In this document: piece after piece, positions 1 through 64,000 of the stretch
How positions within the stretch are numbered: the stretch's first letter is position 1
Layout: every line of letters begins with the position of its first letter
From: an uncultured Pirellulaceae bacterium
GTDB taxonomy: Bacteria; Planctomycetota; Planctomycetia; Pirellulales; Pirellulaceae
Assembly: GCA_963975425.1 (NCBI GenBank)
Contig: CAXBGS010000004.1
Span: 525,953-589,952 of the forward strand
Direction: 5' to 3'
DNA: 64,000 bases
Position numbers and translations under genes: made by a program
The notes under the pieces: generated by a model
Told to the model about the DNA's origin: nothing
Seen by the model: only the letters and a program-made list of their open reading frames with translations
Databases searched by the model: none

Positions 1-1046
1 TTCGACCGGAACTGTTCACTTGAAAACTCGGACGCGTGATCCGCGCACGACTTGGGGTCAAAATCGCTCGAATTAAACTCGACGATGCATTCGGCAAGAG
101 ACTCCGACGACTGTTGGTCAAAAAACACGCCGGTTTCACCGTCGACCACCGTCTCGAGTGCCCCACCGGCACGAAATGCGATTACGGGGCAACCGGCTGC
201 TTGGGCTTCGACGGGTGTGATGCCGAAGTCTTCGATGCCGGGGAAGACGAATGCAGTTGCGGTCTCAAGATGCTCTTTGAGTGTGCTGAAGGGCTGACGC
301 CCCATGAACGTGATGTTCGACTTGGCCATCGCTTCTAATTTGCTGCGCTCGGGCCCGTCGCCAATCACCACCAGCCGTTTTCCTAAACGATTGAACGCCG
401 CGACGGCCAGGTCGATCCGCTTGTATGGAACGAGTTCTGAGATCACCAAGTAAAATGGCTTGCGCTGCCGATCCGAACGGAAGTCATCGACCGCCACAGG
501 AGGATAAATGACCTCGGCATCGCGTTGGTAGTACTTCGCGATTCGTTCGGCCACGAACTTGGAATTCGCAACGAAGTGGGTCACCTTTTGCGCGGCCAAG
601 AAATCGAACCGCCGCAGCGCGGGCGCAAATCGATCCAGCATCACCCGCGCGGCCAGCGAAGCTTTCTTGTATTCAGCTCCCATTTCCCACAGATACCTGG
701 GCGGGGAATGGCAGTAACAGACGTGTGTCGTCTCGGGTGACGTCTTGATTCCTTTGATCATCGATGCGTCGCTGCTGAGCAACAGATCAACGTCGTCAGG
801 AATGCTCATGCGCCCGATCGCAAAAGGATGGGCGGGCAGCAAATGACGGTAGAATTTCTCGACGCCGGGAATGCGATTCAGCTCACTGGCGATCACCTTG
901 CGATTGGCGATGCCGGGGATCAGCACCTTGTCGTCAAATACCAATGTGTGGATGTCCGCATCAGGTGCGAGCAACGCGATCTGTTCTAAGACACGCTCGC
1001 CACCGCGATAGCTTGTCATCCAGTGATGCGCTAGTGCAATTTTCAT
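1..1046 (-). CDS. Glycosyltransferase family 4 (GT4), partial; C-terminus lies beyond window start
   Basis: ATG at 1046-1044 followed by an open minus-strand frame to position 1. Translation begins MKIALAHHWMTSYRGGERVLEQ and ends with the GT-B C-terminal EDFGITPVEAQAAGCPVIAFRAGG motif typical of GT4. It lies 3 nt upstream of the sugar transferase stop, so the two are probably in one operon. It is missing from the ORF track only because it is truncated by the window edge. Confidence 0.7.
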   Translation of the reverse strand, partial: MKIALAHHWMTSYRGGERVLEQIALLAPDADIHTLVFDDKVLIPGIANRKVIASELNRIPGVEKFYRHLLPAHPFAIGRMSIPDDVDLLLSSDASMIKGIKTSPETTHVCYCHSPPRYLWEMGAEYKKASLAARVMLDRFAPALRRFDFLAAQKVTHFVANSKFVAERIAKYYQRDAEVIYPPVAVDDFRSDRQRKPFYLVISELVPYKRIDLAVAAFNRLGKRLVVIGDGPERSKLEAMAKSNITFMGRQPFSTLKEHLETATAFVFPGIEDFGITPVEAQAAGCPVIAFRAGGALETVVDGETGVFFDQQSSESLAECIVEFNSSDFDPKSCADHASEFSSEQFRS

Positions 1047-1049
1047 GAC

Positions 1050-2570
1050 CTAGTACGCTCCGCGTTTGGTAAGTACTGCTGGCGGTGTCTTCATCAGAAT
1101 CCAAGCATCCAGCCAGGGCGACCAGTTTTTGGCGTAGTGACGGACCAGAAAAACTCGCGTGTCGAAATTTGTTTCGTTCCGACCGGACACCTGCCAGAGG
1201 CCCGTGATGCCGGGCCACATTTGTGTGTATTCGTAGTAGTTTGCGTCGTACAACACAATTTCGTTTTCGGGCACCGGACGTGGTCCGACCAAGCTCATCT
1301 GGCCCACCAGCACATTCCACAACTGCGGCAGCTCATCGATGCTCCAGCGACGCATCAGTTTGCCGACGCCGCCGATGATCCGCGGATCATTCTTTAGTTT
1401 TTGCGTGTGTTGCCATTCTTCTCGCGCCGCCGGGTCTTCGGCGAGTTTCTGTTGCAAGGCCTTGTCCGCATCAACGACCATCGTGCGGAATTTCCACATC
1501 TTAAAAGGCTTACCGTGTTGACCAATCCGAGGACTGGCGTAGAACACGGGACCGGGCGCGACCACTTTAATGATGGCCGCGACCACCAACATTGGAATCG
1601 CCAGCAACATCAGCGCGGGAATGACAATGACCAAGTCTGTGGCACGTTTGACGAACCGTGGAACGAGCCGCAGGAACGGCAGGTTCACGTGCGTCACGCA
1701 AATTTCCGGCAAGCTTGACGTATCGATTTCGCCGTCATCGGAATCTGCATGCCCCAGCCAAGCGATGCTGGGGAACTGAAACAGCAGACGATCCGTCCAA
1801 CGAGACTGTGCTTCCGAAGAAACGAGTCCCACCAGGGGCGCTCGATGTTGGCACGCGATCTCAACCGCCTCGTCATGCGTCCCCAACATTTCTGGATCGT
1901 GGATCGCGGCGGATTCATCGACAGAGCGACCGCTGGTGTAACCGACCGGCACGAATCCCGACCAGCGCCGCACTTTGAGATCCGCAACGGTTTTCCGGCA
2001 CTGATCGCGGTTCCCGATCAACAACACTCGCAGTCCCCACCAGGACGTCTTTGATAAAAGTCTTCTTGAGAAACCACGAGCGATCGGCAGCAGACCGGCT
2101 ACCGCAATGGCGGCAAATGCAAACGTGACAAACTCGATTCGCGGCAGTTCCCCGAAAATAATGTTGACCGTTGAAAGGCAGAAAAAACTGACGCACGTCG
2201 ATCGGACAATGCCTCGCAGCTCGGCAACCGAACTGATTCCGGCGCCGGGATAAAGTTGATGAAGGGAAAACAGTACCCACTGAAACAGCAAGGCGACCGG
2301 AACTTGCTTCCAGACCCTGAGATTGAACGTATGCCCCTGGCTGAAATTCACAACCCAGCATGCAAGTAACAAGCACAGACTGGTCACGACCATATCGACC
2401 AGCAGTATCGGCAGACCTGTTCGCAACGATTGAACGGCATAACTGACACACAACCGCCGCTGCGGTTTATTAGCGGTGTGATTGGCTAGTACATTCTCAA
2501 TCGACTCGGCCGCCTTGGACGTCGCGCGTTGATGCGCTTTATGCAGCACCAATGCCGGCGGCAGGTCCAT
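1050..2570 (-). CDS. Undecaprenyl-phosphate sugar phosphotransferase (WbaP/bacterial sugar transferase family, initiating enzyme of polysaccharide synthesis)
   Basis: C-terminal catalytic domain reads PRIGQHGKPFKMWKFRTMVVDADK...SIDELPQLWNVLVGQMSLVGPRP, the hallmark of the bacterial sugar transferase (PGT) family. It has an N-terminal multi-TM region. The first ATG (MDLPPALV) is at 2570; the track ORF extends to a GTG at 2606. Confidence 0.8.
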   Translation of the reverse strand: MDLPPALVLHKAHQRATSKAAESIENVLANHTANKPQRRLCVSYAVQSLRTGLPILLVDMVVTSLCLLLACWVVNFSQGHTFNLRVWKQVPVALLFQWVLFSLHQLYPGAGISSVAELRGIVRSTCVSFFCLSTVNIIFGELPRIEFVTFAFAAIAVAGLLPIARGFSRRLLSKTSWWGLRVLLIGNRDQCRKTVADLKVRRWSGFVPVGYTSGRSVDESAAIHDPEMLGTHDEAVEIACQHRAPLVGLVSSEAQSRWTDRLLFQFPSIAWLGHADSDDGEIDTSSLPEICVTHVNLPFLRLVPRFVKRATDLVIVIPALMLLAIPMLVVAAIIKVVAPGPVFYASPRIGQHGKPFKMWKFRTMVVDADKALQQKLAEDPAAREEWQHTQKLKNDPRIIGGVGKLMRRWSIDELPQLWNVLVGQMSLVGPRPVPENEIVLYDANYYEYTQMWPGITGLWQVSGRNETNFDTRVFLVRHYAKNWSPWLDAWILMKTPPAVLTKRGAY

Positions 2571-2799
2571 GCGAGGTTCAAGAATGGGTGGCGATGATTC
2601 AATCACGAATACACTCGTCTGGTAATTGCCGGCGTCGTATCCACGAACTCAACACGAGTTATTGGGATTGTGTATCCATTCGAGCCGCCAGGCATGGGAG
2701 GGGCGTCACTCTCTTGTTTCGGACAGACAATCCGCCTTCTTTCATCTTGTCACCGCAGCCGACAAATCTGGAACACTCCGGCCGCGCGTCACAACCACA

Positions 2800-5187
2800 T
2801 CAACCGGCAACGCGAGCACGCTTGGAATGAGGCGGTCGCACCCCGTCGTGAGAGCGTGCCCCCTGTGCCGGCGGAACTTCTTGGGCCGCGTATTGGTTGT
2901 GATAGTGACCGACGTAACCGTAGCGGTCTCGCGAATAAGAACCGTAGCCGTACGACTTTTTCGCTTCCCCGTCGATTCCGTTGACGACAACGGCGGTCGG
3001 CGTCACCTCGATGTCTTGCAAGATCCGAACCGCGTTTTCGACGGGACGACGCCCGTTCTTGTTCACGCGAACGGTCAGCACGACCGCGTCGACCGATGGT
3101 GCGATGATCGCCGGATCGGCAACGGCCAAGAGTGGCGGGGCGTCGATCAGAATCAGATCGTAACTGCGGCGTGCTTCTTTCAGCATGACCGTCAGACGTT
3201 GCGATTCAAGCAGTTCTGCCGGCACCGATGTGGCCTGTCCGTTGGGAAGAATGCTCAACCCAGGCACGACCGATTCCACGGCGGATTCCTCCAGCGTTTT
3301 TTCTCCGATCAGTACGTCGGACAAGCCCGGCTGGTCGGTGATTCCGAACAGACCCGCGATGACAGGCCGCCGCATGTCGGCATCGATCAAGAGGACTTTT
3401 TTGCCAGCGCGTGCGAACGAAATTGCGAGGTTCGATATCGTGGTCGACTTGCCGTCGCCCGGCTGTGGACTGGTCATCATCATGGTTTGCACGGAACCCT
3501 TGCGGTTGGAAACCATCAATGAAGTCCGTGCGACGCGGTAAACCTCTGATTCAGCGGCTCGCGGTGCGTGGAAGGCGACCAGCGACGGTTCGACTAGAGA
3601 ATCCGGGTCAACACGATCCCGCATTTCACGGGCATCGAATCTCGGCACGTGTGCGATCGCAGGTGCACCGACGGCATTTTCCAGATCGTCAACGCTGCCA
3701 AACGTCGAATCGAACATTTCAGCGGTCAGAGCGATCACCAGGCCGAGACCGATTCCGAAACAAAGTCCCAGCGCACCAACGATGGGCAAATTGGGCCATG
3801 CGGCGTATTTGGCCGGTTCGGGGTTAGCCAACAGATCCGTGGAAAACCCGGCGTATGACCGCGAGAGATTCAATTCCTGTAACCGACGAATCACTTCGTC
3901 GTAACGCAATTGAGCTCGATTGCGAGCGGCCAACAAAGACTTGCCCTTCATCACGTCGCCTTCAAGCTGCTTTGCCAAAGAAAGCTCTTTCGCGGATTCG
4001 TCGAGAAGGATCTCTTCGCGTTTTTCTAATTCGGCGATGTCATTTCGCAGCAACATCGTATAGGTGTCCAGCATCTCTGCGGGTTCCAGATCCATGCGCT
4101 GTTCTGGTTTGACGTCGGGCGAATTGGCTTCGATAAACTGACGCGTGATCGCGGTTTCTTGCCGAGCGGCTTCGACCAGCGGATGCCCCGCGCCGTAGGC
4201 GTCACTGAGCGCGATCTCTTTTTGAATCAGATCTAACAGCCGGTTGTACTGGGCGCGAGCAACTTCTTGGCGCATGGGCTGTTCCGCCTGAAACGCCTCG
4301 GACTGAGACTGCCCGCGGGACATATCGAGAAACAGTTTCAATCGCTCAACTTCCTTCTGGCTGAGCAGCGCCAAATGATCCATTTGGCCGACCGCACGCC
4401 CCAAGTTCTGATCGAGATAGCTCTTGATAACTTGCAACCTTGATTCGTTCTCGGACAGCGAACTTCTAACTTCGTTGAGTTCCGTCTCAATGCGGGCAAG
4501 ACGATCCTTGTGAATGTCTTGGACCTTGTCGCCTTCCATCAGGACGGGCACGGACTGCACAAAGTTGCGGTATTCGTTGTCCGCTCTGGCCAATTCGACT
4601 TCATGTTTTTCTCGTGCATCTTCGATCAACAGCACGGCTTGCTCGCTGCTGTTCTGGCCGTGCGATTCGACGTAATCGCGATAGCTTTCATAGATCGCGG
4701 CGAGCACCAAGGCTGCGTCGCTGGGGCTCGGGTCTCGATATGTCGCACGCAGCACCATCGCGTCGCTCGCGCTGCCTTCACCGCCTCGCTGCACTTCCAA
4801 GTTCTTTAAGATGTGGTCAATCAAGTTGCCGCCATTGTCCGCGGCATCGTTGATCGATTGCACCTGACGCAGATTCCCAACCTCGATTGCATTAGCGATC
4901 AGGCGTCGGCCCGCGAACAATCGCATGTGCGTCGCCAGTTGGTCTTCTTGAATGGCGTCGCCACTGGCACTGGCTCCGGACATCGTGCCGCGGTTGGTCA
5001 GTTCGCTGGAACGTTGACCGACTAAAATTTCGATCTGAGATTCATAAGTTGGCGTCGTCGAAAAATAGTAGAGCGCCGAAAGTGAAACGCCCAGCACGAT
5101 ACCAAACATCAGATGCGACCACCGACGGCGGAGCATCCCCACGACATCAATCTCGATCGTTGACGTTTTGCGACCAGAATCTTCCAT
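2800..5187 (-). CDS. Polysaccharide co-polymerase / BY-type tyrosine autokinase (Wzc/GumC-like chain-length determinant)
   Basis: N-terminal IEIDVVGMLRRRW segment plus a TM helix match the Wzz/PCP family. There is a long coiled-coil periplasmic region and a second TM. The C-terminal P-loop ATPase reads MMMTSPQPGDGKSTTISNLAISFARAGKKVLLIDADMRRP (Walker A). A Tyr-rich tail (YGYGSYSRDRYGYVGHYHNQY) fits a BY-kinase tyrosine cluster. The start is chosen at ATG 5187 (MEDSGRK); TTG 5256 and ATG 5244 are alternatives. Confidence 0.8.
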   Translation of the reverse strand: MEDSGRKTSTIEIDVVGMLRRRWSHLMFGIVLGVSLSALYYFSTTPTYESQIEILVGQRSSELTNRGTMSGASASGDAIQEDQLATHMRLFAGRRLIANAIEVGNLRQVQSINDAADNGGNLIDHILKNLEVQRGGEGSASDAMVLRATYRDPSPSDAALVLAAIYESYRDYVESHGQNSSEQAVLLIEDAREKHEVELARADNEYRNFVQSVPVLMEGDKVQDIHKDRLARIETELNEVRSSLSENESRLQVIKSYLDQNLGRAVGQMDHLALLSQKEVERLKLFLDMSRGQSQSEAFQAEQPMRQEVARAQYNRLLDLIQKEIALSDAYGAGHPLVEAARQETAITRQFIEANSPDVKPEQRMDLEPAEMLDTYTMLLRNDIAELEKREEILLDESAKELSLAKQLEGDVMKGKSLLAARNRAQLRYDEVIRRLQELNLSRSYAGFSTDLLANPEPAKYAAWPNLPIVGALGLCFGIGLGLVIALTAEMFDSTFGSVDDLENAVGAPAIAHVPRFDAREMRDRVDPDSLVEPSLVAFHAPRAAESEVYRVARTSLMVSNRKGSVQTMMMTSPQPGDGKSTTISNLAISFARAGKKVLLIDADMRRPVIAGLFGITDQPGLSDVLIGEKTLEESAVESVVPGLSILPNGQATSVPAELLESQRLTVMLKEARRSYDLILIDAPPLLAVADPAIIAPSVDAVVLTVRVNKNGRRPVENAVRILQDIEVTPTAVVVNGIDGEAKKSYGYGSYSRDRYGYVGHYHNQYAAQEVPPAQGARSHDGVRPPHSKRARVAG

Positions 5188-5430
5188 GTTGTTGCCTAAA
5201 TCCGTTGGGCAGAGCTGTCGCGCAGCGTCACTGCGCAGAACCATTGCATCATGCAAATTTGCCGCCCCGATGCGATTCGATGGCGCATCGCGGGCGTCGG
5301 ACGCAGAATCTGCGTCACTTCAGATATCGACGGCTTCAGGTCCGACCACAACGAAAGTTGACGTCGGTGCGGTCGTCCGGCCCGTACCGGTTGTGCCGAT
5401 TAACAATAGAGTGCCACGCGAGAGCGCCGC

Positions 5431-8217
5431 TCAATCGAAATCGCGTTGGCGGCTGATATCTTGCCTAATCCCTACAGTCAAATCACCGAATCGATGATCA
5501 CCGGGATGAAGCGTTGATCCAAAAATCGATTGCTTCAGAGCTTCCTCGTAATCGCCGCCACGCCGTAGCGCCTGAACATAGCCGAACCGAAACTCTTGAT
5601 TTTTGTTATTCGATTCCAATGCTTGTTTCCAGTATTCGATCGCACGCTGCTGGTCACCCACGGCGTGATAGATACCCGCAAGTGCCGCGTTGATGTGGCC
5701 TTCGTCAAAGTCAGCCTCTTCGGTCAGATACTCGATCAGATCCTCTGCGACGTCCTCCGCCACCATCGGCGACTCGCGGTCAGCGCTCTCGACGAGTTGG
5801 GCGAACATGTCAGGGCGGCGAGAGGGGATCAGATGACGCGCGATCTCGATTGCGGGCAGCTTTCCGGTGGCGTGGGCAAAGATTTTCGCGAGGTGAACGT
5901 GGTGGGCAGAAATCGACTTGGACCACTGATCGATTGCCAAATCGTCTAACCCGTTCTGCAGCGCGACCAACCCGTTGGAATACAGTGATGCGGGATTGTT
6001 TAGGTTCAGTTTCGCGCACGATTCGACCCAGGGTTCCACCGGCATGCTGGTCAGCGGCGCGAGCGACAAACAAGTCGCGTGGGTCACCGGATCCAGTGGA
6101 TTCCGCTGCATTGATTTGGCCAAATGATTCAGCGTGATTGCGACCTGCGTCCGCATTTCGGGTGTCTTGAGCAGGTATTCCAGCAGAGTTTCACGGGAGG
6201 CCTTGTCGAGCGCCGCAATCGTCGCTGCCAACGCTTCGGGCCTCGTATCTTGCCACGCGACTTGTTCGTCAGCGTTTTCGGCCAACTCGATCAGCATGAT
6301 TCGATAAACCATGAAACTCAGGTTGGCCCGGCGTCGATACAAATCGGCACGATCGGGCTGGGTACGAATCGTTTCATCCACCGCCGCTATCTGTTTTTCG
6401 ATCGATGCCAACCTGGGGCGATCTTGTGACCGCGACGCACGAACCGAATTCAAAATGGTCTCGGTCGTCGCGTTGCGATACGCAACGGCACTGCAGAAAA
6501 ACAGCAACAGTCCGCTGACGAGGACCCAAACTGCGGGCATTCGATATAGCGAATACCGCAACTCGGTCTTGCGCACCGGGTCTTTAACGGAATCGCTGCC
6601 GATCGATGGATTTCCTTGTCGAGACTTTCGATACGCCGCATAGGAACGTTCGGCGGCAGCGACGACGCCGATCAAGCAAGCGTACAGCATCATGTTTGCG
6701 GGAATGATCAGCACAAAATCGAACGCGCTTTGAATCGCACCGCACAACAGAATTGCCATCCCGATCAAGCCCCAACTGCTTTTTTCGCGATGAGCGTCTT
6801 GGCGGAGCAGGCGCCAAGCGGTGATCGAGAACCAGGCCAGGGCGGCAACCAGCAACCCGATGCCGACGATTCCCATTTCGGTGGCCACTTCGAGGTACTG
6901 ATTGTGGGCCTCACGAAACCAGGTTCGTCGCGGTTCGGTTTGAATCGGAAGCGTCGCGAACCCGAACGTCCCCAGACCGCTGCCGCCTGGTTGGTAATGC
7001 CAAGCCGCTGCTGCGGCGTCTTTCCAATGATCCCAGCGTTGGTCGCCGCTAAAACTCTTGACCGATACTTGATTCGCCCGCTTCGAAATCGTCTGTCGAA
7101 TTCCCGTCAATGCGATCACGCTGAGAATCAACAACACCGCGGATCCTGCCAACACAAGCATCTGTTTTTTCGACATCACGAAACGGCTGGACGAGCCGAT
7201 CACGACCGCCGCGATCAATGCCGTAAACCAAGCGCCGCGTGAGAGCGATGCGATAAGTGCAGCGGCCAGCAAACTTGCCAACGCAATCAGCGTTAGCGTG
7301 CGGGGTTGCAACAGGAATGCCGGGCTAAGGCTGACCGCGGGAGGACTGCCAAGCGATCCGGGAGACCGCCCGCCACCGCTGCGTTGCCCGTAAAATATCG
7401 CTGCAATCGCGGCGAAGCCAGGCAGCAGCGCCGCGGCACCCGCGTTCTTGTAAATGAAACTCGAAAAGGGAGCATTCGAGAAAACATTCTCGACGCCCGG
7501 CAAGATATAGGCATCACCACCGGCGCGCTGAATGATTCCCCACGCCGCCAGCAACGACATATTGACGATCAATACCCACAATAGCGAGGTTCGCGACTCC
7601 CGGGATTCGAACAAGATTGCCGACAGCACCATGACACTGAACGACAACAAATACGGCACCATCGCTTGCCGTGATAGGTGGGGGACCACACTGACACTGC
7701 TTGCCAACCGTGACGGCAATTGCGTTTCATCGATCTCGGTGATCGCAGATTCCAATCGAGCCACGGCAGGTTCGGCGATCTGACGATCAACGGACATCGC
7801 ACCGGGATATGCGAACCCCAGGGCGGATCCAACCGGAACGGACTGAATCAATGCGTAGAAGATCCAGATCAACGCAATCGAAAACATCACGACAGGCAAA
7901 CGTCGCGACTTTCGAGAAAACGAGCGGTTGGCTGCCAACGTCAGGACCGACGCGATACCCAACAGGACACTGACGTGAAATTGCCCGTCCGGGTCGACAC
8001 CGCCGAATCGCCATGCCGAGTAGACCAGACACAGCAACACGAGACCTCGCGCGATGGCCACACAATAACGATCCCAGGCCCAGGCTTGATCGAACGATTC
8101 GCCGCTGGCTTGCCGACGCGATTGCGAAAGATAACGACGCGAGGAAGAGGTCCCTCCCCGTCGGCCCGTTTGGTACGTTTGAGGCACTTCGCGCGGGATC
8201 GGCTTCTCGTCTGCCAA
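5431..8217 (-). CDS. O-antigen ligase (Wzy_C) domain membrane protein fused to a C-terminal TPR-repeat domain
   Basis: It has about 10 predicted TM helices. The Wzy_C signature reads WHYQPGGSGLGTFGFATL...REAHNQYLEVATEMGIVG. The C-terminal ~350 aa are soluble with TPR-like repeats (AIEYWKQALESNNKNQEFRFGYVQALRRGGDYEEA). The 5-prime-most in-frame start is TTG at 8217; the true start is uncertain. Confidence 0.65.
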   Translation of the reverse strand: MADEKPIPREVPQTYQTGRRGGTSSSRRYLSQSRRQASGESFDQAWAWDRYCVAIARGLVLLCLVYSAWRFGGVDPDGQFHVSVLLGIASVLTLAANRSFSRKSRRLPVVMFSIALIWIFYALIQSVPVGSALGFAYPGAMSVDRQIAEPAVARLESAITEIDETQLPSRLASSVSVVPHLSRQAMVPYLLSFSVMVLSAILFESRESRTSLLWVLIVNMSLLAAWGIIQRAGGDAYILPGVENVFSNAPFSSFIYKNAGAAALLPGFAAIAAIFYGQRSGGGRSPGSLGSPPAVSLSPAFLLQPRTLTLIALASLLAAALIASLSRGAWFTALIAAVVIGSSSRFVMSKKQMLVLAGSAVLLILSVIALTGIRQTISKRANQVSVKSFSGDQRWDHWKDAAAAAWHYQPGGSGLGTFGFATLPIQTEPRRTWFREAHNQYLEVATEMGIVGIGLLVAALAWFSITAWRLLRQDAHREKSSWGLIGMAILLCGAIQSAFDFVLIIPANMMLYACLIGVVAAAERSYAAYRKSRQGNPSIGSDSVKDPVRKTELRYSLYRMPAVWVLVSGLLLFFCSAVAYRNATTETILNSVRASRSQDRPRLASIEKQIAAVDETIRTQPDRADLYRRRANLSFMVYRIMLIELAENADEQVAWQDTRPEALAATIAALDKASRETLLEYLLKTPEMRTQVAITLNHLAKSMQRNPLDPVTHATCLSLAPLTSMPVEPWVESCAKLNLNNPASLYSNGLVALQNGLDDLAIDQWSKSISAHHVHLAKIFAHATGKLPAIEIARHLIPSRRPDMFAQLVESADRESPMVAEDVAEDLIEYLTEEADFDEGHINAALAGIYHAVGDQQRAIEYWKQALESNNKNQEFRFGYVQALRRGGDYEEALKQSIFGSTLHPGDHRFGDLTVGIRQDISRQRDFD

Positions 8218-8238
8218 GAGGCTGACTCCATGAAAAAT

Positions 8239-8264
8239 CCGAGCCGACGATCAAGTCGGCTCGG
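8239..8264 (-). terminator. Perfect 10-bp-stem hairpin (CCGAGCCGAC-gatcaa-GTCGGCTCGG) followed on the minus strand by GATTTTTCAT; candidate intrinsic terminator or attenuator
   Basis: Seen directly in the sequence. It lies 60 nt downstream of the 8324..8929 gene stop and about 20 nt upstream of the Wzy_C-TPR gene start. Confidence 0.35.
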
Positions 8265-8323
8265 ACATTAGTTGTTCAGTGAACCCTCTTTTTAGAGGGA
8301 TCATCGTCGATCGGCAATATCGA

Positions 8324-8929
8324 CTAGTTTGTCATCGATTGCGAAGCGACCGGGCCAGGGCTGTCATCGTCGGAAACCGTCAAAGGAATCGCAACCGCGG
8401 CTCCCACGGTACCCAGCAGGCCAAGTCCCGAGCGACCGCCTAGCAAACCACCACGACTGCCACCGCCGCCGCCACCGCTGAGGGTGCGAACGGATCCGCC
8501 GCCACCGGAGAACCCGCCACCAACATCACCGAGTGGTTGCTCGCTCAGCAATGTGTCACTAATGATACTCTCGCCAACGGGGCCATTTGCCTCGAGTCCG
8601 GCCAAGTACTTGTCCAATCCTGGCAGTGATTGACGCAGCGTGATGGCCTCTTCGCGAGCCGCCAAGAACAAGTCTTCGTTCTGGACGCCTTCGTCAAGCA
8701 TGTCGTCGATGTTTTTCACAAAAGCATCGAGCTTTGCGACCATTACATCGATGGCTGTTTCACCGATAACAATTTCTTCGCGCAACGCGTCAAGCGTCGT
8801 CGTCAGCTCTTGTTCCGCATTGATCGCTTGCGTTTGTGCCGGCGACGCCATGAAAGCTTGGCTCGTCGAGGAAATCCCCATGCCGAGCGCGATAGCCAAT
8901 GCAGCGGATGTGATTCGCAGCGTTTTCAT
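8324..8929 (-). CDS. Secreted hypothetical protein with C-terminal Gly-rich tract
   Basis: ATG at 8929 gives MKTLRITSAALAIALGMGISSTSQA, a signal peptide with an AXA-like cleavage site. The middle is acidic and helical. The C-terminus reads GGGFSGGGGSVRTLSGGGGGGSRGGLLGGRSGLGLLG. I recognise no family. Confidence 0.5.
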   Translation of the reverse strand: MKTLRITSAALAIALGMGISSTSQAFMASPAQTQAINAEQELTTTLDALREEIVIGETAIDVMVAKLDAFVKNIDDMLDEGVQNEDLFLAAREEAITLRQSLPGLDKYLAGLEANGPVGESIISDTLLSEQPLGDVGGGFSGGGGSVRTLSGGGGGGSRGGLLGGRSGLGLLGTVGAAVAIPLTVSDDDSPGPVASQSMTN

Positions 8930-9578
8930 CGAATTTGTTTCCTCGAGTTTCTTCATCAATTGGCGGAGTGGCTCGTTGTAAGCCGTCTTGATCCACCTAA
9001 ATGTTGTGGTGATGCCATAGTCCCGTGCCAGAGTGTTGGTCCCACGATCGTGCGGGTGCATCTCGGCGAAACGACTCAAGACTTTAGATCGTCGTTAGTG
9101 AGAGGCAAATTGAAACCTCTCGCGTGTATGCCGGTCGGTGGATTGATGAGGGTTGATCGGACCGCCGCACAACAGGATCAACCGGAATGATCGAGACAGC
9201 CGCCCTAAGCGACGACCGCATAATCGACCCAGCGGCTAAAACGTGAAAAGATGACCCGGCCTACTAACTCGATGAACCACCCGAAAAAATCGGCAAATCC
9301 ATCGTCTTTTTTTACCTCGGATCCTCACGGGATTGCCTCGTGGCCGATTGCGTGGTTCGGTTTGCGAGGAAAGATTCGAAGTTGCGGAGAACCGCATATC
9401 ACCGAGGCTTAGGAGCATCAGCGGGGGCGAGTTGGGGCTAAACCCGAACAGCTGTGCGGGTTCTGGGGTTCCCGAACCGCCAAACCAAGACAAAAGCGAA
9501 AAACAATTCTCACCCGGGGATGGCAAGGCTGGCCGTTCAACTAGGATTGGAGTCAAAAAAGCGAGCACCACACAAGCA

Positions 9579-10967
9579 ATGATCCAACGGACGTCCGATC
9601 ACGAGAATCCTAATCACGCCGCGAACAAGCGGGTGTTTCCGCTTTCACTGGCGCCGATCGACTGGTTCTTTTACCGCGACGACTGCTCGCAGTACCCCAT
9701 GGTGTTCTACGTCGACTTGGACTTTTCCGGTCGACTCGATCACGAACGCATGGCGATCGCACTCACCGAGGCAATCTATCGACACCCACTGATGTACGCG
9801 ATTGTGCAACCGGGTCGGCGAAATCGTCCCAGCTGGGTGCTCGCCCCCGAACGCTTGCCGAAAATCGACTGGGGTCCGATGGGAACACCGCTGGACACCG
9901 GCGGTAGCGATTCGATCGACATCACCCAGGTACCGGGGCTAAGGGTCTGGGCACGCGAATCGGAAACGTCGACCAAGGTCACGATGCAGTTTCATCATGC
10001 GACCTGTGACGGCACCGGCGCGTACCGTTTCATCGGCGATCTGCTCGGATGCTATATCCGGCAACTGCCCTCGTGTGCCGACAAGGTCGAAATGGGAACG
10101 TTCGACGCAAAACAGCTCCGACTGCGCCCGTCAAAAATGCGCAGCCTGACCGCGGGTGCGTCGTTCATGCAAGCGATGAAATGTGGTGTCCAGCAGGGAT
10201 GGAAAACGTTTGGGGCACGCATCACGGCGCTGCGCGCACCGAAAGCCAGACCCGACGGTGCGAGCTTTCCGGGAATCATCACCCACGAATTCTCCGGCGA
10301 TGATCAAAAGAAATTGCGAAACGTTGCGACCGAGCTTGGCGTCACGATGAACGACCTGCTGATTTGGAAACTGTTCCAAGCCATCGGGGTGTGGAACGGG
10401 TCCATGGGTGAGGGCCGAAAACTGCGTATGTTGGTGCCATCAGACATGCGTGCGGGAGACGATTTTGAACAACCCGCTTGTAACATGACGGCTTACACGT
10501 TCTTGACACACAACGCCGGCGAACTGGCAAATGCCGAACAATTACTCGCGTCAATCCGCCAAGACACGCTGCAAATCAAACACGGAAATCTGCAGCAGCA
10601 ATTCATCGACGGACTGACATCGGCAATGTCGAACCCCAACTTCCTGACCTTTCTGCTGCGACGAAATTTTTGCTTGGCGACCTGTGTATTGTCCAACGCG
10701 GGCGATCCGGCGAAACGTTTCACGTGCCGGTTGCCGAAAACGCGAGGCAAAGTCAGCTGCGATGACTTCACGCTTGAAGCGATCACGGGTGTCCCGCCCC
10801 TGAGGCGAAACACGCGCAGCACACTGTCGGTCAGCTCGTATGGCCGCAAGTTGATCTTCTCGATGCGTTGTGATCCGCACCGGTTCTCTCAAGCCGACAC
10901 GACCGCGCTGTTGGACGTTTTCTGTGATCAGCTGAGGCCGCTGTTGGCCGACCAGGACGAGACGTAA
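9579..10967 (+). CDS. WS/DGAT-like or condensation-domain-like acyltransferase (HHxxxDG active-site motif)
   Basis: FHHATCDGTGAYRF lies about 147 aa from the chosen ATG, the same position as the HHxxxDG catalytic motif in wax-ester synthase/DGAT and condensation/CAT-fold acyltransferases. The N-terminal PIDWFFY...PM pattern resembles the WS/DGAT N-terminus. The 462-aa length fits WS/DGAT. The track ORF extends upstream to 9333 but that region is low-complexity, so ATG 9579 is preferred. Confidence 0.55.
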   Translation: MIQRTSDHENPNHAANKRVFPLSLAPIDWFFYRDDCSQYPMVFYVDLDFSGRLDHERMAIALTEAIYRHPLMYAIVQPGRRNRPSWVLAPERLPKIDWGPMGTPLDTGGSDSIDITQVPGLRVWARESETSTKVTMQFHHATCDGTGAYRFIGDLLGCYIRQLPSCADKVEMGTFDAKQLRLRPSKMRSLTAGASFMQAMKCGVQQGWKTFGARITALRAPKARPDGASFPGIITHEFSGDDQKKLRNVATELGVTMNDLLIWKLFQAIGVWNGSMGEGRKLRMLVPSDMRAGDDFEQPACNMTAYTFLTHNAGELANAEQLLASIRQDTLQIKHGNLQQQFIDGLTSAMSNPNFLTFLLRRNFCLATCVLSNAGDPAKRFTCRLPKTRGKVSCDDFTLEAITGVPPLRRNTRSTLSVSSYGRKLIFSMRCDPHRFSQADTTALLDVFCDQLRPLLADQDET

Positions 10968-11188
10968 AAATCGCCCAAATCACGAGGCGGGCCAGATCAC
11001 CCAATACGCCGGATGCTCTAAGGCCGAGTGACCCGATGGCCGAATAACCCGCTGCACCGGCACACTCGTGTACCCAGGCCTGTTTCGAGGGTTTGCCGGA
11101 CAAGCTCGCAAATTGCGTTATTCGCGCCCTCGGATTATCGTGGGAAAGCTTGTCCGACTCGATTTGTCATCATCCTTGCTGGTCCGAA

Positions 11189-11458
11189 ATGCTTTACTTC
11201 ATCCTGTGGGTCATTTTTCTGCTGTTCGTCGTGCTGGCGATCCCGGTCACGTCGATGCTGGAAAAGCGAAAATACCGCTCTGGCGTCGCCGATCAAAACG
11301 CGGGCGATTCGGGCGAGGAATTTGGTGACGAGGAACCCATCGAGGAACAGCCTGCCGCCGATGACGACATGGGGATGGGCGACGACATGGGCGAGTTTGC
11401 CGACTCGACACCCGCCGCTGGCGACGACTTTTCCGCTTTCGAAGACGATTTCAAATAG
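11189..11458 (+). CDS. Small membrane protein (single TM) with strongly acidic C-terminal tail; hypothetical
   Basis: ATG 11189 gives MLYFILWVIFLLFVVLAIPVTSMLEKRKYRS (a TM helix plus positive-inside residues). The remainder is a D/E-rich tail ending FEDDFK. Codon third positions are G/C-biased as in neighbouring genes. Confidence 0.45.
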   Translation: MLYFILWVIFLLFVVLAIPVTSMLEKRKYRSGVADQNAGDSGEEFGDEEPIEEQPAADDDMGMGDDMGEFADSTPAAGDDFSAFEDDFK

Positions 11459-11496
11459 AAAAACCATCGTCTTGAAATAAAAGAACAACGTGGGTG

Positions 11497-11580
11497 ATCG
11501 CGAGACGATCAATGCGTTCGGATCGCCTCGCGATCAATGCGTTCGGATCGCCTTGCGATCAATGCATTCGGATCGCCTTG
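11497..11580. repeat. 25-bp direct tandem repeat, about 3.4 copies (GATCAATGCGTTCGGATCGCCTYGC); each unit carries two GATC sites
   Basis: Copies at 11497-11521, 11522-11546 (1 mismatch) and 11547-11571 (2 mismatches), plus a partial copy 11572-11580. It lies in the 140-bp convergent intergenic space and ends 17 nt from the AKR stop codon. Confidence 0.85.
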
Positions 11581-11597
11581 CGATCAATGACCACCGG

Positions 11598-12491
11598 CTA
11601 GGTTGTCGCTAGGACCTGGTCGATGCGATGGACGGTTTCTGAATCCAATCGCCTCGTTTTCGCGGTTTCTTTGATTTGCTGCGGACGTCGCGCGCCGACC
11701 AGCGCCGACGTGACTCCGTCTTGCGCCAGCGCCCAACCGATCGAGAGCTGTGCAATGGTGAGACGTTCGTCCTGGGCGATCTCGGACAAGCGATCGAGAA
11801 TGTCGTGAGTCCGACGCCGCTGTTCGCCTTGAAAGATCGGATAGTTGGGACGCGAATCGCCCGGCGCGAACACATGATCTCGCGTGATCTTGCCGGCCAG
11901 CAACCCCTTCATCAATGTCCAAAACACGTGCACCTCGCCGCCGTCCTGATGACATTGGGGAATCAATTGTTCCAGGTTCTCTTGCTGCAACATATTCAGC
12001 GGACACTGAATCGCATCACAACGACAGACACTTGCAAATTGTGCACGCTGTTGAGAATCGACATTACAGACACCCGTGGTGCGGCAAAGACCTCGCTGAC
12101 GCAATTGATCAATCGTTTCCGCAGACTTTTCTATCGGGACGTTTGGATCGGGTGAATGCAACATCAGCAGATCAAACTGCTCGATCCCGATCCGGCGAAG
12201 CGACGTTTCGGCATCGGACGACAGCGTTTGCGGCGAACCGTCGACAACTCGCTGATGATCACCGCTCCAACGTTGCCCGACCTTACCGATGATGAAGTAT
12301 TTATCTCGGTCTTGCGCCACGAATTGGCCGAGCAAGCGATCACTTTCACCGTCATAGCCATAGCTGAATGCAGTGTCAAAGCGCGTGATCCCACATTCAA
12401 TCGCGGCTGCAACGGTGGACCGTGCGTCTTGTGGCGTGACGCCGATGGTGGTCACGCCGGCGACGGGCCATAGACCGAGTGTGATGGGCAT
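11598..12491 (-). CDS. Aldo/keto reductase family oxidoreductase
   Basis: ATG 12491 gives MPITLGLWPVAGVTTIGVTPQDARSTVAAAIECGITRFDTAFSYGYDGESDRLLG, a typical AKR N-terminus with the catalytic D/Y region. It has an ...HSPD... motif and a C-terminal NAD(P)-binding segment. The longer track ORF upstream is an artefact of translating the heptamer repeat (VTCHLSP x3). Confidence 0.8.
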   Translation of the reverse strand: MPITLGLWPVAGVTTIGVTPQDARSTVAAAIECGITRFDTAFSYGYDGESDRLLGQFVAQDRDKYFIIGKVGQRWSGDHQRVVDGSPQTLSSDAETSLRRIGIEQFDLLMLHSPDPNVPIEKSAETIDQLRQRGLCRTTGVCNVDSQQRAQFASVCRCDAIQCPLNMLQQENLEQLIPQCHQDGGEVHVFWTLMKGLLAGKITRDHVFAPGDSRPNYPIFQGEQRRRTHDILDRLSEIAQDERLTIAQLSIGWALAQDGVTSALVGARRPQQIKETAKTRRLDSETVHRIDQVLATT

Positions 12492-12497
12492 AGTTAG

Positions 12498-12553
12498 GTG
12501 ACAGGTGACAGGTGACAGGTGACAGGTGACAGGTGACAGGTGACAGGTGACAG
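12498..12553. repeat. Perfect heptanucleotide microsatellite (GTGACAG)x8
   Basis: Eight uninterrupted copies in 56 bp. It begins 6 nt upstream of the AKR start codon (minus strand: (CTGTCAC)8-CTAACT-ATG). Confidence 0.9.
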
Positions 12554-12561
12554 GATACGAA

Positions 12562-12596
12562 AAAAGCGTGGAAGAGGTTTCCCTGTTCCACGCTTT
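12562..12596 (-). terminator. Rho-independent terminator for the outer-membrane protein gene
   Basis: Inverted repeat AAAAGCGTGGAA...TTCCACGCTTTT with a 12-nt stem. On the minus-strand transcript the 3-prime arm runs into UUUUUUCG. It lies 80 nt downstream of the 12677 stop. Confidence 0.5.
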
Positions 12597-12676
12597 TGTT
12601 GATTGAGTCAGGCAGGCGCCGACTGGGTGTTCCGGACTGAGTTGACCAGTCGGAGCCCTGATTCCTCGGTCAAGTC

Positions 12677-14194
12677 TTAGTAGGTGACCGTGACACCAAG
12701 GTCTACGCCCTGAACCCACATGCCGGTGTCCTGGAAAGTGAACAAGCGATTCGTGTCGACGAACGGTGCTTGAAACTGCGTCCCATCAATGTTGGGATTG
12801 ATGTAATCACCAACCAGGGCGACGTTGTCAAAGTACATGAAGGTGTACCCGACATTGAACTCGACGTGGTCGCGGAACTTGTAACCTAGTTTCAAATTCC
12901 ACTCGGGGATGAATGAGAACTCGTCATTCTCGAACGTGCCCGACTCACCCAGTCCGACAAAGATGCCGGCGTCGGCATCGGGGTTTAGCGAGTCGGTGCG
13001 ACTGCCGCGAGCTGTCTGAGTTTGCTGCATATTGCCCAAGTGAACCTTGGTTAACGAGCGTGCGGTCCAGCGTCCACGAGAGATCACCGATTCGAGACCG
13101 ATTTGACCACCATGAAAGCGATTTTCCGTTTCGCCGTAGTCGCTAAAGGTCCGAACTTGCCCGGTTCCAGGCAGATTGTCGATGCGAGCATTCAGCCCTA
13201 GCGTGTGGTCAACCTGGAAGTATGAGTAGCCACCGATGAAGTCGGTGCTGCAGCACTTGCCCGACACAAAGTTGATTCGTGCGTAGGCTTCGGCGGCGAG
13301 CATGTCGATCGCACTTTCCACTTGAACGCTGCCGGTGAAATTACCGTTGAGCGCGACAATCACGGCGTCGTGCTGATTCAAGTCGGTGTTGAAAAACGGG
13401 ATTCCGACCGATCCATCGGAACCATTGGTTGTTCCGCGACTGTAGTCATCGGAACTTTCATCCAGAATCCAAAAGCGGCCGCCGATTCCGATGTCGTCGG
13501 TGATCCATTTTCCATAGTCACCACGGAAGCCGACAGAAAGATCCGATTCCAGTTCACCACCGAACGCAACGTTTGCATTGGGGTTCGACAGATACGGAAG
13601 CTCGCCAGCGGGTGCCGTTACGACCAATGGTGGTGTTTCGACAGGTTGAACGAACCACATCAAGAATTCGGCGCGAGCCCAGCCCGCACTGTTGCCGCAT
13701 TTCATCAGGTCGGCGAGTCCGCCGAGTCCGTTCTTGCCGCAGCCGAGTGAATCACAGCCGCCGTCGCATCCTCCATCACAACCGCCGTCACAGTAAGCCG
13801 ACGTGGGTGCGGAGTAAACGCTGCCACTGGCCATGTCGAAACCGACCGGTTGCAGCTGCGATGCAGCCACCGGTGCGTACTGCCGACCCGCTGGTTGGCG
13901 AACTTGAGCCATTTGTGAACTCTGGCGCACATGGTGACTGGCCGATCGAACCGCCGTGCCGGCTTGTGCTTCATTGGCGTACGATTCTGCTTCGTCGCTT
14001 GCCCGCATTGCGTAGCTGGCATCTTCGGCAAAGTAGGCATCTTCTTCGGCAGAGGCAACGTCGCCAACAAAGGCGACGGGTGTCACGAAGCCGTCACCAT
14101 CGTAGGTAACGTCGTTTTGTTCGCCTGAGGCGACAGTTGAGGCGGACAGCAACATTGCTGCCAAGGTCATGCCTCGAAATTTAGTTTTCATCAT
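12677..14194 (-). CDS. Putative outer-membrane beta-barrel protein of the planctomycete-specific type (BBP7-like), with signal peptide
   Basis: MMKTKFRGMTLAAMLLSASTVASGE is a signal peptide. The N-terminal region is Ala/Glu-rich and disordered. A CDGGCDGGCDGGCD cysteine repeat follows. The C-terminal 330 aa show alternating hydrophobic/polar beta-strand periodicity with aromatic girdle residues (WFVQPV..., GYKFRDHVEFNVGYTFMYF). The family assignment is from memory and not certain. Confidence 0.5.
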   Translation of the reverse strand: MMKTKFRGMTLAAMLLSASTVASGEQNDVTYDGDGFVTPVAFVGDVASAEEDAYFAEDASYAMRASDEAESYANEAQAGTAVRSASHHVRQSSQMAQVRQPAGRQYAPVAASQLQPVGFDMASGSVYSAPTSAYCDGGCDGGCDGGCDSLGCGKNGLGGLADLMKCGNSAGWARAEFLMWFVQPVETPPLVVTAPAGELPYLSNPNANVAFGGELESDLSVGFRGDYGKWITDDIGIGGRFWILDESSDDYSRGTTNGSDGSVGIPFFNTDLNQHDAVIVALNGNFTGSVQVESAIDMLAAEAYARINFVSGKCCSTDFIGGYSYFQVDHTLGLNARIDNLPGTGQVRTFSDYGETENRFHGGQIGLESVISRGRWTARSLTKVHLGNMQQTQTARGSRTDSLNPDADAGIFVGLGESGTFENDEFSFIPEWNLKLGYKFRDHVEFNVGYTFMYFDNVALVGDYINPNIDGTQFQAPFVDTNRLFTFQDTGMWVQGVDLGVTVTY

Positions 14195-14453
14195 AAGTCT
14201 CGTTCAGTCCGGGAACACTGGTTTGACTGCTATAGGTGGATCGACCGAATCCACCCGTAGATGCAGTACTGTCGGAACCCTAGGTAGAGTCGACCTATCT
14301 TCGCTATCTTCATAAATGAAAGTTACGAAGTTTATCTATCACCCCTGAAACACTCGCTAGAATGAGTTTTTGCCGGCACCGTCGAAGACAAATCGACTGC
14401 CATCTGACCAAAATATCCGGCAGAATGATCCGAACGTTGCTGAGAGAGCCTGG

Positions 14454-16988
14454 ATGTCCGCGCGAGACGCAAACGACTTAACCGACCCCAACATCGAGGA
14501 TGAGCATGATGACTTCGCGATGGACGATGTGGCGGACCGTTCGAACTTCCCCGATCCCGATCCAGGTCACCAGCCCGATCCAGGTCACCAGCCCGATCCA
14601 AGTCATCAGCCCGATCCGCAAGGCCACGACCAGTCGTCGCCGGTGCAGACCGAAAACGAGTCGCCTGGTGCAGGTGATGCACATGTCGACAACGAGCCGC
14701 CAGAGGTAAACCCGTCGCACGCAGAACGCGAACACACCACGGACATCGCCCCCACGGTGACCGACTTGCTGGCAGAAACAGAACGGTTGGCGGCCACGGA
14801 TTCGCTAGAGCAACCAGAACTGCCGCAAGCACCCGAACCGCTTGAGGATGCAGAACCGCTGCTCGAACGGGAACCGGAGTCGTTGGGCGAACCGCAGCAG
14901 GACTTCGGCGTCCAGGACATTGTCGCCCAGGACACAGTAACACAGCACGCAGAAACACAGGGCGCCGACGCGTTGCTTGCGCCGGAACCGGCGGAAGACG
15001 GTTCGGCGCAACACGCCGATGCGGCGGCTCGGCGCAGCGGTGGAACTCACAAAGCCGTCTCGGCGATTTCGATGCAAGGGATTCGTCCGCGGATGATTCG
15101 CTGGCGGAAACAACTTGCCCAGATCAGCGAGCTGGAATCGACGCTGCAAGCCGAGGAAGACATCACCCTTCGCAAACGTTCGCTCGCACTGCGATATCGC
15201 GCGATGGCCGGCGAAAAGTTGACGACGCTGCTGCCGGAAGGTTACGCGCTGGTTCGCGAAGCCGGCCGCCGAGCTTTGGGGATGCGGCACTATGACGTGC
15301 AAATCATTGGTGGCATCGCATTGTTCGAAGGCTATATCGCCGAGATGCAAACCGGTGAAGGTAAAACGCTGACCGCGACGTTACCGTTGTATCTGCATTC
15401 ATTGGTCGGCAAGGGCGCACACTTGGCGACGGTCAACGACTACTTGGCTAAACGTGACGCCGAATGGATGCGCCCGGTGTTTGAATTGCTGGGTTTAACC
15501 GTTGGCATCATTCAAACGCCCGACGACCAGGGATCACGTCGTACGGCTTACGGCGCATCCATCACCTACGGGACGGCCAAGGAGTTCGGGTTCGATTTTC
15601 TACGAGACCGTCTGTTGCTGCGAGCACAAAACCGTTTGCAGACAGAAATGCTTGGTGACGGAGGCGGGCTTAGCGACAGCGGTGACAAACCGGTCATGCG
15701 AGGCATGCATTTCTGCTTGGTCGATGAGGCCGACAGCATCTTGATCGATGAGGCGAGAACGCCGCTGATCATCGGCAGCATCGAAGACACCGTTCGCGAT
15801 CAAATCGTTCAAACATATCACTGGGCGTCGAAACATGCGCCGGAGTTTGAACAAGACAACCACTTCACGATCGACCCAGAAACCAAACAATACGAACTGA
15901 CCGCACGGGGACGGCAAAAGGTACGCTCGCTGCCCAAAGACGACCTGGTTCGCACCATGGGCTTGGTCGATTTGTACGAGTTTACCGAGCGGGCGGTGAA
16001 AGTTCACGAAGAGTTCTTGTTGGACCGTCAATACGTGGTGCGACCGGGTGAAAAGGGAGTCGACGAGATCGTGATCGTCGACGAATTCACCGGCCGACTT
16101 GCCGAAGGACGCAAGTGGCGCGACGGCATTCACCAAGCCATCGAAGCCAAGGAAGGGATTGAAATCAGCGTGCCGACCGGACAGGCGGCACGGATCACGG
16201 TACAGGACTTGTTCCTTCGATACCCACACCTCGCTGGCATGACGGGAACCGCGGCCACCAGTGCGAGAGAGCTGAAACGAATCTATCGCACGCCCGTGTT
16301 GCGAGTGCCCACGAACCGCCCACCACGCCGCAAGCGATTGCCCGATAGCGTGTACGGGTCGATGATGTCCAAGTTCGAAGCGATCGTTCGCGAAGTCGAA
16401 AAGGTTCATGCCGATGGTCGTCCCGTATTGATCGGAACGCGATCGATCGACAAGAGCGAGATCATCTCGAAACTGCTGGACGGTCTGGGCATCGAGCATC
16501 AAGTGCTTAATGCCAACAACGTCGAACGCGAAGCAGAAATCGTTTCGCTGGCGGGCGGCCGCGGCAAGGTCACCGTGGCAACCAACATGGCCGGTCGCGG
16601 TACCGACATCAAACTGGGTGACGACGTCGAAAGCATCGGCGGGATGCACGTCATCTGTACCGAATTGCACGATGCGGCACGAATTGACCGGCAATTGATC
16701 GGCCGCTGCGGTCGACAAGGTGATCAAGGATCGTATCGACAATTCCTTTCCCTGGATGATGACATCCTGAAAGGTGGGCTGGGACCGGACAGGGCCCAAA
16801 AGCTAAAGCAGCGAGGTGCCGACATTGCCGGTTCGGCCGACCGCTTTGCCAAACTCTTTCGCAAAGCCCAGCGAAAGGTCGAGCGAAAGCATTTTCGCGA
16901 TCGAATGGTATTGCTGCATCACGAAAAGGAACGCAAGAAGATGCAGCGTGAAATCGGTCAAGACCCGTATCTGGACACGCCAGATTGA
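14454..16988 (+). CDS. SecA-family preprotein translocase ATPase paralog, C-terminally truncated (ends within helical scaffold domain), with a long acidic N-terminal extension
   Basis: RMIRWRKQLAQISELE...LVREAGRRALGMRHYDVQIIGGIALFEGYIAEMQTGEGKTLTATLPLYL...HLATVNDYLAKRDAEWMRPVFELLGLTVG aligns residue-for-residue with the SecA NBD1 region. The DEAD-box equivalent (LVDEADSILIDEARTPLII), NBD2 (TNMAGRGTDIKLG...RIDRQLIGRCGRQGDQGS) and the start of the helical scaffold domain (AQRKVERKHFRDRMVLLHHEKERKK) are present. The ORF stops there, so the HWD and C-terminal linker are absent. The start is uncertain: TTG 14370 and ATG 14454 both give a roughly 240-aa acidic extension. ATG 15072 (MQGIRPRMIRWRK) would give a 638-aa protein starting at the canonical SecA N-terminus. 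Confidence 0.75.
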   Translation: MSARDANDLTDPNIEDEHDDFAMDDVADRSNFPDPDPGHQPDPGHQPDPSHQPDPQGHDQSSPVQTENESPGAGDAHVDNEPPEVNPSHAEREHTTDIAPTVTDLLAETERLAATDSLEQPELPQAPEPLEDAEPLLEREPESLGEPQQDFGVQDIVAQDTVTQHAETQGADALLAPEPAEDGSAQHADAAARRSGGTHKAVSAISMQGIRPRMIRWRKQLAQISELESTLQAEEDITLRKRSLALRYRAMAGEKLTTLLPEGYALVREAGRRALGMRHYDVQIIGGIALFEGYIAEMQTGEGKTLTATLPLYLHSLVGKGAHLATVNDYLAKRDAEWMRPVFELLGLTVGIIQTPDDQGSRRTAYGASITYGTAKEFGFDFLRDRLLLRAQNRLQTEMLGDGGGLSDSGDKPVMRGMHFCLVDEADSILIDEARTPLIIGSIEDTVRDQIVQTYHWASKHAPEFEQDNHFTIDPETKQYELTARGRQKVRSLPKDDLVRTMGLVDLYEFTERAVKVHEEFLLDRQYVVRPGEKGVDEIVIVDEFTGRLAEGRKWRDGIHQAIEAKEGIEISVPTGQAARITVQDLFLRYPHLAGMTGTAATSARELKRIYRTPVLRVPTNRPPRRKRLPDSVYGSMMSKFEAIVREVEKVHADGRPVLIGTRSIDKSEIISKLLDGLGIEHQVLNANNVEREAEIVSLAGGRGKVTVATNMAGRGTDIKLGDDVESIGGMHVICTELHDAARIDRQLIGRCGRQGDQGSYRQFLSLDDDILKGGLGPDRAQKLKQRGADIAGSADRFAKLFRKAQRKVERKHFRDRMVLLHHEKERKKMQREIGQDPYLDTPD
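14559..14612 (+). repeat. 18-bp in-frame tandem repeat x3 (GATCCAGGTCACCAGCCC) encoding (DPGHQP)3 inside the SecA-like N-terminal extension
   Basis: Two perfect copies and one copy with two substitutions (GATCCAAGTCATCAGCCC). Confidence 0.8.
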
Positions 16989-17354
16989 TCATCACAGGGC
17001 AACGCCTTGGACCGTTCCTCGCTTGCACCCCGGCTGGTCGTTTGCGTGTGAAACTCCGCGTGAGGACATAAAATTTTGTTTCGTCGTGGATCGGTGTTGA
17101 CACTTCCTTTCAAAACTCCGTATTCCCGCTTCAACTCAGGAAAATCTCGAAGGATTCCGCGGCCGTTGTTGGCTGATCGTTTGTTCATGGACGAGCAAAC
17201 GGAAGAGCCCTTTGCCGGTTCTCTTGAACCACGACACAGACATTACAACTAGAGCCGTATGCTCGACGAGCGTGAGTCGGAACTCAGTCACCACTGATTC
17301 CGGAGCACCAGGGAAGAATTAATTGAAGTCTCACCGCGAAGAAGGAGAGTCGCG

Positions 17355-20300
17355 TTGAACCGCCTCGCAAATTTACACGTAACCCGTGTGCTGAGCCTCG
17401 CCACCGCTTGGTGGGTGCTGGCGCCGTCGGACGTGTCCGCCCAACTGTCGATGCCAGAGTCCTCGGCGACTGGCAACTATTCGACACCCGCTGGCAGCAG
17501 TACCGTCGCCGCGCCGACACCGGCCGCCGGTCAGCAGCTGATCAAAGAAGCTCGCCAAGCGATGGCCGACCGAGACTTCGTAAAAGCAGTCGACCGCTAT
17601 CGAAAGGTATCGGAGATGTCGAGCAAGGTGACGCAGCTGCGAAGCGACGTCGCCCGCTTGCAAGTCGACTTGCGAGTGGCGGGCATTGATTCGGAATTGT
17701 TGGCCATGCCAAACTACGCGGCATCCCCCAACGCACCGTCGCCCATGCTGCAGCTTCCCGATGTCGCGAACGCGTCACCGATCCAGGCGTCCAGTTCGAG
17801 CGACGTTACCACTCGAAAGCGTGAAGCGCTTCGATTGCTGGCGATCGGTCGAGCCGCGCTCGATCGCGGCGACGCTCAAACCGCTCTCCAAATTGCCAAA
17901 CAAGCTCAAGCGTTAAACGTTCCCGAACAAAACTTTGCTCCGGGCGAACCTCGCGTATGGCAATTCGTGCTAGATGCCGAATCAGCCGCTCGGCGATCGC
18001 CGACCGCGAATTCGGGTGTCAGCCAAGCCGGCGGCATTTCGACCAGTGAAGACCAAGCCGCGATCGCGCAGACACTGTTCAACCTGTCACCTTCGGGCGC
18101 CCCGCTGGGCGGAAATGGCTCGGACATCAAACAGGTCCAAGCCCAAGAGATCATCGCAGAACCGTTGCCGCCGCGACCGTTCAGACAACAAACCCTTGGC
18201 GCGCCGGCCATCACTCAATCGCCGATCGCACAAGAAACGCCCATCAATCCACCTGCTCCCTCAGGCGGAACGACCAGCATGGGCCAGTACTTGTACGAAC
18301 AAGGACTGCAGGCACTCGCGGCCGGTCAAACCGCCGACGCACGCAGCAAATTTGTCGAGGCCTGGCAATACGAATCGCAACTTGACTTGGCAACACGCCG
18401 CCAACTGAAAGACAAGCTGACGCTGTTACAGCCCACTCGTTTACCATCGGCCGGCGGTACCAAGCCGGAATCCGAGATGACGGCAATCGAGAAAGCCCAA
18501 CTGGCTTCGCAAGAAGAAACGCGTCGTTTGTACCGTGAGATCACAACTGAACTCGCCGATTCCAACGAGATCAAAACCACCAAGCCTTTGGATGCACTGG
18601 ATCAATTGAATCGGCTGCGACGCCGCGTCGATGGTTCCACGGTAGACGAAACGTCAAAGCGTTCGCTCGTGGCGATGGTCGACCGAGCTCTCTCGGACCA
18701 AAAACAGTATGTCGAGGCCAATCGGGCTCAAATCGAACTTGATCTGCAAAACGAAGCAATCAAAACCGAATTGGCCACCAATTCATCACGCGAAGCTCGT
18801 ATCGATGAAGAGATTTCAGCTCTTGTCGAAACGTACAACGATTTGATGGACGAACGACGATTCCCCGAAGCGGAAGTGATTGCCAAGAAGGTTTCGGAAC
18901 TGAAACCCGGATCGGAAATCGCCATCAGCATGTTCCACTCCAGCCGGATGGGAACTCGACTGCAACTTGCTGAAGAAATCAGTGCGGCCAAGGAAGACTG
19001 GAACGTCCGGGCCTTTCGCGACATCGAGGCGTCCGCCGTTGGCATGAATCCCGATCGAACCATCGAGTTCGACGACGCAAAAACATGGAACGACAAGTCG
19101 CTGCGACGAATGATGGGCGAAAGCGAAGACACTCATATGAGTGCCGCCGAACGCGACATCCAGCGTCGTTTAGATACCAAAGTCGAAGCCAACTACGACC
19201 AACGCCCGCTGGCCGAGGTGATGGAAGACCTGTCCGCCGTGACCGGTATCCCGATCGTCTTGAACAACCGAGCGATGTCGGCCGTCAAAGTAAATGCCGA
19301 TACGCCGGTGACACTTAAGTTGCCGCAATCAGTATCGCTTGACAGTGCATTGAACTTGATGCTGGACGATCTGGAACTGACCTACATGATCGAAAACGAT
19401 GTGTTGAACATCACCAGTATCGAAGCCAAGCAAAGTAACACCTTCCCCCGCGTGTATCGCGTGACCGACTTGGTCACCCCGATCCCCAATTTCACCAGTT
19501 CATACGAAGACGGTCTGGCCGGTGCACTTCGCGCCGCCTATCAAATGTCCAATCCGCAATCGGATGTGCAGTTGATTCCCGTTTCGGCAACCGACCTGGG
19601 CATGGGAATGGCAAACAGCATGTCGCCGACACAAATGCCGCCGAACATGCTGGGACAGTACAACGGCATGGGCCAGGCCAACTCGTTCGGTCCCGGCAGC
19701 CAATCAAACAGTGGACGAGGGGGCAGCTCGTTCGCAGATTTCCAATCGCTGATTGACCTGATTCAAACGACGGTCGTTCCGGATACCTGGGAAGCCTTGG
19801 GCGGCCCAAGTACGATGTCGGAATACCCACAGAACTTGAGTCTTGTGATCAGCACGACCAGTGACGTGCACGACCAGATCAGCGACCTGCTGGAATCGCT
19901 TCGTCGACTACAGAATCTGCAGATCACGATCGAAGTGCGGTTTATCACGCTGTCCGATACGTTCTTCGAACAAATCGGGGTCGACTTTGACGTGCAGTTT
20001 GATGACAACGTCTCGCAATTGCCCGACGACGACAGCGGACCATCGGTTTCGATCGGATTCGATGGGACCAACGGTGTTCCGACGGCCGACTTGGACATCC
20101 AATTCGATCAAAACAACTTTAACGTCGCGTCGCCATTCGGTACGCCAGACCCAGGATCATTCTCGACCCTCGGTTTTGCAATCCTGAGTGACATCGAAGC
20201 GTTCTTCTTCCTGCAAGCCGCACAGGGCGATAGCCGGACGAACGTGATGCAAGCACCGAAGGTGACTTTGTTTGACGGTCAAATCGCGACGATCAGCGAC

Positions 20301-20897
20301 GTGACGCAGCGTCCCTTTGTGACCAGCATCACGCCGGTCGTGGGTGACTTTGCCGTCGCACAGCAGCCGGTCATCGTGGTGCTCAACGAAGGAACCCAGT
20401 TGAACGTGCAAGGGATCGTCAGCAACGATCGCCGATTCGTCCGCATGACGCTGGTTCCCTTCTTCAGCCAAATCGGTGATGTCGATACCTTCACATTCGA
20501 AGGCAGCCGCACCACCAGCCGCACCAGTCGCAACGAAGAGGACACCAACGGTGACGGTGTCGTCGACGAAAACGATGCGGTCGATGAAGACACCGAACAA
20601 GACGTCATCACCGGTACCACGGTCCAGTTGCCGACGTTCGCATTCACGAACGTTAGCACGACGGTCAGTGTTCCCGATGGCGGTACCATCTTGTTGGGCG
20701 GTATCAAGCGTTTGGCCGAAGGCCGCCAAGAACGCGGCATGCCGATGCTTAGCAAAATCCCCTACCTGAGTCGCTTGTTCCGCAACACGGCCGTTGGTCG
20801 CGATGCACGAAGCTTGATGCTGATGGTCACGCCACGCATCATCATTCAGGAAGAAGAAGAGCTGGCACAAACCGGTTACGAAGCTCCGCCACGCTAG
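17355..20897 (+). CDS. Secretin family outer-membrane channel (GspD/PilQ-like), 1180 aa, with long low-complexity N-terminal region
   Basis: The C-terminal secretin domain reads LQITIEVRFITLSDTFFEQIGVDF...VPDGGTILLGGIKRLAEGRQERGMPMLSKIPYLSRLFRNTAVGRDARSLMLMVTPRIII, matching the conserved secretin core. An upstream N-domain-like segment (RPLAEVMEDLSAVTGIPIVLNNRAMSAVKVNADTPVTLKLPQSVSLDSALNLMLDDLELTYMIENDVLNITSIEAKQ) resembles the secretin N0/STN domain. There is a signal peptide (LSLATAWWVLAPSDVSAQ). It uses a TTG start at 17355, preceded by a perfect Shine-Dalgarno AAGGAG with a 7-nt spacer. Confidence 0.7.
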   Translation: MNRLANLHVTRVLSLATAWWVLAPSDVSAQLSMPESSATGNYSTPAGSSTVAAPTPAAGQQLIKEARQAMADRDFVKAVDRYRKVSEMSSKVTQLRSDVARLQVDLRVAGIDSELLAMPNYAASPNAPSPMLQLPDVANASPIQASSSSDVTTRKREALRLLAIGRAALDRGDAQTALQIAKQAQALNVPEQNFAPGEPRVWQFVLDAESAARRSPTANSGVSQAGGISTSEDQAAIAQTLFNLSPSGAPLGGNGSDIKQVQAQEIIAEPLPPRPFRQQTLGAPAITQSPIAQETPINPPAPSGGTTSMGQYLYEQGLQALAAGQTADARSKFVEAWQYESQLDLATRRQLKDKLTLLQPTRLPSAGGTKPESEMTAIEKAQLASQEETRRLYREITTELADSNEIKTTKPLDALDQLNRLRRRVDGSTVDETSKRSLVAMVDRALSDQKQYVEANRAQIELDLQNEAIKTELATNSSREARIDEEISALVETYNDLMDERRFPEAEVIAKKVSELKPGSEIAISMFHSSRMGTRLQLAEEISAAKEDWNVRAFRDIEASAVGMNPDRTIEFDDAKTWNDKSLRRMMGESEDTHMSAAERDIQRRLDTKVEANYDQRPLAEVMEDLSAVTGIPIVLNNRAMSAVKVNADTPVTLKLPQSVSLDSALNLMLDDLELTYMIENDVLNITSIEAKQSNTFPRVYRVTDLVTPIPNFTSSYEDGLAGALRAAYQMSNPQSDVQLIPVSATDLGMGMANSMSPTQMPPNMLGQYNGMGQANSFGPGSQSNSGRGGSSFADFQSLIDLIQTTVVPDTWEALGGPSTMSEYPQNLSLVISTTSDVHDQISDLLESLRRLQNLQITIEVRFITLSDTFFEQIGVDFDVQFDDNVSQLPDDDSGPSVSIGFDGTNGVPTADLDIQFDQNNFNVASPFGTPDPGSFSTLGFAILSDIEAFFFLQAAQGDSRTNVMQAPKVTLFDGQIATISDVTQRPFVTSITPVVGDFAVAQQPVIVVLNEGTQLNVQGIVSNDRRFVRMTLVPFFSQIGDVDTFTFEGSRTTSRTSRNEEDTNGDGVVDENDAVDEDTEQDVITGTTVQLPTFAFTNVSTTVSVPDGGTILLGGIKRLAEGRQERGMPMLSKIPYLSRLFRNTAVGRDARSLMLMVTPRIIIQEEEELAQTGYEAPPR

Positions 20898-20924
20898 GCC
20901 GCTTCATCAACGACTGAAATGCAA

Positions 20925-20962
20925 AAAAGCCTCAGAGCCGAAACCGCTCTGGGGCTTTTTTT
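20925..20962. terminator. Bidirectional rho-independent terminator between the convergent secretin and pcp genes
   Basis: AAAAAAGCCTCAGAGCCGAAACCGCTCTGGGGCTTTTTTT forms a GC-rich 10-bp stem (one G-T pair) flanked by an A-run on the 5-prime side and a T-run on the 3-prime side. Confidence 0.65.
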
Positions 20963-21079
20963 ATGTTTTCATGTCATCGCAAACGGCCCTTCGAGCAGGC
21001 ACGGTTGCCGCCAGGGTTTCTCGCATTGCGGCCGAAACACAACGGCGATGTCGTGAATCGAGCGATGCCGTAACTCTAA

Positions 21080-21667
21080 CTATGCCGTTGCAGCCGGGCG
21101 CAACTGGCCAACGATGATCGCGATTGCCGCGCTCGACATCGGCGTGCTCATACTGGCAAGACGTCCGGAATCTTTTGCCGCCTGGGCAGGCGATAACGGA
21201 ACGTGCACGAACAGGCTCTTTGTATTCAGGCCAAATGATTCCGCGTAATGTTGACTCAAGAACAATGCCGCGTTGCACAGATAAGTGCCGGCATGATGTG
21301 AGATTTCGACCGGGATGCCCGCATTGACTAGCGAACTTTCCAACGGCGGCAGTTTCAACGGCGACTGATAAGCGGCCGGTGCATCCTCGATCAGCGGTGT
21401 TCCGTCGCCTCGAACGTTCAACCCGATCGCTTCGAGTTTGATGTGCGTCGCACCGGGTGATTGCCCCAGGTGGATCGCAAAGTCGTAATCCTGTTGCAGA
21501 TCCTTACGCAGCTGTTCGCTCATCCGCGTCAGGTCGACGGGGTACCGCCGCGTGGTGATCTCGGCCACGCCGTCGTACCAATTCGTCAAATCCACGAGCG
21601 CTGACCAGCTGGAATTCTCCTGCCATCGATCGTAGGGCTCAAATGCGGTCAACAGAATTCGTGTCAC
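21080..21667 (-). CDS. pcp: Pyroglutamyl-peptidase I (pyrrolidone-carboxylate peptidase, peptidase C15)
   Basis: ILLTAFEPYDRW is the N-terminal motif (canonical LVTGFEPF). The catalytic Cys/His region reads EISHHAGTYLCNAALFLS. The 195-aa length is typical. GTG start at 21667. Confidence 0.8.
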   Translation of the reverse strand: MTRILLTAFEPYDRWQENSSWSALVDLTNWYDGVAEITTRRYPVDLTRMSEQLRKDLQQDYDFAIHLGQSPGATHIKLEAIGLNVRGDGTPLIEDAPAAYQSPLKLPPLESSLVNAGIPVEISHHAGTYLCNAALFLSQHYAESFGLNTKSLFVHVPLSPAQAAKDSGRLASMSTPMSSAAIAIIVGQLRPAATA

Positions 21668-21915
21668 GGATGATGTCTTCGACTAGGATGCGGACGAGGC
21701 GAATTGACGCCAACGAGACCAACTCCAATGGATTGGTTTCGAAGCAAAATCATCCTTGATCGACGTGGACCTAGCATAGTTCGACGGCGCGTCACGATCA
21801 GCCCGGTAACTCTATAGCATGGAAAAGTCGGCCAGGCTTGGGAACAATCCCGCAAACCAAGCGTTTAGAAATGGTCGCGACCCGATTGATCGTTATCTGA
21901 TGAGGCCTGCCTGTC

Positions 21916-22686
21916 ATGTTGTTTTTTCCTACCAGGCCTCGTTTGGTTCTTGTGGCCCTGTGTGTCCCCCTGCTCGGTATCGCGTGGTCGAACGCGGCGA
22001 TCGGGCAGTCGGCGCGAGGATCCCAGAACAACCGAGCAATCCAGAAAATGCGGCAGCAACAGCAGCAGACGCAAAAACGGATTCAACAGCAACTGCAAGC
22101 CGCATCGGAAAGCCAACCGGCCATGCCCGAGGACCCGCAGCTATTGGCGTTGCACAAAGAGTTCATTGGCAAGGCCGAAAAGTTAGCGGCCGAATACGAA
22201 CGCAAAAATCAGCTGGATCGCGCCAGGGAAGTCTATGAGTCGCTGGTCCGATTGGTGCCCAAATACGACAAAGCCGAATCGGGACTGAAACGAATCCTGA
22301 ATGCACAGGCCAAAACCGATCGCAAGGTCGCAGAAATCCAGGCGTCCCGATCCTGGCAAGACACGGGCGCGTCACTGGTCCTCGGCATGCCGGTTCAAGT
22401 CGAGATCAAAGGCACTTGGAAAGTTGTCGTGGAAACCGGCCCAGCAGGCGTTCAGATTCCCGAAGCAATGAGACCGTCGAACAGCAAAATCAAGTTAGGA
22501 ACGCTGATCGGCATCATCGCTAATTCGGCCGCGGACTTGGAGGAAGCAAAACCATTTGTCCTCGATCCCGAACAAGACTTTATCGCCCCTAAGTCGGGAA
22601 GACTCTTTCTGAGGATGTTCGACATCGACCCCAGCGACAACGAAGGCAAACTGTACGTGATGATCCAGAGCTCGTTTGCCCGCTAG
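21916..22686 (+). CDS. Secreted hypothetical protein, Gln-rich N-terminal region
   Basis: It has a signal peptide (LVLVALCVPLLGIAWSNAAIGQ). It is followed by a QQQQQTQKRIQQQLQ tract, a coiled-coil and a C-terminal beta-rich region. I recognise no family. Confidence 0.5.
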   Translation: MLFFPTRPRLVLVALCVPLLGIAWSNAAIGQSARGSQNNRAIQKMRQQQQQTQKRIQQQLQAASESQPAMPEDPQLLALHKEFIGKAEKLAAEYERKNQLDRAREVYESLVRLVPKYDKAESGLKRILNAQAKTDRKVAEIQASRSWQDTGASLVLGMPVQVEIKGTWKVVVETGPAGVQIPEAMRPSNSKIKLGTLIGIIANSAADLEEAKPFVLDPEQDFIAPKSGRLFLRMFDIDPSDNEGKLYVMIQSSFAR

Positions 22687-22707
22687 TTCAACGTCGACAG
22701 CGGCTCA

Positions 22708-23622
22708 TCAAGTTTCCTCGTCATCGGCAAGTCGTGTCAGATAGTTTCCCATCAAGTGCGACGGCATGCCTTGGCGAATCTCGCCCCAGATCAAATCAAC
22801 CACGTCGGAACTTAGTGTCGCGGTCGCAGCCTTAGCGGCGGCCGTGGTCGCGACCGTTTGGATCACGTTGGCCGCCTTTTGCATATTGGACTGCCCCACC
22901 ACGATTTCCTGTTCGCAGTGGTTGTAGTTGTTGTGCAGCAAACTCATCATCGGCAATCGCGGTACCAGATCACCCGCGTCGACATAGCGAAATACCTTGC
23001 TCGGAAATTCACGGGCAAATGCCGCCGCGGCGGCTTGGTTGCCGATCATCGGTGCGCCGAACGTACATACTTGATGTACCGGAATGAAGTTTTGATGCAA
23101 CCGCCACGCGAACAGCAATGCCAATGCGCCGCCCAGACTATGCCCAGTCACCCACACAGGCCGTTCGCTTGCGGCAAATCGTTGATCCACGCTTGCGTAA
23201 AGAGGTGCCCAGATTTCATCAAGCGCTTCGAGGAATCCGCGATGGAAACGGGCACCAACACCCGCCGCTGCGAAGTCGGTTCCGATACGCCCCGACGGAA
23301 TGACCAAGAAATTTCTCGCATTGGTCAACAGCCAATCCTTGACGCCGTCCAAACTTGTCGGTGATTGTGATCCGCGAAACGCGACAACAATACAGTCGTC
23401 GTTTTCGCCGACGTAGGCTTGCGTGTTGTCGACGCTGATCAATTCCGCATCCAGATCTAACAGTTCGCGAAACTTGGGTCGACCTGTTGGTTCAGACAGG
23501 TACGCCAATTCGCACGCGGTTGCCAGGTAGTGCGCGTGATGACGGGTGTGGCTCGTCCGAGGATCCAAGTGCACCACCGAACCCCGTTTGGCAGGTTTCG
23601 ACGAAGCGGATGAGTCGGTCAT
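22708..23622 (-). CDS. Lipase class 3 family alpha/beta hydrolase
   Basis: The nucleophile elbow VTGHSLGGALALLFAW (GHSLGG) and upstream VVAFRGSQS (Lipase_3 oxyanion region) are diagnostic for fungal-type class 3 lipases. Confidence 0.75.
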   Translation of the reverse strand: MTDSSASSKPAKRGSVVHLDPRTSHTRHHAHYLATACELAYLSEPTGRPKFRELLDLDAELISVDNTQAYVGENDDCIVVAFRGSQSPTSLDGVKDWLLTNARNFLVIPSGRIGTDFAAAGVGARFHRGFLEALDEIWAPLYASVDQRFAASERPVWVTGHSLGGALALLFAWRLHQNFIPVHQVCTFGAPMIGNQAAAAAFAREFPSKVFRYVDAGDLVPRLPMMSLLHNNYNHCEQEIVVGQSNMQKAANVIQTVATTAAAKAATATLSSDVVDLIWGEIRQGMPSHLMGNYLTRLADDEET

Positions 23623-23769
23623 AAAACAGTCCGTTTTCTAGGAAACGCGTTCTGGAAGACAGGTACAGCAATCGAGTTGGGCGATGCTGGGGCTCGGCGA
23701 TCGATCACTGGCAGCTCGCTATCAGCGGACACGGCTCAGCTCAGGATATCGGTCAGCGGATGACATGAT

Positions 23770-23854
23770 TTATCTCAGGGCACCTTTTATCTCAGAACTC
23801 GGCTTATCTCAGAACTCGGCTTATCTCAGAACTCGGCTTATCTCAGAACTCGGC
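23770..23854. repeat. 17-bp direct tandem repeat (TTATCTCAGAACTCGGC) x4 plus one degenerate leading copy
   Basis: Perfect copies at 23787-23803, 23804-23820, 23821-23837 and 23838-23854. There is a degenerate copy at about 23770-23786. The last copy overlaps the stop codon of the LRR gene. The array lies about 150 bp upstream of the lipase start. Confidence 0.85.
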
Positions 23855-24434
23855 GATCACCGGACTGTGCTTTCCAATCCTTGACGGCATCAAGACTGAT
23901 GGTCGTCTCACGCAGATCAAGCCGTTTCAACCCGGACATCGGCGTAATCCATTGGGCAAATCCATCGTCAGTAATACCTGTGGCACGGAGCTTCAGCGAG
24001 CGCAAACCGGAAAGCCGAGATAAATGTTTTAGCCCCGCGTCGGTGACGCGCGTGTCATTGAGGTCTAACTCACGCAGGTTTGCCATGCCTTTTAAATAAA
24101 TCAGCGTCTGATCATCGACATCCGCGTTGGCCATCTGCAGCACGATTGTTTCGGGGAATGCTTCCAATACGCGGTAATCTTTCTGATCCCACCCCGTCAA
24201 CGTGATGTGCCTTTCACCGTCGACCAAGACATTTCGTGGGCCCAGGTCGACATTGACGACGTATCGAGTCAACACCAAGGGCGTGACCAACGCGGCCAGT
24301 CCCACCAACAACAATAGCGACGGCAGCAGGAAACTCCAGTCTCGCCGCAGCGTCCGCGTGATCAGCCACAGCAGGCCTGCTGCCATCAGCACGAGTCCGG
24401 CATAGAATAGCAGTTCGAAAACCAAGTACATCAT
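23838..24434 (-). CDS. Leucine-rich repeat (LRR) protein with N-terminal transmembrane anchors
   Basis: It has two N-terminal hydrophobic helices. These are followed by LRR units (LRELDLNDTRVTDAGLKHLSRLSGLRSLKLRATGITDDGF...LKRLDLRETTIS), the bacterial LRR consensus LxxLxLxxTxItD. Confidence 0.6.
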   Translation of the reverse strand: MMYLVFELLFYAGLVLMAAGLLWLITRTLRRDWSFLLPSLLLLVGLAALVTPLVLTRYVVNVDLGPRNVLVDGERHITLTGWDQKDYRVLEAFPETIVLQMANADVDDQTLIYLKGMANLRELDLNDTRVTDAGLKHLSRLSGLRSLKLRATGITDDGFAQWITPMSGLKRLDLRETTISLDAVKDWKAQSGDRRVLR

Positions 24435-24488
24435 CGCGTTTCAATGAGTTGCGAACAGGATTTGTTGCGCAGCAGGAAAGAGGACATC

Positions 24489-24881
24489 ATGTCGGCAACA
24501 GACTTCGGCTGGGTCTTCGCGGCGATTAGCCTGGGCTCGATCGCGGCAAATTTTTCGCTGATCGTTTTTTTGTTTACCAAATGGAGACGGTTTCCGCGAC
24601 CGACCGGGTGGGCCTTGGCCGCCATGCTGACTTTCTTGGCCGCCCAAATTGGAATGCAGGTCGGGATGATCATTTTGGCACAGTTTTCCGTCACCGAGTC
24701 ATTGATATGGAACCAAGCCATTGCGACGCTGCTGAGCTCAATCCTGCATTTCGCGGGGCTCTGCATTTTGATCACTGCAGTGTATGTTGATCGAGCCCCA
24801 AAACGGTTCGAATCGGATGGGCAAATCGCGGATGACCGTTCGCGGCCTCTTGATCCCGATCCGAATCCCTACGCGGTCTGA
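24489..24881 (+). CDS. Hypothetical integral membrane protein (3-4 TM)
   Basis: ATG 24489 is preceded by GGAAAGAGGA. Hydrophobic segments are FGWVFAAISLGSIAANFSLIVFLF, WALAAMLTFLAAQIGMQVGMIILA and ATLLSSILHFAGLCILITAVYV. An alternative upstream ATG lies at 24444. Confidence 0.4.
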   Translation: MSATDFGWVFAAISLGSIAANFSLIVFLFTKWRRFPRPTGWALAAMLTFLAAQIGMQVGMIILAQFSVTESLIWNQAIATLLSSILHFAGLCILITAVYVDRAPKRFESDGQIADDRSRPLDPDPNPYAV

Positions 24882-24899
24882 ACCCAAGGAAATTGATTG

Positions 24900-25352
24900 A
24901 TGCGTCCACGTACTCTCTCGTTTGCGGCTCTTGCCAGTGCCGCCATTTTGACATGTTCCTGTGTTGCGAACATCGGGAGCAATCGTCCCGGCCCCGCCGA
25001 TGCCGACGCACCGCAAGAGTTCACTCAAACCGCATCAGGACTGAAGTACCGCATCTTAAGAAAAAGTGACGGACGTAAGCCAACGGCATCCGATCTGGTC
25101 AAGGTTCATTACGCCGGTTGGCTGGATGACACAACGGAATTCGACAGTTCCTACAGCCGCGGCGCACCAGCGGACTTCGCCTTGTCGAGCGTGATTCCGG
25201 CATGGACCGAAGGTGTGCAGCTGATCGGCGAAGGAGGCATGATCGAGCTGGAAGTCCCACCAGAACTCGGCTACGGAGCCGCCGGTGCCCCGCCAAAGAT
25301 TCCGCCCAACGCAACGCTACACTTTAAAGTGGAACTGCTTGAAGTGCGCTAG
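24900..25352 (+). CDS. FKBP-type peptidyl-prolyl cis-trans isomerase, secreted/lipoprotein-like
   Basis: The FKBP domain reads DLVKVHYAGWLDDTTEFDSSYSRGAPADFALSSVIPAWTEGVQLIGEGGMIELEVPPELGYG...TLHFKVELLEV. There is an N-terminal signal peptide. ATG 24900 is preceded by AAGGAAA. Confidence 0.8.
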   Translation: MRPRTLSFAALASAAILTCSCVANIGSNRPGPADADAPQEFTQTASGLKYRILRKSDGRKPTASDLVKVHYAGWLDDTTEFDSSYSRGAPADFALSSVIPAWTEGVQLIGEGGMIELEVPPELGYGAAGAPPKIPPNATLHFKVELLEVR

Positions 25353-25508
25353 CACACCGTCGTTGGTCACCATGCCCCTTTGCTCACTGGGAAAACGACT
25401 ACCGCGAAACGCTTTCAAGAGGGCTACCACGCAATCTCGCGGGTCGTCTCTTGCGGTGACAAACGCGCTTCGCGTGTCATTCGCAAAGAGGCTGATCAAC
25501 GGCCCATA

Positions 25509-28500
25509 TCACGAGTCAGTTTTCTTCGCCGACTGAAACGTCGCTTCGATCGATTCATAGTTTTCTAACATTGCGGTCAACTGCGCCTGCAATTTTTCCA
25601 GATCGCGTCCGTTGTCGATCGATTCGTTTAAGATCGGACGCAACCATTCCTGCATCAAGTGGAATTGGCCTTTCACCAAATCCGCCAGCACACGAGGCAC
25701 CTTGTGCTGGACAAAGACTTTTTGGTCAGGGGGCGCCAGTTGCTGTTGTCGTGCCTGCAACTCGGCGATCTGGCTGAGTTGTTTGCTGGTCGATTCCAGC
25801 GTTTCGGATAACCGTCCGCCCGATTCGGCCAAGCTCTTGCGAAGCGAGTTGACTCGTTCGTCCATCCGTTGCTCGGATTCTTCGTTGCCCACGGCAATTG
25901 CACGCGAAATCACTTGCCGGATCGATTCGAGGCCATCTCGCATCGATGCCAGTTGACGCATCAATTGGCCTGCCTGATCATCACTATCCATCCCCGACAT
26001 GCGAACGTTTTCGACGTAAGCATATTTGATCGCGTCCCAACGTTCCTTTTCCTCCGCGGACAAGATGCCCATCAACTCTTTGAACTTCAGCACGTTCGCT
26101 TCGTTGTCGGTCGTCAGCGTCTGGGCGTCTTGTTCATAGTTGCTGATGATCAGTGCTTGCAGTTCCGCGTCGTTCATCACGCCCGCCACACGTTCGGCGA
26201 TGCGATTCATATTTCGATAGCTGCCCTGCAGCTTGAACGGCGGCTCGGTACGGTAAGCATCGGCCTGTGCCGCGCTGCGGATGTAAGCACGATTGACCTT
26301 CAACACAACGTCACGCACTCGCAAAAGCTTGCGAAGAATTTCAAACATCTCGCGAACCTGATCGCTAGACAGATTGCTCTGCAATTCGATTCCGTCCAGC
26401 GTGTCTCGCTGAGCGGCGTTGATCAGCATCCGAGCGTCATCGGGAGTCGCGGTCGACAGCGGGGCCAATGCAGGGTTACTCGTCAAACAGTTTTCCAAGT
26501 AGCTCATTTCGAAAGCGTCGGAAGCGTCCCCGATAATCTCGCCCAGGTTGTAAACATCGGCACGGTTGGAAAGCATGTCCGGAATCTGGAACCGTTCGCC
26601 GCTTTCGGTATAAGGGTTTCCGGCCATCACGACGGCTACTCGACGTCCGCGCAGGTCGTACGTTCGGGTCCGCCCGTTGTGAACGCCTTCGATCTTTCGT
26701 GTCGCATCGCAGAGTGAAATGAATTTCTGCAACAATTCGGGATTGGTGTGTTGGATGTCATCGAGATACAGCATCACGTTATCGCCCATCTCGAGCGCCA
26801 AATTCAAACGTTCAATCTCCTCGCGAGCGGCGGCATTGGGCGCTTCGGCGGGATCCAGCGACGTGACACCGTGGCCAATCGCGGGACCATTGATTTTCAT
26901 GAACACGATGCCTAACCGATTCGCGACATATTCCATCAACGTCGTTTTCCCGTATCCCGGCGGCGAAATCAGCAGCAACAGCCCCATGCGGTCGGTTCGC
27001 TTGTCGGCACCGGCAGCGCCCATCTGCTTTGCCAGATTGTCACCGATCAACGGCAAGTAGACTTCGTCAAGCAAGCGGTTCCGCACAAAACTTGTCAGCA
27101 CACGTGGCTTGAACTCCTCAAGCCGCATGTCTTCGCGAGAAGATTCGACGATTCTGGTTTTCGCTTCATGCAGCGCGTGAAAGCGTGGCACGACGTCGTC
27201 CAAGTAATGTCGGACGCGAGCAAGCAGTTCGTGGTAATGCAACGACATCGCACCTCGGGTCAGCCGCGAGTGATTGCCGACGAGGCCTTCCAAGTGGGTT
27301 GCAACGTCAACCTTTTGGACCGATCCGGTCGCGGGGCCGCCTGTCATGATCAGCCAAGCCAACTCGTCGCCGTATCCCGCGGCAGGATCAATCTCGTCTT
27401 CGTCGCCGTGAGTCTGCAAGAACGCATCGGCCCAGTTCCTGGCCAGCACATAGCTGCGCAGCGGATCCGATTCGTTCGACTTAAGTGCGGCCGTCAACAA
27501 CTTGTCGCGTTCGCTGGTCGGAATTGCGGCGACGAACTGATCGTACAGGTTGGCCGCGCGTCCACTGGTCACCGCTTTGCGTGGCGACTGGACCAATTGA
27601 TCAAACAAGTAATCAGCGATTCGAATTGGGTGAACGCTTTTTGAAAACAATGGCGACCACTGGTCGGCGTCTGATTGAGCTAGACTTTCCAGCCTCTCGC
27701 GAAATTCGACCGCGGGCCGTGCCTGCGGATACGCTTTGGCGAGTTTTGCAAAACCGGCGATCCAATCCGTCATCGCCTTGCGATTCTTGGGATCCAACAA
27801 TTTAGAGAACCACAATAACGCCGCGGCACGCACCGAAGGCGAGTGGGCCAGCAGACCAATCGACTGATCGATTGCGAGCAAGCGACTCAAGATCAATGCG
27901 GCATCAACGTCATGGACACCCTTGGCATAACCTTCGTTGAATCGATCGGCGACTTTCGCCTGAATCCAGGCGGGGCTGATGTCCGACGGTTTCACCGGTG
28001 GGTCTTGCTGACGCAGTCGAAGGAAGAGTTCAACTGCAAGGTACTCGCAGCGATAGACATCGGAATTTTCACTGACAAGTTCTTGGTTCCACAGATCCTT
28101 TGCCGCGACCAATGCCGGGTCACTAAGTGGTTCGAAGTATTGTGTGCCGGTAAGGTGCAAACACATTTCGCCACCGCGCAAGACCGTTGTCAAATCGAGC
28201 GGTTGCGTGTTGACGGCGAATCGTTTTTCGCCCAAGCGAATAATGTCGCCGCCGTCTTCGAATAAGTCTTGCCGATCCTTTTGCTGTCGCGTGGCGTCCT
28301 CGCGAATCGTCTTCAAGCGACTTTGCAGATCCTCCACTCGGACCGCATCGTCCAGTTGTTGCAATTGCGCGATGATGTCGCGAACTTTTTCAACCATCAG
28401 GTCGCCGGCAAAGTACGCGGCGATTTCATCGGTCGATTCCATCGCGCCCGCTCGCGTACTGATCCCCTTGAGAATACGATCGGCGGCCGACGCGAGCGTC

Positions 28501-30767
28501 TCGGCGCGACGATTGCGTTTCTCAACCAGCTGCACTTTCCGCGATTCAAACGCCGCATAGACGTCTTCGCGGCGCTGGGTTAACTGGACCACAAACTCGT
28601 CGAATTCGGCAAATCGGCCCTCGAGTTCTTCCAGTTGAACCATCACCTTGGTCAGATAGTCATCGCATTTCTCTGGAGAATCGCAGACGTCCAAGTATCC
28701 GGACGTGGTTTGCTGCAGCAATTTCAGCTGCGACGCGAATTCCGCCTTTCCTTCGACCGACAGCAACTCGCTTGAGCGTGCCTTCAAGCCGCTGCGAACC
28801 CGATTGAGCGACGCGAACACGTCTCCAATGGCATCGATGATCTCGGTTCGTTTCGTTGCATCATCGATCCGCAGATTGCTAACCGTTTCAGTCAGCAACT
28901 CTAATTGGCCAGAGGCTTGGTCGATTTCATCAGACAGTTCTTTTGCCTCGGCGACGCTGGATACCGCGGCAACTTTTTCTTCGGCCTGGCCAACTCGCTG
29001 GACATACGGGTCGAGAGCCCCCGGCGTCAACAAAAAATCGACGCACCGACGACTTAGCCGTTCGGATCGATCGGCGGTTTCTGTCTCAAGCGACTCGACG
29101 ATCGTTTCGTCAACATAGCGGAGTTCACGCAACCCGATCGCGTGCCCTCGTTGTTCTCGCAGTCGCCCGAGAAAATCGACGAAGTCATCAATCGATCCGA
29201 ACCGGCTGCGTTCGATTTGCTTGACAAGTTCGTCAACGGCTTGTTGGACTTCCTGCGTACGCTGCTGTGTGTCGCGTCGCACACGAACGACTTTGTCGAA
29301 CTCTTCAACCGCTGCGGAGGCCGTCTCTCGAATCTTTCCCAGTGGTTCAGAAAGCCGAAACGTTTCGGTCTTGTCGATCCAAAAGTAGCTATCCAGAATG
29401 TCGGATGCTTTCTTGACCAGATCGACGTACAGCCCTTCGTAGCTGTCTTCTTTGTCAATCAGTTGCAGCAACTCGCTGCATTCGGCCATGCCTCGAACGA
29501 TCTCTTTGTTACCGATTTTGAACAACAGCGAATCCGACTGGCTTTCGGTGGCCTGATCGTCGCTGGTGAATGGCGTTTGCCAAATTTGAACGGCATGATG
29601 TTTTTGCGGATCGGTCTGTGTTTGAAAGCAGACCATTTCGCCGCGGTCAAAAAAAGTCTGCCCGTGACAGATCAGCGGGGTCTCGACGGTTTGGCGGATG
29701 ATGTTGTAACGCAGCTGGACATAGGTGCCGGACTCGCTGTTGTAGAACAAATACAGATAGTCCTCTCCGTTGGGCGCAGCGACGGTGCGTTGGTATCGCA
29801 TGTTGCTAAGCCCGTGATCGAACCGTTTAAACTCGCCCGTTTGCAGGTAGTAACCGCCGGGAAAGACCAACCCCTGATCGCCGGGCAGCATCACGCAACA
29901 TTGGCCAATTTCATCTAAGCGAATCGCTCGCTGGATTTTCCCATTGAAAACGATGTAGCGGGTTTGTTCTTCTTGATATGGCTTGATTTTCATCAACACC
30001 AGATTGCCGACGATGGCGTAATGAATCTCAGCATCGTCAAGCGTTTGGTCGGCGTGGTCGACGGGCTCGTCATAGATGCCTTCGCCCGATTCGGTGTTAT
30101 TTTCGACCTTGATGGTCAGATCGCCGCCAACAGTTTCGACAAAAACGCGGTCGTCAATTGCGATATGCGGATGTGTGCCGTAATGATGCTGATCGCGTGT
30201 GGTTCGTGTCCAGCGAAATTCGTGTTGGCTGGGTTCACGGACTTCGTGTTCGCTGCGGTTGTCGACGTATTGGATCGAATCAGGTGCGACCCGCCATTTG
30301 AATGCCTTGATATCTCGTGAAGTCTTGCCGACTTGGAACACCATGTACAACATCGGTCCGGCGCGAAAAAAACGCGAGAACCTTGTGTCTTTATAAAATC
30401 GATACAGTTCGCCAAAATCGTTTGCGAAGCGCTCGTCACCGATCAGTCCCAGCGAATCGGCGTGGAACTGGTTATTTTCTAGCCGATAGACCGAAAAGAC
30501 GTCTTCTAATTCGATTTCAGTTTTCAGCCCAAACTGGACGTTGTATCCGAACAGAAAACGGTCACCGACCGACACCAAGTCTCGCGGGACACAATTATGC
30601 TCCGTCGTGACGCGTTCGCTAGTGATCAGTGTCGTCTCGATGTTGCCAAAGACTTCACCACGCGCGTCGTTCAACTGCGACAACCGGGTACGCAATTCGC
30701 CCGATGCATCCCGCAAGCGATTGCGGAGCACTTCGTAGGTACCGGCGGCGAGTTGAGAATCAGTCAT
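25509..30767 (-). CDS. Giant (1752 aa) AAA+ ATPase-domain protein of unknown function; single AAA_5/MoxR/dynein-like module near residues 1255-1400 flanked by long coiled-coil regions
   Basis: Walker A is MGLLLLISPPGYGKTTLMEYV (about residue 1265). Walker B is NVMLYLDDIQHT (about 1334). A sensor-like VAVVMAGNPY follows. This GPPGxGKT / hydrophobic-DD / xxGNP pattern is that of AAA_5-type ATPases. The N-terminal 1250 aa have no motif I recognise. Residues roughly 480-800 and the last 350 aa are heptad-rich and charged. It is co-oriented with flotillin, 170 bp downstream of it. Confidence 0.75.
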   Translation of the reverse strand: MTDSQLAAGTYEVLRNRLRDASGELRTRLSQLNDARGEVFGNIETTLITSERVTTEHNCVPRDLVSVGDRFLFGYNVQFGLKTEIELEDVFSVYRLENNQFHADSLGLIGDERFANDFGELYRFYKDTRFSRFFRAGPMLYMVFQVGKTSRDIKAFKWRVAPDSIQYVDNRSEHEVREPSQHEFRWTRTTRDQHHYGTHPHIAIDDRVFVETVGGDLTIKVENNTESGEGIYDEPVDHADQTLDDAEIHYAIVGNLVLMKIKPYQEEQTRYIVFNGKIQRAIRLDEIGQCCVMLPGDQGLVFPGGYYLQTGEFKRFDHGLSNMRYQRTVAAPNGEDYLYLFYNSESGTYVQLRYNIIRQTVETPLICHGQTFFDRGEMVCFQTQTDPQKHHAVQIWQTPFTSDDQATESQSDSLLFKIGNKEIVRGMAECSELLQLIDKEDSYEGLYVDLVKKASDILDSYFWIDKTETFRLSEPLGKIRETASAAVEEFDKVVRVRRDTQQRTQEVQQAVDELVKQIERSRFGSIDDFVDFLGRLREQRGHAIGLRELRYVDETIVESLETETADRSERLSRRCVDFLLTPGALDPYVQRVGQAEEKVAAVSSVAEAKELSDEIDQASGQLELLTETVSNLRIDDATKRTEIIDAIGDVFASLNRVRSGLKARSSELLSVEGKAEFASQLKLLQQTTSGYLDVCDSPEKCDDYLTKVMVQLEELEGRFAEFDEFVVQLTQRREDVYAAFESRKVQLVEKRNRRAETLASAADRILKGISTRAGAMESTDEIAAYFAGDLMVEKVRDIIAQLQQLDDAVRVEDLQSRLKTIREDATRQQKDRQDLFEDGGDIIRLGEKRFAVNTQPLDLTTVLRGGEMCLHLTGTQYFEPLSDPALVAAKDLWNQELVSENSDVYRCEYLAVELFLRLRQQDPPVKPSDISPAWIQAKVADRFNEGYAKGVHDVDAALILSRLLAIDQSIGLLAHSPSVRAAALLWFSKLLDPKNRKAMTDWIAGFAKLAKAYPQARPAVEFRERLESLAQSDADQWSPLFSKSVHPIRIADYLFDQLVQSPRKAVTSGRAANLYDQFVAAIPTSERDKLLTAALKSNESDPLRSYVLARNWADAFLQTHGDEDEIDPAAGYGDELAWLIMTGGPATGSVQKVDVATHLEGLVGNHSRLTRGAMSLHYHELLARVRHYLDDVVPRFHALHEAKTRIVESSREDMRLEEFKPRVLTSFVRNRLLDEVYLPLIGDNLAKQMGAAGADKRTDRMGLLLLISPPGYGKTTLMEYVANRLGIVFMKINGPAIGHGVTSLDPAEAPNAAAREEIERLNLALEMGDNVMLYLDDIQHTNPELLQKFISLCDATRKIEGVHNGRTRTYDLRGRRVAVVMAGNPYTESGERFQIPDMLSNRADVYNLGEIIGDASDAFEMSYLENCLTSNPALAPLSTATPDDARMLINAAQRDTLDGIELQSNLSSDQVREMFEILRKLLRVRDVVLKVNRAYIRSAAQADAYRTEPPFKLQGSYRNMNRIAERVAGVMNDAELQALIISNYEQDAQTLTTDNEANVLKFKELMGILSAEEKERWDAIKYAYVENVRMSGMDSDDQAGQLMRQLASMRDGLESIRQVISRAIAVGNEESEQRMDERVNSLRKSLAESGGRLSETLESTSKQLSQIAELQARQQQLAPPDQKVFVQHKVPRVLADLVKGQFHLMQEWLRPILNESIDNGRDLEKLQAQLTAMLENYESIEATFQSAKKTDS

Positions 30768-30937
30768 GATGCGTCGTGAAGTCAGGCAATTGAATCGGCG
30801 AAAAAGAGCAGGGTGCCGTTTCGTCAGGATGACACGGCCGACAGGTCATGGCCGCACGGCACTCGGCTCGCTCCGGCCCGTGAAGACCGAGGACGCGTGC
30901 CCGCATCGCCGGCGGTCAAAGCCGCGTGCGTGCGTCC

Positions 30938-33064
30938 CTACGCTTGTTTTCCGTTACCGGATGTCGCCGACGTGGTCAAAACACTAGCGGCTTTCTTGTC
31001 GGCGATTCTGGCGGTACCGGCCATGCCCAGCAAACTGGTCAGTTGCGTTCGCATGTCATCGGTCTTGGCCAGCCCCATCATTTTGGCGATCAATGCCGCG
31101 ATCGACAAATCCTTGACGCCGTCGGTATCTAAATTGAACTGCGACATCAACGATTTCATTTGATCGGTAAAGTACTCTGCGTTCCCGTCAAAGAACGTGT
31201 CTTTGATATCTGTCGCAACTTTACTGTTGTAGACGAATCGGTCGATCGCCTTTCCGCCCTTGACGGCCGATGTGATCTGCTCGAAGAACTCACCATCGCC
31301 ACCGACGATATCAATTCGGGCGGCCTTGAGCGCTTCCCCAACCACTCCCGCTTGGCTTTCGGCAATTCCTCGCTGCGCATCGATGGCTGCGATTTCGACA
31401 TCCTTTTCTTTGTTCAGCTGCAGCTTGAATTCTTCGTGATCCTTGCCGACGCTGTCGAGGACCTTCATCGCTTCGGCCTTTTCGGTAATTCCGGTGGCCT
31501 CGCTGCGGTACTTTTCCAGGTCGACGTTGGCTTCGGCTAATCCTTGTTTCTCGACTGCGGAAGCTTTCGCCTCGATTCCCTTGGCTTCGGCGACGGCTTT
31601 CTTTTCCAGGACGGCCGCTTCGGCGAGACCCTCTTTTTCCAAGCTGGCCGCTTTGGCTTCCTGAACGGTCGCTTCGGCCAAGCCGGATGCCGCTCGTGTT
31701 GCGGCTTCCGCTTCGGCCAGCATCTTGGCTGCAGCGGTTTCTTTCTCCGCGGCATCACGTTTGGCCTCGGCTTCGATACGAACCTTTTCGGCCATCAACT
31801 CGCTGGATTCCTTTTCGGCTTGCGCGAGCTTGGTTTGGCGAATCAGCTCTTCTTGAGCTCTCATTTCGGCGGCCGTCACCTGAACGGTCTTCAAACGTTC
31901 CGCGGCGGCAACTTCTTCGGTGTCCTTGATTCGTTCTTGTTCTTCCACGACGGCGCGTTCGACAGCGACACGTTCGCGGATGACTTCTTGGATGTTGCGT
32001 TTTTCGACTTCGATCGCTTTTTCCTTTTCGACGTCAGCCACACCGACCACGCGTAACCTTTCGGTCATTTCCAAATCGCGGTCTCGGTTGACGCGTTCCA
32101 ATTCGACCGCATCGGTCTTTTCTTTGTTTCGTTGGGCGACCAAGATTTGACGTAACTTGTTCTCCTCTGCCACGCCGATTTCCTCTTCGGTCACAATGCG
32201 GGCGCGTTCGGATTCCAGACGCTGTTCCTCTTGAACCTTGGCGGCGGAGGCTTTTTCCCGAGCAGTGATTTCGGCTATCTCGCGTTGCTGTTTTTCGACC
32301 GCTTCGACTCGTTGGCGTTCAAGCGCGAGGATGGTTTCCTCCGCTTCGACATCCTGTTTCTTTAACGTCTTTTCTTTGTCGCGGGTGAACTGATTCTCCT
32401 TGACCTTTTCTTGCGATGTCAGATCCGTGATTTTCTTGATGCCCTCGGCGTCCAAGATATTGGTCGGGCTAAGCAGGTTGAGCGGGGTTTGTTCCAGGTA
32501 GTCGATTGCGGCATCATCCAATCGATAACCGTTCAAGTCGGTGCCGATGACTTTCAGGATTTCATCTTTGAACTTGTCGCGTTGATCATACAGGTCGACA
32601 AAATCGAACTGCTTGCCAACCGTCTTCAGTGCTTCACTGAATTTTGCATCAAACAATTCGCGCAGCGTATCGATCTGGCTGCAGCGTTTGGCCCCGATCG
32701 ACTGAGCGACTTCTTTCTGCTCTTCCGGCGACTTATCAACGCGAACGAAGAAGGCAACTTTGATGTCGGCACGGATATTGTCTTTGCAAATCAATCCTTC
32801 AGAGCCCTGACGATGAATTTCGAAACTCTTTAGCGTCAAGTCCATGAACTCGTACTGATGAATCATCGGTACGACCCATAACCCGTCGCCCGATGCGACA
32901 CGAAGCCCACCTTGTCCGCTTCGGACAATCGCCACATCAGGTCCGACTTTGATGAAGAACTTTTTGAACGCGATCGCAACGCTGATAATGAACAGCAGCG
33001 CGAATCCGATCACGAGCAACGCGGCGTCGGTGCCCCAATTATTGGTAAAAAACTGTGCGATCAT
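30938..33064 (-). CDS. Flotillin family protein (SPFH/Band-7 domain, FloT/YqiK-like) with N-terminal TM and long EA-rich coiled-coil C-terminus
   Basis: The N-terminal helix is LLVIGFALLFIISVAIAF. The SPFH core reads GPDVAIVRSGQGGLRVASGDGLWVVPMIHQYEFMDLTLKSFEIHRQG...IKVAFFVRV. It has extended Glu/Ala/Lys heptad repeats and a C-terminal flotillin-type tail. Its ATG overlaps the upstream gene stop (ATGA at 33061-33064). Confidence 0.85.
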   Translation of the reverse strand: MIAQFFTNNWGTDAALLVIGFALLFIISVAIAFKKFFIKVGPDVAIVRSGQGGLRVASGDGLWVVPMIHQYEFMDLTLKSFEIHRQGSEGLICKDNIRADIKVAFFVRVDKSPEEQKEVAQSIGAKRCSQIDTLRELFDAKFSEALKTVGKQFDFVDLYDQRDKFKDEILKVIGTDLNGYRLDDAAIDYLEQTPLNLLSPTNILDAEGIKKITDLTSQEKVKENQFTRDKEKTLKKQDVEAEETILALERQRVEAVEKQQREIAEITAREKASAAKVQEEQRLESERARIVTEEEIGVAEENKLRQILVAQRNKEKTDAVELERVNRDRDLEMTERLRVVGVADVEKEKAIEVEKRNIQEVIRERVAVERAVVEEQERIKDTEEVAAAERLKTVQVTAAEMRAQEELIRQTKLAQAEKESSELMAEKVRIEAEAKRDAAEKETAAAKMLAEAEAATRAASGLAEATVQEAKAASLEKEGLAEAAVLEKKAVAEAKGIEAKASAVEKQGLAEANVDLEKYRSEATGITEKAEAMKVLDSVGKDHEEFKLQLNKEKDVEIAAIDAQRGIAESQAGVVGEALKAARIDIVGGDGEFFEQITSAVKGGKAIDRFVYNSKVATDIKDTFFDGNAEYFTDQMKSLMSQFNLDTDGVKDLSIAALIAKMMGLAKTDDMRTQLTSLLGMAGTARIADKKAASVLTTSATSGNGKQA

Positions 33065-33741
33065 TTCGAGTCCTCTTCAGATGCAGCGGTGACTTTGTAA
33101 ACTCGCCGTTCGTTATCAAATGCGATGATGCGTACCAACGATCCTTTGCTGATCGTTTCGCCGTCGGTGCGTATATTCAGCAACAAGGGCGCGGCATCGG
33201 TTGGGAATTTGGCCTGGCCGAACGAATCGGACACCTCTCCCGTGGAAACCGCGCAGGTCTTCCCAATAAGGTTGCTCGGATCGTATGTCGGCGCCGGCTC
33301 AAATGCCCGATTCAGGGGGCCTGTAAGAACCTTGGTCACCAAAATCGATATAACCCCGTTTCGAAGCACAAGCAGCACGCTGGGGATCAACGTCGGCGCA
33401 TATCGGTGGTGATCGAATCCGTACCACAGCACGTAGGAGATTCCCCAAAACGCGATGGTAAAGATTGACATCCAAAGCACCAAAGGCAGTCGCTGCAGGT
33501 TCAACCAACGCAGCGTCGCCGCACCGGCGCCCCCGAACAGGTCGCTTTGAATGTCCGCCGTGGCCGATGGAACATCGACATCCGCATCCAAGTCCGCGTC
33601 GAGATCGATTCCCAGGTCCAGGTCGATCAGCCCCAACAACGCAACGAAGGCATACACGATCAGCAGACAAACCAAGACGGACGCCGGCCATAATGGCCCA
33701 ACGAACATCCGCTCGAGTAACTGCACGAAAGATTCAGACAC
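33061..33741 (-). CDS. NfeD-like / YqiJ-family membrane protein (flotillin-associated OB-fold protein)
   Basis: It has N-terminal hydrophobic helices, an acidic DLDLGIDLDADLDADVDV segment and further TM helices. The C-terminal soluble beta-rich domain (GKTCAVSTGEVSDSFGQAKF...GSLVRIIAFDNERRVYKV) fits the NfeD OB-fold. Its position immediately upstream of flotillin, translationally coupled to it, mirrors the E. coli yqiJ-yqiK and B. subtilis nfeD-floT arrangements. Confidence 0.6.
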   Translation of the reverse strand: MSESFVQLLERMFVGPLWPASVLVCLLIVYAFVALLGLIDLDLGIDLDADLDADVDVPSATADIQSDLFGGAGAATLRWLNLQRLPLVLWMSIFTIAFWGISYVLWYGFDHHRYAPTLIPSVLLVLRNGVISILVTKVLTGPLNRAFEPAPTYDPSNLIGKTCAVSTGEVSDSFGQAKFPTDAAPLLLNIRTDGETISKGSLVRIIAFDNERRVYKVTAASEEDSK

Positions 33742-34014
33742 CGCTGCGTTTCCTGTCGGGGAGATTCACGCCCCTGGGATCTTTCGCCCGGGGGAATCAG
33801 AACGGCGTACTGCCGCTCCGTATAGCATGGCCTTTAAACGGACGACTCGGGGCGCGGACGAACGGCGAATTCTGCAGTTTTCCCGATCGCTATGCGGCGA
33901 AAGACCCAAAAACGGCGTAGACAGACGCCCCGGCGTTCGGAATTTCAGCGCGACCGAATTCTGGCCGGTCCGGTAACCGGAACAACGAGCCAGAACTGCG
34001 TCCCAGTGGATGTC

Positions 34015-35202
34015 CTAGTGGATGATGTCCAGCTGGCTGGAGGGCAGTTCACCTGGGTCGGACGTCGCTGCACTGATGCGCCCGCGATCGGCGAGCGTCT
34101 GCAAGTCCAGCAATCCAATCAAGCGTTCCGATGAATCGACAACCGGTACGGTGCGATTTCCTCGACCGGCGGTCAGCACGACCGATTCGATATCATCGTC
34201 CAGCTTGACCGTGACAACACCATGGTCGGCAAGCTGGCCGGCGGTGCTATTGCCGTCTTCACCTTTTTCGATCGCCTTGGCAACATCCGCTAATCGCAGG
34301 ACACCGACAACGCTTCCGCTGATTGAAATGACCGGCAATTCGCTGACGGTCACGCGACTCCAGATGCGGCGAATCTCCGAGAGCGGAGTATCCATCAAGA
34401 TCGATGGCGGATCATGAATCATCGATCGGTAAATGCTCGATCCGCGGACCGATTCGGTCAAGTCAACTTGTCGGGCTTCGGCCACGCCGGCATAAGCGAT
34501 GAACAGCGCGATCAACAGCGTGATGGGATTGCCGACATTCAGCGCAAACAAAGCCATCATTCCGGCACAAACCAATCCGACACGCGAAGCGATATAGGTC
34601 GCTTTGCCGTAACTGGTGACCATCGCCAGCAGACTGCGAAAGACGCGGCCGCCGTCCATCGGGAACGCCGGAACCATGTTAAAAACGACCAATGCGATGT
34701 TGGCCATCAACATGATGAATAGAAAACCGACCAGCGACGGCGTCTGCAGCGGATCGACATCATTCAAGCTGCCGAATAAGTCCATCACCGGCTGCCAAGC
34801 GAACACGTACATCCCCACGACCAATAGCGAACCGATCACGACATTGACGGCCGGCCCAGCGACGGCGACGACCAACTCGTGAAAAGGAATCCGCGGCATC
34901 CGTTCGAGCCTGGCGACGCCGCCGATCGGAAACAGCGTGATATCGACGGTGGAAATGCCATACATTCGTGCCGCCATCGCGTGCCCGTACTCGTGCAGCG
35001 TCACACAGGAGAAAATGCCTAACGCGACCGCGACCGAAAAGATCATGCCCGGTGTGCCATACTCGCGAGCCTGGTACGCCACAAAACCCAACAACAGCAG
35101 GAATGTCCAATGAACGTATAGTCCGATCCCCAAGTAGGTTCCCAGCTTCAAACGTTTATCGAACACATGTCTTCCGTCAAAAGTGGACTCCCGTCGCGGC
35201 AC
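34015..35202 (-). CDS. Site-2 protease family (peptidase M50) with C-terminal CBS domain pair
   Basis: HEYGHAMAARMYG is the HExxH zinc motif in a TM helix. MVPAFPMDGGRV is the second metal-ligand motif (xxDG). It is a multi-TM protein. A C-terminal CBS-like tandem reads VTVSELPVISISGSVVGVLRLADV...VPVVDSSERLIGLLDLQTL. GTG start at 35202. Confidence 0.8.
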   Translation of the reverse strand: MPRRESTFDGRHVFDKRLKLGTYLGIGLYVHWTFLLLLGFVAYQAREYGTPGMIFSVAVALGIFSCVTLHEYGHAMAARMYGISTVDITLFPIGGVARLERMPRIPFHELVVAVAGPAVNVVIGSLLVVGMYVFAWQPVMDLFGSLNDVDPLQTPSLVGFLFIMLMANIALVVFNMVPAFPMDGGRVFRSLLAMVTSYGKATYIASRVGLVCAGMMALFALNVGNPITLLIALFIAYAGVAEARQVDLTESVRGSSIYRSMIHDPPSILMDTPLSEIRRIWSRVTVSELPVISISGSVVGVLRLADVAKAIEKGEDGNSTAGQLADHGVVTVKLDDDIESVVLTAGRGNRTVPVVDSSERLIGLLDLQTLADRGRISAATSDPGELPSSQLDIIH

Positions 35203-35361
35203 GGCGAGATTTCGTCATAATCTTGGCATCGCATCGGTCACCCAGCGTGACCGGGGGGCACCCGAGGTTGTCGGCAATCGGGCCGACTCCTTTTCCCAAA
35301 CCAGTTCAACGCACGGCAATCCCGTTTAGTTCGGCGTGCAATCCTCGATTCAAGCACTGAT

Positions 35362-35808
35362 ATGTTACGTCACAAACTGATTCACCCACAGATCACGTCC
35401 ATTCTGGCATCCGCCGGGCACCATAGCAGCGTCCTGATCGCGGACGGAAATTATCCCGCAGCCAGCAAGCGTGGGCCGCGGGCCGAGCTGATCAGCCTGA
35501 ATTTAATGCCGGGCGTTCCCACGTGCGACCAGGTTCTCGAAGCCATCCTATCGGCCGTACCCGTCGAAGCGGTGCAGACCATGGAAACCGAAACCAGCGG
35601 ACCCTACGCGCTCGATGGAGACCCGCCGGTATGGGACGACTATCGCAAAACGATCAAAGAAGCCGGGTTGGACCTCGAGTTGCAGCCGACCGACAAATGG
35701 AAATTCTACGAAGCGGTTAGCACGAACGATCACGTGCTGACCATTCAAACGGCCGATCAACAACGCTATGCAAATATCCTGTTAACCATTGGCGTGCGGA
35801 TGGACTAG
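35362..35808 (+). CDS. RbsD/FucU family sugar mutarotase/pyranase
   Basis: MLRHKLIHPQITSILASAGHHSSVLIADGNYPA matches the RbsD/FucU N-terminal consensus (LLHPEL...LGHGD.l.IaDa.YP). The 148-aa length fits. Confidence 0.7.
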   Translation: MLRHKLIHPQITSILASAGHHSSVLIADGNYPAASKRGPRAELISLNLMPGVPTCDQVLEAILSAVPVEAVQTMETETSGPYALDGDPPVWDDYRKTIKEAGLDLELQPTDKWKFYEAVSTNDHVLTIQTADQQRYANILLTIGVRMD

Positions 35809-35882
35809 GGCTGATTGCCAGAACCAACCGGCGCCCCGTCTATGACTAATGTGCACTTGACTGTTTGCAGCCATGCACCGTG

Positions 35883-37181
35883 CTATTTCAACGATGCGCG
35901 GACCAGTTCCTTGTCGCTTCGGGCATAGATGTACCCGTCGGCGATCGCCGGGTGCGCCCACACGACTCCGTCTCGCTTGTTCAACTGTTTGCGCGTCGGT
36001 CCGATCAACATCGCGCGCGAATGCTCGTGATATCCGTCGGGCGTCAAGGTTGCAAAGATCAGCTGGCCACGATCGTTCAACATGATTTCACGGTCACCAT
36101 CACGGATCGTATGAATGGTTGCCCATCGTGCACGGGGAACCGCTTTGGAACTTTCCCACACGCGATCCCCAGTTTTGATGTCCAGACATCTCAGTTCGCC
36201 ATAGCTGTCGACGCCATAGATGTAGTCTCCCTTGATGATCGGCGTGCTGATCATGCAGTGCAGTGCATCGGTATTCTTCTCGTCGAATCCGACGCGGTGC
36301 CACAGTTTTTCGGCCTTAGGCTTGTTGGGATCGATGCGAATCAACATCGAACCGTCATAGAAAGACGACACAAATAGTTTGTCGTCTTGCACGACCGGCG
36401 TGGGAACTCCGATGGGCATATTGCGCGGCAACATCGGAATCGCCCAAAACACGTTACCGGTCCGCGGATCAAGCCCGGTGACACTTTCGCCCGTCCAACA
36501 CACGACGACGTCTTGCGATCCTTGGCGAATCAGAATCGGCGCACTGTAACCGGCTCGTTCGTCGATCGCGTGCCACCTTTCTTTTCCCGTTGCTAAATCA
36601 AGGGCGACAACGCAGTGTCCGTCCGCGCCCGCGGCGATTTGAATGACCAAATCTTGATAAACCAGCGGAGAGCCGGTGATGCCCCAGTTCGGCATGCGAA
36701 TATCGTAGGCGTCATCCAAGTCCAGTGACCAAATGACTTCGCCGGTGCTGGCATCCAAGCAACGCATGTGCCCCATCGCGCCGACGGAAATCGCTTTGCC
36801 ATCGTGGACCGTCACCGAAGCACGTGGGCCGGCACGATAACCGATCATGTAGGGCGCTTCGTATTGATGATCCCACACCAAGTCGCCCGTTGCCGCGTCA
36901 AAGCAAAGCACGCGTTCGATTTCCTTGTCTGCATCGTCGGGGCCGCGATCGGTTAAATAAACACGTTCGCCAGCCACGGTTGGACCGCTGTAACCAGCGC
37001 CCACCGGCACCGTCCAATCGAGAGGAAGCTGGCCACCGGGCAACGTCTCGATCAAATTCGCTTCGTGCAGCGTGGCATCACGATCAACGCCTCGCCACTG
37101 TGGCCAATCGTCGGCGGCAACGAACGTCTGCGACGCAATTGACAGGCTGACGAAGAATACCAAGAGCAATCGACGGATCAT
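35883..37181 (-). CDS. PQQ-like beta-propeller repeat protein, secreted
   Basis: There is a signal peptide (MIRRLLLVFFVSLSIASQTFVAADDWPQWRG, the typical PQQ-propeller DWPxWRG start). Repeated blades carry GxVYxxxxDGxLxALDAxTGxxxW patterns (LCFDAATGDLVWD, RCLDASTGEVIWS, VALDLATGKERW, RCLDIKTGDRVWE). The first ATG is at 37181; the track ORF runs from a TTG at 37214. Confidence 0.7.
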   Translation of the reverse strand: MIRRLLLVFFVSLSIASQTFVAADDWPQWRGVDRDATLHEANLIETLPGGQLPLDWTVPVGAGYSGPTVAGERVYLTDRGPDDADKEIERVLCFDAATGDLVWDHQYEAPYMIGYRAGPRASVTVHDGKAISVGAMGHMRCLDASTGEVIWSLDLDDAYDIRMPNWGITGSPLVYQDLVIQIAAGADGHCVVALDLATGKERWHAIDERAGYSAPILIRQGSQDVVVCWTGESVTGLDPRTGNVFWAIPMLPRNMPIGVPTPVVQDDKLFVSSFYDGSMLIRIDPNKPKAEKLWHRVGFDEKNTDALHCMISTPIIKGDYIYGVDSYGELRCLDIKTGDRVWESSKAVPRARWATIHTIRDGDREIMLNDRGQLIFATLTPDGYHEHSRAMLIGPTRKQLNKRDGVVWAHPAIADGYIYARSDKELVRASLK

Positions 37182-37398
37182 CAAACATCGTGAAGTAGTG
37201 CGTGTCACAACCAAGCCTTGAAAAAAGTAGGGACGGACATTCTGATGACTGACACATTTTATGCCCTTTGCGAACGACGACCGAGGCCGTTGACATGTTC
37301 ACCGAAGAATCATCGTGTTCACCGGAGTTAATGTCTGGCGGGGCGGGACGATATCGTAACCGAATCCAAGCGAGATTGTCATAAACACGCCAACTCAC

Positions 37399-38064
37399 AT
37401 GATGCTGTCCGTTGCGGCGCTGACGCGAACCCGCAGCGTTGATCAATCCAACACGGAACAGCCCAGCACGGAAAATTCCGGCGAGAACAAAGATTCCCAC
37501 GAGAGCAAAGATTCCCGTGAAAACCTTGTGCCGCGCCGCGCTGACTCCACACTGGTCTTACCAGCCGTACTTGGTGCGATCGTTCCTGACGCAGCGATGT
37601 TCATTTTCTATGTGTTCGAAAAATTTATTTTACGAACGTCCGAGCGCGACATCTGGACAACACAATACTTTTTACCCGCTTGGCAGGATTTCTTTGATCT
37701 CTTCAATTCAGTGCCGCTGACGTTGGTGGCGATGATTATCGCGATGTACATGGGCCGGCGAGGTTGGGCGATCTTTTTTGCATCTATGTTGTTGCACTTC
37801 GCGTGCGACTTGCCTGTGCATCATGACGACGGTCACCGTCACTTCTGGCCGATCTCGGACTGGCGTTTCGAAAGTCCTGTTTCGTACTGGGACCGGAAAC
37901 ATTACGGCATCTACGCGGCGTCGGTGGAACTGGTCATCTTCGTCATCAGCTATTTGGTCTCGCTACGCGCGCACACGAGTCGCGTGGTGCGCGTCGGACT
38001 GAGCATCTTGGCAGCGATCCACCTGACGTTGGCCGGGATGTTGGTATCGCACTGGCTGTCGTGA
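37399..38064 (+). CDS. Hypothetical integral membrane protein (possible DUF457-type membrane-bound metal-dependent hydrolase)
   Basis: It has an N-terminal polar/charged segment. TM helices follow, with MLLHFACDLPVHHDDGHRHFWPIS, a His/Asp cluster resembling the YdjM/DUF457 family. The family call is tentative. Confidence 0.4.
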   Translation: MMLSVAALTRTRSVDQSNTEQPSTENSGENKDSHESKDSRENLVPRRADSTLVLPAVLGAIVPDAAMFIFYVFEKFILRTSERDIWTTQYFLPAWQDFFDLFNSVPLTLVAMIIAMYMGRRGWAIFFASMLLHFACDLPVHHDDGHRHFWPISDWRFESPVSYWDRKHYGIYAASVELVIFVISYLVSLRAHTSRVVRVGLSILAAIHLTLAGMLVSHWLS

Positions 38065-38324
38065 ATCAGACGAATCGCAAAATTCTGCTTCGAAGATCAC
38101 CCCGGCGTGAAACACGTCTGCAGAATCGGCATCGCAGATTGCCATCGATTCCAACGGTGACAGACGAACCGATCTTGGCTGACGACCTGAACATCCCAGA
38201 TTCCCCGGTCGCACTTTACGGCGAGTCGCTCGATTGCATACACCTGCCCGTTGAGACGTCACCGAAGTGACACCGCTGGACCACGGCGGTGCTGCGCACG
38301 AAAACAAAGGAGCCCTTTTTGGCC

Positions 38325-38978
38325 ATGTCACAATTCATTCGAGCCGCCGTCGCGGCCTGTGCCATCGTTGTCGGACTGTCGTTTGCCGTCGCGAACGAGT
38401 TGGCGACCGCCGATGAAGATCCAAATACCGCATCGATCGGTGCCAACAGCATTCAAGTCGAACTGGTGACCAGCGAAGGAAACATTGTGTTGGAACTTGA
38501 TGCTAAGAACGCGCCGAAATCCACACAAAACTTTTTGTCTTATACCAAGAACGGCCACTACGACGGAACCGTCTTTCATCGCGTCATCGATGGGTTCATG
38601 GTTCAAGGCGGCGGGCTGGACACGACACTGAAAGAGAAACCCACCCAACCACCAGTCGTCAACGAGTCGAACAACGGACTCAAAAACACAAAGTATTCCG
38701 TGGCCATGGCTCGTGTCGGCAGTGATCCCCATTCGGCAACCAGTCAATTCTTTATCAACATCGCGGACAACAACTTTCTGAATCGCGAAGAGTCATCGGA
38801 CGGCTTCGGCTATGCGGTATTCGGCCGTGTGGTGGAAGGACAAGAAGTGGTCGACCAAATCGGCAAGACGCCCACGAGGACACAGCCCAACCCGGCTTTC
38901 CCGCCTCAACTGATGCAGAATGTTCCGGTCGATCCGATCGTATTGAAGAGCGCCCGTGTGCTGGTGAAGAAGAAATAG
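38325..38978 (+). CDS. Cyclophilin-type peptidyl-prolyl cis-trans isomerase, periplasmic
   Basis: VFHRVIDGFMVQGGG...YSVAMARVGSDPHSATSQFFINIADNNFLN...GYAVFGRVVEGQEVVDQI is the cyclophilin core (FHRVI.gFmiQGGD...SMAnaGpnTngSQFFI). There is a signal peptide (MSQFIRAAVAACAIVVGLSFAVA). Confidence 0.85.
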   Translation: MSQFIRAAVAACAIVVGLSFAVANELATADEDPNTASIGANSIQVELVTSEGNIVLELDAKNAPKSTQNFLSYTKNGHYDGTVFHRVIDGFMVQGGGLDTTLKEKPTQPPVVNESNNGLKNTKYSVAMARVGSDPHSATSQFFINIADNNFLNREESSDGFGYAVFGRVVEGQEVVDQIGKTPTRTQPNPAFPPQLMQNVPVDPIVLKSARVLVKKK

Positions 38979-39112
38979 ACGCGGGCTTTGCCAATCATTG
39001 TTACGAGTCATTTTCGGCATAGAGTTGGGTGAGGTGGTTCGCATACCGCCGGCGCGAGAGGGCGCCGGCTGATGTGATTTCCAGTTCGTCACACCCTCGC
39101 TTTGAATGTCGA

Positions 39113-39760
39113 ATGAGCAAAGTGCTTCATCTGCTGTACGCCGCGATTCGCCGATTCGGCATACTGGATGTGACAAAGCTGTTGCATCTGCCGACGACCG
39201 ATTGCGACATCACGGTGTGTCCCACCGGCTACGAAATTCGCGGCGCGCATCCGAGCGAACTCGCCGAACTCATTCGATCCGGGAATGCTCCAGCCGAACT
39301 GGGCCAGCCAGAGCGGGTCGATCCTGCATCGCGCACCGCAATTTTGACCTTCTATCAGGGGCGCGTGGTCTCGTTTCTGTGGCTGGCAAAGGAAACGGTC
39401 CAGGGTGCCGAAAATTTCAGCCGCGCCGCGCACCTGGGAACGTCGATCGAAATGCCCGACGGAACAGGATTCGTTTACAACGCTTGGACAGATCCGGAAC
39501 ACCGGGGCAAGCGACTGATTGCAGCGATGTTGACCTGGGCGACCTGCAATCGCGTCATGGGAACAACGTCTTTTTTGACAATGATTGACTGGACAAACCT
39601 GCGTTCGATTCGCGCATTCGAGCATCTGGGCATGCAAACGCTTGGGTCGATCTATCGCTTTGGCCGCGGCCGATTGCAAATGAGCATGATTCCCAGCAGC
39701 GCCCATCGCATGGGTCTGAGGTTGGCGACCGATGCACCGGGAATCAAGTGGACCCGATAA
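39113..39760 (+). CDS. Probable GNAT-family N-acetyltransferase
   Basis: HRGKRLIAAMLTWA resembles GNAT motif A (R/Q-x-x-G-x-G/A). LRSIRAFEHLGMQTLG resembles motif B. It has no signal peptide. Assignment from motifs only. Confidence 0.45.
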   Translation: MSKVLHLLYAAIRRFGILDVTKLLHLPTTDCDITVCPTGYEIRGAHPSELAELIRSGNAPAELGQPERVDPASRTAILTFYQGRVVSFLWLAKETVQGAENFSRAAHLGTSIEMPDGTGFVYNAWTDPEHRGKRLIAAMLTWATCNRVMGTTSFLTMIDWTNLRSIRAFEHLGMQTLGSIYRFGRGRLQMSMIPSSAHRMGLRLATDAPGIKWTR

Positions 39761-39839
39761 CCGACGCAATAGAACCGGACACGAAAAAACCCCAAGGCAG
39801 AGCTTGGGGTTTCGTCGAATTCCGCTTTACACGTTTGAC

Positions 39840-41174
39840 CTAAGCAAACGGGCTGTACTGGCCAGGTACGGGGACCGGATACTTGCCGTCTTCGTTACGA
39901 ACGACTGGTGGCGTCGAATCGAGTGTGTAGTCATCGATGCCCGGTGCGAGATCACGACCTTTCTCTAACAGCTCGTCCCATTTGACGATCTTGCCCGAGT
40001 AGCAAGCTTCGCGTCCAAGGATGGCGGTGAGGGTCGAGTGAGCACCGTATTCGCCTTCGTTGTAAATTTCACCGCGACCGAGGGCCGCGATCAAATCGTC
40101 TTGTTCCAACTGGTGGCCTTTGGCGTTGGGATTCTTTTTCTTAACGCCACTGCTGTCGCGTTCGACGTACTGCCATTCGTTGGCACCAAAGATTTGTCCC
40201 GATGGATCGGACGAACCCTTGGTTCCGTGGACAAATTCACCGACGTTGGTCCAACCACCCTTCAAGTGACGACCTTGGCTGAACATCTTGCTGCCATCGG
40301 CGAAGGTGTATTCGCACGCGGTATGGTCAAAGATTTGTGACATGCTGCCGTCACCGTTCATGCGTTGCTCGTGACCGCCCATGCCGTTGCACTCGACGGG
40401 GTAAGCCCCATGAACCCAGCAACCGACATCCAGGTTGTGAATGTGCTGTTCACAGATCTGGTCACCGGATAGCCAGTTAAAGTGGTACCAGTTATTGCAC
40501 TGGAACGCCATTTCGCTTTGACCCTCGTCCTTGTTGCGATACCAGATGCCGTTACCGTTCCAGTAAACTCGCGACGCAACGACGTCACCGATCGCACCAT
40601 CGTGGATACGTTTGATCGTCTCGGTGTATCGGGGCTCGTGGCGACGTTGCAGCCCGACGCCGACCATCAAGTTCTTTTTCTTGGATTCTTCCACGGACTT
40701 CAGCACGCGACGAACGCCAACCGCATCCGATGCGACGGGTTTTTCCATAAAGATATGGCGCCCCTTGTTGACCGCATACTCGAATTGCATCGGCTTGAAG
40801 CCGGGAGGCGTCGCGATGACAACCAAGTCGCAATCGACATCGATGGCCGCTTTGTAACCGTCCAGGCCGGTGAAGACGCGTTCTGGCGGAACGTCGACCA
40901 TGTCTTTGTACTTGGCGCTCAAACCCCGGATCGCGCTGGCCGCTTTGTGCTCGAACGCGTCGGCGACGGCGACCAATTTGACGTTTCCGCCCGTGTTCAT
41001 GATGTTGGCTGCTGCCCCCGAACCACGACCACCCGTACCAATCACAACGAATTTAATTTCGTCGCTGCCGGCCGCGTGCGCGGTGCGAGCGACGGTAGAG
41101 GTCAGCGCGGCGCCGGCGGCGGCCGCAGACGTGGTCTTCAGGAAGGCACGACGAGTGGAGTCGTTCTGCATCAT
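39840..41174 (-). CDS. Gfo/Idh/MocA family oxidoreductase with twin-arginine (TAT) signal
   Basis: TRRAFLKTTSAAAAGAALTSTVARTAHAA is an RRxFLK TAT signal. IKFVVIGTGGRGSGAAANI is the Rossmann GxGxxG. The C-terminal GFO_IDH_MocA_C-like alpha/beta domain is present. Confidence 0.85.
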   Translation of the reverse strand: MMQNDSTRRAFLKTTSAAAAGAALTSTVARTAHAAGSDEIKFVVIGTGGRGSGAAANIMNTGGNVKLVAVADAFEHKAASAIRGLSAKYKDMVDVPPERVFTGLDGYKAAIDVDCDLVVIATPPGFKPMQFEYAVNKGRHIFMEKPVASDAVGVRRVLKSVEESKKKNLMVGVGLQRRHEPRYTETIKRIHDGAIGDVVASRVYWNGNGIWYRNKDEGQSEMAFQCNNWYHFNWLSGDQICEQHIHNLDVGCWVHGAYPVECNGMGGHEQRMNGDGSMSQIFDHTACEYTFADGSKMFSQGRHLKGGWTNVGEFVHGTKGSSDPSGQIFGANEWQYVERDSSGVKKKNPNAKGHQLEQDDLIAALGRGEIYNEGEYGAHSTLTAILGREACYSGKIVKWDELLEKGRDLAPGIDDYTLDSTPPVVRNEDGKYPVPVPGQYSPFA

Positions 41175-41465
41175 TCAATTCCTCGATATGGTTGAATCGT
41201 TATGAGTATCGTGGGGCGTGATTTTCACACGGTAATCCGCTTGAATTGTAAACGAATCAAGCCCAAAAAGCGTGGCCCCAAACGGCTTTAACTGCTGTTT
41301 TTCGGCGGTTAATCGCCCCGCCGGGCCGACCATTCCGCAGAATCGACGCACTGTTTCGCGGATCAACTGGATCGCCCAAACTGGCGCCATTGTCGAAAAC
41401 GCTGCCGCCGTTCCACTTTCCATCTGTTTTCCATCCGCTCGCCCGTCCCAAAGGAAGCCATCGCC

Positions 41466-42239
41466 ATGTTGCCTGGAATCAAGCTGTTTGACTTGACCGA
41501 CCGTGTCGCCATCGTCACCGGTGGCTCCAAAGGGCTGGGCAAAGCCATGGCGGCCGGCCTCGCGTCGGCAGGTTGTCAAACGGTCCTGATCAGCCGAACG
41601 GCGGGCGAAGTCGAACAGGCCGCCAACGAAATTCAGCGTGACCACGGTGTCAAATCGCTGGGAATCGCCGCCGACGTTACGAATCCGCAACAGATCGACG
41701 CGGTGATGCAGCAGGTGGCTCAGGATTTCGGGCGGATTGACATTCTGATCAACAACGCGGGCATCAATGTCCGCGGTCCGATCGACGAATTGACGCTGGA
41801 TGATTTCCGTGCGGTCCAGCAGGTGAACGTTGACGCACTATGGTCGGCGTGCCGAAGTGCCGTGCCACTGATGAAGCAAAACGGCAAAGGCCGCATCATC
41901 AACCTGGCCAGCACCCTGGGGCTGGTGGGACTCGCCAATCGAACGCCTTATGCCACCAGCAAGGGTGCCGTCGTGCAATTGACCCGGGCACTCGCCCTTG
42001 AGCTGGCCGACAGCAACATCACCGTCAATGCGATTTGCCCAGGCCCGTTTCTGACGCCAATGAACGAGCCGATCGCCGATTCTGAAGAAGCGAAAAAGTT
42101 CATCGTCGGCGCGGTCGCCTTGAACCGCTGGGGACGAATGGAAGAAATCCAAGGTGCCGCGATCTATTTGGCCAGCGACGCGTCCAGCTATACCACCGGC
42201 AGTATGCTGGTCGTCGACGGCGGTTGGACTGCCCGGTAA
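41466..42239 (+). CDS. SDR family oxidoreductase (short-chain dehydrogenase, FabG/gluconate-5-dehydrogenase-like)
   Basis: VAIVTGGSKGLGKAMA is the TGxxxGxG motif. NNAGI is the NNAG motif. The catalytic SxnY/K region reads ASTLGLVGLANRTPYATSKGAVVQLTRALA. Confidence 0.85.
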   Translation: MLPGIKLFDLTDRVAIVTGGSKGLGKAMAAGLASAGCQTVLISRTAGEVEQAANEIQRDHGVKSLGIAADVTNPQQIDAVMQQVAQDFGRIDILINNAGINVRGPIDELTLDDFRAVQQVNVDALWSACRSAVPLMKQNGKGRIINLASTLGLVGLANRTPYATSKGAVVQLTRALALELADSNITVNAICPGPFLTPMNEPIADSEEAKKFIVGAVALNRWGRMEEIQGAAIYLASDASSYTTGSMLVVDGGWTAR

Positions 42240-42385
42240 ACGCCCAGGTCGCAATAGTTCTCCGGCAAACCCGATAGATCTCTGGCAAATAGGTATGCGT
42301 CCGGGGATCCCTTTTCGGATACGATAAAGAGGGTTCAGATACGATCGACAGTCAATGGTGACATTGGAACTTTGAGGGTTTACCG

Positions 42386-43327
42386 ATGAGCTGGTACTTG
42401 TTTGGCCGAAATTCTTCGTCGTGCCTGATCGCCACTGCGATCGCACTTGTCACCTCGGCGATTGCCACGTCGTCATACGTCGGCGCCGACGATCCCGTGT
42501 TCTCTGGCCCTCAAGTCGGCGAAAAGCTGACGCCATTCAAAGTGCTTTCGGTCTATGGCGAAACCGCTGGAACCGAAGTCGACCCAATCAAGCTGGCCAG
42601 CGGCGAACCGACACTGCTGATCTTTGTCCACAAACTAACGCGACCCGGCATAGCGCTAACCCGAGCGCTGACCGAATACGCGCTCGGCCAAAAAAAGAAC
42701 GGCGTGCACACCGGAATCATCTGGCTCGATGACGACAAGGCCCAAGCAGAATCCTATCTGACTCGCGCGGCGGGCTCGCTGAATTTCGTCGTACCTGTCG
42801 GCATCTCCGTCGATGGCGGCGAAGGCCCGGGCGCGTACGGACTCAATCGCAACGTCGAATTGACGATCCTGGTGGCCGACGACGACCAAGTGAAAGCGAA
42901 TTACGCACTCGTCCAGCCCAGCGTTACCGAAGCGGCCGAGATCGCCGCCGAAGTTGCGAAACTGGTCGGACAACCGGCGCCCAAACAATCCGAGCTAGAA
43001 AAACTAGCTTACCCGCGCGGCATGATGCGAGCTCGCGTGATGAAGAAGGACGCGGAACCAACCGACGATCAAGCTCAAGCACCGGGAACAATCCTGCGCA
43101 CGATGATGAAAGAATTGGTCGCCCGAGACGCCAGTGCGGATTCGGTCAAAGCGTCGATCCAGTCGATCGAAAAATGGATGGCCGATCAGCCACAGCGCAA
43201 AACGCAACTGGCAAAGATGGCCGGCGCGGTACTCGAGCGAGGTATGGGCAGCGAAGCGGTGCAGCAGCAATTAAAAAAGTGGCAGAAACTTGCCAGCGAA
43301 TCGCGCCCCGTCACGCAACCACGATAG
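42386..43327 (+). CDS. Secreted hypothetical protein (possible thioredoxin-like fold lacking CxxC)
   Basis: It has a signal peptide/TM (LIATAIALVTSAIATSSYVGA). The segment GEPTLLIFVHKLTRPG resembles a redoxin beta-alpha-beta start but has no cysteine pair. It ends 10 nt before the DUF1549/1553 gene, so it is probably the first gene of that operon. Confidence 0.45.
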   Translation: MSWYLFGRNSSSCLIATAIALVTSAIATSSYVGADDPVFSGPQVGEKLTPFKVLSVYGETAGTEVDPIKLASGEPTLLIFVHKLTRPGIALTRALTEYALGQKKNGVHTGIIWLDDDKAQAESYLTRAAGSLNFVVPVGISVDGGEGPGAYGLNRNVELTILVADDDQVKANYALVQPSVTEAAEIAAEVAKLVGQPAPKQSELEKLAYPRGMMRARVMKKDAEPTDDQAQAPGTILRTMMKELVARDASADSVKASIQSIEKWMADQPQRKTQLAKMAGAVLERGMGSEAVQQQLKKWQKLASESRPVTQPR

Positions 43328-43337
43328 GTGCACGTCG

Positions 43338-45533
43338 ATGCAAGTCCGATCGATCCTTTGCTTTGCTCTGTTAGCCGGCATCGTCCAAACGGCGCTGGCC
43401 GACGGGATCGAAGACTCGTCACCGGCGACGATCGATTTTGACACCCAGATCATCCCGCTGCTGACTCGATACGGATGTAACGCGGGATCATGCCATGGTG
43501 CCGCCATCGGTCGTGGCGGTTTCAAGCTGTCGCTGCTGGGCTCCGGTGCGGCGGAAGACCACGATGCCATCGTCCACGCGTTGGAAGGCCGGCGCGTGAA
43601 TCGTTTCATGCCCGAGCGGAGCTTGTTGTTGCTCAAGCCCACCGAACAAATCGGTCACGAAGGCGGCCTTGTGTTTGAAGAAGACTCGCCCGCCTTTGAC
43701 CGCATGCGGACTTGGATCGAACAAGGTGCACAGAGAGCGCGGACGCGACGCTTAGCATCGCTGAGCGTTTCGCCGCAGGACGCCTTGGTCGCTCATTCGG
43801 GCGACTCGGTACCGCTGCGCGTGATGGCGACGTTTACCGAACCATCGTCCGGACGGTCATCGCAAACCGACGTGACCGAGTGGACGGTCTTTACACCGGG
43901 TGACGCAGAAGCGGTCACGATTGATCGTCAAGAAAGGCAAATCACCGTCCTTCGCAGTGGCGTTCACGTTGTGATCGCTCGCTTTATGGATCGTGTTTTG
44001 CCGATACGCTTGACCGTTCCGATTCACTCGGCCGATACCAACATCGTGGCAGATTCACCGCCAGCGACTTCCTCTTCGTCTACCGACAATCCGATCGACC
44101 GATTTGTCGACGACCAACTCAAAAGACTCCGACTGCCTGCTTCCCCTCGCAGCGATGACCATGCTTTCTTGCGGCGTGTGACGCTTGACCTTGCTGGCCG
44201 ACTTCCGACGCCCGAGGAAACCGAACGATTCGCTTCGGATCCGTCTGCTGACAAACGCGACAATAAAATTGACGCACTGCTCGGCTCGCCCGACTTCGCT
44301 GATTACTGGGCACTCAAGTGGGCGAACATTCTAGCAATCGATGCAGCGGAACTGCAGACCGAGGGCGCCGACGCTTATCATCGCTGGCTCGCGGATCGCA
44401 TCGGCAACGACACTCCGATGCATTTAATGGCCCGCGATTTACTGACCGCGCTCGGCGATAGTTTTCATGTGGGGCCCGCGAATTTTTCACGATTCGGCAA
44501 GAGTCCCGGTGATTTGGCTGAACACGTCTCGCAAGCCTTCATGGGCGTCCGGCTCCGATGCGCCAATTGCCACAACCATCCGCTCGATCATTGGACACAG
44601 GATGACTACCACGGATTATCGGCGGTGTTTGCCAAACTGAAACGTGGGCGGATCGTTTCGGTAAGCACTCGCGGCGAGGTGACTCACCCGGTGACGGGCC
44701 AACCCGCAACGCCACGCATTCCAGGGTTGCGTTTCTTGCAGCCCGACGAATCCGGCCGAGACGCATTCGCCGCGTGGTTAACCTCAGACAACAACCCGTA
44801 TTTGGCAACGGTGACGGCCAACCGAATTTGGCGTGAGCTCATGGGACGTGGTTTGGTCGAACCCGTCGATGATATGCGTGCCACCAATCCGGCAACCCAC
44901 CCGGAACTGCTCGATTGGCTAGCCGATGACTTTGCCAATCACGGTTTCAGCATGAAGTCGACCATTGCCACGATCTGCCGCAGTGAGGCCTATCAGCGTC
45001 AAAGCCAGGGGGTGTCCGGCAACGAATCGGACGTTCAATTCTATTCGCACGCATTGGTCCGACCACTCGAAGCCGAAGTAGTTGCCGATGCCATCGGTGA
45101 CGTGACGGGCGTGCCGCTTGACGTTTCTGATGGTTCGCAATCCCGAACGATCACCCTGACCGACAATCGCATCGAATCACGAACGCTGGATTTGCTGGGC
45201 CGATGCGATCGGTCACTTGGCTGTGATGCGACCGGTGACTCGCGCGCGACCCTGACTCGCGCACTGCACATGATCAACGGTTCCTTGCTGCAAGAAAGAA
45301 TCACCAGCCCCGATGGAACGCTGGCAACCTTGCTGGCGTCCGGTGATGACAACGCGAGCGTTCTTGATCGTTTGATGTTGTCGGCACTAAGCCGGCCTGA
45401 CGCATCGGCATCCGATCTTTGGAAACGAGAATTAGAAAACGCAAACTTACAGAGTGACGAAACGCGACGCGAATTCTTTGAAGATGTTTTTTGGGGCATT
45501 CTGGCCAGCGACACTTTCGCAACCAATCATTAG
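43338..45533 (+). CDS. PSCyt2 / DUF1549 / DUF1553 domain protein (Planctomycete cytochrome-C-like multi-domain protein)
   Basis: There is a signal peptide. GCNAGSCHGAAIGRGGFKLSLLG is the PSCyt2 motif. The DUF1549 region reads PSADKRDNKIDALLGSPDFADYWALKWANIL. CANCHNHPLDHWTQDDYHGLSAVFA is the DUF1553 signature. Confidence 0.85.
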   Translation: MQVRSILCFALLAGIVQTALADGIEDSSPATIDFDTQIIPLLTRYGCNAGSCHGAAIGRGGFKLSLLGSGAAEDHDAIVHALEGRRVNRFMPERSLLLLKPTEQIGHEGGLVFEEDSPAFDRMRTWIEQGAQRARTRRLASLSVSPQDALVAHSGDSVPLRVMATFTEPSSGRSSQTDVTEWTVFTPGDAEAVTIDRQERQITVLRSGVHVVIARFMDRVLPIRLTVPIHSADTNIVADSPPATSSSSTDNPIDRFVDDQLKRLRLPASPRSDDHAFLRRVTLDLAGRLPTPEETERFASDPSADKRDNKIDALLGSPDFADYWALKWANILAIDAAELQTEGADAYHRWLADRIGNDTPMHLMARDLLTALGDSFHVGPANFSRFGKSPGDLAEHVSQAFMGVRLRCANCHNHPLDHWTQDDYHGLSAVFAKLKRGRIVSVSTRGEVTHPVTGQPATPRIPGLRFLQPDESGRDAFAAWLTSDNNPYLATVTANRIWRELMGRGLVEPVDDMRATNPATHPELLDWLADDFANHGFSMKSTIATICRSEAYQRQSQGVSGNESDVQFYSHALVRPLEAEVVADAIGDVTGVPLDVSDGSQSRTITLTDNRIESRTLDLLGRCDRSLGCDATGDSRATLTRALHMINGSLLQERITSPDGTLATLLASGDDNASVLDRLMLSALSRPDASASDLWKRELENANLQSDETRREFFEDVFWGILASDTFATNH

Positions 45534-45547
45534 CGACAGGTGAAACG

Positions 45548-46885
45548 ATGACGGGTCGAAAACGAAACGATAACCACCGCCGATGCGATGGCGTGCGCCG
45601 TCGTGATGTCTTGCATGTCGGCGGATTGACGGCCCTGGGTGTGAACCTGGCCGATTGGATTGGTATCCGCAGTGCTAGCGCGGACCAGCCACAGACGAAA
45701 GCCACATCTTGCATCCTGATTTGGCTAGACGGCGGCCCCAGTCACCTGGAAACGTTTGATCTGAAACCGGATGCGCCGAAAGAGGTCCGTGGCCCCTTCA
45801 GCCCAATTGCCACGAGCGTTCCAGGGATTTCGATTAGCGAGCATATGCCCGAAACAGCCAAGATGATGGACAAGATCGCATTGGTGCGATCGATGACATC
45901 GACGCTGGGCGAACATAATTTCGCAAGCCACTATATGCTGACCGGTTACAAGCCGACTCCCGCGTTGGTGTACCCCGGCATGCCATCGGTTGTCACGCAT
46001 CTTGACGATGGCGGCGCGGCGATTCCGGCAAACGTGGCGTTGCAACGTCCCAACGCCATGTCGGGGCCAGGATACCTCTCGGGAAATACGTCGCCGTTCG
46101 TCGTGCAGGGCGATCCATCCAAGCCAGACTTTCATGTTCAAGACCTGACGTCGTCTTCGATGTTGCCCGAAATGAGACACACTCGTCGCCGCCGTTTGCG
46201 AGACGCCGTCGACGATTTCTCTCGAGGGTTCGAGCTTGCCGCGTCCGCATCGAATCCGTCGACATCGTTCGACCAAGCCTATGATTTGATCGCTTCCCAA
46301 CAAGCCCGCCAAGCGTTTGACCTGGAGCAAGAACCCTCGGCACTGCGTGCCAAGTACGGACGACACACCCTCGGTCAAAGTTGCCTGATGGCGCGGCGAC
46401 TGATCGAAGCGGGAACGAAATTCGTCACCGTGACGGACCGCGGCTGGGATACACACGAACAACTCTACACGCGTCTTAAGGAAGGCTATACCGGCGGCAG
46501 CGTGGGCAAAATCCCAAAACTCGACACAGCCTTTTCCGCTCTGGTGGCGGATTTGTCCCATCGCGGTTTGTTGGATTCAACAATGGTGATTGTGATGGGC
46601 GAGTTCGGCAGGACACCGAAGTTGAATCCGCGTGGCGGCCGCGATCACTGGCCTCGCGCGTTCAGCGTCGCTTTGGCCGGAGGCGGAATCCGCGGCGGAC
46701 AAGTGGTCGGCAAATCCGATGCCCACGGCGAACGTCCGGCCGAGCGACCGGTCACCCCCGCCGATTTGGCTCGCACGATCTACAACCAGATCGGAATCGA
46801 TCCGGACCAAGAACTGCATACCGCCGACGGCCGTCCGGTGCAAATCAACCGAGACGGTACGATGATTGACGAGCTGGTGTCGTGA
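45548..46885 (+). CDS. DUF1501 domain protein (sulfatase-like fold) with TAT signal
   Basis: RRRDVLHVGGLTALGV is a TAT motif. ILIWLDGGPSHLETFDLKPDAP and MGEFGRTPKLNPRGGRDHWPRAFSVALAGGGIRGGQVVGKSD are canonical DUF1501 blocks. Confidence 0.85.
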   Translation: MTGRKRNDNHRRCDGVRRRDVLHVGGLTALGVNLADWIGIRSASADQPQTKATSCILIWLDGGPSHLETFDLKPDAPKEVRGPFSPIATSVPGISISEHMPETAKMMDKIALVRSMTSTLGEHNFASHYMLTGYKPTPALVYPGMPSVVTHLDDGGAAIPANVALQRPNAMSGPGYLSGNTSPFVVQGDPSKPDFHVQDLTSSSMLPEMRHTRRRRLRDAVDDFSRGFELAASASNPSTSFDQAYDLIASQQARQAFDLEQEPSALRAKYGRHTLGQSCLMARRLIEAGTKFVTVTDRGWDTHEQLYTRLKEGYTGGSVGKIPKLDTAFSALVADLSHRGLLDSTMVIVMGEFGRTPKLNPRGGRDHWPRAFSVALAGGGIRGGQVVGKSDAHGERPAERPVTPADLARTIYNQIGIDPDQELHTADGRPVQINRDGTMIDELVS

Positions 46886-47889
46886 CGCAAATCAGGCATC
46901 AAACATCGCGAATCAACCGACGAACTTGGATTGCCGGTGCGGCGGCACCGTGCATTGCAGGTCTGTCCCAGGCGACCGGGGCGTTGGCAACGGAACCCGC
47001 TGTCGCCGGAACGATTGCCGCACCGATCACGTCGATCATTTTCAGTCCCGACGGATCCAAGGTATTAGCGGGATCCCAAGCGGGCGTCTCGATTCGCGAC
47101 GCGGTCACACTGAAAGAGTTTCGGCATCTTTCGGTACCGATGGACAATGTTCACGATCTTCGATTCACGCCCGACGGCAGTCTGTTGGCCATTGCCGGCG
47201 GCAACCCCGGTGAGCAAGGAGTCGTCCAGCTGATTGACTGGCCATCGGCAAACGTTCGCCAACAAATCCTGCATCACGACGACGTTGTTGACGGTGTGGA
47301 CTTTTGCCCGTTGAGCAAGCGTTTGGTAACGGCATCGTCAGACGAAGTCTGCGCAGTCTTTGAGATTGGATCATCGAAGCCAAACGCTCGTTTCACGGCA
47401 CATTCCAAAGCCGTGCGCAGCGTGCGTTTCTTGCCGTCGGGCGAATCGATCGTCAGTGCATCGCGCGACGAAACCTTACGGGTCTGGCAGGCGTCTGCGG
47501 GTGAAGCGATTCGGACCATGCATAACCATTCGCGAGACGTCAATGCGCTCGCACTGCGGCCGGATGAAAGCGCAGCGATGCCGATGATTGCATCCGCCTC
47601 AGCCGATTTGACCATTCGATTCTGGCAGCCAACGATCGGTCGCATGGTCCGCTTTGCGCGCGTCCCTAGCGAACCCCTGTCGATTCAGTGGAGCGCGACC
47701 GCCGACGCATTGATCGCGGGTTGTGCTGACGGAACGGTGCGACACATCGATCCAGTCGGCGTGAAAGTGCTGGGCCAGCAGAATCTTTCAACATGCTGGT
47801 TGCACGCCCTGGCTGTCGACCCAAAAATCGCCGGCCACATCGTGGCGGGCACGGCCGACGGAAAGATCGTCGCAGCGACTGGTATGTGA
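46882..47889 (+). CDS. WD40/beta-propeller repeat protein with TAT-like signal, third gene of the DUF1549-1553/DUF1501 operon
   Basis: The GTG start overlaps the DUF1501 stop (GTGA). TSRINRRTWIAGAAAPCIAGLSQATGALA is a signal. Repeated WD-like units read SIIFSPDGSKVLAGSQAGVSIRD, DLRFTPDGSLLAIAGG and SVRFLPSGESIVSASRDETLRVWQ. Confidence 0.7.
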   Translation: MTQIRHQTSRINRRTWIAGAAAPCIAGLSQATGALATEPAVAGTIAAPITSIIFSPDGSKVLAGSQAGVSIRDAVTLKEFRHLSVPMDNVHDLRFTPDGSLLAIAGGNPGEQGVVQLIDWPSANVRQQILHHDDVVDGVDFCPLSKRLVTASSDEVCAVFEIGSSKPNARFTAHSKAVRSVRFLPSGESIVSASRDETLRVWQASAGEAIRTMHNHSRDVNALALRPDESAAMPMIASASADLTIRFWQPTIGRMVRFARVPSEPLSIQWSATADALIAGCADGTVRHIDPVGVKVLGQQNLSTCWLHALAVDPKIAGHIVAGTADGKIVAATGM

Positions 47890-48094
47890 CATTGCGTCGG
47901 CCCCGCGATACCGTGCGTCAACGCACAAGACCGATAGCGTGTGGCACGGACGGATATCTGCGTCAAGGATCAACATCGCGGCCAAGGGGCATTTGATAGT
48001 ATCATCTGTCATCTGAAATCAACCCGCAAATCGCTGCGGTCGTATCGATGCACACACCATCGACGGCACGACCGCTTTCTCATCAACAAACGCC

Positions 48095-50683
48095 ATGCCG
48101 GTCAATCAAACAGAATCCAGTTCCATTCGCGAACAGTTGCAACGTCGGGGCACGATGCGATGGATTCATTTCGTGATCGTGTTGCTTTCGCTGGCGTTGA
48201 CGGTTTTTGCCTGGTACTACTCGCGAGCCCAGCTGAACGCGAAAGTCGAAATGCAATTTGAGCGTGAAGCGGATCAAGCGGTCGAATTGGTACTCGAACG
48301 CATGCGAAAGTACGAAGAGGCCCTGCTGGCCAGCAGCGCGTTTGTGCTTTCAATCGACACTGACATAAGCCATGGCCGCTGGCGTCGCTATGTCGACCAA
48401 CTGCAAATCCATAAACGTTATCCCGGCATCAACGGTCTCGGGATCATCTACAAAATTTCTCGTGATGAGGTTCCGTCATTCCTTGCGAAACAAAGATCGC
48501 GGCGTCCCAATTTTTCAATTCATCCAGAACACGAACGCGACACGCTGTGGCCGATCACCCACATCGTCCCCGTGCGCGGCAATGAAGAAGCCGTGGGATT
48601 GGATATGTCGCACGAAGAAAACAGGCGCACCGCAGCAGAAAAATCGGAGACGACTCGTTCAAGTCAGATCACCGGACCGATCACATTGGTCCAGGATGAA
48701 CAGAGAAGTCCAGGATTCCTTTTCTATACACCGTTCTACCGATCGGGCATTGACACCAAGTCATCCCGCACCGATCCGAGCAGCAGCGAAGATCAGTTCG
48801 GCGGATTGATCTATGCACCATTCGTCATGCGAAAGCTGATGCGAGGAACGGTGCAAGAAAACAAACGGCCGATCGGCATGCGGATCCACGACGGCAAGGA
48901 TTTACTGTTCGACGAACTCGTCCCCTCGGAACCGGACTTTGACCCCCACGCCCGGTTTGAAAAAACTGTCGCGGTGCCACTTTATGGGCGCGTCTGGAAT
49001 TTCAATATCCGCTCGGGGAAATCATTCCGCGACCAAGAGTGGCTGACGCAACCGACCACAATCTTGTTGACTGGATTGTTAATCAATTCCTTGCTGATTT
49101 GGATGTTCTTTTCGATCTCGCAAGCATCACGGCAATCGCTGCAAATGGCTGACCAGCTGACCAGTGATTTGACGAAGGTCTCGTTCGCCGCAAAAGTCAA
49201 TCGCATCGGCATCTGGGACTTTAACCCCAACACGAAACAACTGCAGTGGGACGACACGATGTTTTCGTTGTACGGGTGTAAGCGAGAAACCTTTAAAAGC
49301 GATTATGAATCCTGGTACCAAACGGTGCACCCGGATGACCGTGATGACACAGTGCGGGCAATTGAAGAGGCGCTCGCCGGACGGCAACCGTTTGATGTGA
49401 TGTTCCGGGTGATTCGAGATGACGGATCGATCCGCCACGTCGGCGGCCAGGCTGTCGTCTTCCGAGATAAACTCGGAAATCCGATTCGCATGCTAGGCGC
49501 CAACACCGACGTTACCGACCGAATGCAAATGGCCGGTGAACTGGAAGACGCACGGCAATTACAAAATGCGATCCAGGATGCTGCCGCGGTCGCCATCATC
49601 GCCGTCGACTTGGAAGGCACCATCATCCACTTTAGCCCTGGTGCCGAACGAATGTTGGGATACGAAGCCGATGAAGTGGTTGGCAAGAAATCGATCCTGA
49701 TGTTTCATGACGCTCAGGAACTATCACAGTACGCAGCGAAGCGGAGCGAAGAAACTGGTCGTGCCATCGAACCTGACCTGCACGCCCTGACCGACGAAGT
49801 GATGCAGGTCAAGATTTCGCAGCACCAGTGGACCTATTTGACAAGAACGGGCGACCGCATCCCGGTCCTGGCGACCACGACCGCGATTCGAGACAAGAGC
49901 AAGCAGGTCAAAGGCTTTCTGGCGGTCGCGGCAGACATCACGGACCGTATCGATCACTTGAAACAAATCGAAGAAGCCAACATTAATCTGGCGCGCAGCA
50001 ACGATGAGCTCGCCCAGTTTGCTTACGTGGCCTCGCACGACCTGCAGGCACCGCTGCGACGCATCATCTCGCTATCCGATCTGCTGCGAGACGAGATTGC
50101 CGAGAATTTGTCCGAAGAGGGCGAGGCGTTCATGAGCAAGATCGAATCGAGTGCGGAACGCATGCGAGGATTGATCTTGGATCTGTTGGCGTACTCGCGC
50201 GTGGAATCGACTGACATTGAATTGGTTCCCTGCGACGTCAACGAGATCGTACGCTTGGCCATTGAAAACCTGTCCGAAGTGATCAACGACGTTCAAGGAA
50301 AGGTCGACGTGGGTGATATGCCGACCATTTCGGCCGACTCACAACAGTTGCTGCAACTCTTTCAAAACTTGATTGGCAATGCAATGAAATATCGCAGCGA
50401 CGCCCCACCGGAAGTTCAAGTTCGATCGCGATCCACGCCGACGCACTGGTACTTTTCGATTGCGGACAATGGCATCGGCATCGCCCCCGATTTTCGCGAA
50501 CGCGTCTTCGGTGTTTTTAAACGCCTGCACACCGACGCTGAGTTTGCGGGCAACGGAATCGGACTGGCGATTTGCAAACGTATCATTGAACGTTTCAAAG
50601 GCAATATCTGGATCAGTGATTCGGAACTGGGTGGGACGAAATTCGAGTTCCGGATCCCCAAAGACGTCGAGAAGAAGCGATAG
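48095..50683 (+). CDS. Sensor histidine kinase: periplasmic CHASE-like domain, TM, two PAS domains, HisKA, HATPase_c
   Basis: The N-terminal TM is IHFVIVLLSLALTVFAWYY. A ~280-aa extracytoplasmic domain with a CHASE-like pattern follows, then a second TM (ILLTGLLINSLLIWMFFSI). PAS 1 has WDFNPNTKQLQWDDTMFSLYG...YQTVHPDDRD. PAS 2 has AIIAVDLEGTIIHFSPGAERMLGYEADEVVGK. HisKA reads FAYVASHDLQAPLRRI. HATPase_c reads LIGNAMKYR...DNGIGIAPDFRERVFGVFKRL...GNGIGLAICKRI. Confidence 0.85.
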   Translation: MPVNQTESSSIREQLQRRGTMRWIHFVIVLLSLALTVFAWYYSRAQLNAKVEMQFEREADQAVELVLERMRKYEEALLASSAFVLSIDTDISHGRWRRYVDQLQIHKRYPGINGLGIIYKISRDEVPSFLAKQRSRRPNFSIHPEHERDTLWPITHIVPVRGNEEAVGLDMSHEENRRTAAEKSETTRSSQITGPITLVQDEQRSPGFLFYTPFYRSGIDTKSSRTDPSSSEDQFGGLIYAPFVMRKLMRGTVQENKRPIGMRIHDGKDLLFDELVPSEPDFDPHARFEKTVAVPLYGRVWNFNIRSGKSFRDQEWLTQPTTILLTGLLINSLLIWMFFSISQASRQSLQMADQLTSDLTKVSFAAKVNRIGIWDFNPNTKQLQWDDTMFSLYGCKRETFKSDYESWYQTVHPDDRDDTVRAIEEALAGRQPFDVMFRVIRDDGSIRHVGGQAVVFRDKLGNPIRMLGANTDVTDRMQMAGELEDARQLQNAIQDAAAVAIIAVDLEGTIIHFSPGAERMLGYEADEVVGKKSILMFHDAQELSQYAAKRSEETGRAIEPDLHALTDEVMQVKISQHQWTYLTRTGDRIPVLATTTAIRDKSKQVKGFLAVAADITDRIDHLKQIEEANINLARSNDELAQFAYVASHDLQAPLRRIISLSDLLRDEIAENLSEEGEAFMSKIESSAERMRGLILDLLAYSRVESTDIELVPCDVNEIVRLAIENLSEVINDVQGKVDVGDMPTISADSQQLLQLFQNLIGNAMKYRSDAPPEVQVRSRSTPTHWYFSIADNGIGIAPDFRERVFGVFKRLHTDAEFAGNGIGLAICKRIIERFKGNIWISDSELGGTKFEFRIPKDVEKKR

Positions 50684-50867
50684 TGCCGACAACCGCCAAT
50701 GCCGATCAAGCCACGCATTTTACGTACTGTCGCCGACTTCCAGAATCTGTTAGATAAGACATCTCAGTGGGATTATCGGCGGAAATTTATGCTGAGCAGA
50801 CATTGCGTTATTACAAATTCAGCAAATAGCCGAACGCCAGTCATGGGGCGTCGTACGGGAGAGACAA

Positions 50868-51260
50868 GTGGAAAAGCCGATTCAATTAGCGATGTTGATC
50901 GACGACAGCGACATCGACAACATGCTTCACACGCGTACGCTGAAAAAATCAGGCTTGGTCGAGCACGTCATTGCATTCGAATACGCCGAAGAGGCCTTGA
51001 AATTTCTAAGCAAAGGCGAGCACGGTGTTGACGTGATCTTTCTTGATATCAACATGCCTCGCATGGACGGCTTTGAGTTCTTGGCGGCCTATAGCGAATT
51101 GAAGAATCAGCAAGCAACCACGATCGTGACGATGTTGTCGACGTCGAGCAATCCGACCGACGAAGACCGTGCGAAAAGCTTCTCGTCGGTTGCGATGTAC
51201 CATGCCAAACCGTTGACGACCGAAGCCGTCCAAATGGTCGTCGACGAGCACTTCTCGTAA
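50868..51260 (+). CDS. Single-domain response regulator (CheY-like receiver)
   Basis: LAMLIDDSDIDNMLHTRTLKK (DD pair), VIFLDINMPRMDGFEFL (phospho-acceptor D) and TIVTMLSTS...K (conserved T/K) are present. It has no output domain. GTG start at 50868. Confidence 0.75.
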   Translation: MEKPIQLAMLIDDSDIDNMLHTRTLKKSGLVEHVIAFEYAEEALKFLSKGEHGVDVIFLDINMPRMDGFEFLAAYSELKNQQATTIVTMLSTSSNPTDEDRAKSFSSVAMYHAKPLTTEAVQMVVDEHFS

Positions 51261-51405
51261 GTATCTCGTCACGTCGCGTAAGTATCACGGGCAAGCACGC
51301 GTCGATCGGCCACGCGCCGATGTGTGCCGACGCCTCGTTGACAAGTAACCATCCGCGAAAAACTGGGTCAACAAAAAACGCAACCTGTCCAAGTGCATGA
51401 TTTGG

Positions 51406-54400
51406 TTACGATCCGTCGCCAGTGTGCTTATTTTTATTGGCTTTACGTTTCGCTTCTAAGAGACGTTCGGTGTAGCTTTTTTCGTTCGCCGGACCGACGG
51501 CGGGCTTGTCTTTTTCGGCAAGCGGCTTTGCAGCGGTGGGTTGGTCCAAGTCGACGGCCGAATCCACCGACGTGGGTTCGAATCGCACGCTAGCCCGGCG
51601 TTTCTGCAGCGATTCGTCCATGGCGTCTTTCTGTCGTTTCAGGGCATCCAACCGCGCCGTCACCGTTGCCTCTGTGTTTTCATCACGGCCGGTGAATTTC
51701 TTGATCGATCGGCCTAGCCAGTCGAAATTGATGGCGACACGACGCACAAAGACGTCGGCCAGAAACAGGCAGCATCCGCTCAACACAAACCAAGGCCACG
51801 CATCCTTGATGCTTCGCGCCAACGCCAATCCGCCACGAAACGCGTTGGCGTTGACTAAATCCTCGGACGGTTCTTCGTCCAAGGGCGACGTGACGATTCC
51901 GGTTTCGCCGCCCCGAGGTGCAATCGATGCTAGCGCCTCCAGCAGCGCCTCATTGGATTCCCGCACACGAAACTCTTCGCTGTACGGCACCGTGACTCCA
52001 GTCGTCAGAGGAGCCGCGCCGGGACCCGGCAAGACGTTCACAAAGTAACTGCCGGCCGACTCACTGGGAAACGAACCGACATAGCGCCCGGGGGCGGTTT
52101 GACGCATACGCAGCGGCAGCGGCTTTAAGTCTGGGCCGAGTGCCGAGGCGTTCATGTCCAGAAAATTCAGGAACGAGTCATCTTTGTCCAGTGCGTTGAC
52201 GACGACTTGCACTTCGCCGCCACGCACCTGCGTTGCGATCGAAAACTTTCCCGTGTCGCCGGTCGGGCGCATCAACCAACGCACCAACTGGCTATAGAAC
52301 TTGTCATAGCCTTCCCATGCGGTCCAGTCTTCCGCCCAGCGCGCGCCGGCGTCGGTCGTCATTACGGCGGTGCGGCCCAGTCCATACGTCCAGGCGGCCA
52401 GGATCGTTGCGTTTTCCGGCGTGTCCGGTTTAGGCGATTGGATCAATACTTGGGCAAGCGGGCTATCCTTGGTCTGGGTAAGCACGAATCCGTTGATGTT
52501 CGGCAACACACGCGGCACGCCATCCAACAGCGCGTGGGGAAAGATGACTTCGGGGGTGGCACCGCCATCGGGTTCGTAAACCAAAGGCCTGGCAACCCGA
52601 CGGGCTTCGCGCTGAAAGATTTTTGGCAAGGCGCGACCGGATTGCACGTAGTAGTATTCGCCGCCCGTTGCCGACGCGATGTTTTGCAGACGCCGGCTTT
52701 CGGTCATGCCGTGCGTTGCAACGCCAACAGTGCTGATGGTGATATTATTCGTTTTAAAGGCATTGATCGTCGTCGGCGATGGATTGCTGGGGTCGCCGTC
52801 GCTAATGATGATGCAGTGTTTGATCGACGCGGGTGTTCGTGCCAGCCCGGCCACCGCCATCCGCATCGCGGGATCAAACTGCGGCATGTCGCCGGGCGTC
52901 ATCCGCCCGACCGCAGCGAGCATCGCTTTGCGATTCGGCCCGACTTCCAACAGTCCCGCCTTTCCGCCCCACATCCATGCGTCACCGTTGCGCGTCCAGT
53001 GCAGCAGGCCGGCGTAGTCGGCCGGACCGAGCTGATCGATAGCCGTACGCGCGATCACTTTTTGCCAGTGATTTCCGTCGGCCATTTCACTGGCGTGCAT
53101 GATTAGCGCCAGCGCCCCGACCGCCTGAATTTTCGTGTTGCGTATTTTAAAATCGACCGGCATCGCCTTTTCGAGATTCGTGCCTGTCCAACCGCCTGCA
53201 CCAAGCGCTTCGGGACCACCGATCATTAACAGCCCAGCACCAAGCTGTTGAGTGTTGGTGACCAACATGTCGATTTGTGCATCGGTAAACGACGATATTT
53301 TCTCTTGGCTTTCGCCCGAGACCCGCGCGACACCGGCAAGGATGACTGCGTCGTATGCTTGCAGTTCGGCCAACGACCCGAACAATTCATCGCTCATCTG
53401 CGAGACGACTTCGATATTCGCATCTCGCAGCGTATCGATCATCAAATCAAAGTCGCCCGCATTGGCGCGGTCTTCGATCAACAGCACTCGGCCTTTGCCG
53501 CGGACGTAGGTATAGGCGGTTGCGCTGTTGTTTTGAGCGATTCCGTCACCGCTTTCGGCATCGGGCACGAATTCGGCTTCATAGGTGTAAGGTGCCGGCT
53601 GTTCGATTTGGTGACGCAGCGGGAAAACGTTCTTGCCCGCATCCAACGTGATGGGTTCTTCCAGCAACAACGACTCTTCGCCAGCAACCTTTTGCTTGAC
53701 CCGCAACTTTCCCTTGACGGGACCTTTGGCGTTCGCATCGGCATAGTTGGTCAGCACCACACGAGCTTCAAACGGTTGCCCTTTGCGGATGTCATTGGGC
53801 AGATCGATTTTGTCGACAAGGACTTCGTTGGTCGACTCTAATTTTACCGGCACCACGTCGATGCCGATTCCCGACTCGGCAATTCGCTTGGCCAGTTTCC
53901 TGGCTTGTCCGATGTTCTCGTTGCCGTCGGTGACGATCACGATACGGCGCGACGTGTCCTCGGGCATTGACGCTTGGGCAAGTCCCAGTGCGGATTCCAG
54001 ATTCGTCGCATCGGTGCCGTCGGGTAACCCTTCCAGTCGACGCACCATGATTTCATCGTCATACGGCGGCAGTTCGATCGATGCGTCACGGCCAAAGACA
54101 ATGATGCCGGCTCGATCTTCGCGAACACGATCGCGGTGTCGACGAACGTTCCGTGTGACATAGTCCAGCATCACTTGACGCTTTGCCAGTGGGATGCTTT
54201 CGGATTGATCCAACAAGTACATCACGGTGACGCGGTCGCTGACCCACACCATTTGGACGCCCGCCAGGGCAAAGACGATCGCGGTCCAAACCAGCGTCCT
54301 GAATGTCAACGCAAACCAGCGACGCACTGGCCCCAGAGCCGCCAACGATCCGAACCCGATCCACCACAAAATCGGCAACCCCAACATCAGCCACAAGTAG

Positions 54401-54438
54401 CCGGGATGGTCGAAACCGAGTCGGAAGGGAAGGCTCAT
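51406..54438 (-). CDS. BatA-like N-terminal / von Willebrand factor A (VWA) domain membrane protein, 1010 aa
   Basis: It has N-terminal TM helices with BatA_N-like HPGYLWLMLGLPILWW. VWA MIDAS elements are VMYLLDQSESI (DxSxS) and IVIVTDGNEN. A second VWA-like block reads IIISDGDPSNPS ... ATGGEYYYV. There is a C-terminal TM (WPWFVLSGCCLFLADVFV). Its ATG overlaps the CPBP protease stop (ATGA). Confidence 0.75.
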   Translation of the reverse strand: MSLPFRLGFDHPGYLWLMLGLPILWWIGFGSLAALGPVRRWFALTFRTLVWTAIVFALAGVQMVWVSDRVTVMYLLDQSESIPLAKRQVMLDYVTRNVRRHRDRVREDRAGIIVFGRDASIELPPYDDEIMVRRLEGLPDGTDATNLESALGLAQASMPEDTSRRIVIVTDGNENIGQARKLAKRIAESGIGIDVVPVKLESTNEVLVDKIDLPNDIRKGQPFEARVVLTNYADANAKGPVKGKLRVKQKVAGEESLLLEEPITLDAGKNVFPLRHQIEQPAPYTYEAEFVPDAESGDGIAQNNSATAYTYVRGKGRVLLIEDRANAGDFDLMIDTLRDANIEVVSQMSDELFGSLAELQAYDAVILAGVARVSGESQEKISSFTDAQIDMLVTNTQQLGAGLLMIGGPEALGAGGWTGTNLEKAMPVDFKIRNTKIQAVGALALIMHASEMADGNHWQKVIARTAIDQLGPADYAGLLHWTRNGDAWMWGGKAGLLEVGPNRKAMLAAVGRMTPGDMPQFDPAMRMAVAGLARTPASIKHCIIISDGDPSNPSPTTINAFKTNNITISTVGVATHGMTESRRLQNIASATGGEYYYVQSGRALPKIFQREARRVARPLVYEPDGGATPEVIFPHALLDGVPRVLPNINGFVLTQTKDSPLAQVLIQSPKPDTPENATILAAWTYGLGRTAVMTTDAGARWAEDWTAWEGYDKFYSQLVRWLMRPTGDTGKFSIATQVRGGEVQVVVNALDKDDSFLNFLDMNASALGPDLKPLPLRMRQTAPGRYVGSFPSESAGSYFVNVLPGPGAAPLTTGVTVPYSEEFRVRESNEALLEALASIAPRGGETGIVTSPLDEEPSEDLVNANAFRGGLALARSIKDAWPWFVLSGCCLFLADVFVRRVAINFDWLGRSIKKFTGRDENTEATVTARLDALKRQKDAMDESLQKRRASVRFEPTSVDSAVDLDQPTAAKPLAEKDKPAVGPANEKSYTERLLEAKRKANKNKHTGDGS

Positions 54439-55511
54439 GCGAGTTCCGAAGTAGCGGTTGGTTCGTGCCCCGACGCGGATTCGATCCCGGTCGCAGGTTC
54501 GATCCCGGTCGCAGGTTCGATCCCGCGTGCCAGGTCACGGTCTTGATCGGAATGGCCTCGATCGGGATGGCCATACAAAACAGAGGCGGCGATCACCACT
54601 GCGATCCCCATCATACCGAGTCCGATGATTGACAGGGAAACCATGATGGCCGGAACCGCCAAAACGTCACTTTGTTCCTCTGGCGCATAAACAACGGCGA
54701 CGACGCTGATCACGTTATTGACAAAGTGCCCGATGATCGCCGGGAAAAGGGACGCACTGCGCCACGAGACCCATCCCAGAAACATGCCCAGCGGCAGCAC
54801 GGCGATCACATGCACAAAGTCCATGTGGAAAGCAGCAAAAAGTGTTGACGCAATCAATATGCCCACGATCGGACCGGCGGATTTTGTCAATCGAGTCTGC
54901 ACATATCCACGGAACAAAAGCTCTTCGCAAATTGCCGGCGTCGCGCCGATCATCAGTGCCAGCGGGATTAAGAAACCGCTTTGGCCGTGACTGCGAAAAA
55001 CATCGGACATCATTTTCAACGATGCACTTTCGGTCATGAACTGGCCGACGATCACGGACGAAACCAAGCCCACCAACGGCGTTGCGGCAGCCGCCGCGAA
55101 CCAGGTCCAAACCGGCCAATTGCCTCGCACCAGGCCCAGCCGACGCCGGGTTTCCACCGGTGACAGCCAAGCCGCAACCAAGGCAGGCAACACCAGCATC
55201 AATTGCGGCGTCACGACCATGACGAACAAACCCACGCGTGATGCGAGCACTTCTTGCATCGCGTCGACACTCGAAAACATCGCCATCGTGATTTCGCCGT
55301 GCACCAACGCGAACGCGACCACGGTCATCACGGTGCTGGCGGCAATAAAGACGACCAACGAGGCGCACACGACGGCTAATGTCGTCCACCACCGTGGGCG
55401 TTTTGCCACGCGTGCAGGCTGGTTGATTGCCTGGCCAACGTGCGGTCCATCCGCATCATCCGTCCGCGCGGCGAGATATGGATTCGGCTCGGGTGGAAAA
55501 CTGGACGACAT
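54435..55511 (-). CDS. CPBP family intramembrane glutamic endopeptidase (CAAX protease / Abi-like)
   Basis: Motif 1 is AICEELLFRGYVQ (EExxxR). Motif 2 is FAAFHMDF (FxxxH). It has a multi-TM topology. The C-terminal soluble tail carries a (GIEPAT) repeat. Confidence 0.75.
   Translation of the reverse strand: MSSSFPPEPNPYLAARTDDADGPHVGQAINQPARVAKRPRWWTTLAVVCASLVVFIAASTVMTVVAFALVHGEITMAMFSSVDAMQEVLASRVGLFVMVVTPQLMLVLPALVAAWLSPVETRRRLGLVRGNWPVWTWFAAAAATPLVGLVSSVIVGQFMTESASLKMMSDVFRSHGQSGFLIPLALMIGATPAICEELLFRGYVQTRLTKSAGPIVGILIASTLFAAFHMDFVHVIAVLPLGMFLGWVSWRSASLFPAIIGHFVNNVISVVAVVYAPEEQSDVLAVPAIMVSLSIIGLGMMGIAVVIAASVLYGHPDRGHSDQDRDLARGIEPATGIEPATGIESASGHEPTATSELA
54477..54530 (-). repeat. In-frame 18-bp tandem repeat x3 (GGTTCGATCCCGGTCGCA on + strand) encoding GIEPAT-GIEPAT-GIESAS in the CPBP protease tail
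   Basis: There are three direct copies with 1-3 substitutions. The + strand reading contains GGTTCGATCCC, which resembles a tRNA T-loop. No cloverleaf can be drawn. Confidence 0.7.
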
Positions 55512-55732
55512 AAGTCGCTCACATTACGGGTGAGGGTGAGTCAGTACACTCTAGCACTCACTCGTACAGAGGAACAAGCGAACAGCAACTCGCAACGGGT
55601 GAAGGATTCGCCCGGCGCCATTAGGCTTCACTAGGCTCGGCACTTTGGAACTGTCGCCCGACGCCGACACCAGACGCCGACGCGATACCTGCCGCGAACG
55701 CAAAAAACCTGCTTCCACAGCAAAATCCGCCG

Positions 55733-56743
55733 CTACAGCAGACCGGTCGTTTCGTCTAAATCGAACATCACGTTCATATTTTGGACGGCCGCGCCGCTGG
55801 CACCCTTGGCCAAATTGTCAATCGCACACACCAGTATCGTACGCGTGCCGGCATCCCGAACCGCCATTTGCACAAAGTTTGTTCCCGAGACATGTTTGGT
55901 CGCTGGCAAGTGTTGCACCGGTGTCACGAATGGACACTTGGCGAATTGCCGTTGCCAACATTCCATGATCTCATCTGAACTGGTGCCTTGATTGCGTACA
56001 TAGATCGTTGACAGAATCCCGCGATCCATGGGCGTCAAATGAGGCGTGAACAGAATATCAATCGGCGTGCCACTGACGCGGTGCACCAGATCAGCGATCT
56101 CGGGTTGGTGACGATGAGCGGCGACCGCATAAGCGGCAATCGATTCGTTCGTTTCACAGTACAACGTCGCCAGCTTGGCCGATCGTCCGGCACCGCTAAC
56201 ACCACTCTTGCTGTCGACGATGATATCGCCCGATTCGATCAGGCCGTTTTGCAGCAGCGGCGCCAAAGGCAGGATTGCTGACGTCGGATAACATCCAGGA
56301 TTGGCGACAACATCCGCCGCTCGTATTTCGTCCGCAAAAAATTCTGGCATTCCGTACGCCGTCTTTCCAACACGCTCGGGCCAGGGATGCTTGACGTCGT
56401 ACCATTTTTCATAGACGGCCAGATCCGACAACCGAAAGTCTGCGCTGAAATCAATCACGCGCGTGCCATGACCGACCAAATCGTGCACCGTCTGGGCCGC
56501 GGCGCCGTGGGGTAAGCAACACATCACGACGTCGCATCGCTGAGCCATGGATTCGGCGTCGAGCGTTTCCAATTCGAGATCCAATCGGCCGGCTAGCGAC
56601 GGATGAACCTCCGCGATCTTTTTGCCGGCGTCGGCCCGACTGGTGGCCGCGACAACCTGGGCGGATGGGTGATTGCACAGAATCCGCGCGGCTTCCAGTG
56701 CGGTGTAGCCGGTCGCGCCGACAATGCCAACGGCGATAGTCAT
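55733..56743 (-). CDS. argC: N-acetyl-gamma-glutamyl-phosphate reductase
   Basis: AVGIVGATGYTALEAARIL is the NAD(P)-binding N-terminus. DSKSGVSGAGR is the ArgC catalytic Cys region (here SGVSGAG). The 336-aa length is typical. Confidence 0.9.
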   Translation of the reverse strand: MTIAVGIVGATGYTALEAARILCNHPSAQVVAATSRADAGKKIAEVHPSLAGRLDLELETLDAESMAQRCDVVMCCLPHGAAAQTVHDLVGHGTRVIDFSADFRLSDLAVYEKWYDVKHPWPERVGKTAYGMPEFFADEIRAADVVANPGCYPTSAILPLAPLLQNGLIESGDIIVDSKSGVSGAGRSAKLATLYCETNESIAAYAVAAHRHQPEIADLVHRVSGTPIDILFTPHLTPMDRGILSTIYVRNQGTSSDEIMECWQRQFAKCPFVTPVQHLPATKHVSGTNFVQMAVRDAGTRTILVCAIDNLAKGASGAAVQNMNVMFDLDETTGLL

Positions 56744-56754
56744 GAAAGTGGATC

Positions 56755-57462
56755 TTAGGGAAAGGCGATAATCGTGCCGGCGATCGCGGCTGCTTCACCG
56801 ATCGCCGCGCGTCGCTCGTAGGGAGGACGTTGCAGCATGATCGGGGCACACGACCCGGACCGATAGTATCCCAGAGTCGACTCACATTCGAAAGGATCGC
56901 GCACAATCATCAGATAGGGCAACATCGGCACCGTCGCAAAGAACCTGGCCCCACTGGCGAGCGGTTGCAGGTGTGGATAGCGTTCATGGCCGTGACGTTC
57001 CAGCATTCGGTCTTCGAAATACCGAGGGTGCGAAAACGTATCGGCGGCCGCCCACTGACCAACCGACCAATTCCAGCTTTCACCACGATCGGCGGGACTT
57101 TCAGGCAGCATTTGAGTCGGCTGCGGTTCGCCCTCACGAAACCCCTCGGGGACGCGGCCGTTGCCGATATCGGCCGTCTGAATCGTGGGAGCCGTGAGTA
57201 TCGGCAGCACAATGCGGCCGCCTTCGACGCGGGGCTGACGAGTCTTGTCGAGACTGCTCAGAATACTGGTTTCGGTGTCGGCCGATGCGTCATTGCGCGG
57301 ACGAGCATCGTCTTGCGCGATCGTCGACACACAGCAAGCGGCGCACAGGACCGCGGTTACGGCCAAGGCAGTCGTCGTTCGTGCCGAGCCAAGCCGTGGC
57401 TCGAGGACAGACGTTCTCGAGAATGGCGTTGTGAAAAAAAACGCTGTGAAACTTGTCTTCAT
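56755..57462 (-). CDS. Secreted hypothetical protein
   Basis: It has a signal peptide-like N-terminus (ALAVTAVLCAACCVSTIAQ). It is 12 nt downstream of argC on the same strand. I recognise no family. Confidence 0.45.
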   Translation of the reverse strand: MKTSFTAFFFTTPFSRTSVLEPRLGSARTTTALAVTAVLCAACCVSTIAQDDARPRNDASADTETSILSSLDKTRQPRVEGGRIVLPILTAPTIQTADIGNGRVPEGFREGEPQPTQMLPESPADRGESWNWSVGQWAAADTFSHPRYFEDRMLERHGHERYPHLQPLASGARFFATVPMLPYLMIVRDPFECESTLGYYRSGSCAPIMLQRPPYERRAAIGEAAAIAGTIIAFP

Positions 57463-57569
57463 CTTCCGTTCCGTCGGTAGTAAGTTCCTCTTCGTCCTTG
57501 GTTTCGTCCATCGCCGACACGCGTATCAGCCGAACCACCATCGTCCTCACAACCGTTACGACCGGAACA

Positions 57570-58166
57570 TCACTTGGGGACGTCTGTCGACTTCGCATCC
57601 GACGCGGCGTTCGATGGATCGCTGTCCTTTTTCGCCGTCGCCTTTTTCTCAACAAATTTCAGCGATGCACTGTTCATGCAATATCGCTTGCCGGTGGGTC
57701 TGGGCCCGTCGTCAAAGACGTGTCCGAGGTGAGCGCCACAGCGTTTACAGTGCACCTCGATCCGCGTGTAAATCAGTTTCCAGTCTTTGCGGAGCCCCAG
57801 ATTTTTCTTGTTCAAGGGTGCATAGAAACTCGGCCAACCGGTCCCCGACTTGTACTTCGTTTCGCTTGAAAAGAGCGGTAAATCGCAAACGACACAGCGG
57901 TACATTCCGTCTTTTTTGTTATCCCAGTACAAGTTGCGAAATGCAGGCTCGGTCGCCTCTTTTTGAGTCACGTTGTACTGCATGGCCGATAGCGATTTTT
58001 TTAATTCGGCGTCGGATTTCGGCCTGTACGGTTGGTCGGCAACGGCATTTGTTTTGCGCGCGGTGGGTCCGGTGTCGTCATCGGCAAACGATTCCAGCGT
58101 GATTCCGCCGACAATGACACAGGCCACGATGATCCAGATCATGTGTTTTGGTGCAGTCAGATTCAT
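57570..58166 (-). CDS. msrB: Peptide-methionine (R)-S-oxide reductase MsrB with N-terminal signal/anchor (periplasmic-type)
   Basis: The SelR domain reads YRCVVCDLPLFSSETKYKSGTGWPSFYAP...HCKRCGAHLGHVFDDGP...RYCMNSASL (two CxxC pairs, GWPSF, HLGHVF, RYCINS). A hydrophobic N-terminus MIWIIVACVIVGGITL precedes it. ATG 58166 is chosen; TTG 58181 and ATG 58142 are alternatives. Confidence 0.8.
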   Translation of the reverse strand: MNLTAPKHMIWIIVACVIVGGITLESFADDDTGPTARKTNAVADQPYRPKSDAELKKSLSAMQYNVTQKEATEPAFRNLYWDNKKDGMYRCVVCDLPLFSSETKYKSGTGWPSFYAPLNKKNLGLRKDWKLIYTRIEVHCKRCGAHLGHVFDDGPRPTGKRYCMNSASLKFVEKKATAKKDSDPSNAASDAKSTDVPK

Positions 58167-58299
58167 CCCAATGGTCTCCAAGTGTTATTCGTCGCCACGG
58201 GTCGAACCGGGGCGGGCTCAATGCGGCATCATTTTTGTATGCGTATAATGGTCGCTCTTGTATCACGTCCACCTTAGCTAATCACGGCTTTTCTATTGT

Positions 58300-59448
58300 A
58301 TGTCCGCTGTCGAGCTTTGTGGAATCGGAAAGTCGTACCGAGGCGCGAGGATCCTGCAAGATTTGGACTTGCACGTCGAATCGGGCCAATATGTCGTCTT
58401 GCTGGGGCCTAGCGGGTGCGGAAAAACAACCACCCTGCGAATCATCGCCGGACTTGAGCCGCCCGATGCCGGAACGGTCCGGATCGACGGACGCGAGGTC
58501 AGCTCGACGCCGCCGTCACAGCGAGACGTTGCGATGGTGTTTCAGGACGATGCGCTGTATCCGCATCTGACCGTTCGACAATCGATCGCGTATGGCCTTC
58601 GCTGCATCGTGTCCCGCGAAGAATCGGATCGACGCATCACCGAGGCAGCCGAGATGGTCTCGGTCGCTTCGCTGCTGGATCGACGGCCCAGGGGACTAAG
58701 CGGCGGTGAACTGCGCCGCGCCTCGGTCGCCAAGGCAATCGCCCGTCGCGCGCCGGTACGGTTGTTGGACGAACCACTGTCGGCCGTCGACGCATCGGCA
58801 GTACACACAATTCAAGACGACTTGCTGCGATGGCATCGCAGCTATCCCGGCACGACACTGCATGTGACGCACGACGGTAACGAAGCAATGCGGATGGCCG
58901 ACAAGATCGCCGTTATGGATGACGGTCGCGTTGTGCAGTTTGATACTCCCACTGAAATCTATCGTCGCCCGTCAACCGTTGACGTAGCAGTGGCGGTCGG
59001 CTGGCCGCCGATCAGTTTCCTCAAAGCGAGCTGGTCAAATGGCTTGTTGCAGTTCGTCGACGTGCCAGGTTTCGATCAAGCCAGCGGGGAAACGGCCAGT
59101 ATTCCGTCGGCAGGCTTGAGTGACTTGCGTGCGGGACTTGGCGAATTGCCAGCGGGGCTCGATGACCAGGATCGCGCACTGCTCATCGGCATTCGCCCAG
59201 ACCATTGGCGGAATTCATCCGAGCAGACTGACGATCAGGTTCCGGCGATTGCGATCGACGCACAACTTTTAAGCCTGCGGCAGATTGACCACCGCTGGAT
59301 GGCTTCATTTCAAATCGGCGCCACATTCGTCTCAGCCATGTTCGCGTCACCGGACAAGCTGGTCGTGGGACAGACGCACCGAATCAACGCGGCCATCGGA
59401 AACCTTCACATCTTTGATGCCGCCTCGCGGCGGCGTCTTGGTCATTAG
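58300..59448 (+). CDS. ABC transporter ATP-binding protein (PotA/MalK-like importer ATPase with C-terminal regulatory/TOBE-like domain)
   Basis: Walker A is LLGPSGCGKTT. The ABC signature is LSGGELRRASVAKA. Walker B is VRLLDEPLSAVD. The H-loop is HVTHD. A C-terminal ~130-aa extension follows. Confidence 0.85.
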   Translation: MSAVELCGIGKSYRGARILQDLDLHVESGQYVVLLGPSGCGKTTTLRIIAGLEPPDAGTVRIDGREVSSTPPSQRDVAMVFQDDALYPHLTVRQSIAYGLRCIVSREESDRRITEAAEMVSVASLLDRRPRGLSGGELRRASVAKAIARRAPVRLLDEPLSAVDASAVHTIQDDLLRWHRSYPGTTLHVTHDGNEAMRMADKIAVMDDGRVVQFDTPTEIYRRPSTVDVAVAVGWPPISFLKASWSNGLLQFVDVPGFDQASGETASIPSAGLSDLRAGLGELPAGLDDQDRALLIGIRPDHWRNSSEQTDDQVPAIAIDAQLLSLRQIDHRWMASFQIGATFVSAMFASPDKLVVGQTHRINAAIGNLHIFDAASRRRLGH

Positions 59449-59522
59449 CGCATTCGGCGCATTCGATTCTGCTCTGAATTGCTCCGCTGCCAAACAATCG
59501 AATTGTCGGCTAGGATGCCGTC

Positions 59523-60284
59523 ATGGAAACATTGATCGACTACATCCCGTTGGTGCTAATCCTTTGCTTTGGGATCTTTGTGCAATCTGCTGCCGGTTTT
59601 GCTGCCGGACTCTTGATCGTTCCGTCGTTGTTGTACATCGGCTACCCGCTTCCCGAAGCACAAGCATCGATGTTGGTCGCAACGATTCCGCAAAACATTT
59701 GGGGTGTCTGGTCGCTGCGTGACACATTGACGCCGCGCAAAGTTGCAGGACCGGGGATCGGCCGCATCTTGTTCTTGCCGCTTGGCGTTTTCGCGCTTCA
59801 ACATTTAGAACTGTTGTCGCCGGTGACGCTGCGACAAATCGTCGGCGGATTCGTATTAGCGGCGACGACGGCAACGATTTACTTGCGTCCAACGCCTCGG
59901 GAACACTTGCATCCGGGCTGGAGCTTCCTGGCGTTTCCGCTGTCGGGATTCCTGCAAGGATTGGTCGGCATGGGCGGACCGCCGATGGTATTTTGGGTGC
60001 AATCGCACGACTGGAGCACTCGTCAGACGCGTGCTTTCCTATTTTCGATGTACTTGGTCAGCATCATTCCTGCGCTGGGCATCTTGTTCTATTTTTTTGG
60101 GGAACGCGTGATCAAACCCGGCATGATTTCTGCTCTGACGATTCCGCTGCTGTTACTTAGCACCTATTTGGGGCTTGAACTTGGCAACCGTCTGGGACGA
60201 CATCGACTGCGTCGATTGACATTCGGCCTACTGCTAATGATGGGGTTGATGGGCTTGATGTCACCTTGGATGCCGGGCAATTGA
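59523..60284 (+). CDS. TauE/SafE family sulfite/anion exporter (DUF81)
   Basis: It is about 250 aa with 7-8 TM. Duplicated half-repeats carry conserved glycines (FVQSAAGFAAGLLIVPSL and GFLQGLVGMGGPPMVFW), typical of TauE/SafE. Confidence 0.7.
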   Translation: METLIDYIPLVLILCFGIFVQSAAGFAAGLLIVPSLLYIGYPLPEAQASMLVATIPQNIWGVWSLRDTLTPRKVAGPGIGRILFLPLGVFALQHLELLSPVTLRQIVGGFVLAATTATIYLRPTPREHLHPGWSFLAFPLSGFLQGLVGMGGPPMVFWVQSHDWSTRQTRAFLFSMYLVSIIPALGILFYFFGERVIKPGMISALTIPLLLLSTYLGLELGNRLGRHRLRRLTFGLLLMMGLMGLMSPWMPGN

Positions 60285-60371
60285 TTTAGCCGCTTCGGTG
60301 GTGTTGATCGTGGTGATCAATGATCCGGCGACACCGGCATGTCTTTTCTATCGCAATAAGGAAAGAACCAG

Positions 60372-61265
60372 ATGTTATTGGCAAGTGCGATCGAAATCGC
60401 CGAAGGCACCTCGTTGTATTCCGCCGATTCGCTGATTGCGCTACTGGCGTTAACGGCGATGGAAATCGTCTTGGGGATCGACAACATCGTCTTCATCGCG
60501 ATCATCACCGGCCGTTTGCCGCCACAAAAGCGTTCATTCGCTCGCCGGTTCGGGTTGTTCCTTGCAATGGGCATGCGCATCGTTCTGCTGATGATGATCG
60601 GCTGGCTGATGCAACTGGAAGGTTCGCTGTTTCAACTGTCAGACTTTGCCCCGACAGCCAGGATCGCCGAAGAATTGATGGCGGACCCGCACGTCAACGA
60701 CGTCTCCGGCCGCGACCTGATTCTATTGTTCGGCGGCCTCTTTCTGCTGTACACCGCCGTGCGAGAAATCCACCACAAGATCGAAGGCAGCGAAGAGGAA
60801 GCCGAGATTGGTAATCTTCCTTTTGACGAAGGCGGCGCGAGTGACGGCGTCACGCCGGCCGATCAAGCCAAACCCGGCATCACCGTGGGCGGCGTCCTGT
60901 TTCGTATCGCGTTCATGGATGTGATATTTTCGCTGGACTCGGTAATCACGGCCGTCGGCATGGCGCAGCACATCGAAATCATGGTCCTGGCCATCGTCAT
61001 CTCCGTCGGCGTGATGATCATCTTTGCAAACCAGATCAGCGACTTTGTTCAAGAACATCCCACGGTCAAAATGCTGGCGTTGTCATTCCTGATGCTGATC
61101 GGCGTGGTGCTGGTCAGTGAGTCGGTCGGAACACCGATCAGCAAAGGTTATGTGTATTTCGCGATGGGCTTTTCGCTAACCGTCGAGTTTTTGAATCTGC
61201 GCATGCAGATGAAACGTTATCGCCCCAGTCACGGTGAAGGCGAAATCGGGAACACAAGAGTATAA
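60372..61265 (+). CDS. TerC family integral membrane protein
   Basis: EIVLGIDNIVFIAIITGRLPPQKR is the TerC signature (sLsiDNa.vialv). A second half repeat is DVIFSLDSVITAVGM. ATG 60372 is preceded by AAGGAAAG. Confidence 0.85.
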   Translation: MLLASAIEIAEGTSLYSADSLIALLALTAMEIVLGIDNIVFIAIITGRLPPQKRSFARRFGLFLAMGMRIVLLMMIGWLMQLEGSLFQLSDFAPTARIAEELMADPHVNDVSGRDLILLFGGLFLLYTAVREIHHKIEGSEEEAEIGNLPFDEGGASDGVTPADQAKPGITVGGVLFRIAFMDVIFSLDSVITAVGMAQHIEIMVLAIVISVGVMIIFANQISDFVQEHPTVKMLALSFLMLIGVVLVSESVGTPISKGYVYFAMGFSLTVEFLNLRMQMKRYRPSHGEGEIGNTRV

Positions 61266-61424
61266 ATTCGTATACCGCTGGCAAGGTGTTTTCGCGATTT
61301 CGCGACTGACAAATCGAAATGCGATCGGCGCTGAAATACAATCTTCGCTAGATGTACGTCCTCAACAACGTGCATCCTGTCGCTGTCCCAGGCTTGCCGA
61401 TACACACGCCGAGAAAGAATCCCG

Positions 61425-62300
61425 ATGCGCCACAACCGATTCAGCAATACTCTGCTATTTCTTACTTGTTTTGCAGGATTCGGTTTTGCACCGGCAACAA
61501 GTCGCGCGGCAACGGTGAATAGTTCGAACGTTCATCTAGAAATCAGCTACACATTCAGCGGCGCGTTTTACACCGACAGCGGTTTGCCTGCGGAAGCTGA
61601 CACGGACTTTTCGTTCGACGGGCCGCCAAGTCACTACTTTGATTTTTTCACGACCTTTGTTTTCACCGAAGGCGATGGGATGGGCATGATCGGTGGCTCG
61701 GCAACCGTCGGTGGTGTCAACCACACCTATCCCGACGATGAACCAGATTTCAGTACGTTTGATCCGTATAGTGAAAGCGTGACTTTGTCCCTGGAAACGA
61801 TGGGACAGTCGTCGAGCCCGGGGTCGAACGGTTCAGCCGCGATCGAATCAGATCTAGCGTTTTATGTTGTTAATCAAACCGAAGATCCAGGAACATTCGA
61901 GCCCGTCTCGTTGACATTCGAGTTCGATTATCTGTACACGTTCAGCATGGCGCTGCTGGAAGATTCACCTAACGGCGGCGAGGGCAACGGGTTCATTGAA
62001 GTGGACGCATCGGTCAACGGAGACACCACCACGATGTACCCGGGGCTCATCCAAGAATTTCATGGTGGACCGGCCAGCATCGTTGACCAACCCGGTTCAG
62101 GTACAATTCAATTGATCACCGCACCCGGCGAATCGTTTGTCGAATTGTTCATTCAAACCAATGTAAATTCGACGACGCTGGTTCCCTCGGTCGCCGTTCC
62201 CGAACCATCGATCGCAGCATTAGGCTTGTTCGCTGTTCTTGGTTTAGGAACCACGCGTCGGCGCAATGCGGCACGTGCATCGGATCTTACAACCGGTTGA
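61425..62300 (+). CDS. PEP-CTERM sorting-domain protein (putative exosortase substrate)
   Basis: There is an N-terminal signal peptide (LLFLTCFAGFGFAPATSRAA). The C-terminal VPEPSIAALGLFAVLGLGTTRRR is a PEP motif, then a hydrophobic helix, then an Arg cluster. Confidence 0.7.
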   Translation: MRHNRFSNTLLFLTCFAGFGFAPATSRAATVNSSNVHLEISYTFSGAFYTDSGLPAEADTDFSFDGPPSHYFDFFTTFVFTEGDGMGMIGGSATVGGVNHTYPDDEPDFSTFDPYSESVTLSLETMGQSSSPGSNGSAAIESDLAFYVVNQTEDPGTFEPVSLTFEFDYLYTFSMALLEDSPNGGEGNGFIEVDASVNGDTTTMYPGLIQEFHGGPASIVDQPGSGTIQLITAPGESFVELFIQTNVNSTTLVPSVAVPEPSIAALGLFAVLGLGTTRRRNAARASDLTTG

Positions 62301-62340
62301 GGCCAAAGCTGCGAAGTCGACCTTGACCTCTCAGCGACCA

Positions 62341-63036
62341 TCAAAGCAATTTGCCCGCAAAAGCGACGTCATCGGACACCGCACCGTAGCCGACCGAGCC
62401 CAGTAAAGGCACGTCGGTGTAGCGGCGAATCTCGTCTGCATTTCGTTCCGTCGACTGGTCCGCCTCGCGTTCGACTTGACACAGAATCACGCCGGCCGGT
62501 GGTAGCCCCGCCAGTTTCGCGGCGGCACATGTGGCAAGCGTTTGGTGAATCACGCCCAGACGATTCGCGGCCACGACAATCAACTTGATTCCGTCGAATT
62601 GCTTGGCCAGATCGATGTTCAACACACCATCGGCCAGCGGGCTCATCAGCCCTCCGGCACCTTCGATGATTAACGGTTCTGACTCCGATTCCCAGCATTG
62701 GGCACCCGAACGAAGCAGACCGAGGTCGACGGACTTTCCTTCCAGTCGTGCCGCCTGGGTGGGAGCCAACGGTGCCTTAAAACGCTGAGGGCAGACTTCA
62801 TGCAGGGTCCGGGGACATCCCGCAGCTTGCCATAACTTGACGGCGTCGTCGGCGACCAGCTGCGATCCATCGCGTCGACATCCACTGGCCACCGGCTTGT
62901 AAACGCCCACCGGACCGGGCCCATGCTGGTGAAACCACTGGGCGATCAGCGAAGCGGTAAAAGTCTTGCCAACATCGGTGTCGGTCCCTGCAAAAAACAG
63001 GGCCGTCCGTTTACGATCTTGGTTCGTTTCCGACAT
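62341..63036 (-). CDS. bioD: Dethiobiotin synthetase
   Basis: LFFAGTDTDVGKTFTASLIAQ is the BioD P-loop (GTDTxVGKT). IIEGAGGLMSPL (EGAGG) is present. The 231-aa length fits. Confidence 0.85.
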   Translation of the reverse strand: MSETNQDRKRTALFFAGTDTDVGKTFTASLIAQWFHQHGPGPVGVYKPVASGCRRDGSQLVADDAVKLWQAAGCPRTLHEVCPQRFKAPLAPTQAARLEGKSVDLGLLRSGAQCWESESEPLIIEGAGGLMSPLADGVLNIDLAKQFDGIKLIVVAANRLGVIHQTLATCAAAKLAGLPPAGVILCQVEREADQSTERNADEIRRYTDVPLLGSVGYGAVSDDVAFAGKLL

Positions 63037-63072
63037 CGGATTCTTTCGTTCTCATCAAGCAAGGTTTGTCCG

Positions 63073-63942
63073 TTGGCACGTAATGTACGCTTAGCACTCG
63101 TTCAAATGCGATACGCCGGTTCCCGCGATAAGACGCTGGATGCCGCCGCGCGCATGATCACCGAAGCGGCCGCCGATGGGGCGCAAGTGGTCTGCTTGCA
63201 AGAGCTGTTCGCCAGTCCGTATCCGTGTCAGAGCGAGGACCACCGCAATTTTGACTATGCCGAAGACGTTCCGGGTACGACGACAGACGTACTGTCGTCG
63301 CTAGCGAAGAAACACGAATTAGTGATCGTGGCACCGCTGTTTGAGCGTCGAGGACCAGGGATGTATCACAATTCGGCGATCGTCCTTGATGCCGACGGCA
63401 GCGTTGCCGGGATGTATCGCAAAATGCACATTCCCGATGATCCGCTGTTCTATGAAAAGTTCTATTTTGCGCCGGGTGATCTAGGTTTCCAGCCGATCAC
63501 GACTCGCTATGCGAAACTTGGCGTGGGCGTCTGTTGGGACCAGTGGTTTCCCGAGGCGGCGAGGTTGTTTGCGTTGGCCGGAGCGGAAATCTTGCTATAT
63601 CCAACGGCCATCGGTTGGATCGCGGACGAGAAGGCCGAGTTCGGGCAATCGCAACACGACGCTTGGCGAACCAACATGCGAGCGCATGCGATCGCCAACG
63701 GCCTGTGGCTGGGCGCCCCCAATCGCGTCGGCATCGAATCGGAACTGGAGTTTTGGGGACAATCCTTTATCGCATCGCCGCGCGGTGAAGTCGTTGCCGA
63801 GGCCGGCGTTCGCGACGAGTGCGTCTTGATTGCGGATTGCTGTTTGGACGAGATTGATGTGGTCCGAACGCATTGGCCGTTCCTGAGAGACAGACGCATT
63901 GATGCTTACGATGGATTATTGAAACGTTGGATCGATTCTTAG
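63073..63942 (+). CDS. aguB: Carbon-nitrogen hydrolase family, N-carbamoylputrescine amidase-like
   Basis: VRLALVQMRYAGS is the nitrilase-superfamily N-terminus. The glutamate lies in VVCLQELF. GVGVCWDQWFPEAARLFALAGAEILLYPTAIGW contains the catalytic Cys in the CWDQWFPE block characteristic of N-carbamoylputrescine amidases. The start is TTG 63073; ATG 63106 is the alternative. Confidence 0.7.
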   Translation: MARNVRLALVQMRYAGSRDKTLDAAARMITEAAADGAQVVCLQELFASPYPCQSEDHRNFDYAEDVPGTTTDVLSSLAKKHELVIVAPLFERRGPGMYHNSAIVLDADGSVAGMYRKMHIPDDPLFYEKFYFAPGDLGFQPITTRYAKLGVGVCWDQWFPEAARLFALAGAEILLYPTAIGWIADEKAEFGQSQHDAWRTNMRAHAIANGLWLGAPNRVGIESELEFWGQSFIASPRGEVVAEAGVRDECVLIADCCLDEIDVVRTHWPFLRDRRIDAYDGLLKRWIDS

Positions 63943-64000
63943 AGGTGTTTGTGCGGCGTCGGGCGGTGGGCTATTGTGGCAATTCGTAAGAAATCGAATC

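Follow-up and report, generated by a model that had tools for sequence, protein, structure and literature searches.

A PspA-less flotillin–YqiJ operon with a giant AAA+ ATPase in a Pirellulaceae bacterium, and its possible role in remodelling flotillin assemblies

The assembly, turnover and regulation of bacterial flotillin and PspA assemblies are an open question in the field. In the E. coli yqiJ-yqiK and B. subtilis yuaF-floT loci a gene for a YqiJ-family membrane protein is followed by one for a YqiK-type flotillin, and the locus described here begins in the same way. E. coli, however, has no ATPase gene downstream of the pair, sibD/ibsD coming after yqiK, and since yqiJK works there without such an ATPase, flotillins do not in general require the enzyme. 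SPFH cages are known to be paired, genetically or physically, with AAA+ machines at the membrane, specifically HflK/C with FtsH and prohibitin with the m-AAA protease. The present locus shares with these systems the combination of an SPFH scaffold and an AAA+ ATPase, which are paired here at the level of gene order. In contrast to FtsH and the m-AAA protease, its ATPase has no protease domain and no predicted transmembrane (TM) segment, its AAA+ module is of the MoxR-like type and its N-terminus consists of a propeller and coiled coils.

The closest described system is an operon reported by Ravi et al. (2024; mSystems 9:e00847-23, PMC11237479), which incorporates 1) CesT/Tir and PspA; 2) a YqiJ/YuaF protein; 3) a band-7/flotillin protein; and, 4) an AAA+ ATPase with a β-propeller and coiled coils. 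The same authors describe ‘abbreviated’ operons without PspA, count the ATPase among the partners of PspA and propose a role in the assembly of a sub-membrane complex; the neighbourhood of Dokdonia donghaensis ANH61663.1 is an example of the system. A sequence-only reading of the present locus had held that a giant ATPase partnered with an SPFH scaffold was not a described architecture; this has to be withdrawn, as the same association, including its PspA-less form, is contained in that publication. Literature searches for DUF3686, for PF12458, for ‘DNA repair ATPase’ with flotillin, and for flotillin with MoxR and NfeD, turned up no paper, and papers on Shewanella SO1377 and on P. aeruginosa SPFH proteins make no mention of such an ATPase. 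According to a 2025 review, bacterial ESCRT-III-type systems have no known Vps4-like ATPase, and bacterial PspA has no known Vps4-like regulator.

We hypothesise that the flotillin–YqiJ–ATPase triad of an uncultured Pirellulaceae bacterium is one conserved functional unit, an abbreviated version, lacking PspA, of the operon tied by comparative genomics to PspA envelope stress, and that it works as a flotillin remodeller; we would put the probability of this reading at about 60%. The hypothesis is based on gene identities, domain architecture, synteny across phyla, invariant ATPase motifs and predicted topology. The locus lies in a window of 64 kb, by which we mean the whole stretch of DNA that was analysed, and its features are as follows:

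33061..33741, minus strand: YqiJ/YuaF-type (NfeD-like) membrane protein of 226 aa with a GTG start (open reading frame and translation)
33061..33064, minus strand: ATGA stop/start overlap of 4 nt between the YqiJ-like and flotillin genes (direct reading of ...GAAATGATCG...)
30938..33064, minus strand: YqiK-type flotillin of 708 aa (open reading frame and translation, Band_7, hhalign against YqiK)
30768..30937, minus strand: flotillin–ATPase spacer of 170 nt
25509..30767, minus strand: giant cytosolic AAA+ ATPase of 1752 aa, PGAP ‘DNA repair ATPase’ family (open reading frame, Pfam)
29382..30698, minus strand: DUF3686 region, aa 24-462 of the ATPase, an N-terminal helix and a divergent beta-propeller (Pfam, AF2, Foldseek)
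28770..29018, minus strand: DUF7902, aa 584-666 of the ATPase, within a helical/coiled-coil stretch of aa 403-835
26268..26978, minus strand: single AAA+ module, aa 1264-1500 of the ATPase, an alpha/beta core and lid (motifs, AF2, Foldseek)

The three co-oriented minus-strand open reading frames, the ATGA overlap and the 170-bp spacer were all found again as they had been read from the sequence alone. The -4 overlap of the YqiJ-like and flotillin genes recurs in many Pirellulaceae loci, and the flotillin–ATPase spacer differs in length among relatives (median about 200 nt). Consensus scans of the 170-nt spacer, with tools that are weak for Planctomycetota, gave no sigma-70-like promoter and no terminator-like hairpin, and its folding energy is no better than that of shuffled sequence (z=-0.02). 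Rfam and tRNA scans of the 64-kb window returned no matches.

The 226-aa protein matches Pfam YqiJ_N exactly at the cut-off (E=9.7e-5), and its family profile aligns with E. coli YqiJ over 182 columns (hhalign, 97% probability, E=1.2e-10), which upholds the earlier YqiJ/NfeD-like identity. Hydrophobic segments at residues 11-47, 85-106 and 116-140 give three predicted TM segments; the protein also has an acidic loop rich in D, and its C-terminal domain is soluble. It has no match to YqiJ_OB (PF07290), and NfeD (PF01957) is found at E=0.011, under its cut-off; the hhalign alignment to E. coli YqiJ runs through the OB region, to residue 198 of 209.

In the 708-aa protein an N-terminal TM segment (aa 9-42) is followed by an SPFH/Band_7 domain (aa 39-181); about aa 230-530 form a coiled-coil region rich in E, A and K, and about aa 530-708 a conserved domain at the C-terminus. 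The positive charges after the TM segment place the bulk of the protein in the cytoplasm. At full length it gave no sequence or profile match in Pfam, NCBIfam, PADLOC or the PDB. The Pfam blank is a false negative, as residues 1-230 scanned alone match Band_7 (E=5.1e-13) and the family profile aligns with E. coli YqiK at 100% probability (hhalign, E=3.6e-40); Pfam can thus miss Band_7 in full-length flotillins, apparently owing to the coiled-coil region. Together with close homologues that carry the names flotillin or YqiK, these matches confirm the flotillin (SPFH) identity proposed earlier. The protein is, however, 155 aa longer than E. coli YqiK, and its C-terminal ~180 aa are conserved but have neither a Pfam Flot match nor BLASTP similarity to YqiK. 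Specifically, the C-terminal Flot domain (PF15975) is not matched at E<=1 by the whole protein or by its fragments, whereas in E. coli YqiK it is found at E=6e-41.

The ATPase was earlier described as holding about 1250 aa of unassignable sequence, which is no longer tenable. Pfam assigns DUF3686 to residues 24-462 (E=4.6e-194) and DUF7902 to residues 584-666 (E=7e-28), and the 1752-aa protein is a full-length member of a family with >5000 database homologues. Its AF2 models have a mean pLDDT of 86.9 for aa 1-700 and 85.6 for aa 700-1752, and AF2 secondary structure places the propeller strands at aa 46-397. Foldseek searches of the PDB with the N-terminal half gave top matches that are all beta-propellers (E=3e-6 to 5e-4, with low TM-scores of ~0.3); AF2 and Foldseek together show a divergent beta-propeller and long helices. 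A protocoatomer-like reading of the weak Foldseek matches, which include the clathrin terminal domain and linker, was rejected on TM-scores of only 0.15-0.24 and on a family that is not PVC-specific. The published AAA+ protein is equated here with the DUF3686 family by its identical architecture and its Flavobacteriaceae neighbourhood.

A lone AAA+ module near the C-terminus, as previously claimed, is borne out by its motifs: Walker A GYGKTT (1271-1276), Walker B LDDIQH (1335-1340), sensor-1 GNPYTE (1383-1388) and NRAD (1401-1404). The Arg motifs, like Walker A, Walker B and sensor-1, are unchanged among 20 family sequences of 27-45% identity. MoxR-type ATPases have the motif pattern DEINR...TQNP...LxDRF, which LDDIQH...GNPYTE...IPDMLSNRAD of the window ATPase resembles by eye. 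With the C-terminal half Foldseek returned AAA+ matches only, and its E-values for the core are much the same from one AAA+ clade to another; by target-normalised TM-score the best matches belong to the MoxR family (CbbQ, NorQ, RavA), with 0.60 for CbbQ2 and 0.46-0.56 for NorQ, compared with 0.30-0.40 for RuvB. PF07728 (AAA_5) scores 21.0 bits, just under its cut-off of 22, and precomputed PF07728 matches are present in many homologues. The MoxR/AAA_5-like assignment is reasonable. MoxR-type ATPases usually pair with a VWA/MIDAS protein, whereas this locus has no such partner gene, and no VWA domain was found among the scanned window neighbours or the genes listed in related loci. The window ATPase is also ~6x as large as a MoxR protein, and its N-terminal domains add up to roughly 1260 aa.

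Gene order was compared in 80 loci on one-genome-per-species contigs, where the genome search patterns were taken from the narrower of two family alignments. Only three gene clusters are widely shared among these loci, the ATPase (72), flotillin (70) and YqiJ-like (59) clusters, and they keep a constant order on a single strand. Of the 66 loci in which the contig reaches 3.2 kb or more upstream, 64 have flotillin directly upstream of the ATPase on the same strand, the two exceptions (L024 and L067, the latter with a truncated ATPase) having the ATPase without flotillin. The triad is also present, with identities of 27-45%, in nine further distant loci from Pseudomonas, Pragia, Gilliamella, Streptomyces, Deinococcus, pQBR103 and three metagenome contigs, which belong to Gammaproteobacteria, Actinomycetota, Deinococcota and unassigned metagenome contigs. 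Judged from these sequence comparisons, the triad is a real operon of putatively co-transcribed genes, conserved in at least seven bacterial phyla. Absence of synteny in other genomes had been set beforehand as what would refute the view that the ATPase is a genomic partner dedicated to flotillin and YqiJ; synteny holds, and the partnership is borne out by the 64 of 66 loci and the distant triads. The opposite view, that a two-gene flotillin module happens to sit beside an unrelated large gene, could point to the 170-nt spacer that parts the flotillin and ATPase genes, but order and strand kept across so many loci and phyla refute it and leave it a next to negligible probability.

Flotillin and YqiJ are the sole invariant partners of the ATPase, and other genes join the triad in particular lineages. 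PspA_IM30 is found upstream of it in 17 of the 66 loci, all of them Bacteroidota and none Planctomycetota, and 16 of the 17 also have a CesT_Tir_1 gene. These Bacteroidota loci match the published full operon gene for gene, with an HTH+S24 regulator, CesT_Tir_1, PspA, YqiJ-like, flotillin and ATPase genes. PspA together with DUF2170 lies upstream of the triad in Pseudomonas and Gilliamella. Some loci have rhomboid, PLDc_2 or TelA genes downstream, and neighbours of these kinds set the triad in a membrane-stress context. All three proteins of the published operon (Ravi et al., 2024) recur in the window with their order unchanged (a 3TM protein of the YqiJ/YuaF type, a protein with TM, band-7 and coiled-coil regions, and a propeller/coiled-coil AAA+ protein), although in abbreviated form, without PspA, CesT/Tir or PLD within 64 kb. 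Within the window, tblastn queries with PspA, CesT-like and DUF2170 proteins gave nothing significant, and no PspA, PLD or rhomboid genes were found.

These neighbours raise the possibility that the true substrate of the ATPase is polymers of PspA/IM30 (ESCRT-III-type), on which it would act as a functional analogue of Vps4, while flotillin and YqiJ serve only as a recruiting platform. It would be consistent with the position of PspA and its CesT/Tir partner directly upstream of the triad in the 17 Bacteroidota loci, and of PspA in Pseudomonas, Gilliamella and pQBR103, with the grouping of the ATPase with PspA partners (Ravi et al., 2024), and with the lack of a known Vps4-like regulator for bacterial PspA noted in the 2025 review. 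However, PspA is missing near most loci, including all those of Planctomycetota and the window, whereas flotillin and YqiJ are nearly always there. Moreover, the AAA+ module is MoxR-like and not Vps4-like, its match to PF00004 is limited to 38 of the 131 positions of the profile, nor was an MIT domain seen in the ATPase. We consider PspA as the true substrate rather unlikely.

For flotillin as the substrate, the most likely role that we infer is ATP-driven remodelling of flotillin assemblies in membrane stress, and the physical interaction and physiological role would be as follows. The flotillin (one predicted TM segment) and the YqiJ-type protein (three) would together build an SPFH scaffold at the inner membrane, on its cytoplasmic side. 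The giant ATPase, a soluble protein, could dock on this scaffold via its N-terminal propeller and helical arms, and its MoxR-like AAA+ ring would then spend ATP on assembling, remodelling or taking apart either the flotillin assembly or the clients it holds, as part of membrane maintenance or repair. In genomes that encode a PspA (ESCRT-III-type), whether within the operon or outside it, the triad would probably cooperate with it. Energy-driven membrane remodelling around flotillin, as suggested earlier for this locus, is plausible and would agree with the proposal of Ravi et al. (2024). Tied to flotillin and YqiJ by a shared operon in hundreds of species from at least seven phyla, the giant AAA+ protein with its intact motifs is an obvious candidate for the energy-consuming step. 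A more specific extension is that the DUF3686 ATPase may be the first dedicated ATP-driven assembly/disassembly machine for a bacterial SPFH/flotillin scaffold, with a MoxR-like ring that grips the flotillin C-terminal domain via the propeller and helical arms, and, where PspA is present, part of a membrane-repair machine functionally analogous to ESCRT-III/Vps4; this we offer tentatively, as a possibility clearly short of even odds.

It could also be asked whether the triad serves in anti-phage defence or conflict, with a sensor in the membrane that acts together with a large NTPase and, in certain lineages, with effectors of the PLD or rhomboid type. HKD/PLDc_2 and rhomboid genes are indeed attached to some of the operons, Bacteroidota loci have small, variable open reading frames between flotillin and ATPase, one copy of the triad is on the megaplasmid pQBR103, and there is a weak PADLOC match to IetA (E=0.0023) over 29 residues at Walker A only. 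Set against this, none of the three proteins has a significant PADLOC family, the module is carried by 0 of 50,697 phage records and by 13 of 72,556 plasmid records, mostly megaplasmids, chromids and mislabelled chromosomes, and base composition is uniform along the window. The identities of flotillin and ATPase also co-vary over loci (r=0.87), a pattern consistent with vertical inheritance. A defence role is accordingly quite improbable.

Finally, the giant protein might be a DNA repair ATPase, as its name says, for which adjacency to flotillin is functionally irrelevant. The name is an inherited one (Pfam DUF3686 ‘ATPase involved in DNA repair’, PGAP ‘DNA repair ATPase’), and to it can be added a weak, sub-threshold similarity to the RuvB P-loop (RuvB_N, 25.3 bits against a cut-off of 27) and the presence of RuvB among the Foldseek AAA+ matches. 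The likeness to RuvB does not, however, extend beyond the generic core of AAA+ proteins, and in structure it is weaker than the likeness to MoxR-type proteins. The ATPase showed neither a DNA-binding nor a nuclease or SMC-type domain, no paper was found that ties the family to DNA repair, and the conserved neighbours are all membrane or envelope-stress proteins. We regard a repair function as very improbable, and the PGAP name that is spreading through genomes is probably misleading.

Genes for a YqiJ-like protein, a YqiK-type flotillin and a giant AAA+ ATPase stand in series in the window:

33061-33741, minus strand: YqiJ-like protein, 226 aa, GTG start
30938-33064, minus strand: flotillin, 708 aa
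25509-30767, minus strand: giant ATPase, 1752 aa

The first two genes share an ATGA overlap and a spacer of 170 nt separates the flotillin gene from the ATPase gene downstream. The three-gene observation of the sequence-only reading is real, except for its claim of unassignable sequence. All three proteins are present identically in public databases, on a 1.97-Mb TARA Oceans metagenome scaffold, and both large proteins have their nearest relatives in Pirellulaceae (Novipirellula, Stieleria, Rubripirellula, Rhodopirellula). An M50+CBS peptidase gene lies upstream on the same strand (34015-35202, minus strand) and a convergent FKBP gene downstream; these flanking genes thus delimit the triad as a unit.

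In a few Pirellulaceae loci (protein cluster c15, 4 loci) the peptidase gene likewise precedes the triad. Between it and the YqiJ-like gene of the window sits a terminator-like hairpin (33914-33929); across the region 16 such hairpins were found against 13.2 expected, a count not above chance. Past the FKBP gene, 22708-24434 (minus strand) encodes a small transmembrane plus LRR protein (198 aa) and a class-3 lipase (304 aa), neither of which is kept beside the triad in other loci.

The giant protein had been read as some 1250 aa of unassignable sequence around one ATPase module, which is wrong. Pfam matches and AlphaFold2 (AF2) models, the latter built from an 81-sequence alignment in two pieces and confident (mean pLDDT 86.9 for aa 1-700 and 85.6 for aa 700-1752), give the following architecture:

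aa 24-462: DUF3686 (Pfam, E=4.6e-194)
aa 584-666: DUF7902 (Pfam, E=7e-28)
from about aa 1264: single AAA+ P-loop region (Pfam)
aa 3-40: N-terminal helix (AF2)
aa 46-397: beta domain of about 27 strands (AF2)
aa 403-835: long helices (AF2)
aa 842-880: small beta unit (AF2)
aa 884-1142: helical domain (AF2)
aa 1264-1500: AAA+ core and lid (AF2)
aa 1500-1752: C-terminal helices, of low confidence beyond about 1620 (AF2)

In 20 family sequences at 27-45% identity there is no variation in Walker A, Walker B, sensor-1 (GNPY) or the NR motif. Transmembrane prediction found no segment in the ATPase, and both it and the bulk of the flotillin are predicted to be cytoplasmic. Among the candidates scored, 5100 are homologous at E<=1e-10, and clustering at 50% identity yields 713 representatives; most are 1600-1900 aa long and carry the PGAP name 'DNA repair ATPase'. 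A genuine DNA-repair role, as that name would have it, is ranked lower than work on a flotillin scaffold; structure matches of the C-terminal half are to AAA+ modules only, with the top target-normalised TM values for MoxR-type CbbQ2 (0.60) and NorQ (0.46-0.56), and 0.30-0.40 for RuvB.

Foldseek also returned weak matches of aa 46-835 (window 28263-30632) to the clathrin heavy-chain terminal domain and linker, in which helical repeats come after a propeller (E about 4e-5 to 5e-4, TM 0.15-0.24). We regard this resemblance to coat proteins as superficial and set it aside, given the low scores and a family that is not confined to PVC bacteria.

Scanning one genome per species with sequence patterns yielded 590 or more confirmed relatives, from which 80 loci were kept, in Planctomycetota (Pirellulales, Planctomycetaceae, Phycisphaerae), Bacteroidota (Flavobacteriales, Cytophagales, Chitinophagales, Saprospiraceae), Verrucomicrobiales and Acidobacteriota. 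When neighbours in these 80 loci were clustered by crude ORF calling and all-against-all comparison, only three clusters were widely shared, namely the ATPase (72 loci), the flotillin (70) and the YqiJ-like protein (59), always on one strand and in the order YqiJ-like, flotillin, ATPase. In 64 of the 66 loci with 3.2 kb or more of upstream sequence, the flotillin gene lies upstream of the ATPase gene, a near-obligate synteny. The two exceptions (L024 and L067) have neither a flotillin nor a YqiJ-like gene in the 10 kb upstream; in L067 the ATPase ORF is truncated to 932 aa, without the AAA+ region, and could be a paralogue, a pseudogene or an assembly artefact. At 27-45% identity the triad extends to Pseudomonas sihuiensis, Pragia fontium, Gilliamella apicola, three metagenome contigs (confirmed by profile search), a Streptomyces linear plasmid, a Deinococcus megaplasmid and pQBR103 of P. 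fluorescens SBW25, and flotillin and ATPase identities correlate across loci (r=0.87). The adjacency is thus strongly recurrent, and chance association is ranked lower; the proposal that the ATPase is a dedicated partner of the flotillin pair is well supported. That the triad is a defence system is likewise ranked lower; the family is missing from all 50,697 phage records and turns up in just 13 of 72,556 plasmid records.

In several Bacteroidota loci (L041 7600-10000, L050 8300-10000, L062 7400-10000 and others) the flotillin and ATPase genes are separated by one to four small ORFs. These are poorly conserved, include tandem transmembrane proteins some 83 aa long (cluster c28) and gave no significant Pfam match, with a single sub-threshold match to DUF6779.

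Scanned whole, the 708-aa flotillin has no match in Pfam (empty even at E=5), NCBIfam, PADLOC or PDB sequences, even as a profile, and only 2 of 24 orthologues match Band_7. This was a false negative: aa 1-230 scanned alone match Band_7 (E=5e-13), and hhalign matches the profile of the family to E. coli YqiK with 100% probability (E=3.6e-40, 397 columns). The protein has a single N-terminal transmembrane segment followed by basic residues and an E/A/K-rich middle region, a coiled coil which probably sets off HMMER's bias filter on the full-length sequence; such filtering may be a systematic source of missed SPFH annotations. The C-terminal ~180 aa (aa 530-708, window 30941-31477, minus strand) are 38-85% identical across triad orthologues, lack both a Pfam Flot match and BLASTP similarity to E. 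coli YqiK, and may be specific to ATPase-associated flotillins.

The architecture had been thought undescribed, but CesT/Tir–PspA operons joined by three components have been reported (Ravi et al., 2024, mSystems, PMC11237479): a transmembrane band-7/flotillin protein with a coiled coil, an AAA+ ATPase carrying a beta-propeller and coiled coil, and a 3TM YqiJ/YuaF protein, sometimes accompanied by a PLD (HKD) hydrolase. The same paper notes 'abbreviated' operons that lack PspA. A Dokdonia example in their supplement has the same gene string as the Flavobacteriaceae loci recovered here, and the window therefore holds the abbreviated form, without PspA. A PspA_IM30 gene precedes the triad in 17 Bacteroidota loci, 16 of which also have a CesT_Tir_1 protein and a divergent HTH+S24 regulator, and DUF2170 and PspA stand ahead of it in Pseudomonas and Gilliamella. 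On pQBR103 (L091, NC_009444.1 85455-101563) a yjfJKLMC-like block (PspA, rhomboid, DUF2491, DUF350, DUF1190 and a glutathionylspermidine-synthase-like gene) is directly joined to the triad, and this megaplasmid locus merges the two classes of PspA operon distinguished by Ravi et al. No Planctomycetota locus has PspA near the triad, and genes for PspA, PLD or rhomboid are lacking throughout the 64-kb window. The window triad is a further member of a system described computationally and experimentally unexplored, our literature search having found no experimental work on any member; it adds little to the published comparative genomics, although the functional question is worthwhile. A 2025 review considers the roles of PspA's band-7 partners still undetermined and knows of no Vps4-like ATPase in bacteria.

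Additions after the ATPase gene are variable, with Rhomboid, PLDc_2 and an unknown protein in Pseudomonas and Pragia (L082 12238-14090; L083 11946-15081) and TelA in one distant metagenome locus (L086 12001-13221).

We infer that the most likely mechanism is ATP-driven work on a flotillin scaffold in membrane maintenance or repair. An SPFH scaffold on the cytoplasmic side of the membrane would be formed by the flotillin together with the YqiJ-like protein; there the ATPase would dock via its propeller and helical arms, the flotillin C-terminal domain being a candidate docking site. The MoxR-like AAA+ ring would then spend ATP on building, remodelling or taking apart the scaffold or its clients, with PspA cooperating where present. 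PspA could instead be the substrate itself; however, we rank this lower and favour flotillin/YqiJ as direct partners, since no other neighbours are invariant.

The 226-aa YqiJ-like protein matches Pfam YqiJ_N exactly at the cut-off, and a 24-orthologue profile aligns over nearly its full length with E. coli YqiJ (hhalign 97%, E=1.2e-10). It has three hydrophobic segments and, after the first, an acidic DxDxD repeat loop (DLDLGIDLDADLDADVDV; aa 39-56, window 33574-33627, minus strand), whose D-rich pattern is retained in the 24-sequence consensus and which may bind cations.

Follow-up and report, generated by a model that had tools for sequence, protein, structure and literature searches.

What does a giant, single-motor ATPase do when its gene sits directly behind that of a flotillin? 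The question is raised by a 64,000-nucleotide stretch of DNA (the window) from an uncultured Pirellulaceae bacterium, in which a 1752-aa protein carrying the NCBI name 'DNA repair ATPase' is preceded, on the same strand, by genes for a flotillin and a small membrane protein. No ATPase is known that is dedicated to building, opening and recycling bacterial flotillin (SPFH) assemblies. The three genes, in the order in which they are read, are the following.

33061..33741, minus strand: YqiJ/YuaF-type (NfeD-like) 3TM protein, 226 aa, with a Pfam YqiJ_N match and three hydrophobic segments
30938..33064, minus strand: flotillin of the YqiK type, 708 aa, combining SPFH/band-7 and coiled-coil parts; a KD scan shows a single hydrophobic segment, at the N-terminus
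25509..30767, minus strand: whole ORF of the giant soluble AAA+ ATPase, 1752 aa, DUF3686/DUF7902 family

The stop codon of the yqiJ-like gene overlaps the start codon of the flotillin gene (ATGA), and 170 nt separate the latter from the ATPase gene. By hhalign, the flotillin matched E. coli YqiK (probability 100%, E 1e-40) and the small membrane protein matched E. coli YqiJ (probability 97%, E 4e-11). The Pfam Band_7 profile did not detect the window flotillin and matched 2 of 27 orthologues. Searches of the PDB with the flotillin returned nothing for the single sequence and only a weak match to the QmcA coiled coil for the profile; the YqiJ-like family profile returned nothing. Counts of promoter and terminator signals were not above those of shuffles. 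The genes that flank the three in the window are of ordinary kinds (FKBP, M50 peptidase, lipase), and tblastn found no PspA or CesT anywhere in the 64 kb.

The sequence-only reading had defined the ORF correctly, but had found no motif that it could place outside the AAA+ module. A Pfam scan assigned aa 24-462 to DUF3686 (PF12458; 645.5 bits against a cut-off of 25, E 4.6e-194) and aa 584-666 to DUF7902 (PF25472; 97.1 bits against a cut-off of 26). The protein has no transmembrane segment in a hydropathy scan (maximum KD19 = 1.58). An identical protein (P0001) is encoded on a 1.97-Mb Tara scaffold, and full-length homologues extend from 84% down to 27% identity, with values of 66-84% within the Pirellulaceae, ~50-55% in other Planctomycetota and 44-51% in other phyla. 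Forty-four family representatives of 1550-1930 aa are collinear from end to end, including the C-terminal AAA+ module, at identities down to 32%, and a search with aa 1-1200 as the query yielded 1420 clusters at 50% identity. Such conservation puts the architecture well outside what chance would produce. In all, the giant ATPase of the DUF3686 family is present in at least 585 species from six phyla. There are also truncated proteins in which DUF3686 and DUF7902 occur with neither an AAA module nor a neighbouring flotillin gene. No paralogue was found within the 64-kb window. The ATPase is an ordinary member of a widespread, conserved family of giant single-motor ATPases; its architecture, earlier described as atypical, does depart from that of textbook AAA+ proteins, but within this large family it is standard and conserved.

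Profile searches assigned the protein to no characterised family with an established, flotillin-independent role. NCBIfam held no family-level match, and PDB sequence searches with the ATPase alone and with a family profile returned P-loop matches only (Rix7, p97, RuvB). Literature searches on DUF3686, PF12458, DUF7902, PF25472 and IPR020958 found no mention of them, and one combining flotillin with 'DNA repair ATPase' found no match. AlphaFold (AF2) models and Foldseek searches gave the following order of parts, from the N-terminus to the C-terminus.

30648..30761, minus strand: N-terminal long helix, aa 3-40 (AF2, alignment, heptad scan), with invariant R17 and R36
29577..30632, minus strand: all-beta, beta-propeller-like domain, aa 46-397 (AF2, Pfam, Foldseek)
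28263..29528, minus strand: long helical arm, aa 414-835, of spectrin-like or three-helix-bundle type, with DUF7902 inside it (aa 584-666 = nt 28770-29018)
28128..28244, minus strand: small conserved beta domain, aa 842-880 (both AF2 models, alignments), with invariant G846, F850 and T875
27123..28112, minus strand: all-helical middle domain, aa 886-1215 (AF2, pLDDT ~90)
26418..27080, minus strand: AAA+ alpha/beta core, aa 1230-1450 (motifs, invariance, AF2, Foldseek)
nt 26940-26966, minus strand: Walker A, SPPGYGKTT, aa 1268-1276, invariant across the family and fitting GxxGxGK[ST]
nt 26748-26771, minus strand: Walker B, LYLDDIQH, aa 1333-1340, with DD in place of DE
nt 26655-26696, minus strand: predicted pre-sensor-1 beta-hairpin, aa 1358-1371 (AF2), basic
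nt 26613-26621, minus strand: sensor-1 GNP, aa 1383-1385, with the invariant sensor-1 asparagine, N1384, at the end of beta4
nt 26562-26564, minus strand: Arg-finger candidate R1402, invariant, directly before beta5
25998..26417, minus strand: lid and C-terminal helical bundle, aa 1451-1590 (pLDDT 80-95, conservation 0.58)
25512..25997, minus strand: helical, coiled-coil-like tail, aa 1591-1752 (pLDDT 50-60, 41% gaps)

The beta-propeller-like domain forms the core of DUF3686 (aa 24-462 = nt 29382-30698) and is predicted, at a pLDDT of ~90, to consist of about six groups of four strands. Its Foldseek matches were kelch, CyRPA, PON1, WD40 and clathrin terminal-domain structures (E ~1e-5, probability 1.0, with low TM). 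The N-terminal ~480 aa had been described as beta-rich and globular; in the AF2 model, aa 46-397 are all-beta and aa 414-835 are built of long helices. The heptad-rich character proposed for aa ~480-800 was recovered by a crude heptad scan, whose signal rose above the 99th percentile of shuffles at aa 595-682 and 741-838. Going by the models, the propeller and helical arm together would make a typical adaptor architecture. The middle domain, aa 886-1215, is the least conserved of the folded regions (mean majority fraction 0.37); a degenerate second AAA module was considered here and ruled out, the region being all-helical in the AF2 model.

The protein has one AAA+ module, whose fold is predicted with confidence: a single five-stranded P-loop sheet at aa ~1264-1407. 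This agrees with the reading from the letters, which had a single unit within the last third of a giant polypeptide, and the Walker A, Walker B and GNP motifs lie where that reading had placed them. The Foldseek matches of the core include RuvB, NorQ, CbbQ, MCM and ClpA (E ~1e-6 to 1e-5). The invariant arginine at the Arg-finger position makes ring formation plausible. In Walker B, D1336 and D1337 are both invariant, the position of the catalytic Glu being Asp in every aligned family member; with DD rather than DE, robust hydrolysis is not assured. On inspection of the sequence, no aromatic residue of the kind that marks threading unfoldases is seen in the pore-lining loops. The lid carries an invariant R1506 and a QGSYR motif (1514-1518), which are candidate sensor-2 residues. 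What had been taken for a 350-aa coiled-coil tail (1400-1750) is, up to residue 1590, the conserved folded end of the AAA+ core with its lid, and only aa 1591-1752 are tail-like. This tail ranges from 17 to 238 aa among the 44 family representatives, and homologues from Bacteroidota and Clostridia align only up to residue ~1620. Since the tail differs between lineages and is missing in the forms of ~1620 aa, the very long C-terminal coiled-coil arms once envisaged are not a feature of the family; the conserved helical arm lies N-terminal to the ATPase.

To which AAA+ clade does the motor belong? AAA_5, its first assignment, scored below the Pfam cut-off in this protein (21.0 bits against 22), and many homologues have a precomputed AAA_5 match. 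The best fold overlap of the core in Foldseek was with NorQ and CbbQ (TM 0.55-0.62), and the stretch from sensor-1 to the Arg finger, GNPYTESGxxFxIPDMLxNR, resembles the MoxR signature, NPxExxGxxxLPxAxxDR. In the predicted structure, the beta2-alpha2 segment is an 18-residue conserved loop with no hairpin and no visible helix-2 insert, and ORF clustering found no VWA partner gene among the conserved neighbours of the ATPase loci. MoxR/AAA_5 membership is not established. A classical AAA identity (Vps4/p97/FtsH type) is not supported, as the PF00004 match (33.1 against a cut-off of 21.2) spans only profile positions 1-38 of 131, the P-loop, rather than the full domain and does not cover the second region of homology.

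The linkage between the ATPase and flotillin genes is near-obligate across phyla. We compared 80 loci, 60 of them with at least 3.5 kb of upstream DNA. A flotillin homologue (~50% identity) lies upstream of the ATPase on the same strand in 64 of the 80, and in 57 of the 60 with sufficient upstream sequence, which bears out the flotillin link suspected in the window. A YqiJ-like gene is found upstream in 51 of these 60 (52 cluster members overall by ORF clustering). Unbiased ORF clustering returned three widely shared clusters only: the ATPase, the flotillin and the YqiJ-like protein. Linked loci span Planctomycetota, Bacteroidota, Verrucomicrobiota, Kiritimatiellota, Desulfobacterota and Clostridia. 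In three loci (L031, L033 and L041) the ATPase has no flotillin within 10 kb, and no alternative conserved partner was found there. Other genes join the module more locally: PspA_IM30 (E 2.5e-40), CesT_Tir_1 and an XRE regulator come immediately before the module in 15-19 Bacteroidota loci; three loci have DUF4178, DUF350 and a spermine synthase downstream; and in Agaribacterium a divergently transcribed DUF2170-PspA pair stands beside the ATPase module. PspA is co-located with the module in Bacteroidota and one gammaproteobacterium, and is not part of it in Planctomycetota, Verrucomicrobiota, Clostridia and others.

The same operon was described through comparative genomics by Ravi et al. 2024 (mSystems 9:e00847-23, PMC11237479), with Dokdonia donghaensis ANH61663.1 as an example neighbourhood. 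These authors proposed ATP-dependent sub-membrane dynamics and chaperone-like assembly roles, and discussed a Vps4/ESCRT-III precedent for PspA-linked AAA+ ATPases. The window contains these same three genes, likewise ordered and on one strand, and the ATPases are alike in their propeller, coiled coil and AAA+ module. The full published layout (cHTH-protease, CesT/Tir, PspA, YqiJ, flotillin, ATPase) is reproduced by Bacteroidota loci. It includes a CesT/Tir-PspA dyad that is absent from the window, which therefore matches only the 'abbreviated' form of the operon, called widespread in the same paper. The paper offers no structure, AAA+ clade, domain boundaries, census or experiment on the ATPase, and our literature search on YqiK, YqiJ and AAA+ found no experimental work.

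Given that the ATPase gene nearly always comes directly behind those of a flotillin and its small membrane partner, a role in membrane maintenance appears most likely, rather than one in DNA repair. Our preferred explanation, to which we would give an even chance, is that the ATPase is the cytoplasmic subunit of a three-gene membrane module (YqiJ/NfeD-like 3TM protein, YqiK-type flotillin, AAA+ ATPase) and remodels the flotillin/NfeD assembly. The flotillin and its NfeD partner would form an oligomeric SPFH assembly on the inner membrane, on its cytoplasmic side. The ATPase would oligomerise through its single AAA+ module, with the invariant arginine at the Arg-finger position and the predicted pre-sensor-1 hairpin, and its N-terminal beta-propeller and helical arm may attach it to the flotillin assembly or to proteins gathered there. 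ATP would then be used to assemble, open, disassemble or otherwise remodel the assembly during membrane maintenance or envelope stress. In this scheme we infer that the proteins interact physically and that the ATPase forms a ring, as well as what it acts upon and which way the reaction runs. A more specific version, possible but doubtful in our estimate, has a ring-forming AAA+ ATPase whose propeller-tipped arms grip an SPFH/flotillin cage with NfeD inside and drive its opening or disassembly with ATP, as a flotillin counterpart of Vps4. Several observations count against the preferred explanation. The E. coli YqiJK pair works without such an ATPase, three loci lack a flotillin within 10 kb, and the truncated DUF3686+DUF7902 proteins lack the AAA module. 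The DD Walker B and the pore-lining loops without an aromatic residue speak in the same direction, and the basic pre-sensor-1 hairpin, together with the P-loop region and its likeness to RuvB, would be equally compatible with action on nucleic acids.

The flotillin and NfeD proteins might instead serve only as a platform, the ATPase being a client-directed chaperone or extractase for other membrane or sub-membrane proteins, comparable to RavA, NorQ, CbbQ or FtsH in HflK/C. Such a role would fit the fold likeness to NorQ and CbbQ (TM ~0.6), the near-threshold AAA_5 score with its precomputed matches in many homologues, and the beta-propeller, a common client- and peptide-binding module; it would also accord with the chaperone-like assembly roles proposed by Ravi et al. 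2024 (PMC11237479). We nevertheless think it unlikely, if not greatly so. Neighbourhood clustering revealed no conserved fourth gene as a client, no VWA partner and no protease, and hhalign against the single E. coli RavA sequence gave a probability of only 18%. Moreover, flotillin has been kept at ~50% identity from phylum to phylum together with the ATPase, which suggests that the two are direct and specific partners. Polymers of PspA, the bacterial ESCRT-III, could be another target, with flotillin recruiting a Vps4-like recycler to damaged membrane. PspA does belong to the gene cluster in 19 Bacteroidota loci, and in Agaribacterium it is encoded divergently; Ravi et al. 2024 (PMC11237479) set out the Vps4/ESCRT-III precedent. 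However, PspA is missing from the module in several phyla and from the whole 64-kb window, whereas flotillin is almost always there. No MIT-like domain was recognised in the ATPase, and its core is predicted to have a pre-sensor-1 hairpin, an element missing from Vps4 of the classical clade. We hold this reading to be decidedly unlikely.

An anti-phage or conflict system, in which a giant NTPase and membrane effectors bring about abortive infection at the membrane, is suggested by the AbiJ_NTD4, deaminase and FRG genes near one locus (L083), by nuclease-like DUF559 and Uma2 ORFs, inserted or neighbouring, in Bacteroidota, by the XRE and protease-type regulator, and by the wide spread over phyla with ~50% identity between them. 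We judge it very improbable: the best match in PADLOC-DB 2.0, to IetA, covers 29 P-loop residues with E 0.0023, neither the flotillin nor the YqiJ-like protein matched anything there, and in the products of the three core genes no domain of a nuclease, a pore-former or another known toxin was recognised. The window flanks are ordinary, and ATPase identity drops in step with taxonomy, which suggests a largely vertical, housekeeping-like gene. Hardly credible is a DNA repair ATPase, a RuvB- or SMC-like enzyme acting on DNA as the Pfam/NCBI name would have it. Beyond that name, it can draw on an hhalign match to the single E. coli RuvB sequence (95.6% probability, over only 75 columns from Walker A to Walker B), on RuvB and MCM among the Foldseek matches, and on the basic pre-sensor-1 hairpin. 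The NCBIfam/TIGRFAM RuvB equivalogs, however, scored far below their cut-offs (23.9 bits against 282 and 21.2 against 299), there is no ruvA near the ATPase gene in the window and no DNA-binding, nuclease or RuvA-like partner, and the invariant neighbours are two membrane proteins. The 'DNA repair' label is without support: it sits on a domain of unknown function, from a family of which the literature search found no mention.

The operon association and the ATPase architecture had already been published from comparative genomics (Ravi et al. 2024), and the window gene is an ordinary member of its family. That family is nonetheless a strong genomic candidate for a flotillin-dedicated ATPase, being large and soluble, with a highly conserved motor, and encoded almost obligately after a flotillin/NfeD pair in at least six phyla. 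An experimental demonstration of its role would give a direct handle on flotillin function and would correct an annotation, 'DNA repair ATPase', that has been propagated over thousands of genomes. If the ATPase does open flotillin cages, it would be the missing energy source, explaining the turnover of the assemblies and their coupling to PspA-mediated membrane repair.

Among known systems, E. coli YqiJ-YqiK and B. subtilis YuaF-FloT share with the window the NfeD-then-SPFH operon logic of NfeD-flotillin pairs (Hinderhofer et al. 2009, PMC2636767). Unlike the window, E. coli K-12 has no giant ATPase gene after yqiK; the window flotillin is also ~150 aa longer than YqiK, and hhalign left its 270 conserved C-terminal residues unaligned. 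Compared with the MoxR family (NorQ, CbbQ, RavA), the ATPase is 5-6 times larger, shows no helix-2 insert in its predicted structure and has no VWA partner. RavA, too, has extra domains, with which it binds a large oligomeric partner. Vps4/ESCRT-III offers a functional analogy, that of an AAA+ ring recycling a membrane-bound polymer, and PspA is part of the same cluster in some phyla; yet the AAA+ topology of Vps4 differs from that of the ATPase, with its predicted pre-sensor-1 hairpin, no MIT domain is recognised here, and PspA is inconstant. FtsH is a membrane-anchored, classical-clade AAA protease, whereas the ATPase is soluble, has no protease domain and, in the models, possesses a pre-sensor-1 hairpin, a propeller and an arm within its 1752 aa. 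The likeness to FtsH-HflK/C lies in the pairing of an SPFH-family membrane assembly with an AAA+ ATPase: there, an AAA+ machine sits inside an SPFH cage, a precedent for an SPFH scaffold that houses or regulates an ATP-driven machine.

A scripted check confirmed the 1752-aa open reading frame picked out by the sequence-only reading (25509..30767, minus strand), which starts at the first possible ATG, together with the positions of its Walker A (SPPGYGKTT, residues 1268-1276), Walker B (LYLDDIQH, 1333-1340) and GNP (1383-1385) motifs; the original observation was real and largely accurate. A Tara Oceans scaffold of 1.97 Mb encodes a protein identical to this ATPase. Its nearest relatives, 66-84% identical over the full length, are from Pirellulaceae (Novipirellula, Stieleria, Rubripirellula), and the window is therefore marine planctomycete DNA. 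A scripted search of the window for paralogues found none. The N-terminus, previously thought unplaceable, matches Pfam DUF3686 (residues 24-462, E 4.6e-194) and DUF7902 (residues 584-666, E 7e-28). PF00004 matched weakly, its hit being confined to the P-loop (profile positions 1-38 of 131). No model for the family exists in NCBIfam, whose RuvB equivalogs score ~24 bits against cut-offs near 290, and searching PDB sequences with either the protein alone or the family profile returned P-loop similarity only.

The protein was modelled with AlphaFold2 in two parts, residues 1-900 (pLDDT 86) and 830-1752 (pLDDT 84), using alignments of 60-62 sequences. No transmembrane segment was found.

Predicted domains of the ATPase (AlphaFold2; residue numbers)
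3-40, N-terminal helix
46-397, all-beta domain of about six four-stranded groups
414-835, long helices
842-880, small beta domain
886-1215, all-helical domain
~1230-1450, AAA+ core
1358-1371, beta-hairpin between alpha3 and beta4 of the AAA+ core (pre-sensor-1 hairpin)
1451-1590, lid/helical bundle, confident
1591-1752, low-confidence helices

Foldseek matched the beta domain to 6-7-bladed propellers, including KLHDC3 kelch, CyRPA, PON1, WD40 proteins and the clathrin terminal domain (E ~1e-5, probability 1.0), with low TM scores because the model holds several domains. The C-terminal 350 aa had been read as a coiled-coil tail. Of this, residues 1400-1590 form a folded, conserved stretch (majority fraction 0.58-0.74), and only residues 1591-1752 are tail-like (41% gaps, majority fraction 0.18), so the tail is really ~160 aa. 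It is a lineage-specific appendage, 17-238 aa long in 44 representatives, and Bacteroidota and Clostridia homologues can be aligned only as far as ~residue 1620.

One AAA+ module is present, as first proposed; its AAA_5/MoxR label is not established, since AAA_5 spans the whole AAA domain yet, at 21.0 bits, falls below its cut-off of 22, and hhalign gave 18% probability against RavA. Against RuvB the probability was 95.6%, over 75 columns only. Foldseek matched the core to RuvB, NorQ, CbbQ, MCM and ClpA (E ~1e-6 to 1e-5), the highest target-normalised TM scores (0.55-0.62) being for the MoxR proteins NorQ and CbbQ. No helix-2 insert is visible in the modelled core, which is predicted to belong to the pre-sensor-1-hairpin superclade.

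Searching 1.84 billion cluster representatives with residues 1-1200 identified 1420 family clusters at E ≤ 1e-3, many of them 1550-1930 aa long and collinear down to 27-30% identity, and scanning a single genome for each species found the family in at least 585 species. The supposedly atypical architecture is therefore the norm of a large family. Across 44 diverse full-length members (mean column identity 38% when aligned), Walker A, D1336-D1337-x-Q-H, GNPY (1383-1386), R1402, R1506 and QGSYR (1514-1518) are invariant, as are a number of residues near the N-terminus. Walker B is DD throughout, never DE, which may slow ATP hydrolysis. Two ~1040 aa proteins, P0309 (L084:8001-11123) and P0310, carry DUF3686 and DUF7902 without the AAA+ module and may represent either truncated remnants or an adaptor that stands alone; the P0309 locus, the one examined, lacks a flotillin neighbour and adjoins T9SS-secreted proteins and an integrase. 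Additional ORFs clustering with the ATPase, one of 671 aa downstream in L016 and opposite-strand ORFs of ~155 aa in L035 and L061, could represent fragments, incomplete duplications or small genes resembling AAA.

Genomic context was compared across 80 loci kept from the species scan, covering Planctomycetota, Bacteroidota, Verrucomicrobiota, Kiritimatiellota, Desulfobacterota and Clostridia. When every flanking ORF was clustered without bias, just three clusters proved widely shared, the ATPase, flotillin and a YqiJ-like protein, invariably ordered yqiJ-flotillin-ATPase. By tblastn, 64 of the 80 loci have a same-strand flotillin upstream, with ~50% identity even across phyla. Among the 60 loci that have 3.5 kb or more of sequence upstream, it is absent from three (L031, L033 and L041, from Desulfobacteraceae, Cytophagaceae and Bacteroidia), where the ATPase genes are full-length, no flotillin or yqiJ lies within 10 kb, and the neighbours are mutually unrelated (a TPR protein, a 7TMR-DISM/SpoIIE protein, DUF2147, Uma2, TonB_C). 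Bacteroidota add upstream genes for a divergent XRE-type regulator, CesT_Tir_1 and PspA_IM30 (E 2.5e-40) in 15-19 loci; downstream, DUF4178, DUF350 and a 7TM spermine synthase are found in three loci, and in a gammaproteobacterial locus a DUF2170-PspA pair is transcribed divergently.

Many Bacteroidota loci carry small ORFs between flotillin and ATPase (gaps of 0.5-2.4 kb). One, L019:818-1258, matches Pfam DUF559 (endonuclease-like) and groups with ORFs of four other loci, in the same gap in L044 (9347-9904) and L045 (9527-9949) and downstream of the ATPase in L061 and L064; the remaining insertions are unrelated.

Further genes around the module in the window include:
34015-35202, minus strand, Peptidase_M50 + CBS (site-2-protease-type) membrane protease, directly upstream of the YqiJ-like gene
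17355-20897, plus strand, 1180-aa secretin-domain protein with TPR and FecR_C-like parts, a few kb downstream
22708-23622, minus strand, class-3 lipase, a few kb downstream
The protease is not conserved beside the module in other loci, and its position is thus probably coincidental; neither of the other two is conserved with the module.

Both partners lie directly upstream of the ATPase on the same strand. The 708-aa flotillin (30938-33064, minus strand), with one N-terminal hydrophobic segment, went unseen by Pfam Band_7/Flot, NCBIfam and PDB sequence search; its family profile matches E. coli YqiK by hhalign (probability 100%, E 1e-40). This flotillin exceeds YqiK in length by about 150 aa. 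A strongly conserved stretch near its C-terminus (roughly residues 520-700) does not align to YqiK and may be where the ATPase docks. The 226-aa, 3TM protein is a YqiJ homologue; its stop codon and the start codon of flotillin share the overlap ATGA (33061-33064), suggesting translational coupling. A G+C-rich spacer of 170 nt separates flotillin from the ATPase.

Gene linkage makes it very probable that the ATPase and the flotillin/NfeD pair act together, with the three flotillin-less loci and the AAA-less DUF3686 proteins as caveats. The ATPase is predicted to form an AAA+ oligomer in the cytoplasm, with inter-subunit catalysis supported by an invariant arginine at the Arg-finger position; a ring with arms, as the sequence-only reading imagined, is a reasonable prediction. 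Propeller and arm would dock onto the flotillin assembly, and ATP would be used to remodel that assembly or its contents, in some phyla in coordination with PspA. For this statement as a whole, mechanism included, we consider the case evenly balanced.

The pore loops are non-aromatic, a caveat on the mechanism. A client-directed chaperone or extractase is an unlikely reading. Somewhat less likely still is Vps4-like action on PspA, a neighbour in 15-19 Bacteroidota loci; the window contains no PspA. That the module is a conflict or defence system appears improbable; downstream of the module in Agaribacterium (L083:14567-19090) are defence-like or conflict-like genes for VasI, AbiJ_NTD4, deaminase and FRG-domain proteins. 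Pfam describes DUF3686 as "ATPase involved in DNA repair", and a literal role of that kind is very improbable. We favour the flotillin-linked reading; as a dedicated flotillin ATPase, this family is the strongest candidate.

Neither the family, known from computation only, nor its flotillin link is new. A literature search found no experimental study of the ATPase, and the flotillin/YqiJ/ATPase system was described in the comparative work of Ravi et al. (2024, mSystems 9:e00847-23, PMC11237479), who reported that abbreviated operons, with only flotillin and YqiJ/YuaF and sometimes the ATPase, have a wider distribution. The gene order in their Table S3 for Dokdonia donghaensis is that of the Bacteroidota loci described here.
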